Assembly: GCA_963794295.1 (NCBI GenBank)
Contig: CAWCDE010000006.1
Span: 18,738 to 82,737, forward strand
DNA from: an uncultured Acidobacteriota bacterium
GTDB lineage: Bacteria; Acidobacteriota; Thermoanaerobaculia; UBA5066; DATFVB01
Reading direction: 5' to 3'
Length of the DNA stretch: 64,000 nucleotides
Within the stretch, counting starts at the first letter, position 1. The number at the start of each line of letters is the position of its first letter. Both the position numbers and the translations under genes were made by a program. The notes under the pieces were generated by a model. It did no database searches and was not told where the DNA came from. It saw only the letters and a list, made by a program, of their open reading frames with translations. This document shows positions 1-64,000 of the stretch, piece after piece.

Positions 1-409
1 CGCCGACGCGGGCGACACGGCGACGGGGCGCGAGACGGTGTGCGAAGCGGGCGAACAGATCGCGACGGTTGCGGGCGGCGAAAAGGGCGAGGCGCAACCA
101 GCACCCAAGCCAAAACAGCAGGATGCCGTGCAAGTTACTGAAATGATTGGTAGCGGGGGGGAGGATCGACTTCACGATGCCGATCCGGTCGGCGCGCGAC
201 ATGCGCCGGCGCCGCGCGGGGTCGATGAATCCGTCCCGGATCTCGTCGATCTGGGCCGCCGTCGTCGTCCGGTAGGCCGAGGGGTCGAACAGCGTCAGCC
301 GCCGGATTCCGCACTCGCCGGCGAGCAGTCCGCGCCACGTGGACTCCACCGTTCCGCCGAGCGCGGTCACGGCTCCGAGCCCCGTCACGACGACCCGCCG
401 ATCCGGCAT
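1..409 (-). CDS. beta-ketoacyl-ACP synthase (FabF/FabB-like) N-terminal part. The gene runs off the window start. The frame degenerates after about 80 aa near a G7 homopolymer and a low-GC stretch (130-165).
   Basis: Reverse-strand translation from ATG at 409 gives MPDRRVVVTGLGAVTALGGTVESTWRGLLAGECGIRRLTLFDP...RADRIGIV, a typical KAS I/II N-terminus. It is not in the ORF track because it is truncated by the window edge. Confidence 0.5.
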   Translation of the reverse strand, partial: MPDRRVVVTGLGAVTALGGTVESTWRGLLAGECGIRRLTLFDPSAYRTTTAAQIDEIRDGFIDPARRRRMSRADRIGIVKSILPPATNHFSNLHGILLFWLGCWLRLALFAARNRRDLFARFAHRLAPRRRVARVG

Positions 410-435
410 ATGATCGATCATACCCGAGAGATTCG

Positions 436-876
436 ATGACGACGCGCGTCGACTGGCACACCTACTTCATGAACATCGCGCGGCAGGCCGCGACCCGTTC
501 GACCTGCCCCCGCAAGCATGTCGGCGCCGTGATCGTCCGCGACCGCACGATCCTCTCGACCGGCTACAACGGATCGCTCCCCGGGCTGCCCCACTGCGAG
601 GACGTCGGATGCATGATGGAGGACGGCCACTGTGTCGCGACCGTGCATGCCGAGGCGAACGCGGTGCTCCAGGCGGCCAAGAACGGGGTCGCGATCGCGG
701 GAGGGGAGCTTTACACGACCGCTTCGCCGTGCTGGCCCTGCTTCAAGCTCCTGGCGACGGTGGGGATCCGGCGCATCTACTACGCCGAGTTCTACCGCGA
801 TCCGCGATCGCTCCAGATCGCGCGCGACGCCGGAATCGAGCTCGTCTCGCTCGCTCCCGAGAAGCCGCCGGCCTGA
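436..876 (+). CDS. dCMP (deoxycytidylate) deaminase, ComEB/CDA family
   Basis: 146 aa with the HAEANA...PCWPC zinc-binding cytidine/deoxycytidylate deaminase motifs. Confidence 0.85.
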   Translation: MTTRVDWHTYFMNIARQAATRSTCPRKHVGAVIVRDRTILSTGYNGSLPGLPHCEDVGCMMEDGHCVATVHAEANAVLQAAKNGVAIAGGELYTTASPCWPCFKLLATVGIRRIYYAEFYRDPRSLQIARDAGIELVSLAPEKPPA

Positions 877-929
877 GGCGGGGCGCTGCGTTCGATCTCC
901 TTGCGCCGGCCGGCCGGCGGTCCGGCGGC

Positions 930-1605
930 CTATTCGCCCTCGGCGAGCTGGCGCTCCAGAGCCGCTTTTCCGGCGGCGGTCGTGCGGAAGAACCGGCAGC
1001 CCATCCCGGACCGCGGCGCGCTCTCCCATCGGACGACGATGGCTTCGCCGACGAACGTCCGATCTTCTCCGGCGTCCGGTTCCGGGAGCGGGAAGGCGAT
1101 CGCGAGCCGCGATCCGATCGCCTGCGGCCGCCGGCACTCGAGGAAGAAGCCCGTCCGCGAGACGTCGAGCAGGCGGCCCGAATGCGACGATCCCTCGCGC
1201 CAGAACGTGAGCGGCCACGCGACCGGGAGCCGCCGTTCGCCCCGCGCCTGCAGCCGGAGGAACGCCTGGAGCGTGTCGAGGAGCGTGGGCTCGTCCACCG
1301 GCTTTCCGAGGAACTGGTCGGCGCCGCACTTCATCGCGTATTCGCGGCGCCCGTGAGAGGAGACGAGCACGATCGGCGTCCGGCGCCGCTCCGGGTCCGC
1401 CTTGAGCGCCCGGCAGATCTCCCCTCCGTTCATTCCGGGCATCTCGATGTCGAGATAGATCAGGTCGGGGTTCGCCTCCCGCGCGAGGCGAAGGGCGGCG
1501 ATCCCGTCCTCCGCCCGGACGACGCGGCAGTCCGCGCGCTGGAGGATCACCTCGAACAGGTCGAGATGGGCCGGAAGGTCGTCGGCGATCAGGATCGTCT
1601 TCATG
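930..1605 (-). CDS. response regulator with N-terminal receiver domain and C-terminal PilZ domain
   Basis: C-terminal 225 aa of ORF 930..2738 begins MKTILIADDLP...DLIYLDIEMPGMNGGEI (REC), followed by ...DVSRTGFFLE...GMGCRF (PilZ-like). The ATG at 1605 overlaps the stop of the upstream gene (ATGA). Confidence 0.75.
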
Positions 1606-2558
1606 CGGCAGGCTCGGGCGCGGCGGCCGCCTCGGGCGCGGCCCGGCGCAGGATCGTCTCCCGGATCCCGGCGTAGTACCCGACCTTCAGGATCGCGCGG
1701 AGGAAGATGAACACCTGCTGCGCCGCGACGAGGAGCACGACGCCGCCGGTCGTCGTCGCGGCCGAGCTGACGTTCAGGCGCGACCAGAGGAAATAGAGGA
1801 GGGCGGTCGCCGCCGCCCAGAGAGCCAGCGTCGCGAGGATCCGCCCGAGGCGACCGACCGCGGACCCGACGCCGACGAGATACCGGGTGACGGGGGGCAG
1901 ATCGGGGCGCTCGACGAGCGCGACGCGGATCGCGTCGGCCGCGACCTTGACGATCGTGACGCCGACGACGAGCGCGGCCAGCCGCGCGAGAACGAGGGCG
2001 CGCGCCGACTGCTCGGTCGCGAGATTGGCCGCGAATCCCTCGAGGGCGCGTCCCGACGCCCAGAAGACGTAGTGGTAGAGGGCGGCGACGAGCCCCGCCG
2101 CGCCGAGCGTCACGATCAGGAACGCGGGGAGGCGGCGGGCGCCCTCGCGGGCGAACACGGTAAGGTCCGAGCCGCGGTTGGCGAGGCTCCCGAAGATCCC
2201 CCCCAGCAGGAACGCGTGGAGGACCACCGCGAGCAGGCCTGCGCCGAGGAAGGCGGCGCCGATGCCGGCGGCGCCGTCGAACGCGCCGAAGCCCGGGGAT
2301 CCCTGCGCGGAAAAGAGCCGGAGGCCCTCGTCCGGAAACGTTCCGAAGAGCTCGGGATGCGTGCGCCGCTCGGTCAGCCACCACCGGGCGTTCGGCGCGG
2401 AAATCATCGCGGCGGCGTCCGGCGAGTGGTTGAGCTCGGCGTGGAGGAAGTTCGAGAGCGGGAGCGCGAGGATCGCGGCGAGAGCGCCCTGGACGAGCCA
2501 GATCGCGATCGCGAAGTGCGGGCGCCGCACGGAGATCGCGAGCCCGCGGGCGAACTCG
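1601..2558 (-). CDS. polytopic integral membrane protein of unknown function (about 319 aa). Start uncertain (GTG near 2558).
   Basis: In-frame hydrophobic segment at the 3' end of artefact ORF 1601..6307 with several predicted TM helices. It overlaps the stop of the M1 peptidase gene by a few bases and the start of the REC-PilZ gene. Confidence 0.5.
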
Positions 2559-2559
2559 C

Positions 2560-7989
<5,430 letters not shown>

Positions 7990-7991
7990 AG

Positions 7992-8207
7992 ATGGACCTT
8001 CCCGCCCGGGTGATCGTTTTCGCTCCCGTCATGGAGATCAAGAACAAGCCCGCGACACTCGTCTCGATTTCGGGGAGCGGCTATTACGAGCTCCGGATGG
8101 AGTTCTCCGGCCGCCGCCACACCGTCCTCGCGCCGATCGTCCAGACGGGCCTCGTGTTCAACGACCCGGAAGAAGAGTTCGCGGCGGCCGACGAAATCGA
8201 ACGGTAG
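7992..8207 (+). CDS. small hypothetical protein (72 aa), translationally coupled to the sigma-54 activator
   Basis: ATG 2 nt after the activator stop (TAGAGATGG). It is in a different frame from artefact ORF 6405..8207. No recognisable domain. Confidence 0.4.
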   Translation: MDLPARVIVFAPVMEIKNKPATLVSISGSGYYELRMEFSGRRHTVLAPIVQTGLVFNDPEEEFAAADEIER

Positions 8208-8215
8208 AACGCCGT

Positions 8216-9529
8216 CTACGTCTTCAGCTCGTTCTTCGCGATCCGGCAGAGCCGGTCCGCGATCTCTTCGACGAGCGTCCGCTCCGGACCTTCGACCATG
8301 ACCCTCAGCAGCGGCTCGGTGCCGGAGTAGCGCAGCAGGATCCGGCCGCCGCCGTCGAGTTCCCGCTCCGCCTCTTCGACGGCGCGGGCGAGGACCACGA
8401 CGTCGTCCAGGGGAACGCGCCGGCCGACGCGGAGGTTCCGGAGGACCTGCGGCGCCTTGCGGAGGTCGGCGAGGCCCGAGAGCGGAGTTCCTCCGACGAG
8501 GAGGGAGGCGACCGAGAGAGCGCCGAGAATGCCGTCTCCGGTCGTCGACAGCGCGGCCTGGATCACGTGCCCCGACGATTCGCCGCCGAGCACGGCCCCG
8601 CGCTCCTGCATCGCGCGGACGACGTGGCGGTCGCCGACCGGTGTCCGGACGAGCGACGCCCCGATCGTCGAAAGCGCCTGCTCGAGGCCGATGTTCGTCA
8701 TGACGGTACCGACGACGACCGGGGGGAAGAGGGCGCCGCGGCGATGGAGGTCCCGGGCGAGGATCCAGAGGACGTCGTCGCCGTCCAGGACGCGCCCGGT
8801 CTCGTCGGCGAGCACGAGCCGGTCCGCATCGCCGTCGAAGGCGGCGGCGAGCCGGTAATGCCCCGACGCGGCGAGGGACGCGAGCGCCTCCGGATGGAGA
8901 GCGCCGCATCCTTCGTTGATGTTCGTGCCGTCCGGCGCGGCACCGCGGACGTCGACGGAAGCGCCGGCGTCCCGGAAGATCGCGGGCGCGACCTCGAACG
9001 CGGCGCCGTGCGCGCAGTCGAGGAGGACCGGGAGACCTCCGAGATCGCCGGCCGCGCTCCGGACGTGGCGGCGGTATGCGGCCGCGAGCGCCGGGTCGAC
9101 CGGCGGCACCGGTTCCCCGGCGGGAAAGCCCGTCTCGGACGGAAGGGCGCGCTCGATCTCGACCTCGTCGGCGTCCGGGAGCTTGCGACCGTCCGCGGCG
9201 AAGACCTTGATTCCGTTGTCCCGCCACGGATTGTGCGAGGCGGAGACGGCGACGCCGAACGACGCGCCGCGCTCCCGCACCAGGTCCGCGACGGCCGGCG
9301 TCGGAACGACGCCGGCGTTCTCGAGACGGACGCCCTCGGCCGCGAGCCCGCGGGCGATCGCCGCGAGGATTTCGGGCGTCGACCGGCGCGTGTCGCCGCC
9401 GACGATGCCGGCGGCCGCGCGCCCGCCGGCGAGGCGCCCGAGGACGCGCCCGATCCGGTACACCGTCGGGGCGTCGAGCGGAAATTTGCCGGCTTCGCCG
9501 CGGATCCCGTCGGTTCCGAAGAGCCTCAC
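8216..9529 (-). CDS. glmM: phosphoglucosamine mutase GlmM
   Basis: 437 aa, uninterrupted. Active-site SASHNP motif (GVAVSASHNPWRDNGIK) and typical PGM/PMM architecture. Confidence 0.92.
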   Translation of the reverse strand: MRLFGTDGIRGEAGKFPLDAPTVYRIGRVLGRLAGGRAAAGIVGGDTRRSTPEILAAIARGLAAEGVRLENAGVVPTPAVADLVRERGASFGVAVSASHNPWRDNGIKVFAADGRKLPDADEVEIERALPSETGFPAGEPVPPVDPALAAAYRRHVRSAAGDLGGLPVLLDCAHGAAFEVAPAIFRDAGASVDVRGAAPDGTNINEGCGALHPEALASLAASGHYRLAAAFDGDADRLVLADETGRVLDGDDVLWILARDLHRRGALFPPVVVGTVMTNIGLEQALSTIGASLVRTPVGDRHVVRAMQERGAVLGGESSGHVIQAALSTTGDGILGALSVASLLVGGTPLSGLADLRKAPQVLRNLRVGRRVPLDDVVVLARAVEEAERELDGGGRILLRYSGTEPLLRVMVEGPERTLVEEIADRLCRIAKNELKT

Positions 9530-10182
9530 GCGGGCGATTTCCAGTGCACGTGCACGGAGACGACGCCCTTCGGCGCGACGACGCGGATGTTCGGTTCGGC
9601 GGCGAGTGTGGCGGAAACGGTGAAGTCGCCGCTTCGCCCCGCGAGCGAGACCGGGTCCGTCGCGACCGCCGCCAGGCGGGAGACCTCGCTCTCCGGCCCG
9701 GTGATCCGAGCGGTCGGCGGATCGACGCGGGCGGCGACGGCGGCGGGATCGCCGCCGGTGAATCGCGGCGCGATCGGAACGTCCTTCTGCGCGAGCTTCT
9801 CGATCCGGACGCGCACGGTCGGCGGAGAGATCGACACGACCTCGACGTCTTCGGGGGCGTTGATGTCGTCCGCGCCGAGCTTGTAGATCCGTTCGCCGGC
9901 GGGGGCGTCGGCGAAGTCCATCACGGCCTCCATTTTCGACGGGTCGGCGAGCCGGATCGCGTCGAAGGGTCCCCGCAGGCGCACGTCCACGGTGTCCGGG
10001 AGCGGCGACGCGATCACCATCTCGGGCGGGAGGTTGACGACCGTCAGCGGGATCACGTAGCCGCGTTCCGAGATGCGCTGGCGCCGCTGGCCGGAGAGCG
10101 AGAACCAGAGGAACCCGGCGAGCGCCAGCGCGAGGAGCTTCCAGCCGAGATTCTCGACGATCCTCCGCTTCACGCGATCGAG
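9526..10182 (-). CDS. cdaR: CdaR/YbbR-domain regulator of diadenylate cyclase
   Basis: 3' in-frame part of artefact ORF 9526..11928: N-terminal TM segment (WKLLALALAGFLWF) followed by YbbR-like repeats. GTG start near 10182; overlaps the cdaA stop and the glmM start. Confidence 0.7.
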   Translation of the reverse strand, partial: LDRVKRRIVENLGWKLLALALAGFLWFSLSGQRRQRISERGYVIPLTVVNLPPEMVIASPLPDTVDVRLRGPFDAIRLADPSKMEAVMDFADAPAGERIYKLGADDINAPEDVEVVSISPPTVRVRIEKLAQKDVPIAPRFTGGDPAAVAARVDPPTARITGPESEVSRLAAVATDPVSLAGRSGDFTVSATLAAEPNIRVVAPKGVVSVHVHWKSPA

Positions 10183-10973
10183 CCCTCCGGCGCGCCGCCC
10201 GAGGCGAGGTGCGAGAGGATCTCCCGCAGAGCCTTTCCGTCGAGGCCGTCGGTCAGGCGTCCGTCCCGGGCGAGACCGATCGTGCCGCGCTCCTCCGAGA
10301 CGACGATGGTCAGCGCGTCGGTCTCCTCCGAGATGCCGATCGCGGCGCGGTGCCGGGTCCCGTACTCCTTCGGGAGCCCCGTCCGCTGGGTCAGGGGGAG
10401 GAACGACGACGCGGAGGCGACCCGGTGATTCGCGACGATGACGGCCCCGTCGTGGAGCGGCGTTCCGGGAACGAAGAGGTTCACGAGCAGCTCGTAGGAA
10501 ACCACCGCGTCGAGCCGGACGCCGTTCTCGATGTAGGTCTTCAGCCCGTCGCGGCGCTCGAGGACGATCAGCGCCCCGATGCGCTTGGCGGCGAGCGAGG
10601 TCGCCGCGAGAACGACGTCGGTGACGAGGTCGTCCGTCTGCGGCGCGTTGAAGAACGCCACGAGGGGGTTCCGGCCGAACTGCTGGAGCGCGCGCCGGAT
10701 GTCCGCCGCGAAGAGCACGATCACGGCGAACGGGAGATAGAAGAGCACCTCCTTCAGCACGCCCCGGAGCGTCGGGAGCTTCAGCAGCACCGCGAGCCAG
10801 TAGACGCCGAGGATCGCCAGCAGTCCGAGGATCATCTGGACCGCGCGGGTGCCCCGGATCAGGAGGAGGAGGTTGTAGATGATCACGGCCACGACGACGA
10901 TCTCGACCGCGTCGCGCCACGTGAAGTGGAGGTGCGACAGCATTCCGACCCGTGAGGTGACCGTCGGGACCAT
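10170..10973 (-). CDS. cdaA: diadenylate cyclase CdaA (DisA_N/DAC domain), membrane-anchored
   Basis: Three N-terminal TM helices, then the DAC domain with DGA and RHRAA motifs (TPLHDGAVIV...GTRHRAAIGISEETDA...). Alternative start MLSHL at 10943. Confidence 0.88.
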   Translation of the reverse strand: MVPTVTSRVGMLSHLHFTWRDAVEIVVVAVIIYNLLLLIRGTRAVQMILGLLAILGVYWLAVLLKLPTLRGVLKEVLFYLPFAVIVLFAADIRRALQQFGRNPLVAFFNAPQTDDLVTDVVLAATSLAAKRIGALIVLERRDGLKTYIENGVRLDAVVSYELLVNLFVPGTPLHDGAVIVANHRVASASSFLPLTQRTGLPKEYGTRHRAAIGISEETDALTIVVSEERGTIGLARDGRLTDGLDGKALREILSHLASGGAPEGSIA

Positions 10974-10982
10974 TCCGCGATT

Positions 10983-11933
10983 CTATCCGCCGGACGCGGC
11001 CGGGTTTCTCTCCGCGCGGCGAATCGCCCCGGCCATCGTCGCGAAGGCGTCGGGCGACGCGCCCGCCGCCTGCGCCGCCTCCGGCTCCGGCGTCCCGCCG
11101 CGGAGCGCCGCGAGGAATCGCGCCGTCTCGCCCACGTCGTGGACCCGCAGCACCGCCGCGCCCCGTCCGGCCGCGGCGGCGGCGCAGGCGAGCGAACCGG
11201 CGAGCCGCTGCCGCGGAGGCGCGTCCGACGGAACTCCGGAAAACCGCGCGGTGAAGCCCTTGCGGGAAGCGCCGACGACGAGCGGAAACCCGAGCGCCGC
11301 GAATGCGCGGAGCCGGGCCACGAGGAGCAGGCTGTGCGCGGCGCTCTTTCCGAAGCCGAGCCCCGGATCGACCGCGATCCGGGCCGGCGCCATGCCCGCC
11401 GCCTCCGCCCGCGCGGCGGCGTCGCGGAGGTGGACGGCGATCTCGGCGATCGGCTCGGCGTACGCCAGATCGTTCTGCATCGTCCGGGGATCGGTCCCGC
11501 GCATGTGCATCAGCACGACCGCGGTCCCGGACCGCGCCGCGACGTCCGCGACCGCCGGGTCGAAACGCAACGCGGTCACGTCGTTGACGATCGAGGCGCC
11601 CGCCGCGATCGCGGCGCGGGCGACGGCGCTCTTGCGCGTGTCGATCGAGACCGGGACCCCGCTCCGGCGGGCGAGCGCGTCGATCACCGGAACGACCCGA
11701 TCGATTTCCCGCCCGGGGGAGACTTCCTCCGCGGCGCCGTACGCCGGCGGGCGCGTCGACTCGCCGCCGACGTCGAGGATCGCTGCGCCTTCGGCGGCGA
11801 GACGGAGACCGTGCTCGATCGCGGCCTCCGGCGGGAGGAAGAGCCCGCCGTCGGAGAACGAGTCGGGCGTGACGTTGACGACCCCCATGAGGATCGGGAG
11901 CTCCCGGCCCTCGAGGACTTCTCGCCATTCCAT
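10983..11933 (-). CDS. folP: dihydropteroate synthase FolP
   Basis: Pterin-binding domain (ILMGVVNVTPDSFSDGG...DVGGESTRP...VSIDT...NDV...GFGK). The ATG at 11933 follows the artefactual N-terminal extension of ORF 10983..12083. Confidence 0.85.
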   Translation of the reverse strand: MEWREVLEGRELPILMGVVNVTPDSFSDGGLFLPPEAAIEHGLRLAAEGAAILDVGGESTRPPAYGAAEEVSPGREIDRVVPVIDALARRSGVPVSIDTRKSAVARAAIAAGASIVNDVTALRFDPAVADVAARSGTAVVLMHMRGTDPRTMQNDLAYAEPIAEIAVHLRDAAARAEAAGMAPARIAVDPGLGFGKSAAHSLLLVARLRAFAALGFPLVVGASRKGFTARFSGVPSDAPPRQRLAGSLACAAAAAGRGAAVLRVHDVGETARFLAALRGGTPEPEAAQAAGASPDAFATMAGAIRRAERNPAASGG

Positions 11934-12069
11934 GAGGCGATTATCTGCGGAAGATGCGACCGGGACGGCCGCTGCGGAAGATCGCCTCGCGATTTTCCGC
12001 AGCGCTGCTGCCGGGAAAGGTGAGGACGACGAGGCGCGGTGAGACGTGCTGGAAGACGGACGAACCCGG

Positions 12070-12164
12070 TGGATCGGCGGCACGGGCGTACCGAAAGCGT
12101 ACGTCGAAGCCGGCGATACGACGGGTTCGGCCGTGTAACGGCGCGTATCGCCGCGCCGGCTTCT

Positions 12165-12180
<16 letters not shown>
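12070..12180. repeat. GC-rich hairpin repeat, copy R1, core GGCGTACCGAAAGCGTACGT
   Basis: Core at 12084-12102, immediately 3' of ftsH. Shares the 20-nt core and a downstream ...GCGCGTATCGCCGCGCC... segment with copy R4. Confidence 0.6.
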
Positions 12181-14082
<1,902 letters not shown>

Positions 14083-14181
14083 GCGGTCACTCCTTGCCGG
14101 GCGGGAGACGGTCCCGAGGTCCGGCGCCGGCGGCGCACACGGACGCCCGGCTGGACAAGCATAACGGATGGATGCGGGCTT

Positions 14182-14733
14182 TTATTGCCCGATTTCGGCC
14201 GCCGGAGCCGTCGAAACCGAGGCGATGTAGGGCAGGTGCCCGTAGAGCCCGCCGAGCTCCATGCCGTATCCGACGAGATGGTCGCGGTCGTTGGAATTGA
14301 ACAGGACGTAGTCGACGAGGATCGACGAGCGGCGCTCGTGGGGCCGGTCGACGATCGACGCGAAGCGGATCGAGGCGGGATCGTCCGTGCGAAGTTGATT
14401 CATCAGGTACGTCTCGATCACTCCGGTGTTGACGACGTCCTTCAGCACGACGACCTCTTTCCCCGCGAGCGACAGGGGCGTCGCGAAATCGATCTCGACC
14501 GACTCCTTTCCTTCGATGTCCCTCCGGGTGACGCTGATGAACTCGAATCCGTGGGGCCGGTCGATCCGGCGGCAGAGATCGGCGAGGAAGAACGCGGACC
14601 CCTTCAGGAGCGAGAGGACGACGAGGGGCCGGTCCTCGTAGTCCCGATCGATCCGTCGCGCGATGTCGGAGACGCGGGCCGCGATCTCCGCCTCGGAGTG
14701 GCGAAGGGTCAACGTCGGTTCCACGGAAACCAC
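14182..14733 (-). CDS. hpt: hypoxanthine-guanine phosphoribosyltransferase
   Basis: 183 aa with the PRTase fold motif (VVVLKDVVNTGV) and the conserved position between tilS and ftsH. Confidence 0.85.
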   Translation of the reverse strand: MVSVEPTLTLRHSEAEIAARVSDIARRIDRDYEDRPLVVLSLLKGSAFFLADLCRRIDRPHGFEFISVTRRDIEGKESVEIDFATPLSLAGKEVVVLKDVVNTGVIETYLMNQLRTDDPASIRFASIVDRPHERRSSILVDYVLFNSNDRDHLVGYGMELGGLYGHLPYIASVSTAPAAEIGQ

Positions 14734-14830
14734 CGTCGAATTCTACAACCGTCTCGCGCCGCGTTGAAGCGACCGGCGGCCGCCTGACGCGGCGCACCAG
14801 AGCGGTCGTCTCCGGGCTGGCGTGCCGGAA

Positions 14831-15802
14831 TCATGGGACTGCTCGGGCGGAAAGACGGCCCCGGCTCGCCCGGAAATCGACCCGTCGTCCCGCCTGGAAG
14901 CGGAAGGGTTTCCCCGCGCGTACTCTCGATTCGAGCGTGAGGAGCTCGGCGCGGGAGAGCGGCCGCCCGCCGGCCCGCTCGGCCATCGCGAGGAGCGCCC
15001 GCCGGAGGGCGGCAGCGGGGAGCACGGCGAGGAGCGCGGCGTCGGCGCTCACCGCGTTCTCGCCGACCTCGAGGAGCGGCAGGACGTCGCGAGCGAAGAT
15101 ATCGTCGATCCACTCCCGGTCGCGGGAGAGGGCCTCGGCCGACGCGGCGAGATTGGAGGCCGCGGCGCCGCCGAACCGGCGCTCGAGGAGCGGCATCACC
15201 CGCCGCCGCACCCAGTTCCGCTCGAAGGCGGTGTCGTCGTTGGTCGCGTCGCGGCGATACGGAATCCGGCGCTCCCGGAGATACGTCCGGATCGCGGCGC
15301 GCGAGACGTCGAGGAGCGGGCGGACGACGCCGTCCTCCCGCGTCCGGCGGATCCCCGCGATTCCCGAGAGGGGGCGGCCGCGCAGGAGCGCGAGGAGGAC
15401 GGTCTCCGCCGCGTCGTCGCGCGTGTGGCCGGTCGCGACGGCGGCGGCCCCGGCGCGCTCGCGCATCGCCGCGAGCGCCCGGTAGCGGAGCTCGCGGGCC
15501 GCGTCCTCGCGGGATCTCCCGCGCGGCGGCGGCGGGAGGCGCTCGAGCAGGAAGGGCACGTGGCGCCGGGCGCACCAGCGCTCGACGAACGCGGCGTCGC
15601 GGTCCGACCCGGGACGCCAGCCGTGGTCGACGTGCGCCGCGACGACGACGCTCCGATGGACCGGCGCGATCGCGGCGAGCGCCGCGAGGAGCGCCATGGA
15701 GTCCGGACCGCCGGACACGGCCGCGAGCAGGACGCATTCCCGCGGGAGATCCCCGGCCTCGAAGGCGCGGAAAACCGCCGGCTCGGGCGCCTCGGACCGC
15801 AC
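14831..15802 (-). CDS. tilS: tRNA(Ile)-lysidine synthetase TilS
   Basis: PP-loop SGGxDS motif ([12 protein letters not shown]) and TilS-type N-terminal ATP-pyrophosphatase domain. Sits in the canonical tilS-hpt-ftsH context. Confidence 0.85.
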
Positions 15803-15838
15803 GGGCGGATTCTACCCGTCGCGTATAATCGCCGGCGG

Positions 15839-16243
15839 ATGGATCCGCTCCGCATCCTGATCGCCAAGCCCGGGCTGGACGGCCACGACCGGGGAGCGAA
15901 GGTCGTTGCCCGCGCGCTGCGCGATGCGGGGATGGAGGTGATCTACACCGGTCTGCGCCAGACGCCCGCGCAGATCGCCGCCGCCGCGATCCAGGAAGAC
16001 GTCGATTGCGTCGGGATCTCGATCCTCTCCGGCGCCCACAACGTGCTGGTCCCGGAGGTGATCGACGAGCTCGCGGCGCGAGGCGGCGCCGACATCCCGG
16101 TCTTCGTCGGCGGGATCATTCCCGACAAGGACATCGAGGCGCTCGTCGCCCGCGGCGTGCGCAGGATCTTCCTCCCCGGGTCCTCGACGCGCGACATCAT
16201 CTCGTTCATCCAGGAGGAGATCGGCCAGCGCCAGAGAGCCTGA
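15839..16243 (+). CDS. stand-alone cobalamin (B12)-binding domain protein (methylmalonyl-/isobutyryl-CoA mutase small-subunit-like)
   Basis: 3' in-frame part of artefact ORF 14822..16243. Begins [36 protein letters not shown] (DxHxxG B12-binding signature). About 134 aa. Confidence 0.78.
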
Positions 16244-16267
16244 GCAGGCGGCGGCCCGGTCGGAGCG

Positions 16268-16891
16268 GTGAGCGGATCGTGGCGGGTTTTCCGCGAGGGC
16301 GCCGTCGCCCGCCTCGCTCTCGACACGGGAGCCTCGACCCCGACGCTCTCCCCGGCGCTGCTCGAAGAGCTCGCGTCCGGAATCGAACGCGCCGCGTTGC
16401 AGGGCGCATCCGCGTGCATCGTCGCCTCCTCGCGCCCGGGGATCTTCGCGGCGGGAGCCGATCTCCGCGTGATCCGCGGGATTTCACCCGCCGGGGGATA
16501 CGTGTACGCCCGGACGGGACAGGAAGCCCTCGCGCGGATCGCCGGCGCCGCGTGCGCGACGATCGCGGAGATCGACGGCGCGTGCTTCGGGGGAGCGCTC
16601 GATCTCGTCCTTTCCTGCGACATCCGGACGGCGAGCGACCGTTCCCGCTTCTGCCATCCCGGCCCCCGGCTCGGCATCGTCACGGGGTGGGGCGGGACGG
16701 TCCGGGCCCCCCGGCTCCTCGGGTCGGGCCGGGCGCGCCGGCTGTTTCGCTCGGGCGAGGTGTTCGACGCCGGGACCGCTCTCGCGATGGGGATCGTCGA
16801 CGAAGTCTGCAGTCCGGAGGATCTTCCGAGCCGGGCCCTCGCCATCGCCCGGAGGGCAGCTCAAGTGCAGTGGTACCAGTCATTTCGGTAA
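16268..16891 (+). CDS. enoyl-CoA hydratase/isomerase (crotonase) family protein
   Basis: 207 aa with crotonase-fold features (AAGADL...GGAL.L). Stop TAA at 16889-16891, 1 nt before the tRNA-Leu gene. Confidence 0.7.
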   Translation: MSGSWRVFREGAVARLALDTGASTPTLSPALLEELASGIERAALQGASACIVASSRPGIFAAGADLRVIRGISPAGGYVYARTGQEALARIAGAACATIAEIDGACFGGALDLVLSCDIRTASDRSRFCHPGPRLGIVTGWGGTVRAPRLLGSGRARRLFRSGEVFDAGTALAMGIVDEVCSPEDLPSRALAIARRAAQVQWYQSFR

Positions 16892-16978
16892 TGGTGCCGG
16901 AGGTCGGAATCGAACCGACATGGGGTTGCCCCCGGGGGATTTTGAGTCCCCTGCGTCTACCAGTTTCACCACTCCGGC
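16892..16978 (-). tRNA. tRNA-Leu (anticodon CAA) with long variable arm and encoded CCA
   Basis: Reverse complement folds as GCCGGAG/CTCCGGC acceptor stem, anticodon stem-loop GGGGA-CTCAAAA-TCCCC (anticodon CAA), a long extra arm, a GGTTCGATTCC T-arm and 3' CCA. Confidence 0.85.
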
Positions 16979-17030
16979 GAGGGGCGGGCATTATCGGCCT
17001 CCGTTCCGCGAGGAGTCAAGCGCGCCGAAT

Positions 17031-17059
17031 TGACGCAGCTATCTCTTTGAGTTAGAATG
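17031..17059 (+). promoter_or_regulatory. near-consensus sigma-70 promoter upstream of the CarD/CdnL gene
   Basis: -35 TTGACG (17031-17036), 17-nt spacer, -10 TAGAAT (17054-17059). Followed by RBS GAAGGAGGG (17073-17081) and a TTG start at 17086. Confidence 0.6.
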
Positions 17060-17085
17060 ATGAGCTCTACGAAGGAGGGCGACTT

Positions 17086-17592
17086 TGGGCTTTCGAGTTG
17101 GCGAAAAGATTGTCTATCCGAACCACGGCGTCTCGATCGTCGAGCAGATTCGCGAATCGGAGATCGCCGGACTCCGGAATACGCTAACTTCACCTTCGGC
17201 TGATTTCCAACAACTCCAAGGTGATGGTTCCGATCGAGAACAGCGAGCTCATCGGTTTGCGCCGGCTCACGATCCGCAAGGAAGTGAATTCTCTCCTCCG
17301 GACGCTCGCCAACGGGCGGGTCTCGCCGCTCGCGGACTGGAAAGGGCGATACAAGCAGAATCTCGACAAGATGCGGAGCGGACGGCTCCAGGACATCGCC
17401 GAGGTCCTGAAGGCTCTCAACCACGTCATGCAGAAGAAGGCGTTGTCGTTCCGGGAGAAGAAGATGTACGAGCGCGCGAAGTACCTGATCGTCTCGGAGA
17501 TCGCGGTGATCGACGGGGCGAGCGAGGAGGAGGTCGCGCGCCGGGTGGACCGGGCCCTCGCCCGGTCGATGCAGAAGTCCATCGCGAGCTGA
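17086..17592 (+). CDS. CarD/CdnL-family RNA-polymerase-binding transcription factor, with two closely spaced frameshifts near 17170-17215
   Basis: N-terminal MGFRVGEKIVYPNHGVSIVEQIRESEIAG (CarD_CdnL_TRCF RNAP-interaction domain) in one frame. It continues in ORF 17221..17592 (KVMVPIENSELIGLRRL...) matching the CdnL C-terminal helical domain. Confidence 0.72.
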
Positions 17593-17626
17593 CATCGCCA
17601 GAGCGGAACCGAACCGGACGGGCGGC

Positions 17627-18337
17627 GTGACAGGACGACGAATCTTCTGGCTCGCCGCCATTTTCCTGTCCGGCCCGCTCTTCGGCGCGGCGCGGAGCGA
17701 CGGGCTCCGTTCCCTGCTCGGGATCGAGCGGCGGGCGCTCGCCGGCGAGACGCGGCGGATCGCCGACCTTTCGCGCCGGCTCGAGTCGGCGGTGTCCGAT
17801 CTGTCGACGGCGTCCCGCGCGCTGGCCGACGCGGTCGGGCGGAGCGACGCCGCGCTCGCGGCCGCTTCGGACACCTTCGCGCGCGCTCTCGCGTCGGTCG
17901 ACGCCGCGGCCTTCGACCAGCGACTTTCCCTCGAGCGGATCCGTCTGCTGCGGGAACGCATCGGCGACCTCGAGCGCGAGGTGGCGGCCGGCCTTCCCGG
18001 CCACGAAGATCCGCTGACGGGCGACTGGCGCATCCGGATCGATCCGGGCGCGCAGGAGGGCGATCTCCATCTCTCTCTCGACGGCACGATCGTGTCGGGG
18101 AGCTATTCTCTCGAGGGAGATCTGACCGGCTCGGTCCGGGGGACGTTCGTGGGCGACGTGCTGAAGATCGATCGGATCGACTCGCGGCTCGGTTTCGTCG
18201 CGGTCTACTACGGGCGTCTCATGGCCGACGGGGTCACGATCACCGGCACCTGGGAAGGAACGGAGCTGAACAACGCGGGTCCGACGTCGGGGACCTGGAC
18301 GGCCGCCCGGAAGCCGGAGACGGAGGAATCGCCATGA
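17627..18337 (+). CDS. hypothetical secreted or membrane-anchored protein (236 aa)
   Basis: N-terminal hydrophobic signal (IFWLAAIFLSGPLFGAA). No recognisable domain. Overlaps the next gene by 4 nt (ATGA). Confidence 0.5.
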   Translation: MTGRRIFWLAAIFLSGPLFGAARSDGLRSLLGIERRALAGETRRIADLSRRLESAVSDLSTASRALADAVGRSDAALAAASDTFARALASVDAAAFDQRLSLERIRLLRERIGDLEREVAAGLPGHEDPLTGDWRIRIDPGAQEGDLHLSLDGTIVSGSYSLEGDLTGSVRGTFVGDVLKIDRIDSRLGFVAVYYGRLMADGVTITGTWEGTELNNAGPTSGTWTAARKPETEESP

Positions 18338-18924
18338 CGCGCGACAACTTTCTGTTCACGATCTGCGGACTCCTCGCCGGGTTCATCCTCGGCTATTTCG
18401 TCGCGACGGGCGGAGGGCGCTCCCCGGCGGCCCTTCCGGCCGCGGCGGCGGCCGTTCCCGCGGGAACGGGAACCGACGCGGCGCTGACGCCCACCCCGAC
18501 CGAGCTCGCCGCGCACGTGAACGAAGCGCGGGAGGCCGTCGCGCGCGATCCCGGAAACCCGGACCTCAATCTGCAGCTGGCCAATGCCCTCTACGACGCG
18601 AGCGACTGGAAGGGCGCCGCGGAGGCCTACGAGAAGGTGCTCTCGTCGCGGCCGAACGACGCGAACATGATCACCGACCTCGGGTCGTGCTATCGGAACA
18701 TGGGAAAGTTCGAGAAGGCGCTCGAGATGTACCAGAAGGCGCAGCAGATCGAGCCTTCCCATTCGCAGTCGCTCCTCAACATGACGCTCGTCTACGTCTT
18801 CGACCTGAAGGACCCCGCGAAGGCGCAGGCGGCTTTCGACCGGCTGAAGAAGGAGCATCCGGAGATCCCGCGGCTGAACGATCTGCAGCTGCGGATTTCG
18901 GAGCTCCGCGCCTCGAAGAGCTAG
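18334..18924 (+). CDS. membrane-anchored TPR-repeat protein
   Basis: N-terminal TM helix (LFTICGLLAGFILGYFVA), then TPR-like repeats (ANALYDASDWKGAAEAYEKVL..., GSCYRNMGKFEKALEMYQKAQQIEP). Confidence 0.68.
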   Translation: MTRDNFLFTICGLLAGFILGYFVATGGGRSPAALPAAAAAVPAGTGTDAALTPTPTELAAHVNEAREAVARDPGNPDLNLQLANALYDASDWKGAAEAYEKVLSSRPNDANMITDLGSCYRNMGKFEKALEMYQKAQQIEPSHSQSLLNMTLVYVFDLKDPAKAQAAFDRLKKEHPEIPRLNDLQLRISELRASKS

Positions 18925-18970
18925 GCGGGCGGGGGCGATGCCCCGAGCCGGACGGCGCGTCCGGGATAGC

Positions 18971-19136
18971 GGAAATTCCAAATCTCCCAAGCCTCAAATT
19001 CCAACAAACTCGAATCGCTAAATCGCAATGCCCGAAAGCGGGCCTTCGGATTACCGAGCCGACGCGTACTCGTGTATTGTTTGAGGATTGCGATTTGGAA
19101 GTTATTGATATTTGGAGCTTGAGGTTTGGAAATTCG
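18971..19136. repeat. low-GC palindromic MITE-like intergenic element, copy E1
   Basis: About 165 bp at roughly 45% GC in a 70% GC genome. Terminal inverted repeats: GGAAATTCCAAATCTCCCAAGCCTCAAATTCCAACAAACTCGAATCGC versus the reverse complement of GCGATTTGGAAGTTATTGATATTTGGAGCTTGAGGTTTGGAAATTCGG. Internal GCCCGAAAGCGGGC hairpin. Related copies at 38388-38548, 40166-40450 and 44411-44603. Confidence 0.7.
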
Positions 19137-19216
19137 GCCGGTGCGCCTCACCCGCGCCTGAAGTCTTCCCGGACTATCCGACGGGTGCCGAGCCGTCCCT
19201 CTGCTATCGTTTCTTC

Positions 19217-20558
19217 GTGAGCGACACGCTGTTCGGCGACGAGCCGGCGCCGAAGCCGGCGGCGAATCTTTCCGCGACGGTGCCGCTCGCCGAGCGGATG
19301 CGCCCCGCGGCGCTCGCGGAGATGGGGGCAGGAGCACCTGCTCGGCGGGGAGCTCCTGCCGCGCGCGATCGCGGCGGACCGCGTGCCTTCGATGATCCTC
19401 TGGGGGCCGCCCGGCTCGGGCAAGACCACGCTCGCGCGGGTCATCGCCGAGACGACCCACGCGCGCTTCGTCCCCTTCAACGCGGTGCTCGGCGGCGTGC
19501 CGGAGCTGCGCGAGATCCTCGGCGAGGCCAAGGAGGCGCGCGGCTACGAGGGCAAGCGGACCATCCTGTTCGTCGACGAGATCCACCGCTTCAACAAGGC
19601 GCAGCAGGACGCGTTCCTGCCGCACGTCGAGGACGGCACCATCACGCTGATCGGCGCGACGACCGAGAACCCGTCGTTCGCCGTGAACGCGCCGCTCCTC
19701 TCGCGCTGCAAGGTCTTCCGCCTGCGCCAGCACGAGGCCAAGGACCTCGCCGGAGTCCTGCGCCGCGCGATCGCCTCGCCCGAAGGCTTGAGCGGCGCGT
19801 TCGACGCCGACGACGACGCGCTCGAGGCGATCGCCGCGCTCGCGCAGGGCGACGCGCGCCGCGCGCTTGACCAGCCTCGAGATCGCCGGCGACGAGGTGC
19901 TGCGCGAGGGCGAGCGTCGCGTCACCGCCGCCGACGTCGGCGCGACCGGCGAGAACAAGACCCTGCTCTACGACAAGGCCGGCGAGGAGCACTACAACGT
20001 CATCAGCGCCTTCATCAAATCGATGCGCGGCTCCGACCCCGACGCCTCGATCTACTGGCTGATGCGGATGATCGAGGCGGGCGACGACCCGCTCTTCCTC
20101 CTGCGCCGGATGATGATCTTCGCGAGCGAGGACATCGGCAACGCCGACCCGCGCGCGCTCGAGGTCGCCGTCGCCGCCGACGCGGCGTTTCGCCGGATGG
20201 GCATGCCCGAGGGCATGTACCCGCTCGCGCAGGCGTGTCTGTACCTGGCGACCGCGCCGAAGTCGAACGCGTGCAACCAGGCTTGGCACGCGCGCAGGCG
20301 GCGGTGCAGGAGCACGGCGCGCTGCCGGTGCCGATGAAGCTCCGCAACGCGGTGACGAAGCTGATGAAGGGCGAGGGCTACGGCGAGGGGTACCGCTACG
20401 CGCACGACGAGGAGGGCGTGGGGGAGGACGTACCTCCCAGGAGTTGGTGGGGGAGCGGTACTATGAGCCGACGGAGCGCGGGAGAGGAAGGGGAGCTTTC
20501 CCGGCGGCTGGCGGCGATCCTCGAGGCGCGGTGCCGGGCGGCGCATCGGAACACGTAG
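19217..20558 (+). CDS. rarA: replication-associated recombination protein A (RarA/MgsA AAA+ ATPase), broken by at least 5 frameshifts
   Basis: Pieces sit in three frames: [10 protein letters not shown]...ERMRPAAL (19217 on), [15 protein letters not shown]...[41 protein letters not shown] (19383 on), and SLEIAG...[30 protein letters not shown]...APKSNA (19867..20337), plus a C-terminal [18 protein letters not shown]. The first frameshift is at a G5 run near 19330. Confidence 0.85.
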
Positions 20559-20609
20559 GGGAAGGTCCGCCGCCGATCTTCCACCGGCGCCCGGTGGAGC
20601 GGAGGGGAG

Positions 20610-21383
20610 TTACTCCGCGGCGATCCGGATGCTTTCCCCCTTTCGGTGGACTTCCGCGAGCGCCGCCTGTGCCTGCGTCAGGATCCGCTCGGGCGGGAGC
20701 GTCGGGATCCCGTAATACCCGCCGATGCGCGGCTTGCAGAAGAAGCGCCTCCGGGCGTCGAGGACGGGCCGCTCGCCGATCCGTTCGCAGAGCCGCTGCG
20801 GCACGTCGTCCATCCGGAACCCCGCGTTCGGCAGGAGGATCGCGAGTTCGAGCCCTCCCCACCGGGCGACGATCGCATCCGGTGGCGCGGCGCGTCGGAC
20901 GGCCGCGGCGACGTGAAGGAGGATCGCTTTCGTCAGCCCGCTCCCGTGCTCGGCCTCGGTTTCGGGGACGCCGTCGACGGAAGCGAGGAGAACCGCGAGC
21001 GGGGTCCGCGTCTCGCGCGCCCTCTCGATCGCGCGGGAGAGCTCCTGCCGGAAGGCGGACGGCGTCAGGAACCCGGTGAGGTCGTCGTGCCGGGACTTGT
21101 CCCTGTACCAGTCCCGCCGGCGGCGCAGCGCGTCGATCGTTCCGCCGATGCTCCCGCCGAAGAGCGCGAGGAGCATCGTCGTTGCCGCGAGCGCGAACAC
21201 GTAGAAGTAGGCGTGTTCCCGGAGCTCGGTCCGCCAGGGGACCTTCTCGACGACGACGCGAAGAAGGTACGCCGCGGTCGGAACGATCCAACCGAGCTCG
21301 GCCCCCCGGAGCGCGAAGCGGGTCCGCGCGGATCCGGCGCGGACGGGCGCCTCGCCGTCCAGGGTGTCGTCTCTCTGGAGCAT
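20610..21383 (-). CDS. membrane-anchored GGDEF-domain protein with a degenerate active site (GGLEL instead of GG[DE]EF), likely non-catalytic
   Basis: TM segments (HAYFYVFALAATTMLLALFGG), then a GGDEF fold (RHDDLTGFLTPSAF...LAVLLASVDG...ARWGGLELAILLP). ORF track 20610..21455; likely start MLQRDD at 21383. Confidence 0.72.
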   Translation of the reverse strand: MLQRDDTLDGEAPVRAGSARTRFALRGAELGWIVPTAAYLLRVVVEKVPWRTELREHAYFYVFALAATTMLLALFGGSIGGTIDALRRRRDWYRDKSRHDDLTGFLTPSAFRQELSRAIERARETRTPLAVLLASVDGVPETEAEHGSGLTKAILLHVAAAVRRAAPPDAIVARWGGLELAILLPNAGFRMDDVPQRLCERIGERPVLDARRRFFCKPRIGGYYGIPTLPPERILTQAQAALAEVHRKGESIRIAAE

Positions 21384-21499
21384 GTCCCGATTCTGGGCGG
21401 TCCGCCCCCGCGGCGAAAGATGAATTCGGACTATGGCCGGGGACGCAACGGCCATAAGCCTCCTGGTACCAACGAATGGGTTGGTCTTCCGGCCGGAGT

Positions 21500-21620
21500 C
21501 GCGAAGGCGCGGTGAGGCGCGAGCCTGGCGGGATGCGGGCGTCCGAGCCCGCGGCGTACCGGGGCGTACGTTAAGGCCGCGGGTCGGAGCGCACGCCCCC
21601 CCCGGCTCGACGCATCGCCG
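21500..21620. repeat. GC-rich hairpin repeat, copy R2, core GGCGTACCGGGGCGTACGTTAAGG
   Basis: Core at 21553-21576, immediately 3' of guaB. The core is embedded in the CCCGCGG...CCGCGGG stem. The flanks CCCGCATCCC and GGCTCGC are shared with R3 and R5. Confidence 0.65.
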
Positions 21621-21629
21621 CGCCTCTAA

Positions 21630-25974
<4,345 letters not shown>

Positions 25975-26029
25975 CTGATTCTGTGTAAACCGTTAGCTTA
26001 TCAAATAGATTTCACGGCTCAGAGCGGCG

Positions 26030-26345
26030 CGTCCATGCATCGAGCGATGCGGGCGCGTGCCGCCCGCCCGCGGCCTTAACGTACGCCCCGGTACGCCGCG
26101 GCCGCGGGACGGGCGGCCCGCATCCCACCTGGCTCGCGCCTGAACGCGCCTTGACGGTGTCTCGAGTGCCGCGATTTGGCGGGATGCAATCCCGAGGTTG
26201 GGAAATTGACGTTGAAGCGCGGTCAGACGTGCGGCAAGACGGGTTCGGCGGGACCGGCCGGCGGGCGCGGCGTACCGAAAGCGTACGTTAAGCCCGCCGG
26301 CGGCCCCGACGGGCCCGTATAACCGCGCGTATCACCGCGCTTCTC
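26030..26345. repeat. inverted pair of GC-rich hairpin repeats, copies R3 (26030-26145) and R4 (26250-26345)
   Basis: R3 core CTTAACGTACGCCCCGGTACGCC (26075-26098) sits inside the long stem CCGCCCGCCCGCGGCC / GGCCGCGGGACGGGCGG. R4 core GGCGTACCGAAAGCGTACGTTAAG (26269-26292) is in the opposite orientation. They lie between the M23 peptidase 3' end and the secA 5' end. Confidence 0.7.
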
Positions 26346-26346
26346 G

Positions 26347-27204
26347 TTACCTTGCGTCCAGAATATACGGGAGCGGATTCACCGCCCGGTTGTCCAGCCT
26401 GACCTCGTAGTGCAGATGCGGCCCGGTCGATCGACCCGTCGTTCCCACGACGCCGATCGCCTGCCCCCGGGACACGTGCTGACCCTCGAAGACCTGGATC
26501 TCGTCCAGGTGGCCGTAGAGCGTCCTCAGCCCGAGACCGTGGGCGATCTCGACGCACCGGCCGTAGCCGTTCACCCATCCGGCCTTCACGACGGTCCCGT
26601 CGGCGGAGGACACGATCGAATGGCCGCGCGGGCTCGAGATGTCGATTCCCGTGTGGAACGCGGGCTCCTCCGTGAAGGGGTCGCTCCGCTCTCCGAAGCC
26701 GCACGTGATGAGACCCGGAACGGGCTCGATCGAAGGCGTGTTCGACAGAAGGGCGTTCTGCTGCGCCAGCTTCTTTTCGAGGCCGAGCAGCCGTTCGTCG
26801 AGCGATCGGCCGCGCCCCTGGAGGTCGAAGGAACCGTTCGCGCCCTCCGGGAGCGCGCCGCCGGTGCCCCCCCGGCCGGCGTCGGCGAGAGCCGGGAGGC
26901 CGGCGACGATCGCGAGCTTCCGGGTGCGCTCCTCGAAATCGTCGAGCTTGCGGGAGAGAACCGTGAGCCGCGTCGTCATCTTCTCGGCCGAGACCTTCAG
27001 CCGTTCGTTCTCGAGGAGGGTGGCGCGGTAGGCCCGGTCCTTCCGGACCGAGACGAAATAGAGGGTGGTGAACGTCGCCGCGATCACCAGCAGGGCGGCG
27101 AGAGCGCCGCCGGCGGTCCAGAGGAGAGAGGAAGCGACCCGCAGCTTCCGGAACTTGGCCCGCGCGTGGGGCACGAAGATGATCGTGTTGTACTTCCGTC
27201 CCAT
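26347..27204 (-). CDS. M23-family murein endopeptidase with N-terminal TM and coiled-coil (EnvC-like)
   Basis: 285 aa. Coiled-coil region, then LytM/M23 motifs HTGIDI...GYG..VEIAHG...LYGHL...H.HYEV. Confidence 0.85.
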   Translation of the reverse strand: MGRKYNTIIFVPHARAKFRKLRVASSLLWTAGGALAALLVIAATFTTLYFVSVRKDRAYRATLLENERLKVSAEKMTTRLTVLSRKLDDFEERTRKLAIVAGLPALADAGRGGTGGALPEGANGSFDLQGRGRSLDERLLGLEKKLAQQNALLSNTPSIEPVPGLITCGFGERSDPFTEEPAFHTGIDISSPRGHSIVSSADGTVVKAGWVNGYGRCVEIAHGLGLRTLYGHLDEIQVFEGQHVSRGQAIGVVGTTGRSTGPHLHYEVRLDNRAVNPLPYILDAR

Positions 27205-27357
27205 CGTGGCTTTGCGACCTCCGGGAATCCGGGGTTTCCGGGAAAGTTCCGGCAGTATATCGCCCGAGTCGAACGAGTCAACCGGAAATCGCCTCCCGCA
27301 AATGCAGCCGGATCAGCGGGTTGCGAGATTCACTCCCGGCCGGCCACGGCTTACTGG

Positions 27358-28896
27358 TCAACCGGTCAGGCCGTCGACGACGCCTCGATCGAGCCCCCGA
27401 TAGCCGATCGCCTCGGCGGCATGCGGCGCCTCGACGCGGTCGGCCCCCGCGAGGTCCGCGATCGTGAGCCCGACCCGGAGCGCGCGGTGGATCGCCCGGG
27501 CCGAGAGGCCGATCTTCCTCGAGGCGAACTCGAGGATCGCGAGCGCCTCGTCCGTGGGCCGGGCGATCCTGCGGACGAGCGACCCGGGGATCGCGGCGTT
27601 GCACGAGATCGGGGCGCGGCGCGTCGAGCGGGCGCGCGCCCGCGCCCGGGCGCGGACGACGCGCGCGCGAATGGCCGACGAGGGCTCGGAAGAGCCGGCG
27701 GCCGCGAGATCGCGAAACGGGACGGCGGGGACGCGCACGTGCAGATCGATCCGGTCGAGGAGCGGTCCGGAAAGCTTCGAGCGATATCGCTCGATCTCGA
27801 AGCGCGAGCAGCGGCAGGCGCGGCGCGGATCTCCGAGGAACCCGCACGGGCACGGGTTCATCGCCGCGATCAGCTGGAAGTCCGCGGGGAAGACGCTCGC
27901 TCCCGAGGCGCGCGCGATCGTGACCCGCTTCTCCTCGAGCGGCTGCCGGACGACCTCCAGCGCGTCGCGCCGGAATTCCGGGAGCTCGTCGAGGAAGAGG
28001 ACGCCCCGGTGCGCGAGCGAGGCCTCGCCGGGACGAGGGTGCGCCCCGCCTCCGACGAGACCGGCGTAGGAGACGCTGTGGTGAGGCGCCCGGAACGGCC
28101 GCTCCGGCAGGAGGCCGCGGCCCGGCGGGAGGAGCCCGGCGATCGAATGGACGCGGGTCGCCTCGAGCGCCTCGTCGCGGCTCCAGGGAGGGAGGATCGA
28201 GGTGAGACGCCGCGCGAGCATCGTCTTTCCGGCGCCGGGCGGCCCGAAAAGGAGGATGTTGTGGCCGCCGGCGGCGGCGATCTCGAGCGCCCGCCGGGCG
28301 ACGGGCTGTCCGGCGATCTCGGAGAGGTCCTCGGCGAATCGGGACGGGGCGAAGTCGTTCGGGTCCGCGGGCGCCGGGGCGATCGCCTGGTCGCCGCGCA
28401 GATGCGCGATCGCGGCGGGGAGCGACGGCGCTCCGATCGACGCGATGCGGCCGACGGCGGCGGCCTCGCGCGCGTTCTCCTGCGGCAGGACGACCTCTTC
28501 GAACCCCCCGTCGGCGGCGGCCGCGGCGATCGCGAGCGCTCCCCGCACGGGCCGCAGGGCCCCGTCGAGGGCGAGCTCGCCGACGAGGACGCGCCGGGTC
28601 CCCCCGGAGGGGAGGATCCCCGCGGTCGAGAGGAGGGCGGCCGCGACGGCGAGGTCGAGCGCCGAGCCCTCCTTGCGCCAGTCGGCGGGGGCGAGGTTGA
28701 CGGTCACGGCGCGCGGCGGAAAGTCGAAGCCGCAGTTTCGAAGCGCCGCGCGGACGCGGTCGCGGCTTTCCTTGACGGCGGCGTCCGGCAGCCCGACGAT
28801 CGAGAACGACGGCAGGCCGTGGGAGACGTCCGCTTCGACGTCGAGGATCCGCGCCTCGGCGCCGTCGATCGCGGCGGAATGGATTCGGGAAAGCAT
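27358..28896 (-). CDS. comM: YifB/ComM-family Mg-chelatase-like AAA+ ATPase
   Basis: 512 aa, uninterrupted. N-terminal Lon-like (ChlI) domain, Walker A GPPGAGKT, ...VLFLDELPEF..., and the C-terminal Mg_chelatase_C motif. Confidence 0.9.
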   Translation of the reverse strand: MLSRIHSAAIDGAEARILDVEADVSHGLPSFSIVGLPDAAVKESRDRVRAALRNCGFDFPPRAVTVNLAPADWRKEGSALDLAVAAALLSTAGILPSGGTRRVLVGELALDGALRPVRGALAIAAAAADGGFEEVVLPQENAREAAAVGRIASIGAPSLPAAIAHLRGDQAIAPAPADPNDFAPSRFAEDLSEIAGQPVARRALEIAAAGGHNILLFGPPGAGKTMLARRLTSILPPWSRDEALEATRVHSIAGLLPPGRGLLPERPFRAPHHSVSYAGLVGGGAHPRPGEASLAHRGVLFLDELPEFRRDALEVVRQPLEEKRVTIARASGASVFPADFQLIAAMNPCPCGFLGDPRRACRCSRFEIERYRSKLSGPLLDRIDLHVRVPAVPFRDLAAAGSSEPSSAIRARVVRARARARARSTRRAPISCNAAIPGSLVRRIARPTDEALAILEFASRKIGLSARAIHRALRVGLTIADLAGADRVEAPHAAEAIGYRGLDRGVVDGLTG

Positions 28897-28998
28897 GGTC
28901 GGCTCCTCCGGGAGGCGGAGGAAGAGCCGCGCGTTCGCGATGAGGACGGTTGAAGGATAGCGCGCCGAGGCGCGCGTTTCAATCGGGAAGGATGAGCT

Positions 28999-30627
28999 TC
29001 AGCGGCTCTCGGCGACCGCGAGCCGTTCGCCGGGCCGGATCGCCGTCCCCTCGAGCCCGTTCCACTCGCGCAGCTTGTCCACGGTCGTGTGATGGCGGGT
29101 CGCGATCGAGAAGAGCGTGTCGCCGCGGCGGACGCGGTAGCGGGTGCGCGCGACGCCGGAGGACTCTCGATTCGACGCCCTCCGGCTCTTCCCCTTCCGG
29201 GCGGTCCAGGCGTCCGGCTCCCGGTCGGGGATCACGAGCATCCGCCGCGGGACGAGCCGGGCCCCGCGAGGCAGGTCGTTGGCCTCCGCGAGCGACGCTT
29301 CGGAGACGCCGTACCGCCGCGCGACGCGCGCGAGCGTCTCCCCCTTGCGGACGCGATGGCGGCGGAGCGCCGGAACCGAGGCGGCGGGAAGCTTTTCGGC
29401 CGTCTCGTTGACCGCCTCCGCGAGGCCGGCCGGGACGCGCAGCAGGTAGCCCGAGCTCTCGCGCGGCGTCACGAAAGTGCGGAGCTCGGGATTCAGCTCG
29501 GCGAGATCGTCGTAGGAAACTCCGCAGGCTCGCGCGACCCGCCGCAGGTCGACCGGTTTTTCGAGCCGCGCGGTCTCGAACTCGATCGGAGGCTCGGGGT
29601 CGATCTCGAAACCGTAGTGCTCCTGGTTCTTGCCGATGAGCGCCGCGGCGATGACCGACGGGACGTACAGCCGCGTCTCGCGGGGGAGCGCGCCGAGACG
29701 GCAGAGCTCCCAGTAATTGTCGGTCCCGGTGCGCGCGATCGCGCGGGCGACCCGTCCCTCGCCGCAGTCGTACGCGGCCATCGCGAGATACCAGTCGCCG
29801 AAGAGGTCGTAGAGGTCGCGGAAGTAGCCGGCGGCCGCCTCGGTCGCCTTCATCGGGTCGGACCGCTCGTCGACGAGCCGCGTGGTCCGCAGGCCGTACC
29901 GGCGCCCGGTCGGCGCGATGAACTGCCAGACCCCCTGTGCCCGGGCGCGCGACCGCGCGCCGGTCTTGAACGACGATTCGATCATCGCGACGTAGGCGAG
30001 GTCGGTCGGCAGCCCGGCCTTCCGGAAGGTCTCCCGGATCATCGGCATGTAGCGGCCCGCCCGGACGAGTCCCTCCGAGAAGCGCTCGCGCACCGTCTCG
30101 CGGGACGAGAAGCTCGCGATCATGGCGAGCACGGAGTCGTTCACGGTGATCGGGATGTCGAAGGTGCCGGCGCGGCGATCGGAGTCCACCGCCTCGCGCG
30201 CGCGCTGGAGGTCGGCTTCGGAGGTCTGCCCGGAGACGCCCTGCAGTTCGTCCGGGAGCCCGCGCGGCTCCGCGGCATCGGCGTCCGCGGCCGAGGGCGC
30301 CATGGCCTCGTATCTCTGGATCGAGTCGTAGAGAGACGCGGAGAACTCCTCGATCTCCGGAGAGGCCGGGCGGATCGCGCCCGGCGGGATCACCGCGTTG
30401 AGGGCGAGCTGGAACTGGGCCTCCGCGCAGTCGAAGTCGCCGGAGAGGGCGGCCTGCTTTCCCGAATAGAAGAGCTCGGTCGACCGGTCGATCGGCGAGG
30501 GAGCGGCGGCCGCGGAGGGCGGGGACGCCGGCGCGGCGACGGTGCTCGGCCGCGGAGCCTGGGAGCAGGAGAGCGCGAACAGGGCGAGAGCGGAAGCCGG
30601 GAGAAGACGCCTTCCGGAGGGGAGCAT
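28999..30627 (-). CDS. membrane-bound lytic murein transglycosylase (MltD-like: SLT domain plus two LysM domains)
   Basis: Lipoprotein-like signal (LFALSCSQ). SLT catalytic region (AYVAMIESSFKTGARSRARAQGVWQFIAPTGRRYGL...YLAMAAYDCGEGRV). Two C-terminal LysM repeats (HRVRKGETLARVARRYGVSEASLAEANDL; YRVRRGDTLFSIATRHHTTVDKLREWNGL). Confidence 0.85.
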   Translation of the reverse strand: MLPSGRRLLPASALALFALSCSQAPRPSTVAAPASPPSAAAAPSPIDRSTELFYSGKQAALSGDFDCAEAQFQLALNAVIPPGAIRPASPEIEEFSASLYDSIQRYEAMAPSAADADAAEPRGLPDELQGVSGQTSEADLQRAREAVDSDRRAGTFDIPITVNDSVLAMIASFSSRETVRERFSEGLVRAGRYMPMIRETFRKAGLPTDLAYVAMIESSFKTGARSRARAQGVWQFIAPTGRRYGLRTTRLVDERSDPMKATEAAAGYFRDLYDLFGDWYLAMAAYDCGEGRVARAIARTGTDNYWELCRLGALPRETRLYVPSVIAAALIGKNQEHYGFEIDPEPPIEFETARLEKPVDLRRVARACGVSYDDLAELNPELRTFVTPRESSGYLLRVPAGLAEAVNETAEKLPAASVPALRRHRVRKGETLARVARRYGVSEASLAEANDLPRGARLVPRRMLVIPDREPDAWTARKGKSRRASNRESSGVARTRYRVRRGDTLFSIATRHHTTVDKLREWNGLEGTAIRPGERLAVAESR

Positions 30628-30693
30628 TTCAAGTTTGTAGCAGACGGGCGGGCGCGCGTCAACAGGCATCGGGTCTCCGCGGCCCGTTCGGGC

Positions 30694-32057
30694 TCATTTT
30701 CCGGTGACGTGGAGCTTCAGGGAGACGAGGAGCTTCTCGATGTCACGCATGTCCGCGAGCTCGATCTCGTACCGGCGCTCCTCTCCGATGGTCCGGTTGC
30801 GGCCGTCGTCGAGGTGCACCGCGAACACGAGCCGGCCGGCCCGCGTCAGGTCCTTCTTCCGCACTTCGATCTCGTAGAGCTTCTGCACTTCCTTGCGGTG
30901 ATTCAGGCCGGCCGACAGGAGATCGTCGATCGAAGGCTCGCTCCGGTGCGCGCGCGGGGCGCCGACGGCATCGGTTTCAGGGTCGCGTTCTTCCGGAGCT
31001 TCTCGAGCTCCGAGAGGATGTCGACGTTGGACCGCACCTTGACGTGCTTGACGACGTCGCCCGCGGAAGCGGCCGCGGCCTGCTCGAAATCGACCTGGAC
31101 GGCGTCGTCGGCCGCCGCCGCCGGAGGCGGGGGGGATTGCCGTGCCGGTTCGATCGGCTCCTCGCCCGCGTCGGCGAGGAACTCCGGCGAGACGGGCGGC
31201 GGAGCCGGCGCGGGGGGCATCTCGTCGATGGCTTCCGCGTTCTCGAACAGCCCGTCGGAATCGATCTGCTCGGCGAGCGCGCTCGCGGCGGCTTCGGCGT
31301 CGGCCCGGAGATCCGAGAGGGACACGGGAGTCTCTTCGGCGGCCGGAGCGGGCGCCGGCGACGGGGCGGGCGGCGGCGCGGGCACGGGCCGGGCCGACTC
31401 CGCGGGAGGACGCGCTGCCGCGACCGCGGTGGGCCGCGAGAGGGCGCGCGCCGGCTTCTCCTCGCCCATCATCTTCTTCTTGAGCGCCTTGAGCGTCAGC
31501 TTCGAGATCTCCTTCAGCGTCTCGAAAACGCCGTCGCCCCGGAGGGCCACCGCCTCGACGTAGTTGAACTGTCCCTTTGGATCGAGCGATCCGCGCAGCT
31601 CGTCGACCGAGAGGACGTTGGCGAGGTCCCGCTTGTTGAACTGCAGCACGAGGGGGATCTCGGCGGCGGAGAGCCCGATTTCCTGGAGATTCGTCTCCAT
31701 GTTCTGGAAGCTCTCGACGTTGGCGTCCTTCATCGCCCTTTGGGAATCCGCGACGAACACGATGCCGTCGACGCCGCGGAGCACGAGCTTGCGCGTCGTG
31801 TTGTAGAAGACCTGTCCCGGCACCGTGTAGAGCTGGAGCCGCGTCTTGAATCCGCCGATCACGCCCACGTCGATCGGCAGGAGGTCGAAGAAGAGCGTCC
31901 GGTCCGTCTCGGTCTCGAGCGAGATCATCTCGCCGCGCGATCCCGGGGCGGTCTTCCCGTAGATGTGGTGGAGGTTGGTCGTCTTTCCGCAGAGGCCCGG
32001 ACCGTAATAGACGACTTTCGCCGCCATCTGCATCGTGGCGTAGTTGAAGAAAACCAT
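30694..32057 (-). CDS. MglA-like Ras-family small GTPase fused to a Pro/Ala-rich linker and an uncharacterised C-terminal domain of about 110 aa. One frameshift near 30900-30950.
   Basis: N-terminal about 195 aa align closely with Myxococcus MglA (MVFFNYATMQMAAKVVYYGPGLCGKTTNL...ISLETETDRTLFFDLLPID...FKTRLQLYTVPGQVFY...VDGIVFVADSQ...LQFNKRDL). ORF 30903..32057 continues through a P/A-rich region. The reading frame then continues in ORF 30694..30888 (...QKLYEIEVRKKDLTRAGRLVFAVHLDDG...). No mglB-like gene is adjacent. Confidence 0.7.
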
Positions 32058-32146
32058 CGAACCCGTGTGCTCCCTTACATCTGCTGAGCGAAGGACTCCA
32101 CCGTTATTGTATCAGCCCGAAGCGAAACTCCAAGGCGGTTCCCGGC

Positions 32147-32928
32147 TCATCGGCCGCGTTCTTCCGGCCGGGCCGCGCTCCGGACGGCGGCGGCGAGCGC
32201 GCGGTAGACCGTGCCGAGCTCCGGAACCCGCGCGAGCGCCCGGCGGTGGAGGCGCAGCGTGCCCTCGTCCCCGCGGGCGAGCGGGCCGGTCAGCCCCGCC
32301 GGGAAGCCGCGCGCGCCGACGTTCCCGGCGGCTTCCCGGGCGAGGGCGGCCATCGCCGGGAGGGCCCGGGCCTCCGGCATACCGGCGCGCCGCGCCGCTT
32401 CGGCCGCGAGCGCGACGAGAGTCGCCGTTCCTCCGGCGGCGGCGGCCGCCGCCGCGTGGTACAGGGGTTTCGCGGCCGCGGGGATGCTCCAGGGGCGGGC
32501 GCCGATCCGGCGCGCGAGCCGACGCGCGATCATCACGGCGGAGGGATCCCCCTCGATCGCGACGTCGGCGCCGGCCGCCGTTTCTCCGGGCGTTCCGGCG
32601 AACGAGCGGAGGGGATGGAGGAGACGACGCCCGCGCCGGTTTTCCTCCATCCCCGCAGGATCTCGGCCGGGAGCGCGCCGGAGAGATGCATCGCGCAGCG
32701 GGCGCTCGCGCCGGAACGCAGGAGCCGGGCCGATTCCCGGGTGATCGCGTCGTCGGGAACGGCGAGGACGAGGACGTCGAACGCCGCCGGGCGAGCGGTC
32801 CGGCGGATCCAGGCGACCCGCACGCCGGCCCCGGCGAGCGAGCGCGCGAGGGCCTTTCCGGCGCGCCCGCGTCCGCGGATCGCGACGCGGGGAGCGGCGG
32901 GGCGTTTCGGCGCGGCGCAACGAGCCAT
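32147..32928 (-). CDS. Rossmann-fold NAD(P)-binding oxidoreductase (DUF2520/ProC-like family), frameshifted
   Basis: N-terminus in ORF 32533..32928 (VAIRGRGRAGKALARSLAGAGVRVAWI...FDVLVLAVPDDAI). C-terminal part in the 3' portion of ORF 32147..33472 (...PLYHAAAAAAAGGTATLVALAAEAARRAGMPEA...). Confidence 0.55.
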
Positions 32929-32969
32929 CTGGGTTATTCTTTGAATCTAACACCGATCGGAGCAGGGAT

Positions 32970-34038
32970 TTGGTCACCCGCGAAACGAACGAGGCGCTCG
33001 ACGAACGGGCCCGCGAGGTCCTGAAGGAGATCATCCGTATCCACGCGGAGACCGGCCGGCCGGTGTCCTCGCGCTCGCTCGCCAAGCGCCGCCGGTTCCA
33101 CGCCTCCGCGGCGACGCTCCGCAACCTGATGGCCGATCTGACCGATGCCGGGTATCTGCAGCAGCCGCACACCTCCGCCGGGCGCGTGCCGACCGAGAAG
33201 GCGTATCGCCAGTACGTCCGGACGCTCATGAAACCGAAGGAGCTCACCGCAAGCCAGCGGGAGCTCGTTTCCGTCGATCTGTTCGACGCCGGCCACGATC
33301 CCGCCGTGCTGTTCCCGGCGGTTTCGCGGCTCCTCTCGAAGCTCTCCGGGGAGGTCGGGGTCGTGATCGCGCCCGACGCGCGGCGATCGGTCGTGCGGGA
33401 GATCCGCTTCGTCCCGATCGGCCGCGAGAAGGCGCTCGCGATCCAGGTCGGGGACGGCGACCTCGTCTTCACGCGGCTGATCGAGACCGGCGGGCGGCTC
33501 GACGCGGCGGCGCTCGAGCGCGCCGGCAGCTATCTCACGGCCGAATTCGGCGGCGCGACGCTCGTCGCGATCCGGAACCGCGTCACGATCGCGATGCAGG
33601 AGGAACGGGCGAGGTTCGACCACGCCCTCTTCGAGACGCTCGACCTCGCGCGCCGCGCGATCTCGCCGGCCGGCCCCGCGGACATCTATACCGAGGGAAC
33701 CCGCCGGCTCCTCGAGCGGCCGGAATTCTCCGAGCCGGAGAGCCTGAAGAAGGTGTACCGCGCCTTCGAGGAGAAGGCGAACCTCGTCGAGCTCCTCGAC
33801 CAGTGCCTCGAGGGGGAGGGACCGCGGATCGTGATGGGCTCGGAGAGCCACCTGACCGCGGGGAAGCCCCTGTCGGCCGTCGTCACCCGCTACGGATCCG
33901 AGAACCGCGCGCCGGGCCTGCTCGGCATCATCGGATCCCTGCGGATGTCCTATCCGCGGATCGTCCCGCTGGTAGAATTCCTCGGGAAGGCTCTGTCCGA
34001 AAAGCTGGACGAGCCCGCGGAAGGAGGGGATATTTCCC

Positions 34039-34055
<17 letters not shown>
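32970..34055 (+). CDS. hrcA: heat-inducible transcription repressor HrcA
   Basis: 361 aa. N-terminal winged helix (RAREVLKEIIRIHAETGRPVSSRSLAK), HrcA C-terminal domain. First gene of the hrcA-grpE-dnaK-dnaJ cluster. Confidence 0.85.
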
Positions 34056-37562
<3,507 letters not shown>

Positions 37563-37574
37563 GCGGATCGGCGC

Positions 37575-38423
37575 GTGACCGGGAAGCGCTCCGTGCGGCT
37601 CCGGCTCGGGCTCGCCGACGCCGAGCGCGCCTCCGCGGCGCTCTACCGCGCGGGCACCCTCGGCGGCTGGGAGAGCGGAACGGAGTTCCTCGCCGCCTTT
37701 CCCGACGCGTCCTCGGCGCGGACCGCGCTCGAGCTTCCTCGCCGGCGAGTCGATCGCTGCCCGCCTCGAGGAATACCGGGTCCCCGCGGATCCTTTCGCC
37801 GTCCATCGCGCGTCGCTCGCGCCGTTCGCCGCCGGTGGCTTCCGGATCGACCCGCGAGGCGAGCCCGACGGAGGCTCGGAGGGGCCGGAGACACTCTGGA
37901 TCCCGGCGCACGCCGCCTTCGGGACGGGCCTCCACGCCTCGACCCGCGGAATCCTCCGCTGGATCGGCCGGGCGGACCTCCGCGGCGCCGCGTCCTCGAC
38001 GCCGGATGCGGAAGCGGGATCCTCGCGATCGCCGCGTCCCGCCGCGGGGCGGAGGCGTTCGCCTTCGATCTCGACGCCGATGCCGTGTTCGAAGCGCGCC
38101 GGAACGTCGCCCGGAACGCCGCCTCCCGCGTTCTCCTCTTCGCGGGCGGGATCGCGGCGGCCGGCGGCATCTTCGAAGCGATCTTCGCGAACATGATCTG
38201 GGAAGAGTCGGGTTCCGCTCGTCCCCGCGCTGGCGCGGCTCCTCGCGCCGGACGGCCGGGTCGTTTTCGCCGGCATCCTCGACGAGCGCGAGGCCGAAGC
38301 ACTTCGGGGGATCGCGTCGGCGGGGCTCACCGCCGTTCGCGTCGATGGGGAAGACGAATGGCGGACGATCGTGGCGGTGAAGGGAGAACGAAATTCCAAG
38401 ACTCAAGCACCAATCATCAATAA
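37575..38423 (+). CDS. prmA: ribosomal protein L11 methyltransferase PrmA, frameshifted; exact 3' end uncertain
   Basis: SAM-binding motif [20 protein letters not shown]...AFDLDADAV in ORF 37575..38423. The C-terminal ...[21 protein letters not shown]...VKGER segment lies in the third frame. Canonical dnaJ-prmA adjacency. Confidence 0.7.
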
Positions 38424-38548
38424 ATTCCAAATCCGAATTCTGAAACAATACACGATGACGGTCGGTTCGTCCCCAGGGATTCGTTTCGGCATTGGAATTT
38501 GGTCATTCGAATTTATTGGAATTTGAGGCTTGAGATCTCGAATTTGCG
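38388..38548. repeat. low-GC palindromic MITE-like element, copy E2
   Basis: The reverse complement of its right arm (CTCAAGCCTCAAATTCCAATAAATTCGAAT) matches E1's left arm (CCCAAGCCTCAAATTCCAACAAACTCGAAT) at 26 of 30 positions. It lies between the convergent prmA and thiD 3' ends. Confidence 0.65.
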
Positions 38549-38579
38549 GTGCTCGTTGCGAGCCAATCCGGCTCCGATA

Positions 38580-39377
38580 CATGGCGCACTCGCTAGAAAT
38601 ACCGGGGGTTCCCTTTCCCTTCCCCGGATACAGCCCTCTCCCGAGCGCCCTCCGCAGGTATTCGATCCCGTCCCGGACGGCGTCCGGCATCGGCGCGCCG
38701 CGCGCGAGATTGGCGGCGATCGCGGAGGAGAGCGTGCACCCCGTGCCGTGCGTCGCCTCGGTGTCGATCCGGAAATACGCGAGAACTCGATGAATTTCCG
38801 GCCGTCGAAGAAGAGATCGCGGATCTCGCGGCCCTCGCCGTGTCCACCCTTGATGAGCACCGCCCGGGCGCCGAGGTCCGCCAGGACGCCGGCGGCGAGC
38901 CGGAGGTCTCCCTCGTCGCGGATCGCGAAGCCCGCGATCGCCTCCGCTTCCGGGAGGTTCGGCGTCACGAGCGCGGCGATCGGAAAGAGCTCGCGCTTCA
39001 TCGCGGCGAGCGCGGCGGGAGAGGAGCCGGGCGCCCGAGGTCGCATGGACGATCGGATCGAGAACGACGTTTTTCGCCTTGCCCTTCCGCAGGGCCCGCG
39101 CCGCCGCGGAGACGTTCGGGGCGTTGCCGAGCATCCCGATCTTCACGGCCCCCGGGACGGCGTCCGAGAGGATCGCGGCGATCTGTTCGGCGAGCAGCGG
39201 GCTGGCGACCGCCCGGGTCCGGGTGATTCCGCGGGTGTTCTGGACCGTGATCGCGGCCACCGCGACGGTGCCGAACACTCCGTGCGCCGCGAAGGTCATG
39301 AGGTCGGCGACGACGCCCGCGCCGCCGCCCGGATCGACGCCCGCGATCGTGAGCGCCACCGGGAGAGGGGTCGCCAT
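38580..39377 (-). CDS. thiD: hydroxymethylpyrimidine/phosphomethylpyrimidine kinase ThiD, frameshifted; 3' end approximate
   Basis: N-terminus [48 protein letters not shown] in ORF 38403..39377. Middle ([12 protein letters not shown]...AVLIKGGH) in ORF 38513..39046. C-terminal [22 protein letters not shown] back in the first frame. Confidence 0.75.
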
Positions 39378-39475
39378 TCCGAGAGTGTACCCCCCGCGCG
39401 CCCGGAAGGCCGGCGCGGTTGACCGCGGCTTCCCGTTCCGGTACCGTTCGCCCTTCCGGCGGAAGAAGGGGAGAA

Positions 39476-40165
39476 ATGGCGAAGAAGCTGCGGCGAGAGG
39501 ACTTGAAGCGGGACGAAGTCATGGAGACCGTCGGAAAGGGCCTCCAGTTCGTTTCGGTCCACCGGCGGGCAGCGTCGAGACGGTGGGGATCGCCATCGGG
39601 CTCGCCGCCCTGATCGGCGCCTTCGTCGCGTTCCGCGCGCGCCGGGAGTCGCAGGCCGCCGACCACCTTTCCCGCGCGCTCGCCGCTCTTTCGGCTCCCC
39701 TCGCGGGCGACCCGTCGGCGGGAACCGCCGCGAACGTACCCGGCCGCCGCGGAACGGAGCGCCGACACGAATCGCGAGCTCGCCGCCGCGGCCGAGTTCG
39801 GCACGACGAAGTCCGGCCGCGAGGCGGCGGTGATTCTCGCCGCCCAGGGGGATCGAAGGACACGGGCGCGTTCAACCGGTTCGCGCGGAGCGGCAAGACG
39901 GCGATCACCGCGGCCGCGGAGCTCGACGCGTACCGGACGATGAGCGATTCCGGGAAGACGACGGAGGCGATCGCCGCGGTCAGCGGCGATCGAGACCTCC
40001 TCGACCGCCGTCCCGAAGGATGCCCTGCTCGCCGAGCTCGGCGCGCTGTACGAGCGGTCGGGCTCGCCGCGCCGACGCGAAAGCGACCTACCAGCGCCTC
40101 GTGAGCGAGTATCCCGATTCGCCGTACGCCTCCGATGCGCAGAGCCGGATCGGGCAACTGCAGTA
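39476..40165 (+). CDS. YfgM-like membrane-anchored TPR protein, frameshifted
   Basis: [26 protein letters not shown], then a TM helix ([18 protein letters not shown]) in another frame and a C-terminal TPR-like ...[25 protein letters not shown] stop (TAA near 40163). Confidence 0.5.
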
Positions 40166-40450
40166 AAGAAGAAATCCGAAATCCGAATTTCGGTATCGCG
40201 GACAAGACGGCCGCTGAACGGAACGGCGCTCTTGCCTCGCCGGCGGGACCGAAGGACGCCGATAGCAATCGCCGAGCCCGCGAAGCGGGTGAAGGCCAAT
40301 CCGAAACAAATCCGAAATCCGAAAGGCTCGAATTCCGGAGAACGGGATCAAGGCGCCCCGAACGGCAGTTTTCCAGGGTGCCCGTTCGGGATTTCGGTTT
40401 GAGGTTTTCGGAGTTGTTTCGGATTACGGGTTTTGAAATTCGGATTCCCG
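40166..40450. repeat. low-GC palindromic element, copy E3 (largest), rich in GAAATCCGAAATCCGAA and complementary TTCGGATTTCGG motifs
   Basis: About 285 bp between yfgM-like and deoB. The left arm carries tandem AAATCCGAA units and the right arm the inverse TTTCGGATT(A/T)CGG units. Related to E1, E2 and E4. Confidence 0.6.
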
Positions 40451-40473
40451 GAGGCGCGCCGTCATGACTTCCA

Positions 40474-41646
40474 GTGACGTCGTTGTCTGACCACGCGCGC
40501 CGCCGGGCCATCGTTCTCGTCTGCGACGGTCTCGGCGTCGGCGCGGCGCCCGACGCGGCGGAGTACGGCGACGGAGGGAGCGACACGCTCGGGCACGTGC
40601 TCGACGCGTCCCCCGTGGATCTTCCGAACCTCGCGGCGCTGGGCCTCCTCCGCGCGGGACGCCGCGGCGGGCCGGCGCCGGACGCCGCGTGGGGCCGGAT
40701 GCGCGAGATCTCGGCGGGAAAGGACTCCACGACGGGCCACTGGGAGATGATGGGGCTCGTCACCCGGGAACCCTTCCCGCGTATTCCCGCGGATTCCCGC
40801 GGGAGGTCCTCGATCCGATCGAGCGCGAGATCGGCGTCCGCTTTCTCGGCAACGTCCCCGCTTCCGGAACGGAGATCATCCGGGAGCTCGGCCCCGAGCA
40901 CCTCGCGACGAAGCGGCCGATCCTCTACACGTCCGGCGATTCGGTGTTCCAGGTCGCCGCGCACGAGGATCTGATTCCGCCCGCCCGGCTCTGGGAGATG
41001 TGTGCGGTGGCACGGCGCCATCTCGTCCCACCGAACGGCGTCGGCCGCGTGATCGCCCGGCCCTTCGCCGGCGAGCCGGGCGCGTTCGTGCGCACCGCGC
41101 GGCGCCGCGACTTCTCGCTCCCGCCGCACGGCCCGACGTTCCTCGACTACGCGTCGGCCGCGGGGCTCCGCACGTTCGGCATCGGAAAGATCGTCGACAT
41201 CTTCGCGGGGCGCGGGCTGTCGGAGTTCGCCTACTCGGCGTCGGACGCGGACGGACTCGCGAAGACCGCCGACCGGGTCCGCGCGGCGCGGACGACTTCG
41301 TCCTGACGAATCTCGTCGACTTCGACAGCAAGTACGGACACCGAAGCGACCCGGCGGGGTTCGCCGGGAATCTCCGCCGCCTCGACGCCGCGATTCCCGC
41401 GCTCCGGGACGCGCTCGGCGCCGGCGATCTCCTCTTCCTGACCGGCGATCACGGCTGCGACCCGACGGACGCGTCGACCGACCATACGCGGGAGGAAGTG
41501 CCGCTGCTCGCCGCGGGGCCGGCCGTTTGTCCCGGAGCGGAGCTGGGGACGCGCCGCTTTCGAGACCTCGCGGCGACGCTGGAGGATTGGTTCGCCCTTC
41601 CTTCCCGCTCGGGAGGAACGAGCGCGCTCGGCGCGCTCCTCCGATG
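40474..41646 (+). CDS. deoB: phosphopentomutase DeoB, with about 3 frameshifts
   Basis: Pieces in ORFs 40474..40974 (AIVLVCDGLGVG...GKDSTTGHWEMMGL), 40689..41306 (PILYTSGDSVFQVAAHE...) and 41000..41647 (FVLTNLVDFDSKYGHR...LFLTGDHGCDPT). Confidence 0.85.
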
Positions 41647-42780
41647 ACGACGCTCGCCGCGATCGCCGCGGCGGTATCGGTGCTCTCGCTCGTTTTCCTG
41701 GCGATCAACGCGGTCGTCTTCCGCCCTCTCGGCGGGGTCTCCGGTCGAGCGGCCTGGCCGCGCGTCTCCGTCGTGATTCCCGCGAGGAACGAGGAGCGGG
41801 ACCTCGCGGCCGCGCTCCGCTCGCACGCCGCGAGCGACTATCCCGACTTCGAGGTGATCGTCGTCGACGACCGCTCGACCGACGGAACGCCGGCGATCGC
41901 AGCGCGCTTCGCCGCCGCGGACGGGCGATTTCGCGTGATCGCCGGCGAGGAGCCGCCTCCCGGCTGGCTCGGCAAGCCCCATGCCCTCCAGGCGGGCGCG
42001 GCCGCCGCGACGGGAGAGTGGCTCCTGTTCGCCGACGCCGACGTCGTCTACGACCCCGACGTCCTCCGCCGGGCGGTCGGGGAGGCGCTCCGGCGCCGCG
42101 CCGATCTGCTCGCCCTGCTGTCGCGTTTCGAAAGCCGCGGCTTCTGGGAAGGCGTCGTCATGCCGGGCGTCTACGGATTCCTCTATCTCGGACCGGGATT
42201 CCTCACGCAGATCGACGCCGTGACGGCGTTCGCCGGCGGGACCGGCAGCGGGAACCTTGTTCGGCGCGCGAGCTACGACGCGGCCGGGGGCCATGCCGCA
42301 ATCCGCGACGCGGTGATCGACGATATCGGCCTCGCGCTCTCGATGAAGCGCGCCGGTTTCCGCACCCGGGCCGCGGCCGCCTACGACGGCGTTCGCGTCC
42401 GGATGTACCGCGGGCTCGGCGAAATGGTCGATGGGTTCTCCAAGAACGTCGCCTTCCTCGGTTCTCCGGCGCCGTCGCTCCTTCTGCCGCTCGCGCTCTG
42501 CCTGCTCGCGTGGGCTCCGTGGGTCGTGCTGGCGGCGCCGGCGGCGGCGTCGACGAAGCTCCTCGCCGCGGGAGCGGCGGCGGCGACCATCGCCGGCCGC
42601 GCGGCCGTCGCACGCATCACCGGCGATCCCCTCTGGAGCGCGCTCTTCCATCCGCTGATGCTCACGGTCCTCTTCGTGATCACCCTGCGGTCGTGGTGGC
42701 GGAGGGTGGTCCGGCGCGAGATCGTCTGGCGCGGCCGCCGGACGGCGATCCCGCGCGCGCGGAGGCCCCCGGCGGGATAA
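41643..42780 (+). CDS. family-2 glycosyltransferase, polytopic membrane protein
   Basis: ATG overlaps the deoB stop (ATGA). GT-A motifs: VSVVIPARNEE, ...VVDDRSTDGT, ...FADADV. Multiple C-terminal TM helices. Confidence 0.8.
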
Positions 42781-42812
42781 GATCCCGGTTACCTCGAAAG
42801 GTCTTCCGGACC

Positions 42813-44311
42813 ATGACGGCCTCCGGTTTCCGCCCCGGTTTCCGCCCGGCGATTCTCGTCGTCGCTCTGCTCGCGTCCGGCCCGGCCTGCCGGCGGCCGG
42901 CCCCATCCTTCGACCGCGTGACGATCGCCGGGGCTCCGGCGGTCGAGACCGATCCGCATCGGCACAGCCATCTGCCGACGTTCGGCGCCCTCGCGAGCTA
43001 CTACGAAGGCCTCGTCGCGCTCGACGCGAACGCCGCTCTCGTTCCGCAGCTCGCGACGGTGTGGGAGAACCCGAGCGACACGGTCTGGCGGATCCATCTG
43101 CGGAGCGGCGTCGTGTTCCACGACGGCCGCCCGTTCGGGGCGCCGGACGTGGTCGCGAGCCTCGATCGCGCGCGCCGGCTCCCGGGCTCCGAGGTCGTCG
43201 ACGCGGTGAAGGCGATCGCCGGCGTCCGGGCCCTCGACGACCGCACGGTCGAGATCACGACCCGGAGGCCCGCCGCGACGCTCCTCGCGCAGCTCGCCTA
43301 CGTCGCGATCGTGCCGCGCGACGCCCCGCTCTCTCCGATCACGCGGCCGGTCGGGACCGGACCGTACCGCTTCGTGCGGGGAAAGCCCTACGGCACCTTC
43401 GAAGGCCGGCGGTTCGAGCGCTACTGGGGGCCGAAGCCGCTCTTCCGGACCTTCCGCTACGTGCCGATCGAATCCCCGGCCGAGCAGGCGCGATGGATCG
43501 AGGACGGGCTCGCGGACGTCGCGTCGTTCGTTCCGCGGTCGCTCGCCGCGCTTCCGGGCAACGCCGCGTGGCGGGTCGTTCCCGGGCGTCCGGTCATCAA
43601 CCTCCTGCTCGGCATGGCACAGTGGCCGGGCCCGTTCGGCGACCGCCGCTGCCGCGAAGCCGTCGCGCGGGCGATCGACCGCCGCGGTCTCGCCCGGGCG
43701 GATCCGGATCGTCTCCTCTCGCCGCTCTTCCCGCTCATTCCCCCCGGCGTGCTCGGGTTCGTCCCGGCGCCTTCCGCCGCAGCGGATCCGGCCGCGGCCC
43801 GCCGGCTCCTCGCCGATGCGGGCCATCCCGGCGGCCTCGACGTTTCTCTCCTCCTCTACGAGGGAGACCTGCCGCTCGGCCGGGAGCTCGCGGGCGAGCT
43901 CGCGGGGGCGGGGATCCGGGTCCGGCTGCGGAGCCTTCCCCGGCACGAATACTTCCAGGCGCTCTCCGACCGGTCCGACGCCCTGTTTGTGTTCAACTGG
44001 GTTCCGGAGTGGGGAGACGCCCCCAGCTGCTCGACGGGTTCCTGCATTCCCGGGACGGCGCCTACGGCGAGCACAATTACCTCTTCAACGGGGATCCGGA
44101 GTTCGACCGGCTCATCGAGGCCGCCGACCGGACGCTCGAGCCTTCCGCGCGGATCGTCGCGCTCGAACAGGCCGTGCGGTACGCGCAGCGGGACGTGCCC
44201 GTGATTCCGCTCGTGGTCGAATCACGCTTCGCGGCCGTGCGGCGGGATCTCGAGTTCGCGCCGCGCGCGGACGGGGTCGTCCGGCCGTTCGACCTTCGCG
44301 TGAGCCGCTGA
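42813..44311 (+). CDS. ABC transporter substrate-binding lipoprotein (family 5, peptide/nickel type), with one frameshift near 44020
   Basis: Lipoprotein signal (ILVVALLASGPAC). SBP_bac_5-type body from ORF 42018..44204; C-terminus in ORF 43061..44311. Confidence 0.75.
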
Positions 44312-44410
44312 AGGTCGAAGCTCGAAACGAGCGCGCGCCGGGAGGCGCGGCCGCGAAGCGGCCGGCGCAAGGCGACGAGCGCGGCGTTCGCCGCGCGCGC
44401 CAGTGCGCGA

Positions 44411-44603
44411 GCAAATCCGAAGCAAATTCCAATCTCGAATGACGAAATGTTCGAAACGGAGAGGTGCGTTTTGATCGGTGACGATGCCGCCGTCTGAGCG
44501 CCGGGATTTACTCGGCCGTCGAAACGAGGCCCGTTTGGATCATTCGAGTTCTGGATTTTGAATTTGTTTCGAATTTCGTGTTTCGAATCTCGGATTCATT
44601 TCC
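44411..44603. repeat. low-GC palindromic element, copy E4
   Basis: CAAATCCGAAGCAAATTCCAATCTCGAATGACGAAATGTTCGAAAC ... GTTTCGAATTTCGTGTTTCGAATCTCGGATTCATTTCC. Inverted symmetry. Lies between the convergent SBP and galK 3' ends. Confidence 0.6.
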
Positions 44604-45699
44604 CCTCCGGCACCAGCACAGTCGCCTTTTCCCCCGTCAGCTCGTCGTATCGCGCCGCGATCGCTCGCGCGGCCCGCCCCGCCTCCCCCCGGCGGGCGAG
44701 CATCACGACCGCGCCGCCGAATCCTCCTCCCGTGATCCGCGCCCCGGCGATCCCGGGCTCGGCGCGCGCGAGGTCGATCATCGCGTCGATCTCGGGTGTG
44801 GAGACCTCGAAATCGTCGGCGAGCGATCGGTGCGACTCGAAGAAGACGCGCCCCGCGTCGTCGATCCGCTCGTCGCGAAAGGCGGCGACCGTTTCGATCA
44901 CCCGCTCGTTCTCGGTCAGCACGTGCCGCGCGCGCCGATTGAGCGGGGGCTCGAGCAGGTCGATCCTCGGGAGGTCGGCGGGAGCGAGCTCCCGCAGCGT
45001 CGCCACGCCGAGGCGGGAAGCGGCGAGCGCGCACTCCGCCTGCCGGGTCTTGTAGCCGCCGGTCTCGTTGCGGTGAGCGAGGCCGGAGTGGACGACCGCG
45101 AGCTCCGCCGCCCGCGGAAGGGGGACGAGCTCGAACTCGAGATCGCGGGTGTCGAGGAACATCGCGCGGTCCGGCGTCGCGAACGTGACGGCCATGGGGT
45201 CCATGATCCCGACGGGAACGCGAATGAACTCGTTCTCCGCGCGCCGCGCGAGGAGCGCGATCCCGCGGTCGTCGAGGGGAAGCGAAAACGCGTCGCGCAG
45301 GGCGCGGAGGAGCGAGACGGAGAGCGCTGCGCTCGAGGAGAGGCCGCTCCCCGGGGGGATCGAGGACGCGATGCGGAGATCGAACCCGCCGAGCTCCGCG
45401 CCGGCCTCCACGGCGACCGACGTCACCGCCTGGACGTAGTCGACCCATCCGCGGCCGCGCCGCTCTCTCCCGAGCTCGTACTCTTCGACGTCCTTCCCGA
45501 CGTCGCGGCTCCACGCGCGGACGCGTCCGCCCGCCCTCGGCGCGAGCTCGACGGCCGTCCGCCGGGGTATCGCCGCCGGGAACACGAAGCCCGAGTTGTA
45601 GTCGGTGTGGTCGCCCATGAGATTCACCCGCCCCGGCGCTTCCGCGCGGCAGGCGGGGGGGCGTCCGAAGAGCTCGAAGAAGGTGCGGTCAGCCGACAT
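44596..45699 (-). CDS. galK: galactokinase GalK
   Basis: 367 aa, uninterrupted. GHMP kinase motifs (PGRVNLMGDHTDYN; PPGSGLSSSAAL). Confidence 0.9.
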   Translation of the reverse strand: MSADRTFFELFGRPPACRAEAPGRVNLMGDHTDYNSGFVFPAAIPRRTAVELAPRAGGRVRAWSRDVGKDVEEYELGRERRGRGWVDYVQAVTSVAVEAGAELGGFDLRIASSIPPGSGLSSSAALSVSLLRALRDAFSLPLDDRGIALLARRAENEFIRVPVGIMDPMAVTFATPDRAMFLDTRDLEFELVPLPRAAELAVVHSGLAHRNETGGYKTRQAECALAASRLGVATLRELAPADLPRIDLLEPPLNRRARHVLTENERVIETVAAFRDERIDDAGRVFFESHRSLADDFEVSTPEIDAMIDLARAEPGIAGARITGGGFGGAVVMLARRGEAGRAARAIAARYDELTGEKATVLVPEGK

Positions 45700-46804
45700 C
45701 CACCGGGACGCGCCGCAATTCCTCCGCCTTCTCCTCGGGGAGCGTGTCCGCCGTGAAGACGCCGGCGCCCATTTCGCTTCCCGCGAGGTACTTCAGCCGG
45801 TCGCTCCGCCGGTAGGCGGGGTAGAACTCGAGATGCGCGTGGGCCTCGGGATGCGCCCGTCCGTCGGTCGGCGCCTGGTGGAACGAGGCGATGTAGGGAA
45901 ACGGCCGGTTCCAGAGGCCGTCATACTTCAGAACGATCGTCTTGAGCGCGCGGGCGAAATCGGCGCGCTCGGCGGCGTCGAAATCGGCGAGCGACGGCGC
46001 GGGGCGCCGCGGCACGATCCAGACCTCGTACGAATAGCGCGCGAAGACCGGCACGAACGCGACCGCGTGCGGGCCCTCGTAGACGACGTGCCGTCCGCCG
46101 CGCCCGAGCTCCTCCTCGACGATCGTCTCGAGCAGCCCTCGTCCGTTCTCGGCGAGGAACGCCTGCTGGATTTCGAGCTCGCGGGCCGGAATCGGCGGGA
46201 CGAACGGGTACGCGTAGATCTGTCCGTGGGGATGGGGCAGCGTGACGCCGACTTCGGCCCCGCGGTTCTCGAACGGGAAGACGTACCGGACGTCGTCGAG
46301 CGCGCCGAGCTCGCGCCAACGGTCGGCCCAGACCTCGATCAGGAGCTCGATCTGGTCGAGCGGGAGGGTCCCGAGCGTCCGCCCTGGGTCGCGCGTGAAG
46401 ACGACGACCTCGCAGACGCCGCGGGCGGGCCGCGTCGGAATCGGGAGGAGCGGCGGGTCGTGCGCGGTCTCGGCGAACGTCGGAAAGAGGTTCCGGAATA
46501 CCGCGATGTCGTAGTCGCCGGCGGGAAGCTCGGTCGGATGGGCGGGATCGGTCGTCGGCTCGAGCGGGTTTCCCTCCTTCGGCATGAAAGTCCGGTCCTG
46601 CCGGTATTGCGCATACGCGACCCACTCGCCGCGGAGCGGGTGCCAGCGCAGGTGCGGGTTCGGGCGGGACGGCGACGGTTCCAGACTCGTCGCGGCGATC
46701 TCCGCGGAGATCGGGCGCCGCGAGTAGAGGATCAGCTCGCGGCCGTCCGGCTTCCGCAGGACGTGCTTGTGCGCGCGCGCGTCGGCGCCTCCGTCGATCG
46801 CCAC
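45689..46804 (-). CDS. galT: galactose-1-phosphate uridylyltransferase GalT
   Basis: 371 aa. HIT-like HPHGQ active-site motif ([13 protein letters not shown]). Its stop overlaps the galK start. Confidence 0.88.
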
Positions 46805-47440
46805 GGTCCGACGCTACACCGACGAGTGCGCCGGGGAAAGCGACAGCGAGGGGACGTCCTCGGTCTGCGCGGGTCCCTCCGGCGCGACGTTGGGAAGAGC
46901 CATTCGCGCCTTGAGGCGCCTGGGGGCGGGTGTCGAGGCGCCGGTGTCCTGGACCTCCGGAACGATCACGGTCGCCTCGGCGATCGCCTCGAAAGGGATC
47001 TTCGGCGTGCGGTCCGAATACAGGAGCCCGTTCGCCTGGGACTCGGGCATGCGGCGCTCATCGCGCCGAAAACCTGCAAGACTTCAGCCAGACACGTCGG
47101 TTTCGCGACGCTCGGGGAGGTCGGATCGCGAAGTTCCAAACCATGGGTCCCGAAGCCATGTCACTCTGAGGAGCGCGGCGAAGAAGGGTCTGCCCCTCCA
47201 ATCTCCGAACGCTCCGCTCGCGATCCGAGCTCCGCGAGGTCGCGAAGGTTACCCCGCGGGCTCGGGGCGCCGAAGCCGTCGAGCCCTCCAGGGCGAGCGG
47301 CGCAGGTCGGATCGCGGAAAGTCTCCGCGCCGGGACGAGAGCGAAGCGCGCTTGCGCGCGAGCCCCGGCGCGGAGGAGGTCCGCGATCCGGGAGGGCGCA
47401 ACCGGTCGAGCGCCTCAGGCGCGAGCCGGGAGCCCGACGA

Positions 47441-48120
47441 CTACGGCGCCGGGGCCGGGACGACGATTCCCTCGTAGCCCTCGCCCTCGAGGCGCGCGAG
47501 CTCGGCGCGGGCATCCGCCTTCGAGGCGAGAGGACCGACCTTGACGCGCGTCAGGCCGTCGAACGGCTCGGTGAAGACGCGATGGCCGCCGTCGCGCACC
47601 TTTTCGGCCAGGGTCTCCGCGCGCCAGGCGGACGCGAACGATCCGATCTGCACGTTCCACCAGCCGCTCGGCGACACTTCGGGAACCGCCGGCCCGGCCG
47701 AGACGACGGTCAGGCGGACGCGCGCGGTGCCCGGCCCGACGACGCCGAGCTTCTCGGCGGCGACCCTCGAGAGATCGATGATCCGTCCCTTGACGAAGGG
47801 GCCCCGGTCGTTGATGCGGACGCGCGCGATCTGGCCCGTGCGGACATTCTCGACGTCCACCCGCGTGCCGAGCGGCAGCGTGCGGTGGGCCGCCGTCATC
47901 TTCCGGCCGTCGAAGATCTCGCCGGAGGCGGTCGGCTTCCCTTCGAAGCCGTCGTTGCCGCCGTACCACGACGCGACTCCCTCTTCGGTCGTGCCCGCGA
48001 CCGCGGGGGGCGGAGGCGCGGGGCGCGCTCGCGGCGCGGTCGCGGGCTTCTTCCGCGCGCAGCCGCCGGCGAAGACCGCAAGAAGAGAGAGAACGAGGAG
48101 GAGCCGCCGGGCCGGCGAGC
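47441..48120 (-). CDS. rlpA: septal-ring lytic transglycosylase RlpA-family lipoprotein (DPBB domain plus C-terminal SPOR domain); start codon uncertain
   Basis: Reverse-strand translation gives a lipobox (LLAVFAGGCARKK), the DPBB core (ASWYGGNDGFEGKPTASGEIFDGRKMTAAHRTLPLGTRVDVENVRTGQIARVRINDRGPFVKGRIIDLS) and a SPOR-like C-terminus (WNVQIGSFASAWRAETLAEKVRDGGH...). ORF track 47441..47899 and 47415..47969. Confidence 0.75.
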
Positions 48121-48132
48121 CGGCGCTCCGGT

Positions 48133-49559
48133 TCAGACCAGCAGCCCTTCGGCCGGGGCGTCTTCGATGCCGGCGAGCGCCGGTTCGAGCTCCTCTTTCA
48201 GGAACGCCTCGACCTGCTCGGCGGCCCGGCCAGTGAGGTCTTTCGCTGCGGCGGCATGGACCTGCTGGATCGTCAGCCCGGTATGGTCAGCGGTGCTCTT
48301 GAACCATCCGCTCCTATCCGCGGTACCCGTGCGTTCTCGCTCTTCCAGAGCGGTTACGGCGAGAAGCTTCAGCGTCTCGTGCACGGCCTGCCGATCGCGT
48401 CCCTGCTTGACGGCTTCCATCAGAACGTTTTCCATCGCGAGAAACGGCAACTCACGTTCCAGGTGCTGCTGGATCACATAGGGGCGCACTTCGATTTTCG
48501 CGAAGATCTCGTCGAGGATCAGGGCGATCGCGTCGGCACAGAGGAAAGCCGGGGGGGTCGAGAGCCGCTTGTTCGCCGAATCGTCGAGCGTGCGCTCCAG
48601 CCACTGCGTCGCGGCGGTGAACGCGGGGTCGAGCGACAGCGCGATGAGATGCCGGGCGATCGCGCAGACCCGCTCGGCGCGCATCGGGTTCCTCTTGTAC
48701 GGCATCGCCGAGGAGCCGATCTGCCCCTTCCCGAACGGCTCGGCGACCTCCCCCTCGTGCTGGAGGAGGCGCAGGTCGGTCGCGCACTTGTGCGCCGACT
48801 GCGCGAACCCCGAGAGCGCCGCGAGGACGAAGGCGTCCTGCTTGCGCGAGTAGGTCTGGCCGGAAACCGTCTGGCGTCTCGTGAATCCGGCGCGCTCCGT
48901 GACGGCCTGGTCGAGCTTCTCGACTTTCGCCCCGTCGCCGTCGAAAAGCGCGAGGAACGAGGCCTGGGTCCCCGTCGCTCCCTTCGCGCCGAGGAACCGC
49001 AGGTTCTCGCGGACGCGGCGCACCTCCTGGAGGTCCCAGAGGAAGTCCTGCGCCCAGAGGCAGGCGCGCTTGCCGACGGTCGTTGGCTGCGCGGTCTGGA
49101 AGTGCGTGTAGGCGAGGCAGGCGAGGCTGCGGTTATCTCGGGCGAACTTCGCGAGGTGCCGCAGGAACGACGCAATGCGCCGCTCGAGGAGCGCGAGCGC
49201 GTCGCGCATCTGGATCAGGTCGCCGTTGTCGGAGACGTAGGCGGACGTCGCGCCCCAGTGGATGATGCCCGCTGCGGCCGGGGCCGCGAGCCCGTACGTC
49301 TTCACGTGCGCCATCACGTCGTGGCGCGTCTCCCGCTCGATCCGCGCGGCCGCCTCGAAGTCGATCGAGTCGGCGTGCCGCCGCATCTCCGCGATCGCCT
49401 CGTCGGTAATCGCGAGACCGAGCCTCTTCTCCTCCTCCGCGAGCCAGATCCAGAGCCGCCGCCACGCGCCGAACTTGAAGGCCGGGGAGAAGATGCGGGA
49501 CATCTCCGCCGAGGCGTAGCGCTCGGTCAGGGGGTCGGCGTACGCGTTCGGGTCGCTCA
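48133..49559 (-). CDS. purB: adenylosuccinate lyase PurB
   Basis: 3' in-frame part of ORF 48133..50046. TERYASAEMSRIF... N-terminus, fumarate lyase signature GSSAMPYKRNP. Putative TTG start at 49559 overlaps the stop of the upstream small ORF. Confidence 0.88.
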
Positions 49560-49745
49560 ATCTTCCTCGATCTCGCCGATCGCGAAGCGCAGCGGGTCTT
49601 CGTTTCCGCAGACGGGGCACTGCGCCTCGAGAACGCGGGAGCCCTCCGTCTCGAAGACGTAGCACGGCGTCTGGCACTCCTTGCACACGAGGTAGTCGAT
49701 CTCCTTGTCCGACGATTCGGGGCTCATCGCGGTGTCCTCGGGCAT
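49557..49745 (-). CDS. small zinc-ribbon protein (62 aa, CxxC...CxxC), translationally coupled to purB
   Basis: MPEDTAMSPESSDKEIDYLVCKECQTPCYVFETEGSRVLEAQCPVCGNEDPLRF. Its stop TGA overlaps the purB TTG start (GATTGAGC). Confidence 0.5.
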   Translation of the reverse strand: MPEDTAMSPESSDKEIDYLVCKECQTPCYVFETEGSRVLEAQCPVCGNEDPLRFAIGEIEED

Positions 49746-49792
49746 TTTCGGAGCACGCGCTATGATTTTGGCAGAATCGGGGAGGCGGCGCC

Positions 49793-50071
49793 ATGATGTT
49801 CTCGCTCACGGGGTTCCTCGTTCTCCTGCTCGTCGCCGCGATCTGCGGCGCGATCGGGCGCGCCATCGCCGGCGGAACGCGGGGCGGATGCCTCGTTTCC
49901 GTCGCGGTCGGGTTCATCGGCGCGCTGCTCGGAACGTGGATCGCGCGGGAGATCCGCCTGCCGGAGATCCTGGCGATCTCGATCGACGGCCATCCGTTCC
50001 CGATCGTGTGGTCGATCATCGGGGCCGCGCTCTTCGTGGCGTTCATCCATCTGCTCTCGGGGAGACGGTAG
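49793..50071 (+). CDS. GlsB/YeaQ/YmgE-family small membrane protein
   Basis: 92 aa, three predicted TM helices, conserved GxxG-rich pattern (AAICGAIGRAIAGG...GFIGALLGTWI). Confidence 0.75.
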   Translation: MMFSLTGFLVLLLVAAICGAIGRAIAGGTRGGCLVSVAVGFIGALLGTWIAREIRLPEILAISIDGHPFPIVWSIIGAALFVAFIHLLSGRR

Positions 50072-50075
50072 CCCG

Positions 50076-51209
50076 GTGCCCTCGACCGCCGCCCTCGGGC
50101 TGCTCATCGCTCTGGTCGCGATCGCGGCTCTCGCGCTGTACGTCTCCGGGCGCCGCTCCGCGCGCGAGCAGCAGGACGCGATCGAGCAGCGCCGGATGCT
50201 GACGGCGTTGACGGCGGAGACGGCGGCGTCGAAGGCGCTCGCCGCGGAGTCGGGAAAGACCGTCCACGCGCTCTCCGAGGCGCTCGAGAAGCGCCTCGTC
50301 TCCTTCGAGCGGACGATCGACGAGCGGATCGCGGCGAGCCAGGCCGCGCTCGGCCAGAACATCGGGACGATGCAGCAGCAGAGCGCGGAGTCGGCGCTGC
50401 TCCTGAAGTCGGTCGGCGAGAACCTCGGCAAGGTTTACGAGGCATCCAGGAAGATCGAGAAGCTCGCCGGGGACGTGACGCGGCTCGAGGACCTGTTGAA
50501 GCCCCCGAAGATCCGCGGCCTGCTCGGCGAGTCGTTCCTCGAGGAGGCGCTCCGCCAGGTGCTCCCGCCCGGGAGCTGGGAGATGCAGAAGCGGTTCGCC
50601 GATGGCGAGGTCGTCGACGCCGCGGTCCGCGTGGGAGAGCGCTTCGTCCCGATCGACAGCAAGTTCCCCTACGAGAGCTACCGGCGGGCCGTCGACTGCG
50701 GAGACGACGCCGAACGCAAGCGCCTGATCCGGCAGCTCCGCGCGGCGACGAAGAAGCAGGCGGACGACATCGCCCGGAAGTACATCCGCGCGGGCGAGGG
50801 GACGCTCGAGTTCGCGCTCATGTACCTGCCCGCCGAGGCGCTCTACACGGAGATCGTGGCCGACGGCGAGGACGGCAACGTCGCGGAGTACGCGATCGAG
50901 CGGCACGTCATCCCCGTCTCGCCCACGCTGCTTTACGCCTATCTCTTCACCGTCGCCCAGGGGCTGCGCGGCCTCGAGATCCAGAAGCGGGCCCACGCGG
51001 TCGTCGAGGAGCTCGCGGTCCTGAAGCGGAGCGTCGACCGGATCGAGGAGCCCTTCGCGAAGGTCGGCAGCCATCTCTCGAACGCCCAGAAGCAGTACGA
51101 GGAGACGGCGAAGCAGCTCTCCCGGTTCGCGGAGCGTCTCCGCGAGATCGCCGAGTCCGAGGAGACGCCCGCGCAGGCCCCGCTGCCCCTCCTTCCCCCC
51201 CGCGCCTGA
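50076..51209 (+). CDS. rmuC: DNA recombination protein RmuC
   Basis: 377 aa. N-terminal TM helix, long coiled-coil, then the RmuC nuclease-like C-terminal domain (FVPIDSKFPYESY...EFALMYLPAEALY...). Confidence 0.82.
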   Translation: MPSTAALGLLIALVAIAALALYVSGRRSAREQQDAIEQRRMLTALTAETAASKALAAESGKTVHALSEALEKRLVSFERTIDERIAASQAALGQNIGTMQQQSAESALLLKSVGENLGKVYEASRKIEKLAGDVTRLEDLLKPPKIRGLLGESFLEEALRQVLPPGSWEMQKRFADGEVVDAAVRVGERFVPIDSKFPYESYRRAVDCGDDAERKRLIRQLRAATKKQADDIARKYIRAGEGTLEFALMYLPAEALYTEIVADGEDGNVAEYAIERHVIPVSPTLLYAYLFTVAQGLRGLEIQKRAHAVVEELAVLKRSVDRIEEPFAKVGSHLSNAQKQYEETAKQLSRFAERLREIAESEETPAQAPLPLLPPRA

Positions 51210-51329
51210 CCGCGGCGCGAAACCGCGTTTCGATCGCAAGTCGCTGACAGGCAAGGGGAACTTGCTCCGGCGTCGCGTCGTCCGATATAGTCCGCCCTTC
51301 GCGCCCGCGGATGACGGCGCGCCACCATC

Positions 51330-52640
51330 ATGAAGCTGCACGTGACGTCGGAGATCGGCAAGCTGGATGCCGTGCTCGTCCACCTTCCCGGCAAGGAGAT
51401 CGACCGCATGGTCCCGTCCATGATGGACGAGCTCCTCTTCGACGACATCCTCTACGGCGACGGCGCCCGGGAGGAGCATCGCCGCTTCCAGCAGATCCTC
51501 CGCACGGCCTGGAAAGAGGACGCGGACACGGTCGAGGTCCTCGACATCCAGGACCTCCTCGAAGAGATCCTGACCGACCCGCAGACGAAGGAAGAGGTGC
51601 TCGCCGACCTCGCCCTGAAGCTCCAGATCCCGGAGCCCGCGATGAAGAAGATCTGGGAGGCGAGCGCGGAGGACGCCGCGGCGATGCTGATCGAGGGCAT
51701 CGTCCGGGAGGACGGACAGATCTCCGACCGGCTCGAGACGCTCTACGTGCTCCCGCCGCTCCCGAACTGCTTCTTCGTTCGCGACCCGCAGACGGTGCTC
51801 GGCGACCGCGTCATCCTCGGGTCGATGGCGACGGCCGCGCGGCTCCGCGAGCCGCTGCTCGCCGGATACGTCTTCCAGTACTCGAAGCGCTTCGAGCGGC
51901 CGGCGGAGAGGGCGAAGGACTTCTTCGTCTTCCGCGAGTTCTCGAGCGACTTCACGCGGCTCTCGACGGCCGCCTCGCGTCCGTCCCTCGAAGGGGGCGA
52001 CATCCTGATTCCCCGCGAGGACATCCTCCTCGTCGGGATCTCGGAGCGCACCTCGAAATCGACGGTCGAGCATCTCGCCGCCGCGCTCAAGGAGGGCCGG
52101 ACCGGGATCAAGAAGATCTTCACCGTCGAGATCCCGGCGCGGCGCTCCTACATGCACCTCGACACCGTCTTCACGATGATCGACCGCGGCGAATGCCTCT
52201 GCTACGCGCCGATGATCGTCCAGGGCGGCCCCGAGGAGGCGGACGTCTACCAGGTCTCGCTCACGGGGCGCGAGATCACCTACACGTCGAAAGGTCCGCT
52301 CCTCCAGGTCCTGAAGGAGAACGGGATCGACCTCGAGCCGGTCGCCTGCGGCGGGAGCGATCCGATCCACCAGCAGCGCGAGCAGTGGACCGACGGGGCG
52401 AACGCGTTCGCCCTCGCGCCGGGGGTGATCGTCTGCTACGAGCGCAACGTCCGCACCGCCGAGGAGCTCTCCCGGCACGGGTACAAGATCCTCTACGAGG
52501 ATGACATCCTGATGGGGCGCGAGGAGCTCGAGCTCTGGACGGACAAGAAATACGCGATCCAGATCGCGGGTCCGGAGCTCTCCCGCGCGCGCGGCGGCCC
52601 GCGGTGCATGACGATGCCGCTCGCGCGAAAGGATCCGTGA
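51330..52640 (+). CDS. arcA: arginine deiminase ArcA
   Basis: 436 aa, uninterrupted. Aligns with Mycoplasma/Pseudomonas ADI, including LNCFFVRDP, YMHLDTVFTMID and the catalytic Cys tail GGPRCMTMPLARKD. Confidence 0.9.
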   Translation: MKLHVTSEIGKLDAVLVHLPGKEIDRMVPSMMDELLFDDILYGDGAREEHRRFQQILRTAWKEDADTVEVLDIQDLLEEILTDPQTKEEVLADLALKLQIPEPAMKKIWEASAEDAAAMLIEGIVREDGQISDRLETLYVLPPLPNCFFVRDPQTVLGDRVILGSMATAARLREPLLAGYVFQYSKRFERPAERAKDFFVFREFSSDFTRLSTAASRPSLEGGDILIPREDILLVGISERTSKSTVEHLAAALKEGRTGIKKIFTVEIPARRSYMHLDTVFTMIDRGECLCYAPMIVQGGPEEADVYQVSLTGREITYTSKGPLLQVLKENGIDLEPVACGGSDPIHQQREQWTDGANAFALAPGVIVCYERNVRTAEELSRHGYKILYEDDILMGREELELWTDKKYAIQIAGPELSRARGGPRCMTMPLARKDP

Positions 52641-53608
52641 GCCCCCAGCCGTTCTTCTCCTTCGTCCGGCCGCTCGCGGTCGTGGCTTTCGGCGGCAACG
52701 CGCTCCTCCCCCCCGGCGGGGACGGCAGCCAGGAGGAGCAGCAGCGCCTCGCCGAGGAGGCGGCGCGCCGGCTGCTGCCGGTCCTCAACCGCGGCTACGA
52801 GCTGATCATCGTCCACGGCAACGGGCCGCAGGTCGGCAACATCCTGATCCAGGTCGAGGAGGCCGCCGCGAAGATCCCGCCGCAGACGCTCGACGTCTGT
52901 GTCGCGCAGACGCAGGGATCGATGGGGTTCCTGCTCGAGACGGCGTTGACGAACGTCCTTCGGCCGGCCGGCTTCGAGAAGGAGATCGTCACGATCGTGA
53001 CGACGGTCGTGGTCGACGCCGCGGATCCCGCCTTCGGCAAGCCGACGAAGCCGATCGGGCCGTTCTTCGAAAAGGAACGGGCGGAGGCGCTCGCCAAAGA
53101 GCGCGGCTGGGCGATCGTCGAGGACGCCGGCCGCGGCTGGCGGAAGGTCGTCGCCTCCCCGCGCCCGAAGACGATCCGGGACACCGAGATCGTCGCGTGG
53201 CTCGTCAACCGGGGAAAGATCGTCATCGCCGGAGGCGGCGGGGGAATTCCCGTCGTCATCGACGACGCCGGCGTGATGCGCGGCGTCGAGGCCGTGATCG
53301 ACAAGGACTACGTTGCCTCGCTGCTCGCGGCGAACCTCGCGGCCGACCTCTTCGTCATCCTGACGGGAGTTCCGCAGGTGTACAAGGACTGGGGGAAGCC
53401 CGGCCAGCAGCCGCTCGCTTCGCTCACGGCGGCGGAGGCGCGCGCGCTCTACGACGCCGGGCAGTTCCCGAAAGGGAGCATGGGACCGAAGATCGACGCG
53501 GCGCTGAAGTTCGTCGAGGCCGGAGGACGGGAGGTCCTGATCACGGACGCGCCGTCGCTCTCGGCGGCGCTCGACGGGCACACCGGCACGCACGTGAGGA
53601 ACGCATGA
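52637..53608 (+). CDS. arcC: carbamate kinase ArcC
   Basis: GTG overlaps the arcA stop. AVVAFGGNALL amino-acid kinase N-terminus; ...IIVHGNGPQVG...; C-terminal ...GSMGPKIDAALKFVEAGG. Confidence 0.88.
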   Translation: MSPQPFFSFVRPLAVVAFGGNALLPPGGDGSQEEQQRLAEEAARRLLPVLNRGYELIIVHGNGPQVGNILIQVEEAAAKIPPQTLDVCVAQTQGSMGFLLETALTNVLRPAGFEKEIVTIVTTVVVDAADPAFGKPTKPIGPFFEKERAEALAKERGWAIVEDAGRGWRKVVASPRPKTIRDTEIVAWLVNRGKIVIAGGGGGIPVVIDDAGVMRGVEAVIDKDYVASLLAANLAADLFVILTGVPQVYKDWGKPGQQPLASLTAAEARALYDAGQFPKGSMGPKIDAALKFVEAGGREVLITDAPSLSAALDGHTGTHVRNA

Positions 53609-54519
53609 AGAAGGATTTCATCTCGATCCACGACCGGACCCCGGCGGAGATCGCCGGACTCCTCGATCTCGCCGACGCGGTCAAGAAAGACCGCGGCCGC
53701 TACCGCTCGGCGCTCGCCGGAAAGACGCTCGCGATGATCTTCGAGAAATCCTCGACCCGCACCCGCGTGTCGTTCGAGGCGGGGATGTACCAGCTCGGCG
53801 GCCTGGGAATGTTCCTCTCCTCGCGCGACCTCCAGATCGGGCGGGGAGAGCCGATCGCCGACACGGCGCGCGTTCTCTCGCGCTACGTCGACGGAATCAT
53901 GGCGCGGACGTTCGCGCACGAGACCGTCACGGAGCTCGCGCGCCACGCGTCGGTTCCGGTCGTCAACGGGCTCACCGATCTCCTCCATCCCTGCCAGGTG
54001 ATGGCGGACCTCCAGACGATCCGCGAGGAGTTCGGGAAGCTCGCGGGCCTGAAGCTCGCCTACGTCGGCGACGGGAACAACATGGCGCACTCGCTGATGT
54101 TCGGCGGCGCGAAGACCGGGATGACCGTCGCGGTCGCGAGTCCGCACGGATACGAGCCGAAGCCGGAGATCGTCGCCTCCGCGCGCCGCGACGCGGAAGA
54201 GACCGGCGGGTCGATCGCGACCACGCACGATCCGGCCGAGGCCGTGGCGGGCGCGCACGTCGTCTACACCGACGTGTGGGCGTCGATGGGACAGGAAGAC
54301 GAGGCCCGCCTGCGCCGAGAGAAGTTCGCGGGATTCACCGTGACCGAGGCGCTCATGGCCAGGGGCGCGGCCGGCGCGATCTTCCTCCACTGCCTTCCGG
54401 CGCATCGCGGCGAGGAGGTGGAGGCGGCGGTCGCCGACGGGCCGCGCTCGCGGATCTTCGACGAGGCCGAGAACCGGCTCCACGCGCAGAAGGCGATCCT
54501 CGTCTCGCTGATGGCGTGA
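53605..54519 (+). CDS. arcB: ornithine carbamoyltransferase (catabolic ArcB/ArgF)
   Basis: STRTR carbamoyl-phosphate-binding motif (FEKSSTRTRVSFE), HPCQ, and HCLP ornithine-binding motif (FLHCLPAHRGEE). Confidence 0.9.
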   Translation: MKKDFISIHDRTPAEIAGLLDLADAVKKDRGRYRSALAGKTLAMIFEKSSTRTRVSFEAGMYQLGGLGMFLSSRDLQIGRGEPIADTARVLSRYVDGIMARTFAHETVTELARHASVPVVNGLTDLLHPCQVMADLQTIREEFGKLAGLKLAYVGDGNNMAHSLMFGGAKTGMTVAVASPHGYEPKPEIVASARRDAEETGGSIATTHDPAEAVAGAHVVYTDVWASMGQEDEARLRREKFAGFTVTEALMARGAAGAIFLHCLPAHRGEEVEAAVADGPRSRIFDEAENRLHAQKAILVSLMA

Positions 54520-55595
54520 ACGCGCCGGGGAGGAAGCGGCCGCGTTCGGGGAGGCGCCCCGGTTTCTGGGTCCGGCCCGAGCTCCGGCGATACCTCCCCG
54601 CCGGGATCGGCGTGCTCGCGCTGGTCCTGCTCGCGCTGACGTTCGCCGTGGCGCCGCGCGGCCGGCGGCGTTCGCCGGGAGCGCCGGCCTCGGCGGCCGG
54701 GCCCGAACCCGCGACGATCTCGGAGAATGAGGCCGTGCTGCGGCGCGCCGCGGACTCCCGCTCGGAGCCGGTCATCACGCTGCGCCGCGGATCCGCGATA
54801 TCGGTCGTCGAGCAGAACGGGATCTGGTGCCGCGTGCGTGACATCTCGGGCCGCGAGGGATACCTTCCTCGCCGCGCCGTCGAACGCGACGCCGACCGCG
54901 CGCTGCGCGCGCGCCGGGCCGAGACGATCTTCCGTTTCGCCCCGCTCACCGGAGACGTCGCGGCCGACACGCCTCTCCTCCTCGCGCCGTTCTCGTTCGC
55001 GGCGGTCTGGGGGGACGCGGAGCGGGGGGATTCGCTGCCGATCTATTCGGTCGACCACGGCTACTACGCCACGAAGCTCCCGGACGGCACTCTCGGATTC
55101 GTCGCGTCCGAGGACGTCGACGTGATCCCCGCCAATCCCGCCGAGCCGGCGCTCACCCCCGGGTCGGGAAAAGTCGTCAGGGGGATCGAGGTCGCCGAGC
55201 AGACGCCCCCTCCGACCGCCGAGACGGCGCCCCCGCCGATCCCCGGGATGCCGTCCGACGTTCCCGAGCCGGGTCCGCCAGCCCCGGGGATCCCGCCGGG
55301 CGGAGTCTCGGGAGGAACGGAGGAAGTCGCGCCCGCGGTGCTTCTTCAGAAGGTCGATCCGACGTATCCCCCGGGCGCGCTCGCCGCGCGGGTCGCCGGC
55401 ACGGTCGTGCTGCAGGTCTCGATCGACCGCGAGGGGAACGTCACCCGGGTCGAGGTGAAGAGAGAGGCTCCGCTCGGCATGACGGAAGCGGCCATCGCCG
55501 CCGTCCAGCAGTGGAAGTACAAGCCGGCGACCGCTCTCGGCGGCCCGATCCCGTCGATGAAGCTCGTGCGCATCGAGTTCAAACCGCCGGAGTAG
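54517..55595 (+). CDS. TonB C-terminal-domain protein with N-terminal TM helix and SH3b domain
   Basis: 3' in-frame part of ORF 54276..55595. TM (YLPAGIGVLALVLLALTFAV), SH3-like (ITLRRGSAISVVEQNGIWCRVRDISGREGYLPRRAV), Pro-rich linker, TonB_C (VLLQKVDPTYPPGALAARVAGTVVLQVSIDREGNV...). Confidence 0.7.
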
Positions 55596-55659
55596 CAGGC
55601 GCGGCGATCCTCCTTCGCTCTCACGAGCTTCGGAGGATTGCCGGCAAGATCCGCCGTAG

Positions 55660-55790
55660 CCTCGGCGAAGGCGGATGCATCGAGCCGGCCGGGCGCGTGC
55701 CGCCGGCCGCCGCCACGACGTACGCTTCGGTACGCCTTAGGCGTCGGCCGGCGACCCGCATCCCGGCGGGCTCGCGCCTCGCCGCGCCTT
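55660..55790. repeat. GC-rich hairpin repeat, copy R5, core ACGTACGCTTCGGTACGCCTTAG
   Basis: Core at 55715-55740 inside the stem GCCGGCCGCCGCC / GGCGTCGGCCGGC. Flanks GCATCGAGC ... CCCGCATCCC ... GGCTCGCGCCT are shared with R2 and R3. Immediately 3' of the TonB-like gene. Confidence 0.65.
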
Positions 55791-56048
55791 CACGTGGTTC
55801 CAGCGTCAGGGCTCGGGCTCTTCCCTCATCCGGCGGCTTCCAGCCGCCACCTTCTCCCGCGGGGAGAAGTCGCGTGGAGGCTCGCTCCGCTCGCGACCCT
55901 ATCGGCCCTCGACCGCTTCGGAGCCCCGGGCCCGACGAGGGCACTCGCGGCCTCGCGGAGCGAGGACCACGCGAAGGATTCGAGCAACCGCGGTCAATCC
56001 GGGCCCGCCGGAGGCCTTGCCCCCGGCGCGGAGTAGAATTCACGCTAC

Positions 56049-57716
56049 GTGATCCAGCTCTTCTACGAGGTCGACGGGCGCCCGCAGGTGTACACGCTCC
56101 TGAAGGAAGAAGTGTCGATCGGGCGGTCCTCGGAGAACGACGTCGTCCTGAACGACTTCTCGGTCTCGCGCAAGCACGCGATCCTCGTCCGGAAGGACGA
56201 GACCTGGTTCGTGCGCGACAACAATTCGACGAACGGCGTCCGGCTCAACGGGAAGACCGTGACGGACATGGCCGTCAAGGACGGCGACGAGATCGCCGTC
56301 GGCACCTTCACGCTGCGTCTCCGGGACGACCCGTCGATCGTGAGCTACCCGCGCGGCGACGACAAGAAGGAGTCGACCTCGACGTTCATCCGTCCGCTCG
56401 AGGAGTTCAACGAGGACTTCGGCCTGGAGAAGGACCTCCCGCCGGCGGACTCGACGGTTCTCCGGAAGCGCGGTTCGCTCGACCTCGCCTACAAGAACAA
56501 GGTCTTCGAGATCCTCGTGCAGGTCGCGAAGACGCTCATCTCGGCCGACGAGCTCGAGACGGTTCTCGAGAAGGTCATGGACCTCATCTTCGAGTACCTC
56601 CCGGTCGACCGCGGCTTCCTGCTCCTGATCGACGAGACGGGGGATTTGAAGACGCGCGTCGCGAGGGTCAAGTCGTCGCGGATGACCTCGGTCGCCGAGG
56701 GCGAGGTGCCGTTCTCGCGCACGATCGTCGACATGGTCGTCCGCCAGAAAGTCGCGTTCCTGACCTCCGACGCCCAGAAGGACGACCGCTTCGACATGGG
56801 CCAGTCGATCCGGATCCAGCACATCCGTTCGGCGATGTGCGTCCCGCTCTGGGACCGCGGCACCGTGATCGGGGTGATCCACGTCGACTCTCCGATCTAC
56901 GTCGGCACGTTCAAGAGCGAGGACCTCGACCTGCTGACGGCGCTCGCGAATTTCGCCGCGGTCGCGATCGAGCGGGCGAGCCTCCATGCGCGGGTCGAGG
57001 AGGACAAGCGGATCCGCACCCGGCTCGAGCGATACCATTCGCCGGCGGTCATCGAGGAGATCATCGCGGACTCCTCGGGGACCGGGGCGCTCGACCGCGC
57101 GCGGACGAAGAGCGTGACGGTGCTCTTCGCCGACCTCGTTGGATTCACGACGATGACGGAGAAGATGGCCCCGGAGACCGTCTCGACGATGCTGAATACC
57201 TTCTTCACCCACGCGGCGGAGGCCGTCTTCTCCGTCGACGGAACCCTGGACAAGTTCATCGGGGACGAGGCGATGGCGTTCTTCGGCGCCCCGATCGACC
57301 AGCCGGACCATGCCTGGCGCGCGATCATGGCGGCCCTCAAGATTCGCGAATCCCTCGAGGCCTGGAACCGGCAAAGGGAGGCCGCGGGCGAGCGGCGCCT
57401 CGAGGTGAGGATCGCGATCAACAGCGGCGAGGTCGTCGTCGGGGAGATCGGCTCCGACCGGCGCGTCGACTACACCGTCCTCGGCACGCCGGTCAACATC
57501 GCGGCGCGGATCGAGCAGTTCGTCGCGGCGCCCGGCGACATCGTCATTGGACCCGAGACGTACGAGGCCGTGAAGGACCGGGTCAACGCCGCGCAGCTCG
57601 GGTTCTTCGCGCTCAAGGGCCTCGTCTCGCAGGTCCCCCTCTTCAAGGTCATGGGACTCTCCGATCGCGACGTCGGGAGCCGGCCGACGCTGGAAGCGCC
57701 TCCCGCGATTCCCTGA
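56049..57716 (+). CDS. FHA-GAF-class III adenylate/guanylate cyclase signalling protein
   Basis: 555 aa, uninterrupted. N-terminal FHA (VSIGRSSENDVVLNDFSVSRKHAIL...STNGVRLNG), central GAF (...LPVDRGFLLLIDETGDL...), C-terminal cyclase homology domain (TVLFADLVGFTTMTEKM...FIGDEAMAFFGAP...GTPVNIAARIE). Confidence 0.85.
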   Translation: MIQLFYEVDGRPQVYTLLKEEVSIGRSSENDVVLNDFSVSRKHAILVRKDETWFVRDNNSTNGVRLNGKTVTDMAVKDGDEIAVGTFTLRLRDDPSIVSYPRGDDKKESTSTFIRPLEEFNEDFGLEKDLPPADSTVLRKRGSLDLAYKNKVFEILVQVAKTLISADELETVLEKVMDLIFEYLPVDRGFLLLIDETGDLKTRVARVKSSRMTSVAEGEVPFSRTIVDMVVRQKVAFLTSDAQKDDRFDMGQSIRIQHIRSAMCVPLWDRGTVIGVIHVDSPIYVGTFKSEDLDLLTALANFAAVAIERASLHARVEEDKRIRTRLERYHSPAVIEEIIADSSGTGALDRARTKSVTVLFADLVGFTTMTEKMAPETVSTMLNTFFTHAAEAVFSVDGTLDKFIGDEAMAFFGAPIDQPDHAWRAIMAALKIRESLEAWNRQREAAGERRLEVRIAINSGEVVVGEIGSDRRVDYTVLGTPVNIAARIEQFVAAPGDIVIGPETYEAVKDRVNAAQLGFFALKGLVSQVPLFKVMGLSDRDVGSRPTLEAPPAIP

Positions 57717-57785
57717 GATCCGCCAAACGCGCGCGACCCGCCGCCCTCCGGATCCCTCCGGTAAGATCTCCGCCGGAGGTGAGGG

Positions 57786-58502
57786 ATGTCCGAATCCGAC
57801 GTCGCTGCGCGGCTGGCGCGGCTCGAGAAGGAGAACCGGCGATTCAAGCTCGCCACGGCGGCGGCGGTTCTCGCCGCGGCGACGATGTTGCTCGCGGCGG
57901 CGAAGTCCGCCGGGCACGCGCGGGTCCTGACGGCGACCGAGTTCCGGCTGACGGACCCGTCCGGCGCGGTTCGAGGAACGATGTCGGCCGACCGGACGGG
58001 CGCGCAGCTCCTGCTCCGGGACGGAGCGGGGAAGACCCGCGCGCGCCTGCGGGTCGCCGAGGACGGAACGCCCCGGCTCGAGCTCCTCGACCGGATGGAG
58101 CGTCCGCGGCTGGGTCTCGCGCTCGACAAAGACGGAGCCGCGTCGGCGCAGCTCGAAGACGAGGCCGCGAATCCCCGGGTCCGGCTGGCGGCGGCGGCGG
58201 ACGGATCGGCGCACGTGGAGGTCTCGGACGGAACGAAGAAGCGCGCGGCGCTCGACGTGGATGCCGACGGTACGACCGGCGCCGCGGTGTTCGACGCCGA
58301 CGGCAGCGCCCGGGTGCGCGCGGGCCTTTCCGGCGAGGGCGCGCCCGCGGTCAAGCTGATCGACGGGGACGGTACCCTTCGCGCCTCGCTCGGCACGATC
58401 GCCCTGAAGGAGGCGAGCTCCGGCGCGGCGCTTCGGACGCAGGAGGGCTCGCTCGTGCTGTTCGACAGGAAGGGCGCGGTGGTGTTCAAGCAGCCGCGGT
58501 AA
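57786..58502 (+). CDS. hypothetical membrane-anchored protein built from about eight tandem 15-residue repeats (phi-x-phi-x-D-x-x-G-x-x-R-phi-x-phi)
   Basis: N-terminal coiled-coil plus TM (ARLARLEKENRRFKLATAAAVLAAATMLLAAA). Repeats include FRLTDPSGAVRGTM, LLLRDGAGKTRARL, VEVSDGTKKRAALD, VKLIDGDGTLRASL and LVLFDRKGAVVFKQ. Confidence 0.5.
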   Translation: MSESDVAARLARLEKENRRFKLATAAAVLAAATMLLAAAKSAGHARVLTATEFRLTDPSGAVRGTMSADRTGAQLLLRDGAGKTRARLRVAEDGTPRLELLDRMERPRLGLALDKDGAASAQLEDEAANPRVRLAAAADGSAHVEVSDGTKKRAALDVDADGTTGAAVFDADGSARVRAGLSGEGAPAVKLIDGDGTLRASLGTIALKEASSGAALRTQEGSLVLFDRKGAVVFKQPR

Positions 58503-58683
58503 CCGTCGCCGGAGCGACGCTCGCGGAGCTCGGATCGCTCCGGCTCCCGCCGCGCGGGCGTTCCGTTCGGTTACTTCACGGAACGCTCTCCGCGCGTCGG
58601 CCTTTCGCGGCTCGCCTTTCCGGCTCGACCGCTTCGGCGCCCGACCGGGTATGGCCGCATGCCGTTGTAAACTGGCTCTCCGC

Positions 58684-58758
58684 TGGGGAGTCGCCTAACG
58701 GTAGGGCAGCGGCCTTTGGAGCCGCCTATTGAAGGTTCGAATCCTTCCTCCCCAACCA
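58684..58758 (+). tRNA. tRNA-Gln (anticodon UUG)
   Basis: TGGGGAGTCGCCTAACGGTAGGGCAGCGGCCTTTGGAGCCGCCTATTGAAGGTTCGAATCCTTCCTCCCCAACCA. Acceptor TGGGGAG/CTCCCCA, anticodon stem GCGGC/GCCGC with loop CTTTGGA, T-arm GAAGG-TTCGAAT-CCTTC. Very close to E. coli tRNA-Gln. Confidence 0.85.
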
Positions 58759-58943
58759 TGTCGCCTTCGCGACGCACGGGGAGCTCGGAGCTCGAGAGCG
58801 GCCGGCGACGGATGCCCGGGTTCGCTTCGCTCACGGCGCCCTGCCTCCAGGGGCTTTTTCTCGCCCGTCCCGGCCGCCGCGGGATCCGGCCGTCCGGGAG
58901 GAAGCTCTTGGAAAGGGAGTGCGGCGCTCGCCGCCGGGCGTCG

Positions 58944-60245
58944 TCACAAGTGATCGTCGATCCGTTTGCGAATCGCGTGGAGGACGCGCCAGACGACGAC
59001 CAGCGTGACCGGCATCGCGATGCCGAGGATCAGCGCCACGTTGAGCGCCCTTCCCGTGCTGTTGATCGCTTCCAGGCCGGACCGGGCGAGGCTCAGAACG
59101 TAGTAGGTGATCACGACGACCGAGAGACCTTCGACGGCGCCCTGCAACTGCAGTTGAAGACGCGCGCGACGGTCCGTGCTCTCGAGGAGCTTCTGGTTCT
59201 GCTCCTCGAGGTCCAGCTCGATGCTCGTTCGCAGGAGGTCGGCCGCCCGGCCGACCCGTTCGGAGAGGTCCCGGAGGCGCGTGAGGATTCCGCGGTACGT
59301 GTCGGCCGCGGGATTGATCCGGCGCATGACGAAGCCGCTCAACCTCAGGACGTGCTCGATCTTCGATTCGCGAAGCTCGGAAAAGAGCGAGTCGAGGAGC
59401 ACGCACCGGGCGAGCGATCTCCCGAACTCGCCCGACACGCGGGCCCGCAGGTGCTCGACCTCCGCGGCCACGCCGAGGACGGCATCCAGCACGGCCCGTT
59501 TCTGCTCCGCGCGCTCGGTTTCCCGCAACAGGTCGGTCTCCGAGACCATCCGCCGCTCGGCATCCGCCAGCTCGCGCTTGACCTGCAGCGCCAGGGGCAG
59601 CGGCGCGAGGGTGAGATGCCAGAAATCCTCGATCTCCAGCAGCCGGGCGACGGTGCGTCCCAGGTCGTGCGTGGACATGCCGTCCACGATGACGGCGATC
59701 CGGTTGGACCCCTCCTCGTGCTCCCGGTAGCAGCTCCACACGCTCGCCTTGCCGGCCATGACCTCGCTGCCGTTCAGGGTGTGGCCGCCGAAGAGCTCCC
59801 GCAGGCCGACGAGGCTCGCCGGCATCTGGTCCCGATGCCCGACGGCCATCCGGGTCGCGACGATCGGCCCTTGGCCGAAGCCCGTCAGCCAATCCTTCGG
59901 GAGAAGGCCGGCGAAGTCGAATCCGAACGGCGCGAACGGAATCGCGAGGTCGTAGAGGAAGAACGTGCACGAAACGTACTCCGTGTGCAGCTCCCAGGAG
60001 ACGACCAGCCGGCCGAGCCCGGCGACGGACCCCGCGTAGATGCTGTGCCGCGGCGTTGCGTAGGTCGCCGCGAGGCCCAGGGCCGCCACGAGGCGGCTCC
60101 GCTGATCGGCGTGGCGTTTCTGATCCTCTTCCCGGGAGACGAAGGAGAGGTGAAACACGTGGGCGGCGGCCGTGAAGCGCACGTAGGGGCGCGCGTGGAG
60201 CTCCCGCCACGCGAAGTCGCGCACCGGGTGATTGGCGATTTTCAT
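58944..60245 (-). CDS. conserved hypothetical membrane-anchored protein (DUF3422-like; two C-terminal TM helices)
   Basis: 433 aa, uninterrupted and in a different frame from artefact ORF 58831..60990. Central coiled-coil region; C-terminal hydrophobic helices (LSVVVITYYVLSLA...NVALILGIAMPVTLVVVW). The family assignment is from memory and is tentative. Confidence 0.55.
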   Translation of the reverse strand: MKIANHPVRDFAWRELHARPYVRFTAAAHVFHLSFVSREEDQKRHADQRSRLVAALGLAATYATPRHSIYAGSVAGLGRLVVSWELHTEYVSCTFFLYDLAIPFAPFGFDFAGLLPKDWLTGFGQGPIVATRMAVGHRDQMPASLVGLRELFGGHTLNGSEVMAGKASVWSCYREHEEGSNRIAVIVDGMSTHDLGRTVARLLEIEDFWHLTLAPLPLALQVKRELADAERRMVSETDLLRETERAEQKRAVLDAVLGVAAEVEHLRARVSGEFGRSLARCVLLDSLFSELRESKIEHVLRLSGFVMRRINPAADTYRGILTRLRDLSERVGRAADLLRTSIELDLEEQNQKLLESTDRRARLQLQLQGAVEGLSVVVITYYVLSLARSGLEAINSTGRALNVALILGIAMPVTLVVVWRVLHAIRKRIDDHL

Positions 60246-60335
60246 TCTCCGGTCCCCGTGGAGATCCTATCTCCGACGACGGCTTCGCCGGCACGCCTCC
60301 TCGGCCGCGCGTCCGGGGAGCCGGGAGCGCGGGAT

Positions 60336-62480
60336 CTACGCCGCCGCGATCGCTTTCTTGACGCGGTCCGGCGTCAGGGGAAGCCGGTAGAGCCGCGCGC
60401 CGACGGCGTCGAAGATCGCGTTGGCGACCACCGCTCCCATCGGGACGATCGCCGGCTCGCCGCCGCCCTGCGGCGCGCAGCTCGTCGTTCGGCACGAGCA
60501 CCGTCTCGATCTCCGGCACCCACGAGAAGCGCGGGATGTCGTAGGCGTCGAAGTTGCTGTCGAGGATCTGCCCGCCGCGGAACCGGAGCTCCTCGGCGAG
60601 CGCGTAGCCGAGGCCCATGGTGATCGAGCCTTCGATCTGCATCTTCGCGCCCTCGGGATTGACCACGATCCCCATGTCCTGCGCGCAGACGACCCGCGCC
60701 ACCTGGACCTTGCCGGTACTCCGGTCGACCTTCACCTCCGCCATGTGGGCGACGTAGCTGCCGGCGTCGGCGCTGCACGCGAGGCCGCAACCGCGGCCGC
60801 TCGGCGCGGCGCGCGCGCTTCCAGCCGAAAGCGTCGGCGGCCGCCTGGAGCACCCGGCGCATCCGCGGATCGGACGTGTTCCGCAGGCGGAACTCGAGCG
60901 GGTCGATTCTCGCCGCGGCGGCCATGATGTCGATCTGCGACTCGCCGCGAAGACGTTCATGTTCGCGCCCGGCGCGCGCCACGGACCCACGCCGAAGGGA
61001 TGGACGCTCTGCCCGGTTGCTCCGCGACCGTAGCGGTCCTCCCCGAGGACCGAACCCGCGCGTTCGGCGACGTCGTAGAAGCAGCGTCGGTCGAGCCGCG
61101 ATGCCGGCGGCGTAAACCGCGTAGTCCCAGAGCGCTGATATCGCCCGTTGCCGTCGATGCCCGAGACGATCCTGGACGACCGCCGCAGGATCGAAGGTGT
61201 CGTAGAAGAACTCCTCCGCGCGGGTCCAGGCCACCTGCACGGGCTTGCCCGTGATCTGCGCCAGCCGCGCCGCCTCCACCGCCTGGCGCGTCGGCGCTCT
61301 TGCCGCCGAAACCGCCGCCGACGTACGGGGTGATCACGCGGACGTTCTCCGCGGCAAGCTCAGCGCCTGGGCGATGCGGTCGCCGGGTCCGGAAACGGCG
61401 TCTGCGTCGAGGCCCAGACCGTCGCCTTGCCGTCCGTTACGACTCGGCCAGGGCGGCGTGCGGCTCCATCGGCGCGTGGGCGACGTAGCCCTTGCGGTAG
61501 GTCGCTTCGAAGATCTGCGCCGGCGCTCGCCGCGCGCGCCGCGAGGTCGCCGCGGCTCCGACGTTCTTCGGGCCGGCGCCGACGCTTCGACGAGGTGGTC
61601 GAAGATGGTGTCGGCGTCGACGCGTCGCCGGCGGAAGTCCCAGTCGGCCTTGAACGACCGCCAGCGCCTTCGCGGCGGTCTCCGGGTCGGCGTGCAGGAC
61701 GGCGACGAGGTCGTCGTGCTTCGACGACGGTCACGCCCGGCACGGCGCGCGCCGCGGCGACGTGTCGAGCCTTCGGCCAGGCGCCGTGCGGCGGGCGGGC
61801 GGAGGATCGCGCGCGTAGAGCATGCCCGGACGTCGGATGTCCGCCGCGTACTTCGCCGCGCCCGTCACCTTCTCGCGCGCGTCGAGCCGCTGCGGCGACG
61901 TGCCCATCACCGGGAACTCGGCGACCGCGCGCAGCACCGCCTGTCTCGCCGACCGTGCGGGCGATGCGCTTGCCCTGCGCCAGCTCGCCGTAGGTGACGC
62001 TGCCGCGGCGGTCGCCGGCGACGGAGACCACGCCGTTCTCGACGACGAGCTGCTCGCGCGGCACGCCCGAGCCTGCGCGCCGCGAGCGTCGATCAGCACC
62101 GCGCGCGCCTGCGGCCGCCGCCGCGCGCAGCGCGGGCCCGAACATCCGGGTGGTGAGCGAGCCGAAGGTGCCCCATGTCCCACGGGCACTGGTCGGTGTC
62201 GCCCGAGCACCATGGTCGACGCGGCGAGAGCGACGCCGAGCTCCTCGGCCGCCATCTGCGCCTGCGAGGTCATCACGCCCTGGCCCATCTCGATCTTGCC
62301 GGTGAAGACGGTCACCCGGCCGTTCTCGTGCGATGCGCAGGTAGGCGTTGAAGTCCTCCGGATAGAGCGAGCCGCGTCCCTGCGCGCGCAGCGGCCGGCG
62401 GGCCGGAGCGCTCACCAGGACGACGACTCCGCCGCCGAGCGAGCTTGCACGAAGCTGCGCCGGTCCATGCCTGCGGGCGG
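60336..62480 (-). pseudogene. molybdopterin-binding subunit of a xanthine dehydrogenase/aldehyde oxidoreductase-family enzyme (IorB/CoxL-like), broken by many frameshifts
   Basis: Fragments: MEAARLAQITGKPVQVAWTRAEEFFYDTF (60374..61279), ITPYVGGGFGGK (60957..61337), ...DGKATVWASTQTPF (end of ORF 61360..62886), and a C-terminal ...RVKKAIAAA stop near 60336. This may be an assembly artefact rather than a true pseudogene. Confidence 0.6.
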
Positions 62481-62963
62481 CCCTCATGGCCGGCCTCCCT
62501 GGCCGGCGCGACGCGGCTTCGATGGCGGCGACGATCCGCTGGTGGGCGCCGCAGCGGCACAGGTTGCCCTCCATGCCCGCGACGATCTCCGCGCGCGTCG
62601 GCCGCGGAGTTCTCGCGCAGCAGAGCCGTCGGCGTTCATGATCATGCCGGACGTGCAGTAGCCGCACTGGAAACGCGCCGTGCTCGATGAATGCCTGCTG
62701 CAGCGGGTGCAGCCGGCCGTCGCGCGCCAGGCCTTCGATCGTGTCGACGTCCTTGCCCGCGACTGACTTGAGCAGCGTCTGGCAGGAGCGGACCGCCTCG
62801 CCGCCGACGATCACGGTGCACGCGCCGCAGAGCGCCTCGCCGCAGCCGTACTTGGTGCCGGTCAGCGCGAGGTCGGTGCGCAGCACCCAGAGCAGGGTGC
62901 GGTCGCCGTCGGTCTCGAGCGTGACGGCCGGCCGTTCAGTCGGAAGCGGATCGGCATCTTCAT
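62481..62963 (-). pseudogene. [2Fe-2S]-binding small subunit (IorA/CoxS-like) of the same oxidoreductase, frameshifted in the second Cys cluster
   Basis: RBS GAAGGAGG, then MKMPIRFRLNGR...TDLALTGTKYGCGEALCGACTVIVGGEAVRSC...GKDVDTIEGLA...LHPLQQAFIEHGAF, then a frameshift, then ...EGNLCRCGAHQRIVAAIEAA. The 3' boundary is approximate. Confidence 0.6.
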
Positions 62964-63066
62964 GCGGGCCTCCTTCCCGGGCGGAACGGCCGGAAGAAGA
63001 CGATGGTACGCCTCCACCCGAGCGGACGACAAGGGGGCGCCGTTGCCTCCTGTGGCAAACTCCGGA

Positions 63067-64000
63067 CGTGGCGAGCGCCGTCGAGATTTCCGCGATCGTA
63101 AAGCTCGCACGGATCTGCGCTGCCGAAGGGGTCCGGTCGGTTCTCGCGCATCTCGTCGCGGTGGAGGGATCGCACTATCGGAAGGCGGGCGCGAGGATGC
63201 TGATCGCCGAAGACGGCCGGTCCGCCGGCGCGATCAGCGCCGGGTGCCTCGAGGCCGACCTGCGCCGGCAGCTGCCGGGGGTCCTCGCTGCCGGGCGGGC
63301 CGGGGTCGTCGAATACGACTCGCGGACGTTCGAAGATCTCGTGTGGGGGCTCGGGTCCGGATGCAACGGCCGCGTGCGGATCCTCCTCTCGCCCTTCGCC
63401 GGCGCACTTCGGGAGACGCTCGAGCGGGCCTCCGACCTGCTTTCGAACGGCCGGACCGTCCGGCTCGAGACGGTCGTTTCGCCCGCCGGCGGCTCGACGG
63501 CGGAGGTCGGGGACGCGCGACTTCTCGGCGAGATCGAGTCGTCCGGCGAAGAGCGCGGCGAAGTCTTCGTCGAGGAGATCCGGCCGCCGGTGTCGCTCCT
63601 GATCGCGGGCCGCGGGCCGGACGCGGTTCCGCTGGCCCGGCTCGCCGCGGAGCTGGGCTGGGCGGTCTCGGTGATCGCGGACGGGGACGGAGCGTCCGTG
63701 CTCGAGCGCTTCGCGGGGCTGCCGGTCGCCTTCGCCGGGGGAGTCGAGGCGGCCCGGTCGTTTCCCGTGCACGCGAGAACGGCCGCGGTCGTGATGTCGC
63801 ACCGCTTCGCCGACGACGCGGCCGCGCTCGAGGCGCTCCTCCCTCGCGGATTTCCCTATCTCGGCGTGCTCGGGCCCCGCGAGCGAACGAGGCGCCTGCT
63901 CGCGGCCTGCGGCGCGGAGTCCGCGGCCGGCCGCGTGCGTTCCCCGGCCGGACTGAACATCGGCGCGGAAACCGCCGCCGAGATCGCGCTCGCGATCGTC
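63067..64000 (+). CDS. xdhC: XdhC/CoxI-family molybdenum cofactor insertion chaperone, 3' end beyond the window
   Basis: Plus-strand translation VASAVEISAIVKLARICAAEGVRSVLAHLVAVEGSHYRKAGARMLIAEDG... (XdhC_CoxI N-domain), then LLIAGRGPDAVPLARLAAELGWAV (XdhC Rossmann domain). Divergent from the oxidoreductase genes. Not in the ORF track because of edge truncation. Confidence 0.7.

Follow-up and report, generated by a model that had tools for sequence, protein, structure and literature searches.

Four intergenic segments, E1 to E4, in a 64-kb stretch of DNA from an acidobacterial genome (hereafter the window) are copies of a ~150-nt heptad-repeat foldback element that is apparently undescribed. 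As the original prediction had proposed, they form a related, non-coding, palindromic family located at gene ends; this family is multi-copy and far larger than the four copies noted at the outset, with at least 120 metagenome stretches matching its arm pattern. The element is a variant of the interspersed palindromic repeats with an unusually broad phylogenetic reach and, to judge from sequence comparison, is conserved across at least five phyla. With roughly even confidence we regard it as a non-autonomous, horizontally spread foldback repeat, the arms of which are putative recognition arrays acting at the level of DNA.

Four related elements in the window

The four low-GC islands described previously are real: the segments contain 38–46% GC against a window background of 70% (70.2% overall), and outside promoter regions and gene starts they are the strongest such islands of the window. 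In 80-nt windows, GC falls as low as 0.42 in E1, 0.38 in E2, 0.46 in E3 and 0.39 in E4, and the arms themselves lie at 0.37–0.47 GC in a host of 0.70 GC. Inverted arms had been reported for each segment, and indeed all four have terminal inverted repeats and fold as long imperfect hairpins, with arms of 47–60 Watson–Crick pairs (60 in E1) and fold energies of −66.5 (E1), −53.5 (E2), −126.3 (E3) and −71.9 kcal/mol (E4). The corresponding z scores against dinucleotide shuffles are −3.5 (−3.46), −2.9, −3.4 and −1.75, respectively. In each of the four copies the plus strand folds 3–10 kcal/mol better than the minus strand.

The 9-mer AAATTCCAA occurs five times and, as its reverse complement, twice more, and the 9-mer AAATCCGAA is found six times; all of these occurrences fall within E1 to E4 and none elsewhere in the 64 kb. 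From the motif list given earlier, TTCGGATT, GGCTTGAG and GCTTGAG are present on the plus strand, but exact copies of TTCGGATTT and CTCAAGCC are not. In a plain MAFFT alignment the mean column identity of E1 to E4 is 57%, and direct alignment of the four copies proved too noisy for judging homology, so that orthologous loci and an independent profile hidden Markov model (HMM) were used instead. The profile was built from 32 metagenome copies and no window copies (alignment A3). Searched with nhmmer, it recovers exactly E4 (E = 7.5e-19), E3 (4.1e-13), E2 (3.2e-7) and E1 (2.1e-4), with no further match in the window and none in 1.2 Mb of unrelated control loci. As this independent profile finds all four elements and nothing else in the window, their relationship exceeds shared AT-richness, which had been named as the finding that would speak against a family. 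Other low-GC intergenic regions of the window, at 17.0, 26.0 and 32.0 kb, contain neither the motifs nor an HMM match. It also holds that no standard annotation or Rfam family accounts for the elements: with Rfam 15 the window yielded only tRNAs at the gathering level and nothing meaningful at the E-value level, and canonical metagenome copies gave only sub-threshold matches to plant miRNA hairpins.

The layout of the window was derived from Pfam matches on the flanking open reading frames and from gene calls in syntenic relatives. E1 is located between a TPR gene and rarA (both on the plus strand), E2 between dnaJ-prmA (plus) and thiD (minus), E3 between a ybgF-like gene and deoB (both plus), and E4 between an SBP_bac_5 gene (plus) and galK (minus). 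The statement that all copies sit at convergent or 3′ gene ends is thus correct for E2 and E4, which separate convergent genes, but not for E1 and E3, which lie between co-directional ones. Frameshifts in the assembly affect the ybgF-like gene, rarA, deoB and the stop of thiD and include a dnaJ/prmA fusion, and consequently single-base details in homopolymers have to be taken with caution. A simple terminator scan identified three sub-hairpins within E3, all of them on the minus strand, and in E1 a single weak hairpin of 5 pairs (19062–19075, plus strand); terminator-like sites in the window do not exceed shuffle expectation.

The elements fall into two variants. E3 and E4 carry CGAA/TTCG units, and E1 and E2 a CCAA/TTGG variant that is changed on both arms. 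This exchange of the core on every unit of both arms points to concerted unit turnover or to an altered recognition specificity. E1 (18973–19136) has its left arm at ~18971–19028 and its right arm at ~19085–19136, and its profile match is stronger on the minus strand (E = 2.1e-4) than on the plus strand (E = 0.018). The perfect GC hairpin GCCCG-AAAG-CGGGC that had been noted inside E1 can be read in its core at 19030–19043. E2 (38389–38546; inverted arms at 38391–38430 and 38506–38545) lies between the prmA stop (38380) and the 3′ end of thiD, the reading frame of which continues into E2, probably owing to a 1-nt frameshift. The likeness of the E1 and E2 arms is genuine, but the earlier count of 26 matches in 30 positions was too low: the left arm of E1 and the reverse complement of the right arm of E2 agree at 37 of 41 aligned bases, with one 2-nt gap, and are hence ~88% identical in inverted orientation. 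Such identity indicates a more recent copying event, and E1 and E2 may represent a younger CCAA/TTGG subfamily pair.

The E3 core (40298–40446; E = 4.1e-13) consists of CGAA/TTCG units and lies between the 3′ end of the ybgF-like gene and the start of deoB. The outermost left units of E3 (AAGAAATCCGAAATCCGAATTTCGG, 40166–40192), with a weak HMM match (E = 0.4), are separated from the rest of the arm by a GC-rich segment of ~105 nt (40193–40297), which folds as hairpins of its own. This segment does not occur in the orthologous elements of two relatives (L082 and L087), where the outermost units run directly into the inner arm, and we read it as a nested insertion in the left arm. E4 (44413–44596; E = 7.5e-19), also built of CGAA/TTCG units, extends at its right end to the first base of the galK stop codon (complement of 44596–44598), and an independent Logan assembly (L001) has exactly the same sequence for it. 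Blocks such as TGAATTTGTTTCGA are common to E3, E4 and the orthologues at the other site. Within this acidobacterial genome of ~70% GC, the window copies appear to be old and partly degraded.

Arms built from arrays of 7-bp units

The consensus of the family reads AAATYCGAA-(NNNCGAA)x3-ACAA-(NNNCAAA)x3-4 ... variable loop ... (TTTGNNN)n-TTGT-(TTCGNNN)x3-TTCGRATTT. Units of 7 bp are arrayed along each arm, the outer ones reading NNN-CGAA (mirrored as TTCG-NNN) and the inner ones NNN-CAAA (mirrored as TTTG-NNN); a variable core separates the two arrays, which are in inverted orientation to each other. With the invariant CGAAAC/GTTTCG pair as anchor, a strict 7-nt period is apparent in the outer arms, in which the CGAA core and the flanking A's are 70–97% conserved and three positions per unit are variable.

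The variable positions are informative about the relation between the arms. Their Watson–Crick fraction does not exceed the value expected from multiplying the column frequencies, and in part falls below it (for k=8, 0.16 observed versus 0.30 expected), and their mutual information amounts to 0.05–0.14 bit. The units ATY, GCA and TAT form the repertoire of either arm, a 'special' second unit is preferred in both, and unit types combine at random across the two arms. Of all aligned arm positions, 77% are Watson–Crick paired and 13% are transversion mismatches. RNAalifold applied to the family returned only a local TTCGAA self-pair and no long consensus helix. Because complementarity at the variable positions is missing, unit types are combined randomly and mismatches occur, we conclude that the arms are two independently evolving copies of one array grammar. 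Their complementarity is not maintained by selection on an RNA helix; the pattern is as expected for the two ends of a DNA element or for paired protein-binding arrays. Mismatches compatible with G-U pairing number 107 in sense and 86 in antisense orientation relative to gene direction (p=0.15), and an excess that was significant in pattern orientation was discarded, as it loses significance relative to gene direction. Two further apparent signals were set aside. An 'A/C-rich left, G/T-rich right arm' as a shared orientation is trivially true on both strands of such palindromes, and the left/right asymmetry, together with a 17-bit strand difference in HMM score, results largely from selecting copies by a one-arm pattern.

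Many metagenome copies contain small GC-rich palindromes within their arms. Local examples are the GCCCG-AAAG-CGGGC hairpin of E1 and the 105-nt block splitting the left arm of E3, and other small repeats abut or nest in heptad elements as well.

A family spread over several phyla

The 19-base arm pattern GAATTTGTTTCGARYTTCG, which is common to non-orthologous copies, matches at least 120 metagenome contigs, with ~10 chance matches estimated from its information content. Of the matches, only five came from 2.9 M viral contigs. In most cases the match corresponds to the right arm of a hairpin of ~130–200 nt. By HMM we count 148 elements in 121 loci, 23 of which harbour two or more, and lone arms make up about a quarter of the copies. 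Matching contigs originate from sediments, groundwater, lakes, soils and hypersaline sites, and host contig GC ranges from 0.30 to 0.65 among the metagenome matches listed. Exact protein look-ups of the contigs named as hosts Roizmanbacteria (L110) and Moranbacteria (L198) of the candidate phyla radiation (CPR), Desulfobacterales (L119, L143, L159 and L177), Planctomycetota (L106) and Kiritimatiellia (L188); the clade of the window belongs to Acidobacteriota, probably Thermoanaerobaculia. Across hosts of 30–71% GC, the arms remain at 31–38% GC. BLAST searches of 7.3 Gb of plasmids and 2.3 Gb of phages gave no match under a low-complexity filter that may have masked the query. The motif strings were not found printed in the literature searched.

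Gain and loss at orthologous sites

Presence/absence polymorphism, which had been suggested as a check, was followed in syntenic contigs of relatives, reached via galK homologues (68–85% identity) and TPR homologues (84–86% amino-acid identity), and filled, reduced and empty sites were all found. The E1 site holds no element and gives no HMM match in four relatives with 84–86% amino-acid identity; other GC-rich palindromic repeats are present there, and two of these relatives also have a ~330-nt element with inverted ends. The E2 site is empty in L082, L084 and L087. At the E3 site, L082/L083, L085 and L087 possess a large element, which in L085 has drifted to 65% GC, whereas L090 retains only a 9-bp mini-hairpin (GAAATCCGA-GTT-TCGGATTTC), L084 a short hairpin remnant and L086 unrelated GC-rich sequence. 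At the E4 site, L087 carries a large element with a 26-nt block identical to the window; L082 and L085 have a mini-hairpin, L084 a 4-nt gap, and L090 and L086 nothing. The right arm of the E4-site element in L087 contains a (GTTTCGA)n tandem array, which is shorter in L088, a contig encoding the same GalK protein. Unit number changes by slippage. From the state of these orthologous sites it follows that elements are gained, lost, resized and decayed at 15–30% protein divergence. A galK scan of genome representatives found only relatives of at most 57% identity, none of them with the motif.

Termini, surroundings and unusual locations

The classification as miniature inverted-repeat transposable elements (MITEs) is borne out in part: inverted repeats, multiple copies and filled as well as empty sites are observed, but target-site duplications, sharp ends and, in the window and flanks searched, a transposase or partner element are not. 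The flanks of ~60–80 copies, like those of the window copies, lack direct repeats, and the ends are ragged, stopping at variable points within the heptad array. As many ends read TAAAT...ATTTA, a TA duplication of the IS630/mariner type was considered, and it was rejected on finding a T...A flank in only 13 of 79 copies. In the ~0.75 Mb of flanking sequence and in the window no autonomous copy or recurrently linked transposase was found, no arm pair encloses a gene, and recurrent neighbour proteins belong to generic families only (sensor kinases, sigma-54 regulators, ABC transporters and TPR proteins). Integron attC sites, parS/NBS, a CsrA sponge and rut sites were dismissed, either because their defining cores are absent or because they leave mirrored arms on both strands unexplained.

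Co-directional genes flank 35 of 41 clean metagenome contexts, in which the element nearly fills the spacer and lies close to stop and start codons; its orientation relative to the genes is weakly biased (19 versus 7, p ~0.03). Three lone arms are present in a bona fide phage contig, where they occupy narrow gaps of a structural operon and adjoin structural genes that include those for the major capsid protein, head-tail joining and an 887-aa product, with both arm types on the sense strand. The co-directional contexts and these lone arms in a phage operon hint at a role in gene expression, as opposed to pure parasitism.

In one locus (L162) the element is inserted at the loop of 23S rRNA helix 25, a classical site of intervening sequences (IVSs) in this molecule (PMC4990558). 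These IVSs are regarded as sporadic, horizontally acquired, parasitic stem-loops that are cut out by RNase III (PMC4990558), and by analogy excision of the L162 copy by RNase III is plausible. L162 is also the one case in which the 'empty' state is known from universal structure. Its insertion in helix 25 shows two things: the element is able to reach a new location, and RNA tolerates the hairpin that it forms.

Discussion

Taken as a whole, the repeat represented by E1 to E4 behaves more like a selfish DNA repeat than like a conserved RNA. In the foldback-repeat reading, the arms would be arrays of recognition sites for a transposase, a recombinase or a host factor, the protein itself being putative. 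The RNA hairpin might then be a by-product of the inverted arrays; it could help the host to tolerate insertions and, where a gene ends, may happen to stop read-through or 3′ decay. What chiefly weakens this reading is that the mobilizing mechanism is entirely inferred. Furthermore, a conserved host partner could be the reason why the sequence is nearly identical in different phyla, which counts against a selfish repeat.

A structured small RNA or terminator had been offered as the alternative to a mobile element. It is not borne out by the alignments, which exhibit no covariation and no significant sense-strand G-U excess, or by the terminator scan, which detects only sub-hairpins. More broadly, the elements might be cis-acting RNA hairpins of the host (bidirectional terminators, RNase III sites or mRNA stabilizers) under selection in the transcript. 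All four window elements follow a gene 3′ end, E4 even reaching the galK stop codon; 35 of 41 metagenome contexts are co-directional and close to stop or start codons; a weak orientation bias of 19:7 exists; the plus strand folds better by 3–10 kcal/mol in four of four window copies; and the 23S rRNA copy must be transcribed and tolerated. Moreover, since canonical terminators are not enriched in the window, some other 3′-end signal may be needed. What makes this explanation unlikely in our view is the behaviour of the arms: variable positions pair at or below chance, without covariation, transversion mismatches affect 13% of aligned arm positions, and the G-U ratio of 107:86 for sense versus antisense is not significant (p=0.15). 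In addition, lone arms are common, the phage has both arm types on the sense strand, close relatives freely lose the elements, and a function in structure only would leave the exact conservation of sequence across phyla unexplained. The opposite extreme, that there is no real family and that AT-rich spacers or ordinary terminators look alike through low complexity, has next to nothing in its favour except the 57% identity in direct alignment and the modest HMM match of E1 (E=2e-4). Chance low complexity is excluded by the confinement of the motifs to E1 to E4, other low-GC regions being free of motif and HMM match, by HMM E values down to 7.5e-19 with zero matches in 1.2 Mb of controls, and by the agreement of E1 and E2 at 37 of 41 bases; orthologous copies with identical 26-nt blocks likewise argue against it.

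Alternatively, the elements might be DNA-binding arrays of a conserved host protein, one subunit per 7-bp unit, serving nucleoid organization or regulation and not mobility. Heptad arrays are known to be bound by ribbon-helix-helix proteins, for example the omega repressor of plasmid pSM19035. Such arrays would agree with units that recur strictly every 7 bp and keep a 4-bp core, with arms that follow one unit repertoire and one set of position rules while lacking complementarity, and with a sequence that stays constant whatever the GC content of the host; an orientation-independent function fits the lone arms. The elements also resemble the paired inverted tandem hepta-/octanucleotide arrays of Geobacter metallireducens, which were proposed as IHF/HU sites (PMC2700814). 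Nevertheless, we consider this explanation about as unlikely as a host RNA role: no candidate protein was found, the fast turnover of elements at orthologous sites speaks against a function on which the host depends, the copies in a 23S rRNA helix and in phage are not predicted by it, and one DNA-binding specificity would be needed across CPR, Desulfobacterales, the PVC group and Acidobacteriota.

We thus retain the horizontally spread foldback repeat as the preferred reading. A bolder version of it would make the family a new class of prokaryotic element, with ends made of inverted arrays of 7-bp units that are read by a widely distributed, possibly domesticated, transposase or recombinase; it would spread across phyla, including CPR bacteria and phages, and be able to land at hairpin tips, for example that of 23S rRNA helix 25. 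We put this forward tentatively and think it improbable; if true, it would connect repeats scattered between genes with the way in which rRNA intervening sequences arose. Irrespective of that, a non-coding sequence of ~150 nt that stays almost unchanged in genomes of 30–70% GC is rare outside the universal RNAs. Its conservation among Patescibacteria, Desulfobacterota, Planctomycetota, Kiritimatiellia and Acidobacteriota suggests that either a mobilizing enzyme moves a promiscuous element between them or a host partner is common to all of them. The family furthermore provides a concrete and testable candidate source of some 23S rRNA intervening sequences. In practical terms, the profile can be used for annotating heptad-repeat elements, and strains could be told apart by the copy number of their heptad arrays. 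Metagenome assemblies probably break at the repeats, several matches being situated within a few dozen bases of contig ends.

Comparison with known systems

MITEs and the Correia/NEMIS, ERIC, BOX, RUP and RPE elements are non-coding, multi-copy, intergenic sequences of ~100–250 nt that are often located at gene ends. The long inverted arms of MITE-like palindromic repeats fold as hairpins, and such repeats display presence/absence polymorphism between relatives; BOX elements are in addition modular, as their internal units vary in number. The heptad element resembles MITEs and the Correia, ERIC, BOX, RUP and RPE elements in size, intergenic position, hairpin arms and polymorphism, and BOX in its modularity. 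It differs from MITE-type repeats in that no target-site duplication, sharp terminus or cognate insertion sequence was found, and in that its arms are arrays of 7-bp units in place of a single terminal inverted repeat at each end. To our knowledge, Correia/NEMIS, ERIC, BOX, RUP and RPE are restricted to a genus or family; unlike these named families, the heptad sequence occurs in at least five phyla.

REP and REPIN sequences, which RAYT transposases mobilize, are extragenic palindromes at gene ends that form hairpin doublets, persist for long times at orthologous sites and generate no target-site duplication. The heptad elements share the extragenic position at gene ends, the hairpin doublets, the long persistence at orthologous sites and the missing target-site duplication, but their units measure 7 nt compared with the 20–40-nt palindromes of REP, and the REP families that we know of are lineage-specific. 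REP sequences bear the tags GTAG/CGTC (PMC3733652). Neither GTAG nor CGTC is contained in the heptad consensus, and no RAYT-like (Y1-transposase-like) gene is encoded in the window or the flanks.

A looser parallel is offered by the direct repeats of the heptamer TAACTGA in Beggiatoaceae, Cyanobacteria and Bacteroidetes, which are intergenic, variable in copy number and often near start codons (PMC4679880). These and the cyanobacterial STRR sequences likewise consist of tandem 7-nt intergenic units in distant phyla with no evident transfer mechanism. However, the TAACTGA repeats are simple direct arrays of one heptamer of different sequence, whereas the heptad elements are mirrored arrays around a core.

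The 23S rRNA IVSs, which occur in helices 9, 25 and 45, form another point of contact. The element of L162 has the classical IVS position and form, as an extended AT-rich stem-loop that replaces the loop of helix 25; in contrast, the window copies are intergenic and not in rRNA. In the literature searched, we did not find known IVSs described as members of a dispersed intergenic heptad-array family.

The closest described architecture is that of the 'global regulator binding sites' of classes 1–3 in G. metallireducens (Aklujkar et al. 2009, PMC2700814). There, two sites on opposite strands, each of 3–5 tandem units of 7–9 nt, are separated by a variable spacer, and the sets are multi-copy and intergenic, with other insertion elements adjoining (PMC2700814). 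They were reported as unique to one genome, and a role with IHF/HU was proposed (PMC2700814). The units read GTTGCTYN, TCTCCGTS[Y] and MTYCTGA in that organism versus NNNCGAA here, and the Geobacter 'paired tandem heptanucleotide' architecture now has a far broader example.

A second repeat family and the E1 site in relatives

Distinct from the heptad elements, the ~150-nt foldback repeats whose arms are arrays of 7-bp units, a second family of palindromic repeats is GC-rich and ~125 nt long. Its core, CGTACGCCCCGGTACGC and GCGTACCGAAAGCGTACG, occurs three times in the window versus 0.15 occurrences expected, and members of the family lie at 12033-12157, 26047-26343, 21554-21570 and 55719-55735. 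Outside the window, the family is found in the related contigs L219 (2740-2860), L217 and L222; in relatives, the site orthologous to E1, the low-GC foldback element between the TPR and rarA genes, is filled by this GC-rich repeat. Two relatives additionally carry a ~330-nt insertion in the TPR-rarA spacer (L217 10660-11000; L222 1400-1730), bounded by the inverted ends …GGGAATAGCG and CGCTATTCCC…, and a related sequence, CCGGGATAGCG, is present in the window immediately left of E1. The spacer appears to be a hotspot for repeats of different kinds.

Gene integrity, tRNA genes and terminator

Several conserved genes of the window are split or fused through apparent frameshifts, which affect rarA (19112-20558), dnaJ together with prmA (36473-38380), the thiD stop (38590-38600), a ybgF-like C-terminus (40100-40170) and deoB (40464-41650). 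These could be assembly indels, possibly of long-read origin, or else mark pseudogenes. The window also encodes tRNA-Leu(CAA) (16892-16978, minus strand) and tRNA-Gln(TTG) (58684-58758, plus strand). After the latter, at 58838-58862, comes the window's sole convincing canonical terminator.

Sequences associated with heptad elements elsewhere

In Desulfobacterales contigs (L093, L115, L119 and L148), a separate ~90-nt element with the inverted ends CCGTGTCTC…GAGACACGG directly adjoins one end of the heptad element. At the loci L102, L159, L167, L170, L177, L183, L188, L209 and L211, the heptad arms themselves are interrupted by short palindromes of high GC content, such as CCTGCCCGCC…GGCGGGCAGG. 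Their insertion point often lies immediately after one of the TTCG or CGAA cores, which suggests either a separate family of tiny repeats or a preferred insertion point. At ~2400-2530 of the carrier contig L122, a heptad element is traversed without interruption by a long ORF (…NPNIEIRNPKQFSKFEFSKIWSFEFVSNF…) whose product would be a protein of membrane/TPR type; the ORF may be spurious, or the element may represent an in-frame insertion resembling the Rickettsia palindromic elements.

Follow-up and report, generated by a model that had tools for sequence, protein, structure and literature searches.

The window, by which we mean the whole 64-kb stretch of DNA analysed here, carries five copies of a hairpin-forming repeat in the spacers between its genes, which were named by Pfam. 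Copy A lies between the ftsH stop codon and a YbbR-like gene, and copy B between the guaB stop codon and a GGDEF gene. Copies D and C share the spacer between the stop codon of an M23 peptidase gene and the start of secA, and copy E is positioned after a TonB_C/SH3 gene. All five copies are located between genes of the same direction, so each of them is also upstream of another gene. The coordinates of the copies, their parts and the abutted stop codons are given in Table 1.

The core motif GCGTAC-N{2,8}-GCGTACG has five exact matches in the window; the mean in dinucleotide shuffles of the window was 0.01 and none of 100 shuffles reached five, so that the five-copy repeat of the original prediction is real. 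The fixed five-nucleotide spacer that had been proposed for it held only in part: the core is present at all five sites, but the stricter pattern GGCGTACCGRRRGCGTACG fits two of the five copies only, because the spacer measures 4-5 nt. Similarity among the five sites, as judged by alignment and by reading the sequences, spans about 130 nt and thus extends well past the core. Every core forms the tip of an imperfect hairpin of 125-135 nt, with minimum free energies of -66 to -102 kcal/mol and z-scores of -4.4 to -7.9 against dinucleotide shuffles, in agreement with the earlier view of a core nested in longer stems. The window copies fall into two subtypes, AD (copies A and D), with the common sequence GACGTGC.GGAAGACGG ... 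GTATAAC.GCGCGTATC, and BCE (copies B, C and E), with the common sequence GGCGCGAGCC.G..GGGATGCGGG ... CACGCGCCCG...GGCTCGATGCATC. The flank motifs GCATCGAGC, CCCGCATCCC and GGCTCGCGCCT, expected in three copies, were indeed found in B, C and E. A profile search of the window found no full copies beyond these five.

Four of the five window copies abut a stop codon (ftsH TAG, guaB TGA, M23 peptidase TAA, TonB-like gene TAG). In all four, the core-motif strand is antisense to the abutted gene, and the Pfam domains of the four genes reach the C-terminus. The claim that every copy lies just past a stop codon is therefore correct for four, but not for copy C, whose tail points at the secA start (25974), where there is no stop codon. 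The C-terminus of guaB was read straight from the sequence, and its reading frame contains a frameshift further upstream. An out-of-frame TAG (CTA, 21626-21628) is located between the basal-helix arm of copy B and the guaB stop codon. The basal arm of copy E is interrupted by a 65-nt insertion carrying a small hairpin repeat, CCGCCGTAGCCTCGGCGAAGGCGG, which was matched at 55651-55674 and whose last base overlaps the resumed arm of copy E; this small repeat also occurs elsewhere, in or beside other copies. A 276-bp MITE that inserts into the apex in the metagenome-assembled genome (MAG) OY970224.1 is absent from the window.

Table 1. Repeat copies, their parts and the abutted stop codons in the window.
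Feature	Position	Strand	Remarks
Core motif, copy A	12086-12103	+	Pattern search
Core motif, copy B	21554-21570	+	Pattern search
Core motif, copy C	26080-26096	-	Pattern search
Core motif, copy D	26270-26287	+	Pattern search
Core motif, copy E	55719-55735	-	Pattern search
Copy A, subtype AD	12030..12161	+	Apex 12085-12105
Copy A basal-helix (P1) 3' arm, ATCGCCGCGCC	12147-12157		7 nt before ftsH stop codon
ftsH (Peptidase_M41 ORF) TAG stop codon	12165..12167	-	Abutted by copy A
Copy B, subtype BCE	21503..21628	+	Apex 21553-21572
Copy B basal-helix (P1) 3' arm	21614-21624		5 nt before guaB stop codon
guaB TGA stop codon	21630..21632	-	Abutted by copy B
Copy C, subtype BCE	26022..26153	-	Apex 26078-26097; inner member of a tails-out inverted pair
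Copy D, subtype AD	26213..26345	+	Apex 26269-26289
Copy D basal-helix (P1) 3' arm	26331-26341		5 nt before M23 peptidase stop codon
M23 peptidase TAA stop codon	26347..26349	-	Abutted by copy D
TonB_C/SH3 (TonB-like) gene TAG stop codon	55593..55595	+	Abutted by copy E
Copy E, subtype BCE	55596..55791	-	Apex 55717-55736; split by nested insertion
Copy E basal-helix (P1) arm, GGCGCGGCGAT	55598-55608		Starts 2 nt after TonB-like TAG stop codon
Insertion nested in copy E basal arm	55609..55673	.	65 nt; strand unassigned

Beyond the window, one genome per species was scanned; among the matches listed, real copies were confined to the uncultured Acidobacteriota MAG OY970224.1, the other listed matches consisting of the short core alone and being chance-like. 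A more specific pattern matched at least 120 soil-metagenome contigs, many of the matches being at contig ends, which suggests that the repeats break metagenome assemblies. Iterated nhmmer searches covered about 0.8 Mb of related DNA (these contigs, the window and 8 loci of MAG OY970224.1) and yielded 220 copies, of which 102 were non-redundant and full length, with a unit length of 125-135 nt across the family. Subtypes AD and BCE are both present in both lineages. The window has no synteny with MAG OY970224.1, where the copies stand in other gene contexts; synteny with the window is seen in several metagenome contigs, which are 82-87% identical to it. Rfam in gathering mode detected two tRNAs only in the window and left the repeat unmatched, and in E-value mode it gave generic long-hairpin matches far below threshold (for example, 33.7 bits against a gathering score of 268). 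The suggested cis-regulatory RNA, if of a known family, thus found no counterpart at gathering score. The five sites are members of a high-copy, structured palindromic repeat family of about 130 nt in a soil Acidobacteriota lineage.

The structure was derived from a MAFFT alignment of 96 non-redundant copies, followed by RNAalifold. The consensus is a rod of 36 pairs, with compensatory changes in 29 of them. Paired cells made up 94.0% of the alignment, compared with 81.0% in shuffles (none of 500 was as high), and double-change cells numbered 354 where 110 were expected; sliding the partner strand as a control left a pairing of only 23-47%. Covarying pairs include 12-136 (GC 61, CG 24), 15-132 (GC 50, AU 37) and 40-106 (CG 44, GC 31, AU 7). 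Both further copies (220) and structural covariation (29/36 pairs) were thus found, and the REP-type repeated hairpin family of the original prediction is borne out. Each unit is a long rod-like hairpin composed of basal arms, fixed bulges and wobble pairs, a middle stem and an apex. The basal arms are conserved (5' arm GA-GGCGCGGCGAGGCGCGAGCC..., 3' arm ...GGCTCGATGCATCGCCGCGCC-NGC; consensus ends GA-GGCGCGG ... CCGCGCC-NGC). The arms (GGCGCGGCGAGGCGCGAGCC and its partner) have no self-complementarity, and the TAG tail is found at one end only. The middle helix is the part most variable in sequence, with its pairing kept. No other part of the element is as well conserved as the apex, GGCGTACC-loop-GCGTACGT, which is nearly invariant and may be the protein-binding palindrome pair first considered. 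An apex hairpin had been foreseen, with a stem of 5 bp; covariation supports one of 6 bp, GCGUAC/GUACGU, with a loop of 7-8 nt. Flank profiles and mutual information gave weak hints only of a stem reaching slightly further.

The two strands of the hairpin are not equivalent. On the core-motif strand, 444 cells are G·T and 41 are A·C, and this strand, which is antisense to the adjoining gene, folds better than its complement in 99/102 copies with RNA parameters and in 95/102 with DNA parameters, by a mean of 13 kcal/mol (RNA parameters). An excess of C-to-T changes by deamination on the non-transcribed strand would predict the opposite wobble asymmetry. The observed asymmetry was therefore read as selection on the folding of the core-motif strand. 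The hairpin is under selection.

Genes around the copies were called with a codon log-odds caller and checked with Pfam, simple GC3-based calling being too noisy. None of the copies lies inside a called gene. The gene 3' of the core-motif strand converges on the element, that is, the element is antisense to it, in 166 of 188 cases, and the 22 copies in the opposite orientation include copy C. By intergenic context, the copies divided into 72 convergent, 72 unidirectional and 3 divergent. On the core-motif strand, the 3' end of the repeat falls within -10 to +10 nt of the stop codon of that gene in 103 of 145 cases; the 5' end is 30-1000 nt away from its neighbours. When ten abutted genes were picked at random, the Pfam domains of nine ran to the C-terminus, so these genes are intact; intact abutted genes include those for a thiolase, CysRS, a class II aminoacyl-tRNA synthetase (tRNA-synt_2) and cytochrome b/c. 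Neighbouring copies less than 600 bp apart formed 22 tails-out inverted pairs, no tails-in pairs and 27 tandem pairs, as expected for copies that are each linked to their own gene's stop codon.

The commonest junction is gene-TAG-C-N-GGCGCGGCGATGCATCGAGCC (TAG-C-N-GGCGCGG), with a G before the TAG in about half of these modal junctions. TAG is the stop codon of 63% of abutted genes, compared with 25% of other genes on the same contigs (odds ratio 5.1, p = 2e-12). Copies without an adjoining called stop codon also carry TAG within 0-5 nt of the hairpin foot in 13 of 66 cases (20%, against a background of 1.7%), and among all unique copies the figure is 54/156 (about 35%). In other copies a TGA or TAA stop codon takes the same position at the same distance. 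The three-nucleotide word TAG cannot by itself explain the choice of stop codons, because the contigs hold about 700 intergenic TAG/CTA sites and 222 TAG stop codons, making the former roughly three-fold commoner. A further motif, YTCAGTTG, is found 17-21 nt 5' of the hairpin foot on the core-motif strand in about 23% of copies. On the gene-sense strand the TAG tail is 5' of the hairpin, an arrangement shared with REPs; the preserved folding is on the other strand, as in attC sites. The original prediction had included neither the antisense placement of the motif strand, nor the tight abutment at 0-10 nt with its TAG enrichment, nor the better folding of the antisense strand.

An intrinsic (Rho-independent) terminator, one of the functions first considered, was rejected: neither strand has a U-tract, no T-runs border any of the copies on either strand, and a scan of the spacer region at 25950-26400 was at chance level, with one weak site where 0.5 was expected. 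A scan for sigma-70 promoters was likewise at chance level.

A functional RNA or terminator encoded on the antisense strand, which would stop convergent or antisense transcription, or process it, ahead of the coding region, or would constitute a small RNA family, is in our view improbable. It would account for the preservation of folding on the core-motif strand, for the coincidence of the hairpin end with the gene boundary and, possibly, for the YTCAGTTG motif upstream of the foot. Against it, copies C and D have no sigma-70-like promoter upstream, the TTGAC-like motif has no -10 partner, and 59 tandem-gene contexts offer no obvious source of antisense transcription. The absence of a U-tract after the hairpin and of an Rfam match speaks against it as well.

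The turnover of the repeat was followed by comparing related contigs. Where flanks are more than 98.7% identical, every copy was spanned by the alignment, and there were no differences in presence or absence. At flank identities of 74-90% three outcomes were seen, namely retention, replacement by a variant, and presence or absence. Retained orthologous pairs (n=4) are 88-97% identical in the copies and 77-88% in the flanks; copy C and its ortholog in a syntenic contig, L126, share 91% identity with flanks at 83.5%, and the stem changes between them are compensatory. Three window sites (B, D and E) hold a different variant in relatives, with identities of 0.64-0.76, the level of random pairs of copies. 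Presence or absence differed at 6 sites, all with flank identities of 74-90%. For instance, one relative (L212) carries two copies where the window at 57.69-57.73 kb has none. In the M23-secA spacer of a relative, a new copy lies beside the stop codon and a truncated ortholog of copy D lies further out. The same sites are therefore used repeatedly, and copies are gained as well as retained. Clean pairs of filled and empty sites were not found, the candidates (window 57.7 kb with L212, and L229 with L121) including extra sequence; exact element boundaries and the lack of a target-site duplication are for this reason inferred only.

These data also bear on whether the repeat is a host-encoded RNA element of the 3'-UTR, which would stabilise the transcript 3' end, separate cistrons or tune translation termination, its mobility being incidental or ancient. 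Liang, Rudd and Deutscher reportedly found in 2015 that REPs of E. coli tune translation termination when they lie within about 15 nt of a stop codon. The start of the hairpin 0-10 nt after natural stop codons, the retained orthologs that are more conserved than their coding flanks and change in a compensatory way, and the occupation of unidirectional and convergent spacers with avoidance of divergent ones all speak for such a role. The mRNA, however, would hold the worse-folding strand, the wobbles being suited to the antisense strand (G·T in 444 cells, A·C in 41), and it would hold no U-tract. A role at the RNA level alone also leaves unexplained the TAG enrichment and the TAG at tails that adjoin no stop codon; the different variants at one site in relatives, together with the tandem stacking of copies, point to repeated insertion; and copy C and 21 others are oppositely oriented. 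We therefore regard a purely host-encoded 3'-UTR element as an unlikely explanation, though one that deserves more weight than an antisense RNA.

Among known systems, the repeat resembles GTAG REP/BIME elements (Di Nocera et al. 2013, PMC3733652; in E. coli, REP with RayT) in being a high-copy extragenic imperfect palindrome that is located downstream of coding regions between unidirectional and convergent ORFs, in its TAG-containing tail that often serves as or adjoins a stop codon, in the predominance of inverted dimers with tails outside and in hosting insertions of other mobile elements. GTAG-REPs likewise sit between unidirectional and convergent ORFs, their termini often provide TAG stop codons, and dimers with GTAG termini outside predominate (PMC3733652). 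In contrast to REPs of 20-40 nt (at most about 65), the present unit measures about 130 nt, which is 3-6 times longer than a canonical REP; it is a rod of several segments whose apex motif is invariant, a trait that REPs lack, and its tag is loose, with TAG in between about one third and one half of the copies. In the REP/RAYT system the tetranucleotide lies 5' of the hairpin on the recognised strand, whereas here the better-folding strand has CTA on the 3' side, and no RAYT was found in the fetched loci. The orientation bias and the proximity to stop codons are, to our knowledge, much stronger here than reported for REPs.

REPINs with single-copy RAYTs (Bertels and Rainey 2011, PMC3116915) are hairpins of about 100 nt with conserved arms and a spacer with compensatory changes; the present repeat likewise has conserved arms and a stem kept paired, and shares with REPINs a slow turnover, vertical persistence and conservation of retained copies. 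It differs in that the arms are not REP palindromes, the single TAG tail makes the element asymmetric and the apex is conserved; the host is an acidobacterium, where REPINs belong to Proteobacteria. In Acidobacteria and Planctomycetes, atypical hairpins flank the class 3 TnpA-Y1 genes, and in Acidobacteria they number up to about 600 per genome (Quentin et al. 2018, PMC6006769). Compared by description only, these hairpins agree with the repeat in phylum and in high copy number (about 600 in S. usitatus). They lack the canonical GTAG and have a short, conserved 5' foot, CnGA, which resembles the N-Y-G-A beside the foot on the core-motif strand here; they are described as weak, whereas the present hairpins are extremely stable. 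A class 3 TnpA-Y1 gene was not found in the fetched DNA.

The repeat is also comparable to the ends of IS200/IS605 elements and to the PATEs derived from them, which it resembles in having no evident target-site duplication, an insertion beside a short specific sequence in one orientation and a strand-specific hairpin. In some copies, the conserved motif that lies 17-21 nt 5' of the foot is reminiscent of the arrangement at the IS608 left end. In contrast to IS200/IS605, it consists of a single giant hairpin and not of two small subterminal ones, no autonomous parent was found, and its orientation is set by the adjacent gene and not by a replication strand. The ERIC/IRU elements of enterobacteria are long imperfect hairpins of about 127 bp, similar in size to the present repeat, and are intergenic within transcribed regions; they occur in both orientations with no tie to stop codons. 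No sequence similarity exists between them and the repeat. A MITE derived from an insertion sequence with terminal inverted repeats was rejected, the flank profiles differing at the two ends and no target-site duplication being found.

Much of the arrangement is reminiscent of an integron attC-like site, in which the folded bottom strand after the stop codon of a mobile cassette would serve as a structure-specific recombination site for a tyrosine recombinase. As in attC, folding is better on the bottom (antisense) strand, conservation favours structure over stem sequence, the element stands directly after an ORF in a fixed orientation, and its size is within a range that extends to 141 nt. 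A consensus reading, however, reveals no R''/R' boxes (RYYYAAC / GTTRRRY) at the base. The flanks are core genes in conserved synteny (ftsH, guaB, secA, tRNA synthetases, thiolase) and not cassettes, the copies are 5-30 kb apart without cassette arrays and take both orientations at convergent genes, and no integrase was seen. The attC reading is already largely refuted, and we consider it highly improbable.

The fetched loci were also searched for an enzyme. A tblastn search with E. coli RayT (from NC_000913) gave one weak match, a LigD-like gene, and two scans for HUH/Y motifs revealed no HUH-Y1 transposase. Between paired copies, the ORFs proved to be ordinary genes. Neither an autonomous parent element nor half-elements split by a coding insert were found.

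On balance, we consider it probable that the repeat is a giant, TAG-tailed REP/REPIN-like element with site- and orientation-specific insertion and retention by selection. Insertion would be strand- and site-specific, directly 3' of a stop codon, preferably TAG, with the same end towards the gene each time. Such a pattern would be expected from a single-strand nuclease acting on the folded DNA strand, for which HUH-Y1 enzymes (RAYT-like or class 3 TnpA-Y1) are the candidates. As the comparison of relatives shows, an inserted copy is then kept by purifying selection on the hairpin, replaced in place by a variant, or lost. Because a very stable hairpin lies 0-10 nt after the stop codon, an inserted copy very probably also acts as the 3'-end hairpin of the upstream mRNA, through protection, insulation or modulation of translation termination, and this role would explain the retention of copies. 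That copies in situ are better conserved than the coding flanks suits a role for the host no less than it does a selfish element. The repeat is no novel type of system but a variant of the REP/REPIN kind that lies outside any defined REP family, where it was placed because of its size, its invariant apex, its one-end tail and the strength of its orientation and stop-codon rule.

The conflict between the folding strand and the position of the tail, the insufficiency of the TAG word, the abutment of TGA and TAA stop codons and the YTCAGTTG motif leave some room for a bolder reading. It is conceivable, though we would not expect it, that the repeat belongs to an undescribed class of single-strand elements that home to the first nucleotides after a stop codon, with the folded strand antisense to the gene, and whose retained copies serve the host as gene-end hairpins. 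If so, the targeting would sense the end of translation, or the state of the DNA that follows it, and not a short DNA word, and a candidate cue would be the single-stranded DNA or R-loops where ribosomes leave the transcript.

Under the favoured REP/REPIN-like reading, uncultured soil Acidobacteriota join the known hosts of intragenomic replicators of this type, and the repeat is an exceptionally large and highly structured example. Such repeats are at risk of being annotated as small RNAs or terminators. Three features are found together and can be quantified, namely the attachment to stop codons in one orientation, the maintained folding of the antisense strand and the slower evolution of retained copies compared with adjoining genes. 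The interest of the family would rise if the stop-codon targeting proves mechanistic. In this repeat family, old questions on REPs, how the sites are chosen and whether the copies are parasites or useful gene-end structures, become testable.

At two sites, relatives carry a copy of the REP/REPIN-like element that the window does not. The first is occupied in the window by a low-GC inverted repeat of ~200 bp at 18930-19135 (GGAAATTCCAAATCTCC ... GGTTTGGAAATTC), located after the stop codon of the gene at 18334-18924; in the syntenic relative L126, a copy of the element stands in its place. At the second, the sequence TGACCGCGGCGCGAAACCGCG (51210-51235) directly follows the stop codon of the gene at 50076-51209 and looks like a remnant of the element consisting of the basal helix only. 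The relative L194 carries a full copy at the matching site.

Some copies share a conserved motif in the 5' flank. On the motif-bearing strand, YTCAGTTG precedes the hairpin foot by 17-21 nt in approximately 35 of 151 copies (for example at loci L131, L118, L179 and L212), and in tandem arrays the copies are spaced by a conserved stretch of ~48 nt. Rfam matches in the window were limited to two tRNA genes.

Three essential genes near the copies, ftsH (12165-14082), guaB (21630 to ~23550) and secA (22796-25974), are each spread across several ORFs and frames, which suggests either frameshift errors of long-read assembly or pseudogenes. The guaB product, IMPDH, was found in fragments in the window, with its C-terminus (10 residues) in a different frame.

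In the MAG OY970224.1 and one metagenome contig, the apex of the element is interrupted by a MITE of 276 bp whose terminal inverted repeats (GTGCCCCGGAACGGGAATAACGGTAGCGG) measure ~29 bp. It is inserted exactly behind the apex GCGTACGT, in both orientations, and L163 holds an uninterrupted ortholog of a copy carrying it. The window contains none of these apex MITEs.

Coordinates of tRNA genes and of insertions into the element
Feature	Sequence	Position	Strand
tRNA gene (Rfam)	window	16895-16978	-
tRNA gene (Rfam)	window	58684-58755	+
65-nt insertion	window	55609-55673	
276-bp MITE	L037	1209-1485	
276-bp MITE	L054	242-517	
276-bp MITE	L090	3111 to ~3390	
276-bp MITE	L101	4248-4526	
276-bp MITE	L141		

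Within the window, the basal arm of copy E, which follows the TonB-like gene, holds a 65-nt insertion containing a small hairpin repeat, CCGCCGTAGCCTCGGCGAAGGCGG. Since this repeat recurs within or beside copies of the element in other contigs (L088, L119, L159 and L170), it forms a second family of repeats, smaller in size, for which the element is the target.

Follow-up and report, generated by a model that had tools for sequence, protein, structure and literature searches.

MglA serves as the bacterial model of Ras-like spatial control, and to our knowledge all known MglA function depends on separate partners, namely MglB, RomR/RomX and effectors. How might an MglA be wired that runs on into a long C-terminal extension and has no mglB beside it? 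Such a gene (henceforth mglA-tail) lies in a 64-kb stretch of DNA (the window) from the Acidobacteriota, a phylum with almost no cell biology. A preliminary description of the locus had seen an MglA homologue in the first ~195 residues, a Pro/Ala-rich linker leading to a C-terminal domain without obvious family, an apparent frameshift near 30900-30950 and clustered genes for an MltD-like enzyme, ComM and a DUF2520 protein; it had offered the extension as a possible fused roadblock-type or GAP-like partner. A literature search combining Thermoanaerobaculia and MglA found no papers, and the keyword-matched parts of a 2014 survey of prokaryotic Ras-like GTPases (Wuichet & Sogaard-Andersen 2014, PMC4316618) hold no passage on a C-terminal MglA fusion.

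In the window the gene is split between two ORFs: one of 384 aa (30903..32057, minus strand) that starts with MVFFNYATMQMAAKVVYYGPGLCGKTT and contains QFNKRDL, and one in another frame (30694..30888, minus strand) that encodes the end of the C-terminal domain. The frameshift, correctly suspected at the outset, was placed at a single base absent at the junction of AGCCTT and CGATCGAC (30933/30934). Restoring this base joins the pieces into one gene whose 454-aa product aligns end to end with four homologues (P0001-P0004; 444-458 aa, 82-85% identity, 100% coverage) and likewise with more than 100 further uninterrupted proteins. The reading frame is continuous through the same site in more than 130 homologues of 393-650 aa, so the extension is not a separate downstream ORF created by a sequencing error. 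The deposited contig does carry the truncated 384-aa ORF (P0005, 100% identity), as expected if mglA-tail were a true pseudogene here with a biological frameshift, but we consider this highly improbable. The dnaK, secA, guaB, DUF2520 and thiD-like genes of the window are frame-split as well when compared with three intact relatives, and joint loss of dnaK and secA is implausible; moreover, both halves of mglA-tail keep high coding quality, with 87-93% identity to the closest orthologue, and similar breaks occur in two other loci from long-read MAGs (L037 and L045). Since the essential dnaK and secA are also frameshifted, we conclude that the broken mglA-tail frame is a sequencing or assembly error. 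We are confident that the locus encodes one 454-aa protein composed of MglA, an acidic disordered linker and a conserved helix plus beta module (Table 1).

Table 1. Features of the mglA-tail locus, in window positions.
Feature	Position	Strand	Details
mglA-tail gene, whole	30694..32057	-	454 aa once one missing base is restored; TGA stop 30694-30696
MglA-type Ras-like G domain, aa 1-196	31470..32057	-	PDB matches, residue conservation
Acidic Pro/Ala-rich linker, aa 197-335	31053..31469	-	139 aa, 47% Pro+Ala, net charge -18
Family signature segment VKHVKVRSNVDILSELEKLRKNAT, aa 336-359	30981..31052	-	predicted helix
One-base deletion splitting the ORF	30933..30934	-	true reading ...RARTGASL-SIDDLL...; assembly error
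Short acidic helix SIDDLLSAGLNHRKE, aa 376-390	30889..30932	-	kept in most, not all, members
Beta-rich C-terminal domain, aa 391-454	30697..30888	-	AlphaFold pLDDT 87-95; without known fold or family
Shine-Dalgarno-like AAGGGAG	32070..32076	-	12 nt upstream of the ATG at 32057; read from sequence
MltD-like lytic transglycosylase	28999..30669	-	SLT + 2 LysM, lipobox-like FALSC; immediately downstream of mglA-tail
ComM/YifB-type Mg-chelatase-like AAA+ protein	27358..28896	-	
Peptidase M23 protein	26347..27204	-	
Rossmann-like + DUF2520 gene	32147..32928	-	upstream, same strand; frameshift near 32610-32634
hrcA	32970..34055	+	first gene of the divergent hrcA-grpE-dnaK-dnaJ operon

The first part of the protein is a full MglA, as had been recognized from the start, and residues 1-194 match MglA structures. 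Its best PDB match is 3T12_A (E 7.5e-70, residues 3-190), 5YMX, 6H17 and 6HJH match at about 5e-69, and against the MglA proteins of Myxococcus xanthus and Thermus thermophilus (5YMX, 6IZW, 3T12) the G domain aligns over its full length (E about 1e-69). Pfam and NCBIfam, run on the truncated ORF, returned only weak Ras, Arf and small_GTP matches for it. The catalytic residues are intact: the P-loop GPGLCGKTT (aa 19-27), the intrinsic arginine finger R53 within switch I (TETDRTLFFD), T54, a G3 motif YTVPGQ in which T78 replaces the usual Gly and Q82 is the catalytic Gln, and NKRD (aa 141-144). Among 119 family members G19, G21, K25, R53, T54, T78, Q82 and NKxD are invariant, as are V64, I67, K182 and K/R186 (K186 in this protein), the equivalents of the pocket residues defined for M. 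xanthus MglA. GPGLCGKT, R53, T78 in place of the G3 glycine, Q82, NKxD and the pocket residues are all held in common with the M. xanthus and T. thermophilus proteins. With its similarity to solved MglA structures, the Thr and Gln of TxxGQ and the arginine finger, the G domain is, judged by its residues, a catalytically complete group-1 MglA GTPase; the protein departs from that group in its 454 aa, where a single domain of about 195 aa is the rule. G-domain identity across Thermoanaerobaculia is 74-96% and exceeds that of the neighbours ComM, HrcA and GrpE; median identities over 80 loci are 78% for the G domain, 59% for ComM, 48% for HrcA, 47% for the tail and 45% for MltD.

The long C-terminal extension, reached through the Pro/Ala-rich linker, is likewise genuine and conserved. 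The G domain and tail stand in one stop-free frame in 75 of the 77 related genomic loci, so that the same fusion architecture does recur, uninterrupted, in other genomes. When 1.84 billion representative proteins were searched with a profile of the tail, 179 clusters were retrieved, in every case with a match that ended at the C terminus, and all complete proteins in these clusters begin with an MglA domain: the tail is confined to MglA. The fusion is genuine and ancient, extending over Thermoanaerobaculia (Acidobacteriota) and to relatives further away. The linker varies in length and sequence among homologues; the helix motif and the beta domain persist while total protein length ranges from 393 to 650 aa, which is how a tether plus a functional end-module would behave. 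Within the conserved C-terminal region (residues 336-454), no element of the tail is better conserved, even in the most distant members, than the signature helix D-I-L-x-E-L-E-K-L-R, whose D346, E350, L351, L354 and R355 are nearly invariant. In the AlphaFold model of the tail the hairpin alone is assigned as strand despite the high pLDDT of the segments on either side of it, a hint that the fold may need a partner to be complete, unless the pattern is a modelling artefact. The tail is conserved and so far undescribed.

Does this tail replace the absent partner? A coupled mglB is one lying within four genes, by the definition in the 2014 survey (PMC4316618). The four genes on one side of mglA-tail (mltD-like, comM, M23 and secA) and on the other (DUF2520, hrcA, grpE and dnaK) include no roadblock gene, so no coupled mglB is present. 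We searched the six-frame ORFs of the window and of 89 related loci (1.45 Mb) for MglB, using the M. xanthus and T. thermophilus proteins and a two-sequence HMM (--max), and obtained a best E of 0.23. Thus, mglB is absent from the 64-kb window and from within 10 kb of the 89 loci, and the early remark that none adjoins the gene holds for this neighbourhood after frame correction too.

The proposal that the C-terminal domain is a fused roadblock/LC7 (MglB-like) GAP, a built-in partner, has in its favour only that no mglB is nearby and that the catalytic residues still need orienting. The evidence makes it extremely unlikely: Pfam found no Robl_LC7 and no other family in the window tail, nor in a set of 62 diverse tails, comparison of the tail profile with M. 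xanthus MglB by hhalign gave a probability of 0.2% over 8 columns, and PDB sequence searches with the tail and with the 62-sequence profile were empty. Foldseek comparison of the last ~65 residues (a confident AlphaFold model) with the PDB, which holds several MglB structures, yielded no match to a known fold at E <= 1e-3, and the best 50 matches listed include neither MglB nor any roadblock entry. The predicted order of elements (helix, short helices, hairpin) and a folded part of only ~65 aa also misfit the alpha-beta-beta-alpha-beta-beta-beta roadblock fold of 100-120 aa. Within the reach of these tests, the tail does not qualify as a roadblock domain, and the view that it has no obvious family stands, with no match in Pfam, NCBIfam or the PDB. 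We also dropped a PilZ or zinc-ribbon/GltJ-like identity (PilZ motifs and cysteines are both absent from the tail) and a membrane-targeting helix (the helix carries acidic residues).

The genes around mglA-tail are those first named. The downstream gene combines SLT (6e-24) with two C-terminal LysM repeats (2.3e-29) and is termed MltD-like, not an equivalog, because its NCBIfam MltD score of 191 bits lies below the cut-off of 508. The next has the ChlI N-domain (2.5e-42), Mg_chelatase AAA+ (5.7e-92) and Mg_chelatase_C (1.8e-24) architecture of ComM/YifB, and the upstream gene matches DUF2520 (E 3.1e-29) and is intact in the related locus L089. If the first ATG is used, 24 nt separate mglA-tail from the MltD-like gene, with no terminator-like site between them. 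Directly upstream of mglA-tail, a scan for promoters gave no consensus sigma-70 site; by eye, a TTGGAG-N16-TACAAT element can be picked out there that fails the rule of the scan. The tRNA and Rfam scans of the window gave two tRNAs only, unrelated to mglA-tail.

In Thermoanaerobaculia the order hrcA operon, DUF2520, mglA-tail, mltD-like, comM and M23 is invariant, mglA-tail, mltD-like and comM following one another in 72/72 and 63/63 loci, and the trio recurs in one distant lineage and is lost in others. Conservation across the class may reflect inheritance and not function, and a neighbourhood without functional meaning, its order simply inherited within the lineage, is a serious possibility that falls somewhat short of probable. 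In the distant loci L086, L087 and L088 the divergent hrcA operon is kept while purM/PilZ or nrdR/lon take the downstream place of mltD/comM, and in L085 mltD/comM lie 6 kb from mglA-tail; in addition, direct contact is not to be expected between a periplasmic MltD and a cytoplasmic GTPase. Against mere inheritance, mglA-tail, SLT/LysM and ComM are contiguous in the distant lineage L082/L083 (with a 4-nt overlap and an 8-nt gap) despite different genes on both flanks, L089 shows a 4-nt overlap of mglA-tail with SLT/LysM, and the short, terminator-free gap in the window points the same way. The reading of the cluster as an envelope-remodelling module, drawn from gene order, is uncertain.

The best explanation overall, which we hold to be somewhat probable, is an MglA switch tethered to a targeting or assembly module; that the tail itself works as a tether or targeting device is a more tentative proposal. 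The G domain would switch between GTP and GDP as in MglA, with the R53 finger and Q82 needing a partner for their alignment, and a GAP, if needed, would act in trans from a gene at another genomic location. Attached by a flexible tether 200 to 450 residues in length, the folded C-terminal module would fix or assemble the switch at a site or partner, a candidate being a polar or envelope-associated complex, possibly through self-association of the beta domain. The gene is apparently transcribed together with that of the MltD-like lipoprotein, and often with comM as well, which suggests an envelope-spanning use; pilus or competence machinery and local cell-wall remodelling are candidate processes.

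Alternatively, one of the conserved tail helices, acidic or amphipathic, could act in cis, docking in the allosteric pocket of the G domain to which it is joined and promoting or gating nucleotide exchange in a partly self-contained switch, with D-I-L-x-E-L-E-K-L-R and the SIDDLL segment as candidate helices. The pocket of M. xanthus MglA is formed by L64, I67, K181 and K185, and the study that defined it reports conservation of these lysines chiefly in settings with a partner helix rich in D/E (PMC6785124). The short, acidic, amphipathic and tethered C-terminal helix of MglB and the Glu-rich helix of RomR bind this alpha5/beta2-beta3 pocket (Baranwal et al. 2019, PMC6785124). The invariance of the pocket in the family and the strong conservation of the helix motif are consistent with docking, as is a single case (P0168) in which the sole loss of K182 (K to E) coincides with absence of SIDDLL and a degraded helix motif. 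Yet a trans MglB or RomR helix encoded elsewhere in the genome would maintain the same pocket, the signature helix has a mild acidic character and basic residues at its end, and its likeness to the MglB helix was judged by eye. The full-length AlphaFold model, built with 119 close homologues, was of low quality (pLDDT 55.7), G domain included, and is therefore uninformative on contacts between tail and G domain. On balance we regard regulation in cis as unlikely. Still more doubtful is an extended version in which one or both helices sit in cis in the alpha5/beta2-beta3 pocket and take the place of MglB and RomR, which assist exchange or GAP action in trans. In this version the beta domain would dimerise, or would anchor the protein at an envelope machine, and the co-transcribed MltD-like enzyme would open the way for that machine through the cell wall; Thermoanaerobaculia would then have MglA-type polarity without a roadblock partner.

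Across a whole class of Acidobacteriota, then, MglA is permanently fused to a conserved module without known fold, and mglB is not nearby. Should the tail localise or regulate the switch, it would represent a second way of wiring the MglA module and also a new protein domain family, and the constant pairing with a lytic transglycosylase raises the hypothesis of a cytoplasmic GTPase tied to cell-wall or pilus/competence biology. An ordinary mglB elsewhere in the genome would shrink the finding to a variant of domain architecture.

How does mglA-tail compare with known proteins? Canonical MglA consists of one domain (about 195 aa) and has mglB adjoining its gene, whereas mglA-tail has ~260 extra C-terminal residues and lacks mglB within 10 kb in 89 loci. 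In Bdellovibrio MglA the glycine equivalent to Ras G12 is substituted and the protein is thought to be GTP-locked, unlike the mglA-tail family with its invariant G21; the extension of SofG beyond the G domain is N-terminal and unrelated to the tail described here. We know of no described orphan MglA with this C-terminal tail. The likeness to these proteins lies in being MglA-family GTPases without a coupled mglB: B. bacteriovorus MglA and M. xanthus SofG function as orphans in this sense, according to the 2014 survey (PMC4316618). With the MglB and RomR systems, mglA-tail shares the pocket residues and the presence of conserved helices of acidic or amphipathic character. In those systems the helix belongs to a separate roadblock GAP or response regulator and works in trans; the putative counterpart here would work in cis and resembles it only loosely in sequence. 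The eukaryotic Ras, Rho and Rab proteins follow a similar plan, in which a variable and flexible linker joins the G domain to a conserved targeting element at the C terminus. Their signal is a short lipidated or polybasic motif and that of mglA-tail would be a folded domain of ~65 aa plus a helix, with no Cys lipidation motif, the two C-terminal regions not being homologous.

The protein encoded by mglA-tail consists of a complete MglA catalytic core joined, via a linker of variable length, to a conserved module that occurs on MglA alone. In the window as assembled the gene is split between two frames, and since the closest homologues read across the break as ...KPMPSAPRART(G)(G/A)(S)LSIDDLLS..., a single base is missing at this point. 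Restoring it joins the pieces into a protein of 454 aa whose best matches (P0001-P0004) share 82-85% identity with it, and the apparent frameshift flagged in the preliminary description is thereby located. A protein search with an approximately repaired query retrieved more than 120 uninterrupted homologues of 441-507 aa, and for about two-thirds of them one local alignment covers the entire query; P0005, also among the matches, is exactly the truncated ORF of 384 aa. Frame breaks relative to three intact relatives likewise affect dnaK (near 36180), secA, guaB, the DUF2520 gene and a thiD-like gene in the window, long-read MAGs are numerous among the related genomes, and two such MAG loci (L037 and L045) carry similar breaks. 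The frameshift in mglA-tail is therefore an assembly error and not decay. Compared with intact relatives, many conserved genes of the window are split, at 21600-26000, 32600-32640, 36180 and 38600-39500; the assembly is error-prone and probably long-read, and ORF-based readings of it therefore need frame correction.

Coordinates of mglA-tail features and promoter-like sites in the window
Feature	Position	Strand	Remark
mglA-tail start ATG	32057	-	AAGGGAG upstream
mglA-tail first ORF, 384 aa	32057 to stop at 30903	-	ORF reading of window
Last 64 codons of C-terminal domain, other frame	30694..30888	-	separate ORF
One missing base, between AGCCTT and CGATCGAC	30933/30934	-	closest homologues
Sigma-70-like match TTGAAA-17-TATCCT	28954-28982	-	just upstream of comM
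Sigma-70-like match TTGACT-16-TATACT	27254-27281	-	just upstream of M23 gene

The same fusion is found in many other genomes. A scan with a tail profile, covering one genome per species, matched 139 genomes; the best 80 of these are all Acidobacteriota, the majority labelled Thermoanaerobaculia, and they include a closed 3.84-Mb chromosome (L001) whose tail is 93% identical to that of the window. G domain and tail share one stop-free frame in 75 of 77 loci, so that the extension is not a separate downstream ORF, one of the two outcomes that the preliminary description had named as fatal to its reading. An exhaustive search of 1.84 billion representative proteins with a profile returned 179 clusters, in every one of which the tail match reaches the protein's C terminus. 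An MglA domain opens every complete protein among them (393-650 aa), while the short entries resemble fragments or mis-called starts; the tail is thus known solely in fusion to MglA. Overall identity is 38-46% for divergent members (e.g. P0143, P0168, P0204 and P0223), from which we conclude that the architecture is old. In source annotations these proteins go by the names 'MglA' or 'signal recognition particle receptor subunit beta'.

On sequence grounds the G domain places the protein in the MglA family, as claimed at the outset. Residues 1-194 align over the entire structure length with Thermus thermophilus MglA (3T12, E 7.5e-70) and over the whole length with Myxococcus xanthus 5YMX, 6H17 and 6HJH (E ~5e-69), and the motifs GPGLCGKTT (the P-loop, residues 19-27) and QFNKRDL (residues 139-145) are present. 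Invariant across 119 sequences are G19, G21 and K25, the intrinsic arginine finger R53, T54, T78, G81 and Q82, as well as N141, K142 and D144. The P-loop glycine is thus retained throughout the family, unlike in the orphan MglA of Bdellovibrio, which we take to be GTP-locked. Constraint on this domain is unusually strong: median identity to the window over 80 loci is 78% for the G domain, 59% for ComM, 52% for GrpE, 48% for HrcA, 47% for the tail and 45% for the MltD-like protein. That the G domain is more conserved than adjacent housekeeping genes (L001-L080) suggests many simultaneous interaction constraints. The invariant residues listed above are the group-1 MglA signature of Wuichet and Sogaard-Andersen (PMC4316618).

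From lineage to lineage the linker (residues 197-335; 47% Pro+Ala, net charge -18) diverges strongly in both length and sequence. Inside it, subgroups each conserve a short acidic motif of their own (residues 243-277, ~31227-31331; columns 340-375 of alignment A1), reading SLSDLRADAEAAASALAEQIDSDGLFENAEAIDEM, predicted helical, in the window's subgroup and FDxxDVETVQEFExALxSLDAPLPE in most other Thermoanaerobaculia; they are candidates for short linear interaction motifs. The most conserved positions of the tail lie in a signature segment, VKHVKVRSNVDILSELEKLRKNAT (residues 336-359): in a diverse alignment of 62 sequences D346 and L351 never vary, E350, L354 and R355 are almost invariant, and D-[IV]-[LM]-x-E-L-[ED]-x-L-R occurs in almost all of 135 full-length members. 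After a short spacer follows SIDDLLSAGLNHRKE, kept in most members but not all, and then a segment of ~65 aa with alternating hydrophobic residues. AlphaFold, given the 137-aa tail and a diverse alignment, predicts the signature motif to be helical and reaches a pLDDT of 87-95 over the last ~65 residues; strand is assigned to one hairpin only, a pattern that could reflect a sheet completed by a partner or a second copy.

The tail has no relative in Pfam (window tail and 62 diverse tails), NCBIfam or the PDB, the last searched by sequence and by profile, and Foldseek of the model against the PDB gave no match at E <= 1e-3. Literature searches found no description of it, nor did a keyword search of the text of the 2014 survey (PMC4316618). 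The preliminary description had suggested that the extension could be a fused partner or GAP-like domain, or a localisation domain, and had asked for a test for a roadblock fold. No sequence, profile or fold comparison supports a built-in MglB: aligning the tail profile to M. xanthus MglB (sequence identical to PDB 6H5B_B) with hhalign gave a probability of 0.2%, Robl_LC7 matched none of the tails searched with Pfam, the 50 best Foldseek matches shown contain no MglB or roadblock structure, and neither the size nor the predicted secondary-structure order of the tail fits a roadblock fold.

The reported lack of an adjacent MglB was borne out. None of the four genes on one side (MltD-like, ComM, M23, SecA) or the other (DUF2520, HrcA, GrpE, DnaK) encodes a roadblock protein; by the coupling criterion of PMC4316618, mglB within four genes, mglA-tail is therefore an orphan MglA. 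All six-frame ORFs of the window and 89 related loci (1.45 Mb), queried with the MglB sequences of M. xanthus and T. thermophilus and with an HMM built from the two, filters off, gave a best E of 0.23, which is noise, and no roadblock domain is among the precomputed Pfam entries of eight distant-member loci. Typical MglA is a single-domain protein with a coupled mglB; mglA-tail departs from both.

How might such a protein work? The G domain would cycle like MglA, the tail, an end-module on its tether, would position the switch at a particular site or partner or assemble it there, and a GAP, if required, would be supplied in trans. We advance these three propositions jointly as the favoured but tentative reading, possible though short of probable. 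Its main rival is regulation in cis, in which a tail helix occupies a pocket of its own G domain. In M. xanthus MglA this pocket (L64, I67, K181 and K185) accommodates the C-terminal helix of MglB, which is acidic, and probably also RomR's Glu-rich helix (PMC6785124). Its equivalents V64, I67, K182 and K/R186 are invariant in the 119 sequences, the tail contains conserved amphipathic, partly acidic helices, and the sole member without K182 also lacks SIDDLL, the short acidic helix of the tail, which is suggestive only. Yet the pocket would be conserved just as well if a partner acting in trans carried a helix of this kind, and we consider regulation in cis unlikely. The finding is moderately interesting as it stands, and would become considerably more so if complete genomes truly lack any roadblock partner.

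Gene order is fixed in Thermoanaerobaculia: the hrcA operon (dnaJ, dnaK, grpE, hrcA) diverges from DUF2520, mglA-tail, mltD-like, comM and M23 on the opposite strand, with secA and guaB next in L001. Among loci with sufficient flank, the MltD-like neighbour is present in 72/72, ComM in 63/63, HrcA in 67/67 and M23 in 51/60. In L082 and L083 the flanks are entirely different, yet mglA-tail, SLT/LysM and ComM remain contiguous (4-nt overlap and 8-nt gap). L089 retains hrcA, DUF2520, mglA-tail and SLT/LysM, and L085 has SLT/LysM and ComM 6 kb off. The MglA-MltD-ComM neighbourhood singled out earlier thus holds in Thermoanaerobaculia and L082/L083 and fails in L086, L087 and L088, which keep the divergent hrcA operon alone and differ downstream. 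In the window, 24 nt without a terminator-like site separate mglA-tail from the MltD-like gene, and promoter-like sites in the cluster precede comM and M23 only, so these two may also be transcribed apart from mglA-tail and mltD. The transglycosylase link is recurrent, not universal, and supports co-expression and nothing beyond it. By inspection the MltD-like protein carries a lipobox-like FALSC; it is presumably periplasmic whereas the GTPase is cytoplasmic, and any coupling would therefore be indirect.

Also in the window, hrcA (TTG 32970, +) and the DUF2520 gene (ATG 32928, -) diverge from an intergenic region of ~41 bp (32929-32969); L086 and L088 are among the distant lineages in which mglA-tail itself diverges from the hrcA heat-shock operon. 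In L086 and L087, two independent assemblies of a distant member whose protein has 650 aa, the second gene downstream of mglA-tail, following purM, encodes a PilZ domain (9954-10661 and 3489-4190, respectively), which could be chance or a hint of a link to c-di-GMP or pili.

Follow-up and report, generated by a model that had tools for sequence, protein, structure and literature searches.

What is the palindromic sequence that separates a TPR/YfiO-like gene from deoB in this contig, and does it belong to deoB or to something wider? The initial annotation of the window (the whole stretch of 64,000 nt analysed here, with a GC content of 70%) described an element, E3, at 40166-40450, in which AATCCGAA units on the left are mirrored by complementary units on the right. 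This description is borne out, the left part carrying the units on the + strand and the right part on the − strand. The 64-kb window contains 11 copies of AATCCGAA, whereas dinucleotide shuffles predict 1.77 and none of 100 shuffles reached 11. Seven of the 11 copies fall within 40173-40446, inside E3: five in the left part (+ strand; 40173, 40180, 40298, 40309 and 40316) and two in the right part (− strand; 40418 and 40439). CGAA recurs every 7 nt in E3, as it does in the profile of the family arms described below, giving a stem of tandem heptads.

Anatomy and setting of E3

The arm profile places the ends of E3 at 40172 and 40447, slightly inside the limits first given. The element begins 5 nt past the TAA of the TPR/YfiO-like gene, and the GGAGG of deoB begins 3 nt past its end, so its original placement directly upstream of deoB (TAA at 40164-40166, GGAGG at 40450-40454, GTG at 40474) holds. 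The parts of E3 and its flanking signals are as follows.

40164-40166, + strand: stop codon TAA of the upstream TPR/YfiO-like gene (PF13525/PF13512/PF13174 on 40020-40166)
40172-40193, + strand: outer part of the 5′ arm, heptads AAATCCG AAATCCG AATTTCG followed by G (profile positions ~1-22)
40194-40297, + strand: lineage-specific insert of 104 nt, GC-rich (69%), which splits the 5′ arm (alignment with relatives)
40298-40345, + strand: inner part of the 5′ arm, AATCCG AAACAAATCCG AAATCCG AAAGGCT CGAATTC CGGAGAACGG (arm profile)
40346-40387, + strand: loop, whose core GGGATCAAGGCGnCCnGAACGGC is common to L083
40388-40447, − strand: 3′ arm, a full-length mirror of the arm consensus (nhmmer)
40450-40476, + strand: downstream translation signals, with GGAGG at 40450-40454, ATG at 40464 and the deoB GTG at 40474 (sequence)

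In the nhmmer search, 40298-40333 (+) matches profile positions 23-58 (E = 9e-6) and 40446-40388 (−) matches positions 2-60 (E = 2.5e-5). The inner end of the 5′ arm is a degraded counterpart of the AATGACCGAAAC motif, and the loop contains a small hairpin formed by CCCGAACGG and CCGTTCGGG (40357-40365 and 40382-40390). Two inverted pairs join the halves of the element, 40298-40320 with 40403-40425 (23 nt, 91%) and 40180-40191 with 40435-40446 (12 nt, 100%). The long imperfect hairpin proposed at the outset is recovered by RNA folding of 40160-40460 (−126 kcal/mol, z = −2.75, equalled by none of 100 shuffles). The 104-nt insert forms small hairpins by itself, CCCGCGAAGCGGG among them, with a minimum free energy of −42 kcal/mol; when it is removed, the + strand of E3 forms a single hairpin (−80 kcal/mol, z = −7.4) and the − strand folds at −67 kcal/mol.

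The GGAGG at 40450-40454 is strong and lies 9 nt before ATG 40464, which opens an out-of-frame uORF of eight codons that ends at TGA 40488-40490 and overlaps the deoB GTG at 40474. The same arrangement is found in L084 (about 7955-7990), where the uORF starts with CTG, and it could reflect translational coupling or an assembly indel. Several genes in this part of the window are split over reading frames, namely deoB (40474-40974, 40689-41306 and 41000-41647), thiD (38403-39377 and 38513-39046, − strand) and the TPR gene (39419-39613 ... 40020-40166). Their orthologues are intact in L081-L084, and the split genes point to an indel-rich assembly or to pseudogenes.

E3 had been recorded as the largest element copy, and it is the largest of four related elements in the window; the sole source of its extra length is the unique sequence inserted into its 5′ arm. 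The other three, whose limits are approximate, are AT-rich, hairpin-like islands that use the same vocabulary as E3.

18960-19140: E1, a diverged, CpG-poor copy (fold z = −3.9)
38377-38554: E2, a diverged, CpG-poor copy between the convergent genes prmA and thiD (shared vocabulary)
44392-44597: E4, a sister copy between an SBP_bac_5 gene and galK (nhmmer 44596-44536, E = 1e-5)

A AATGnCnGAAAC-like relic of a start-codon region is kept in all four elements, in degraded form in E3. E1 retains aATGCCCGAAAGC at about 19028, E2 retains ATGACGG at about 38455, and E4 retains ATGACGAAATGTTCGAAACGG at the inner end of its 5′ arm (about 44439). E1 and E2 form a diverged, CpG-poor branch and resemble the arms of L224, one of the gene-carrying loci discussed below. 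The orthologue of E4, at L083 6002-6237, comes immediately after GT2, as no SBP_bac_5 gene intervenes there; the copy in the window overlaps, at its outer end, the stop codon (TGA) of galK. E2 is confined to the window, since the prmA/thiD junctions of L081, L083 and L084 lack it. These junctions carry unrelated GC-rich spacers of 208 nt in L083 and 330 nt in L084. In the window, E2 (38371-38554) replaces the prmA stop codon, and the prmA frame runs ~43 codons into the element.

A family of heptad-armed palindromes and its cargo gene

The 18 nt common to the three E3 orthologues (window, L083 and L084), AYCCGAAACAAATYCGAA, served as a search pattern and matched at least 120 metagenomic contigs with GC contents of 40-68%. 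An arm profile for nhmmer was built from an anchored alignment of 120 metagenomic arms, and its consensus reads AAATYCG AAATYCG AAnnnCG AAATYCG AAAC AAATYCG AAnnnCn AAA..., with a sharp outer end. Each element of the family has two inverted arms of ~60 nt made of degenerate heptads (AAATYCG three to four times, AAAC, one further AAATYCG and a series of looser AAAnnnn units). Inverted partners accompany nearly all of the anchored arms; the elements have a median length of ~150 nt, and their loops range from 5 to ~700 nt. The profile matches the inner 5′ arm and the whole 3′ arm of E3, the 3′ arm of E4, and both arms in L083 and L084, and it gave no match in ~1 Mb of taxon-labelled loci from other phyla. 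Both neighbouring genes lie within tens of nucleotides of the elements and are co-directional in 29 cases, convergent in 14 and divergent in 5, as assigned with a crude ORF heuristic that placed eight elements "inside" spurious long ORFs of high-GC contigs. A BLAST search of plasmids with a canonical element returned no match, and viral contigs gave only 7. The translated repeats matched no Pfam family and gave 2 weak protein-database matches, and full-text searches of the literature for this sequence and for acidobacterial MITEs found nothing relevant.

Other features of these loci were observed in passing. In 31 metagenomic elements, the 5 nt preceding the 5′ end are rich in G (16 of 31 have G at −2, and likewise at −5) and the sequence following the 3′ end is rich in C, which amounts to a weak inverted signal resembling GGAGG/CCTCC. 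Locus L142 carries three solo arms on the same strand (771, 4528 and 9597), none with a partner. Each has a GC hairpin, CCTGGCGCGGCAGAGCCGCAGCCAGG, in front of it and a conserved A-rich tail with the ending ...GGATAGTAGTACAGAAA behind it, and the whole resembles a separate composite repeat in which the arm has been reused. Some loops (L096, L192, L104 and L109) hold other short palindromic repeats (gtcattctgagcgaagcgaag... and cggattcctg...caggaatgaca), and different kinds of repeat are therefore nested in these genomes. In the NCBI MAG GCA_964619225.1, a microcompartment operon has an element (L209, 8200-8376) between its PTAC and BMC-H genes; the annotation of this element as a 58-aa protein shows how the repeat can be miscalled as an ORF.

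Elements with long loops (L144, L163, L117, L208, L143 and L167) encode a homologous protein of ~120 aa. The ORFs of L143 and L167 are cut off by contig ends, and L179 is an internally deleted intermediate. The protein belongs to PF05635, "23S rRNA-intervening sequence protein" (E = 1e-11), and to TIGR02436, "four helix bundle protein" (E = 5e-19), and the closest structure solved so far is 2RLD, an uncharacterised protein whose entry contains five chains. Its gene, of ~121 codons, is alone between the arms, with its ATG embedded in the inner motif AATGACnGAAAC of the 5′ arm and its stop codon abutting the 3′ arm. A ATGACCAAAAC / ATGACCGAAAC relic is kept in most ORF-less copies and in E1, E2 and E4, and is degraded in E3. 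Short copies such as E3 look like internal-deletion derivatives of complete elements. In L136, L138 and L168, the arms are chance pairings with an ordinary gene between them.

A database search with the L208 protein returned at least 7995 clusters (90% identity) at E ≤ 1e-10, and among the matches listed the closest named relatives come from Planctomycetota MAGs. Four contexts were chosen by similarity of the cargo protein alone: L210/L211 (Planctomycetales), L212-L216 (Planctomycetaceae), L233/L234 and L224. Family arms flank the gene in all four, with E-values down to 4e-13; L224 is diverged, and its 3′ arm alone was detected, weakly. In each context the cargo gene lies in an operon and is co-directional with both neighbours, and identical cargo proteins each recur in one genomic context only. 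At L224 3367-3527, the gene for the IVS protein (that is, the protein of rRNA intervening sequences) is followed by a second partial 5′ arm with a ATGACAGAAAC relic and then by the 3′ arm, a tandem or nested arrangement that the gene caller annotated as a 54-aa ORF.

No gene for an IVS protein was found by six-frame hmmsearch in the window, or in its syntenic relatives, and the E3 loop (40346-40387) holds no ORF; E3 is therefore classed as an ORF-less derivative rather than a complete element. Since the cargo gene of long-loop elements and the same arms occur together at the four protein-chosen loci, E3 is best read as an ORF-less derivative of an IVS-like palindrome. Its membership of the family and its derivation by loss of the ORF are both very probable.

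History and possible action of E3 at the TPR-deoB junction

The GT2 protein encoded next to E3 is 100% identical to one from a 105.8-kb NCBI/ENA contig, and the closest named relatives of this protein belong to Thermoanaerobaculia (Acidobacteriota). Syntenic contigs of related Thermoanaerobaculia retain the gene order dnaJ-prmA / thiD / TPR-deoB-GT2 ... galK, and their TPR-to-deoB junctions contain the following.

L083 and L084: an element of 190-210 nt
L082: a 110-nt miniature
L081: an 82-nt remnant in which the CGA-every-7-nt pattern persists
L086 and L087: a 27-nt spacer without the element

A scan of genome contigs with a deoB fragment gave best matches of only ~60% identity, none of them with the element. 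With the insert removed, E3 is 69-76% identical among the window, L083 and L084, and the orthologues stay AT-rich in genomes of about 70% GC. At the fourfold-degenerate sites of GT2, galK, deoB and TPR, identity is 44-60%, where base composition alone would give 41-44%. Measured against such near-saturated sites, E3 is conserved well above neutral, which implies either selection or conversion from other copies. The variable third heptad (TTT) is common to all three orthologues; together with the loop core shared by the window and L083, it argues for a single old insertion. One element would have entered the TPR-to-deoB spacer in the ancestor of a Thermoanaerobaculia subclade.

In a five-way alignment, the block 40194-40297 (104 nt) is present in the window only and missing from L081, L082, L083 and L084. 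As read from this alignment, the insert split the 5′ arm later, in the lineage of the window. The initial annotation had offered a nested insertion within a MITE-like family as one explanation of the tandem units. Family membership is upheld by the profile matches and a nested insertion of 104 nt by the syntenic alignment, but the inserted block is not itself a family copy, its sequence being unique. The insert was also considered as a second repeat family and as a GCGAAGC mini-hairpin; no other copy of it exists in the window or in any locus examined, and the CGCGAAGCG motif occurs 8 times against 9 expected, without enrichment. In L104, L193 and L194, the 5′ arm has a shared GC-rich insert of 22 nt (gggcgaagcgtccgtttcggacc) after heptad 3 and before heptad 4, which is also where the 104-nt insert of the window lies. 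This position could be an insertion hot spot or the site of an optional side hairpin.

The pairing of the arms was examined across the family. At variable profile columns, the arms of one element are no more complementary to each other than to the arms of different elements, wobble mismatches show no bias towards the sense strand (50 vs 42, p = 0.47), and transversions (381) outnumber transitions (326) among arm mismatches. Of the 65 pairs predicted for the three E3 orthologues, only 5 change in a compensatory way and ~20 are lost in one or more of the sequences; the covariation term (+2.68) is unfavourable. The arm duplexes of ORF-carrying copies are much weaker (−36 kcal/mol), with an internal loop in most heptads. 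Given that the covariation and strand-bias tests are negative, the pairing follows as a by-product from the presence of one conserved sequence in two inverted copies, and the covariation, wobble and consensus-fold results lend no support to a structure maintained by compensatory evolution.

Because E3 fills the entire spacer between co-directional genes, it would be transcribed together with TPR and deoB. In the TPR-deoB transcript the arms are likely to pair into a long imperfect double-stranded RNA stem which, by analogy with rRNA IVSs, would probably be cut by RNase III. Such cleavage would separate the TPR and deoB cistrons, or alter the stability or translation of the deoB mRNA. The reading as a whole, in which E3 is an eroded, ORF-less, IVS-like element whose stem would act in the TPR-deoB transcript, is favoured with moderate confidence. 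An RNA-processing role of any kind at the level of the host, which is proposed from the same analogy, is tentative, and the balance leans somewhat against it. The split arm tolerated in the window and the loss of most of the element in L081 and L082 indicate that any role of E3 is dispensable.

These same observations would suit a purely selfish or relic sequence without effect on the host, kept because its deletion is neutral or difficult and similar among relatives through gene conversion. In L081 and L082 the element has eroded and in L086/L087 it is absent, one arm tolerates 104 nt of inserted sequence, covariation and strand bias are both absent, and erosion of the ORF is also known for the Coxiella IVS (PMC4990558). 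This explanation is nevertheless rather unlikely. It sits poorly with orthologues that are 69-76% identical and AT-rich in ~70% GC genomes whose fourfold sites are near saturation, and conversion would not explain a loop core that is kept in the window and L083 and not in the metagenomic copies examined. A classical transposase-driven MITE, that is, an IS deletion derivative mobilised in trans through its terminal inverted repeats, is improbable. The elements are small, AT-rich, multi-copy (four in the 64-kb window) and intergenic, with inverted termini and sharp ends, and their presence varies among syntenic relatives, E2 being restricted to the window. However, target-site duplications are absent, direct repeats of 2-5 nt around 31 elements with both termini occurring at about the shuffled-partner rate. 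No transposase lies between any arm pair in the loci examined, where the PF05635 gene is the only recurrent cargo, and identical cargo proteins, which would point to recent transposition if they stood in different contexts, recur in a single context each, a result that is neutral or unfavourable to this explanation.

Two further explanations would tie E3 to deoB itself. The tandem units had initially been suggested as iterated binding sites, which here would mean an array of operator half-sites (TCCGAA/TTCGGA) for a transcription factor controlling deoB. The units are indeed repeated, partly palindromic (TCCGAATTTCGGA) and directly upstream of deoB, and a short related sequence persists at the junction even in L081 and L082. 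The suggestion is very improbable all the same, since the same heptad arrays stand at E4 (galK), at E2 (prmA/thiD), beside unrelated genes on at least 120 metagenomic contigs and around the PF05635 gene; the 27-nt spacer of L086/L087 has no such sites, and a scan in and near E3 for sigma-70-like promoters found nothing above chance. A dedicated cis-regulatory RNA in the deoB leader (riboswitch, attenuator or terminator) is scarcely credible. Its attraction is a stable predicted fold that ends 3 nt before the GGAGG, yet Rfam returned only a chance miRNA match for E3 at E ≤ 10, no + strand terminator with a U-tract occurs in E3, terminator-like matches are at chance level (three − strand sites against 3.8 by shuffling), and the element is not specific to deoB. 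The missing covariation and gene specificity largely refute it. At the gathering threshold, Rfam searches of the window and 12 loci, including canonical copies, found only tRNAs and no match for the family. The two tRNA genes at 16895-16978 (−) and 58684-58755 (+) are the sole Rfam matches in the window.

Taken as an eroded, ORF-less, IVS-like element, E3 alone is an ordinary eroded repeat copy, and what is new lies in the family and in its link to the IVS protein. Where IVSs come from, and whether they are mobile, has been an open question since the early 1990s, and the joint occurrence of arms, cargo gene and ORF-less derivatives makes the hypothesis that IVSs are mobile elements testable outside rRNA. 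A broader proposal, speculative and distinctly unlikely, is that the heptad-armed elements form a transposase-less mobile or selfish class in which a pentameric Avd-like protein would recognise the arms, as RNA or as hairpin DNA, and promote spread into co-directional operon spacers, with gene-less copies as MITE-like passengers and rRNA IVSs as a special case. The excised stem-loop might be an intermediate in their propagation. If true, this proposal would give a function to the abundant TIGR02436 family and explain the origin of IVSs. The family itself is a large group of heptad palindromes, for which no prior description was found, in spacers of Acidobacteriota, Planctomycetota and other environmental bacteria, and its cargo belongs to a protein family with at least ~8000 clusters (90% identity) near one query and no known function. 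For annotation, the family accounts for the AT-rich hairpins and false small ORFs of high-GC MAGs, and it cautions against reading such repeat-derived spacers as gene-specific regulators.

Comparison with known systems

Correia/NEMIS elements of Neisseria, ERIC/IRU elements of enterobacteria, RUP and BOX are MITE-like long palindromic repeats, and Correia elements are RNase III substrates. Repeats of the Correia/ERIC type are imperfect palindromes of 100-200 nt that are AT-rich relative to the genome, intergenic, multi-copy and co-transcribed. The heptad-armed family resembles the Correia, ERIC, RUP and BOX repeats in being composed of AT-rich, intergenic, multi-copy imperfect palindromes of 100-200 nt. 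It differs from them in lacking any sequence similarity and any TA or other target-site duplication, in having arms made of heptads, and in having a full-length element that carries a gene for a four-helix-bundle protein rather than for a transposase.

One report describes REP units as palindromes of 20-40 nt, most of which carry GTAG or CGTC as a conserved tag at the end (PMC3733652). REP/REPIN sequences, which are mobilised by RAYT (Y1 HUH) transposases, share with the family a hairpin organisation as inverted doublets, the lack of target-site duplications, an intergenic location and long vertical persistence at orthologous sites. In contrast, the arms of the family are ~60 nt of heptads with an AAATYCG terminus, and no RAYT-like gene was seen between or beside the arms in the loci inspected. 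The cargo protein itself connects the family to diversity-generating retroelements (DGRs), whose accessory protein Avd is a member of the same PF05635/cd16375 four-helix-bundle family (PMC10053308). Unlike in DGRs, no reverse transcriptase and no template or variable repeats occur beside the arms at the gene-carrying loci inspected.

The remaining comparison is with the 23S rRNA IVSs that carry an S23p/PF05635 ORF in Coxiella burnetii, Leptospira, Xanthomonas and Brucella. The IVS of Coxiella is a selfish element of 428 nt with a stem of inverted repeats, and the start of its S23p ORF is immediately preceded by two or three tandem GACAGAT heptamers (Warrier et al., 2016; PMC4990558). Its ORF is eroding, with a 176-bp deletion in one strain, and RNase III has been demonstrated to excise the IVS by cutting within the stem (PMC4990558). 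Older ideas quoted in the same paper regard IVSs as remnants of transposition, or as mobile elements whose ORF aids mobility (PMC4990558). E3 and its relatives differ from these IVSs in lying between protein-coding genes rather than in rRNA helices; the window contains no rRNA according to Rfam, and E3 is placed between the TPR gene and deoB, not in a 23S rRNA helix. The family is also dispersed, with many copies per genome that, like E3, mostly lack the ORF, its heptamer is CGAAATC-like rather than GACAGAT, and the RNase III excision demonstrated for the IVS would extend to E3 by analogy. Complete members of the family nonetheless share with the IVSs a stem, heptamers near the start of the ORF, and a loop that holds a gene of ~120 codons for a four-helix-bundle protein, sense to the host transcript and with an ORF that tends to erode.
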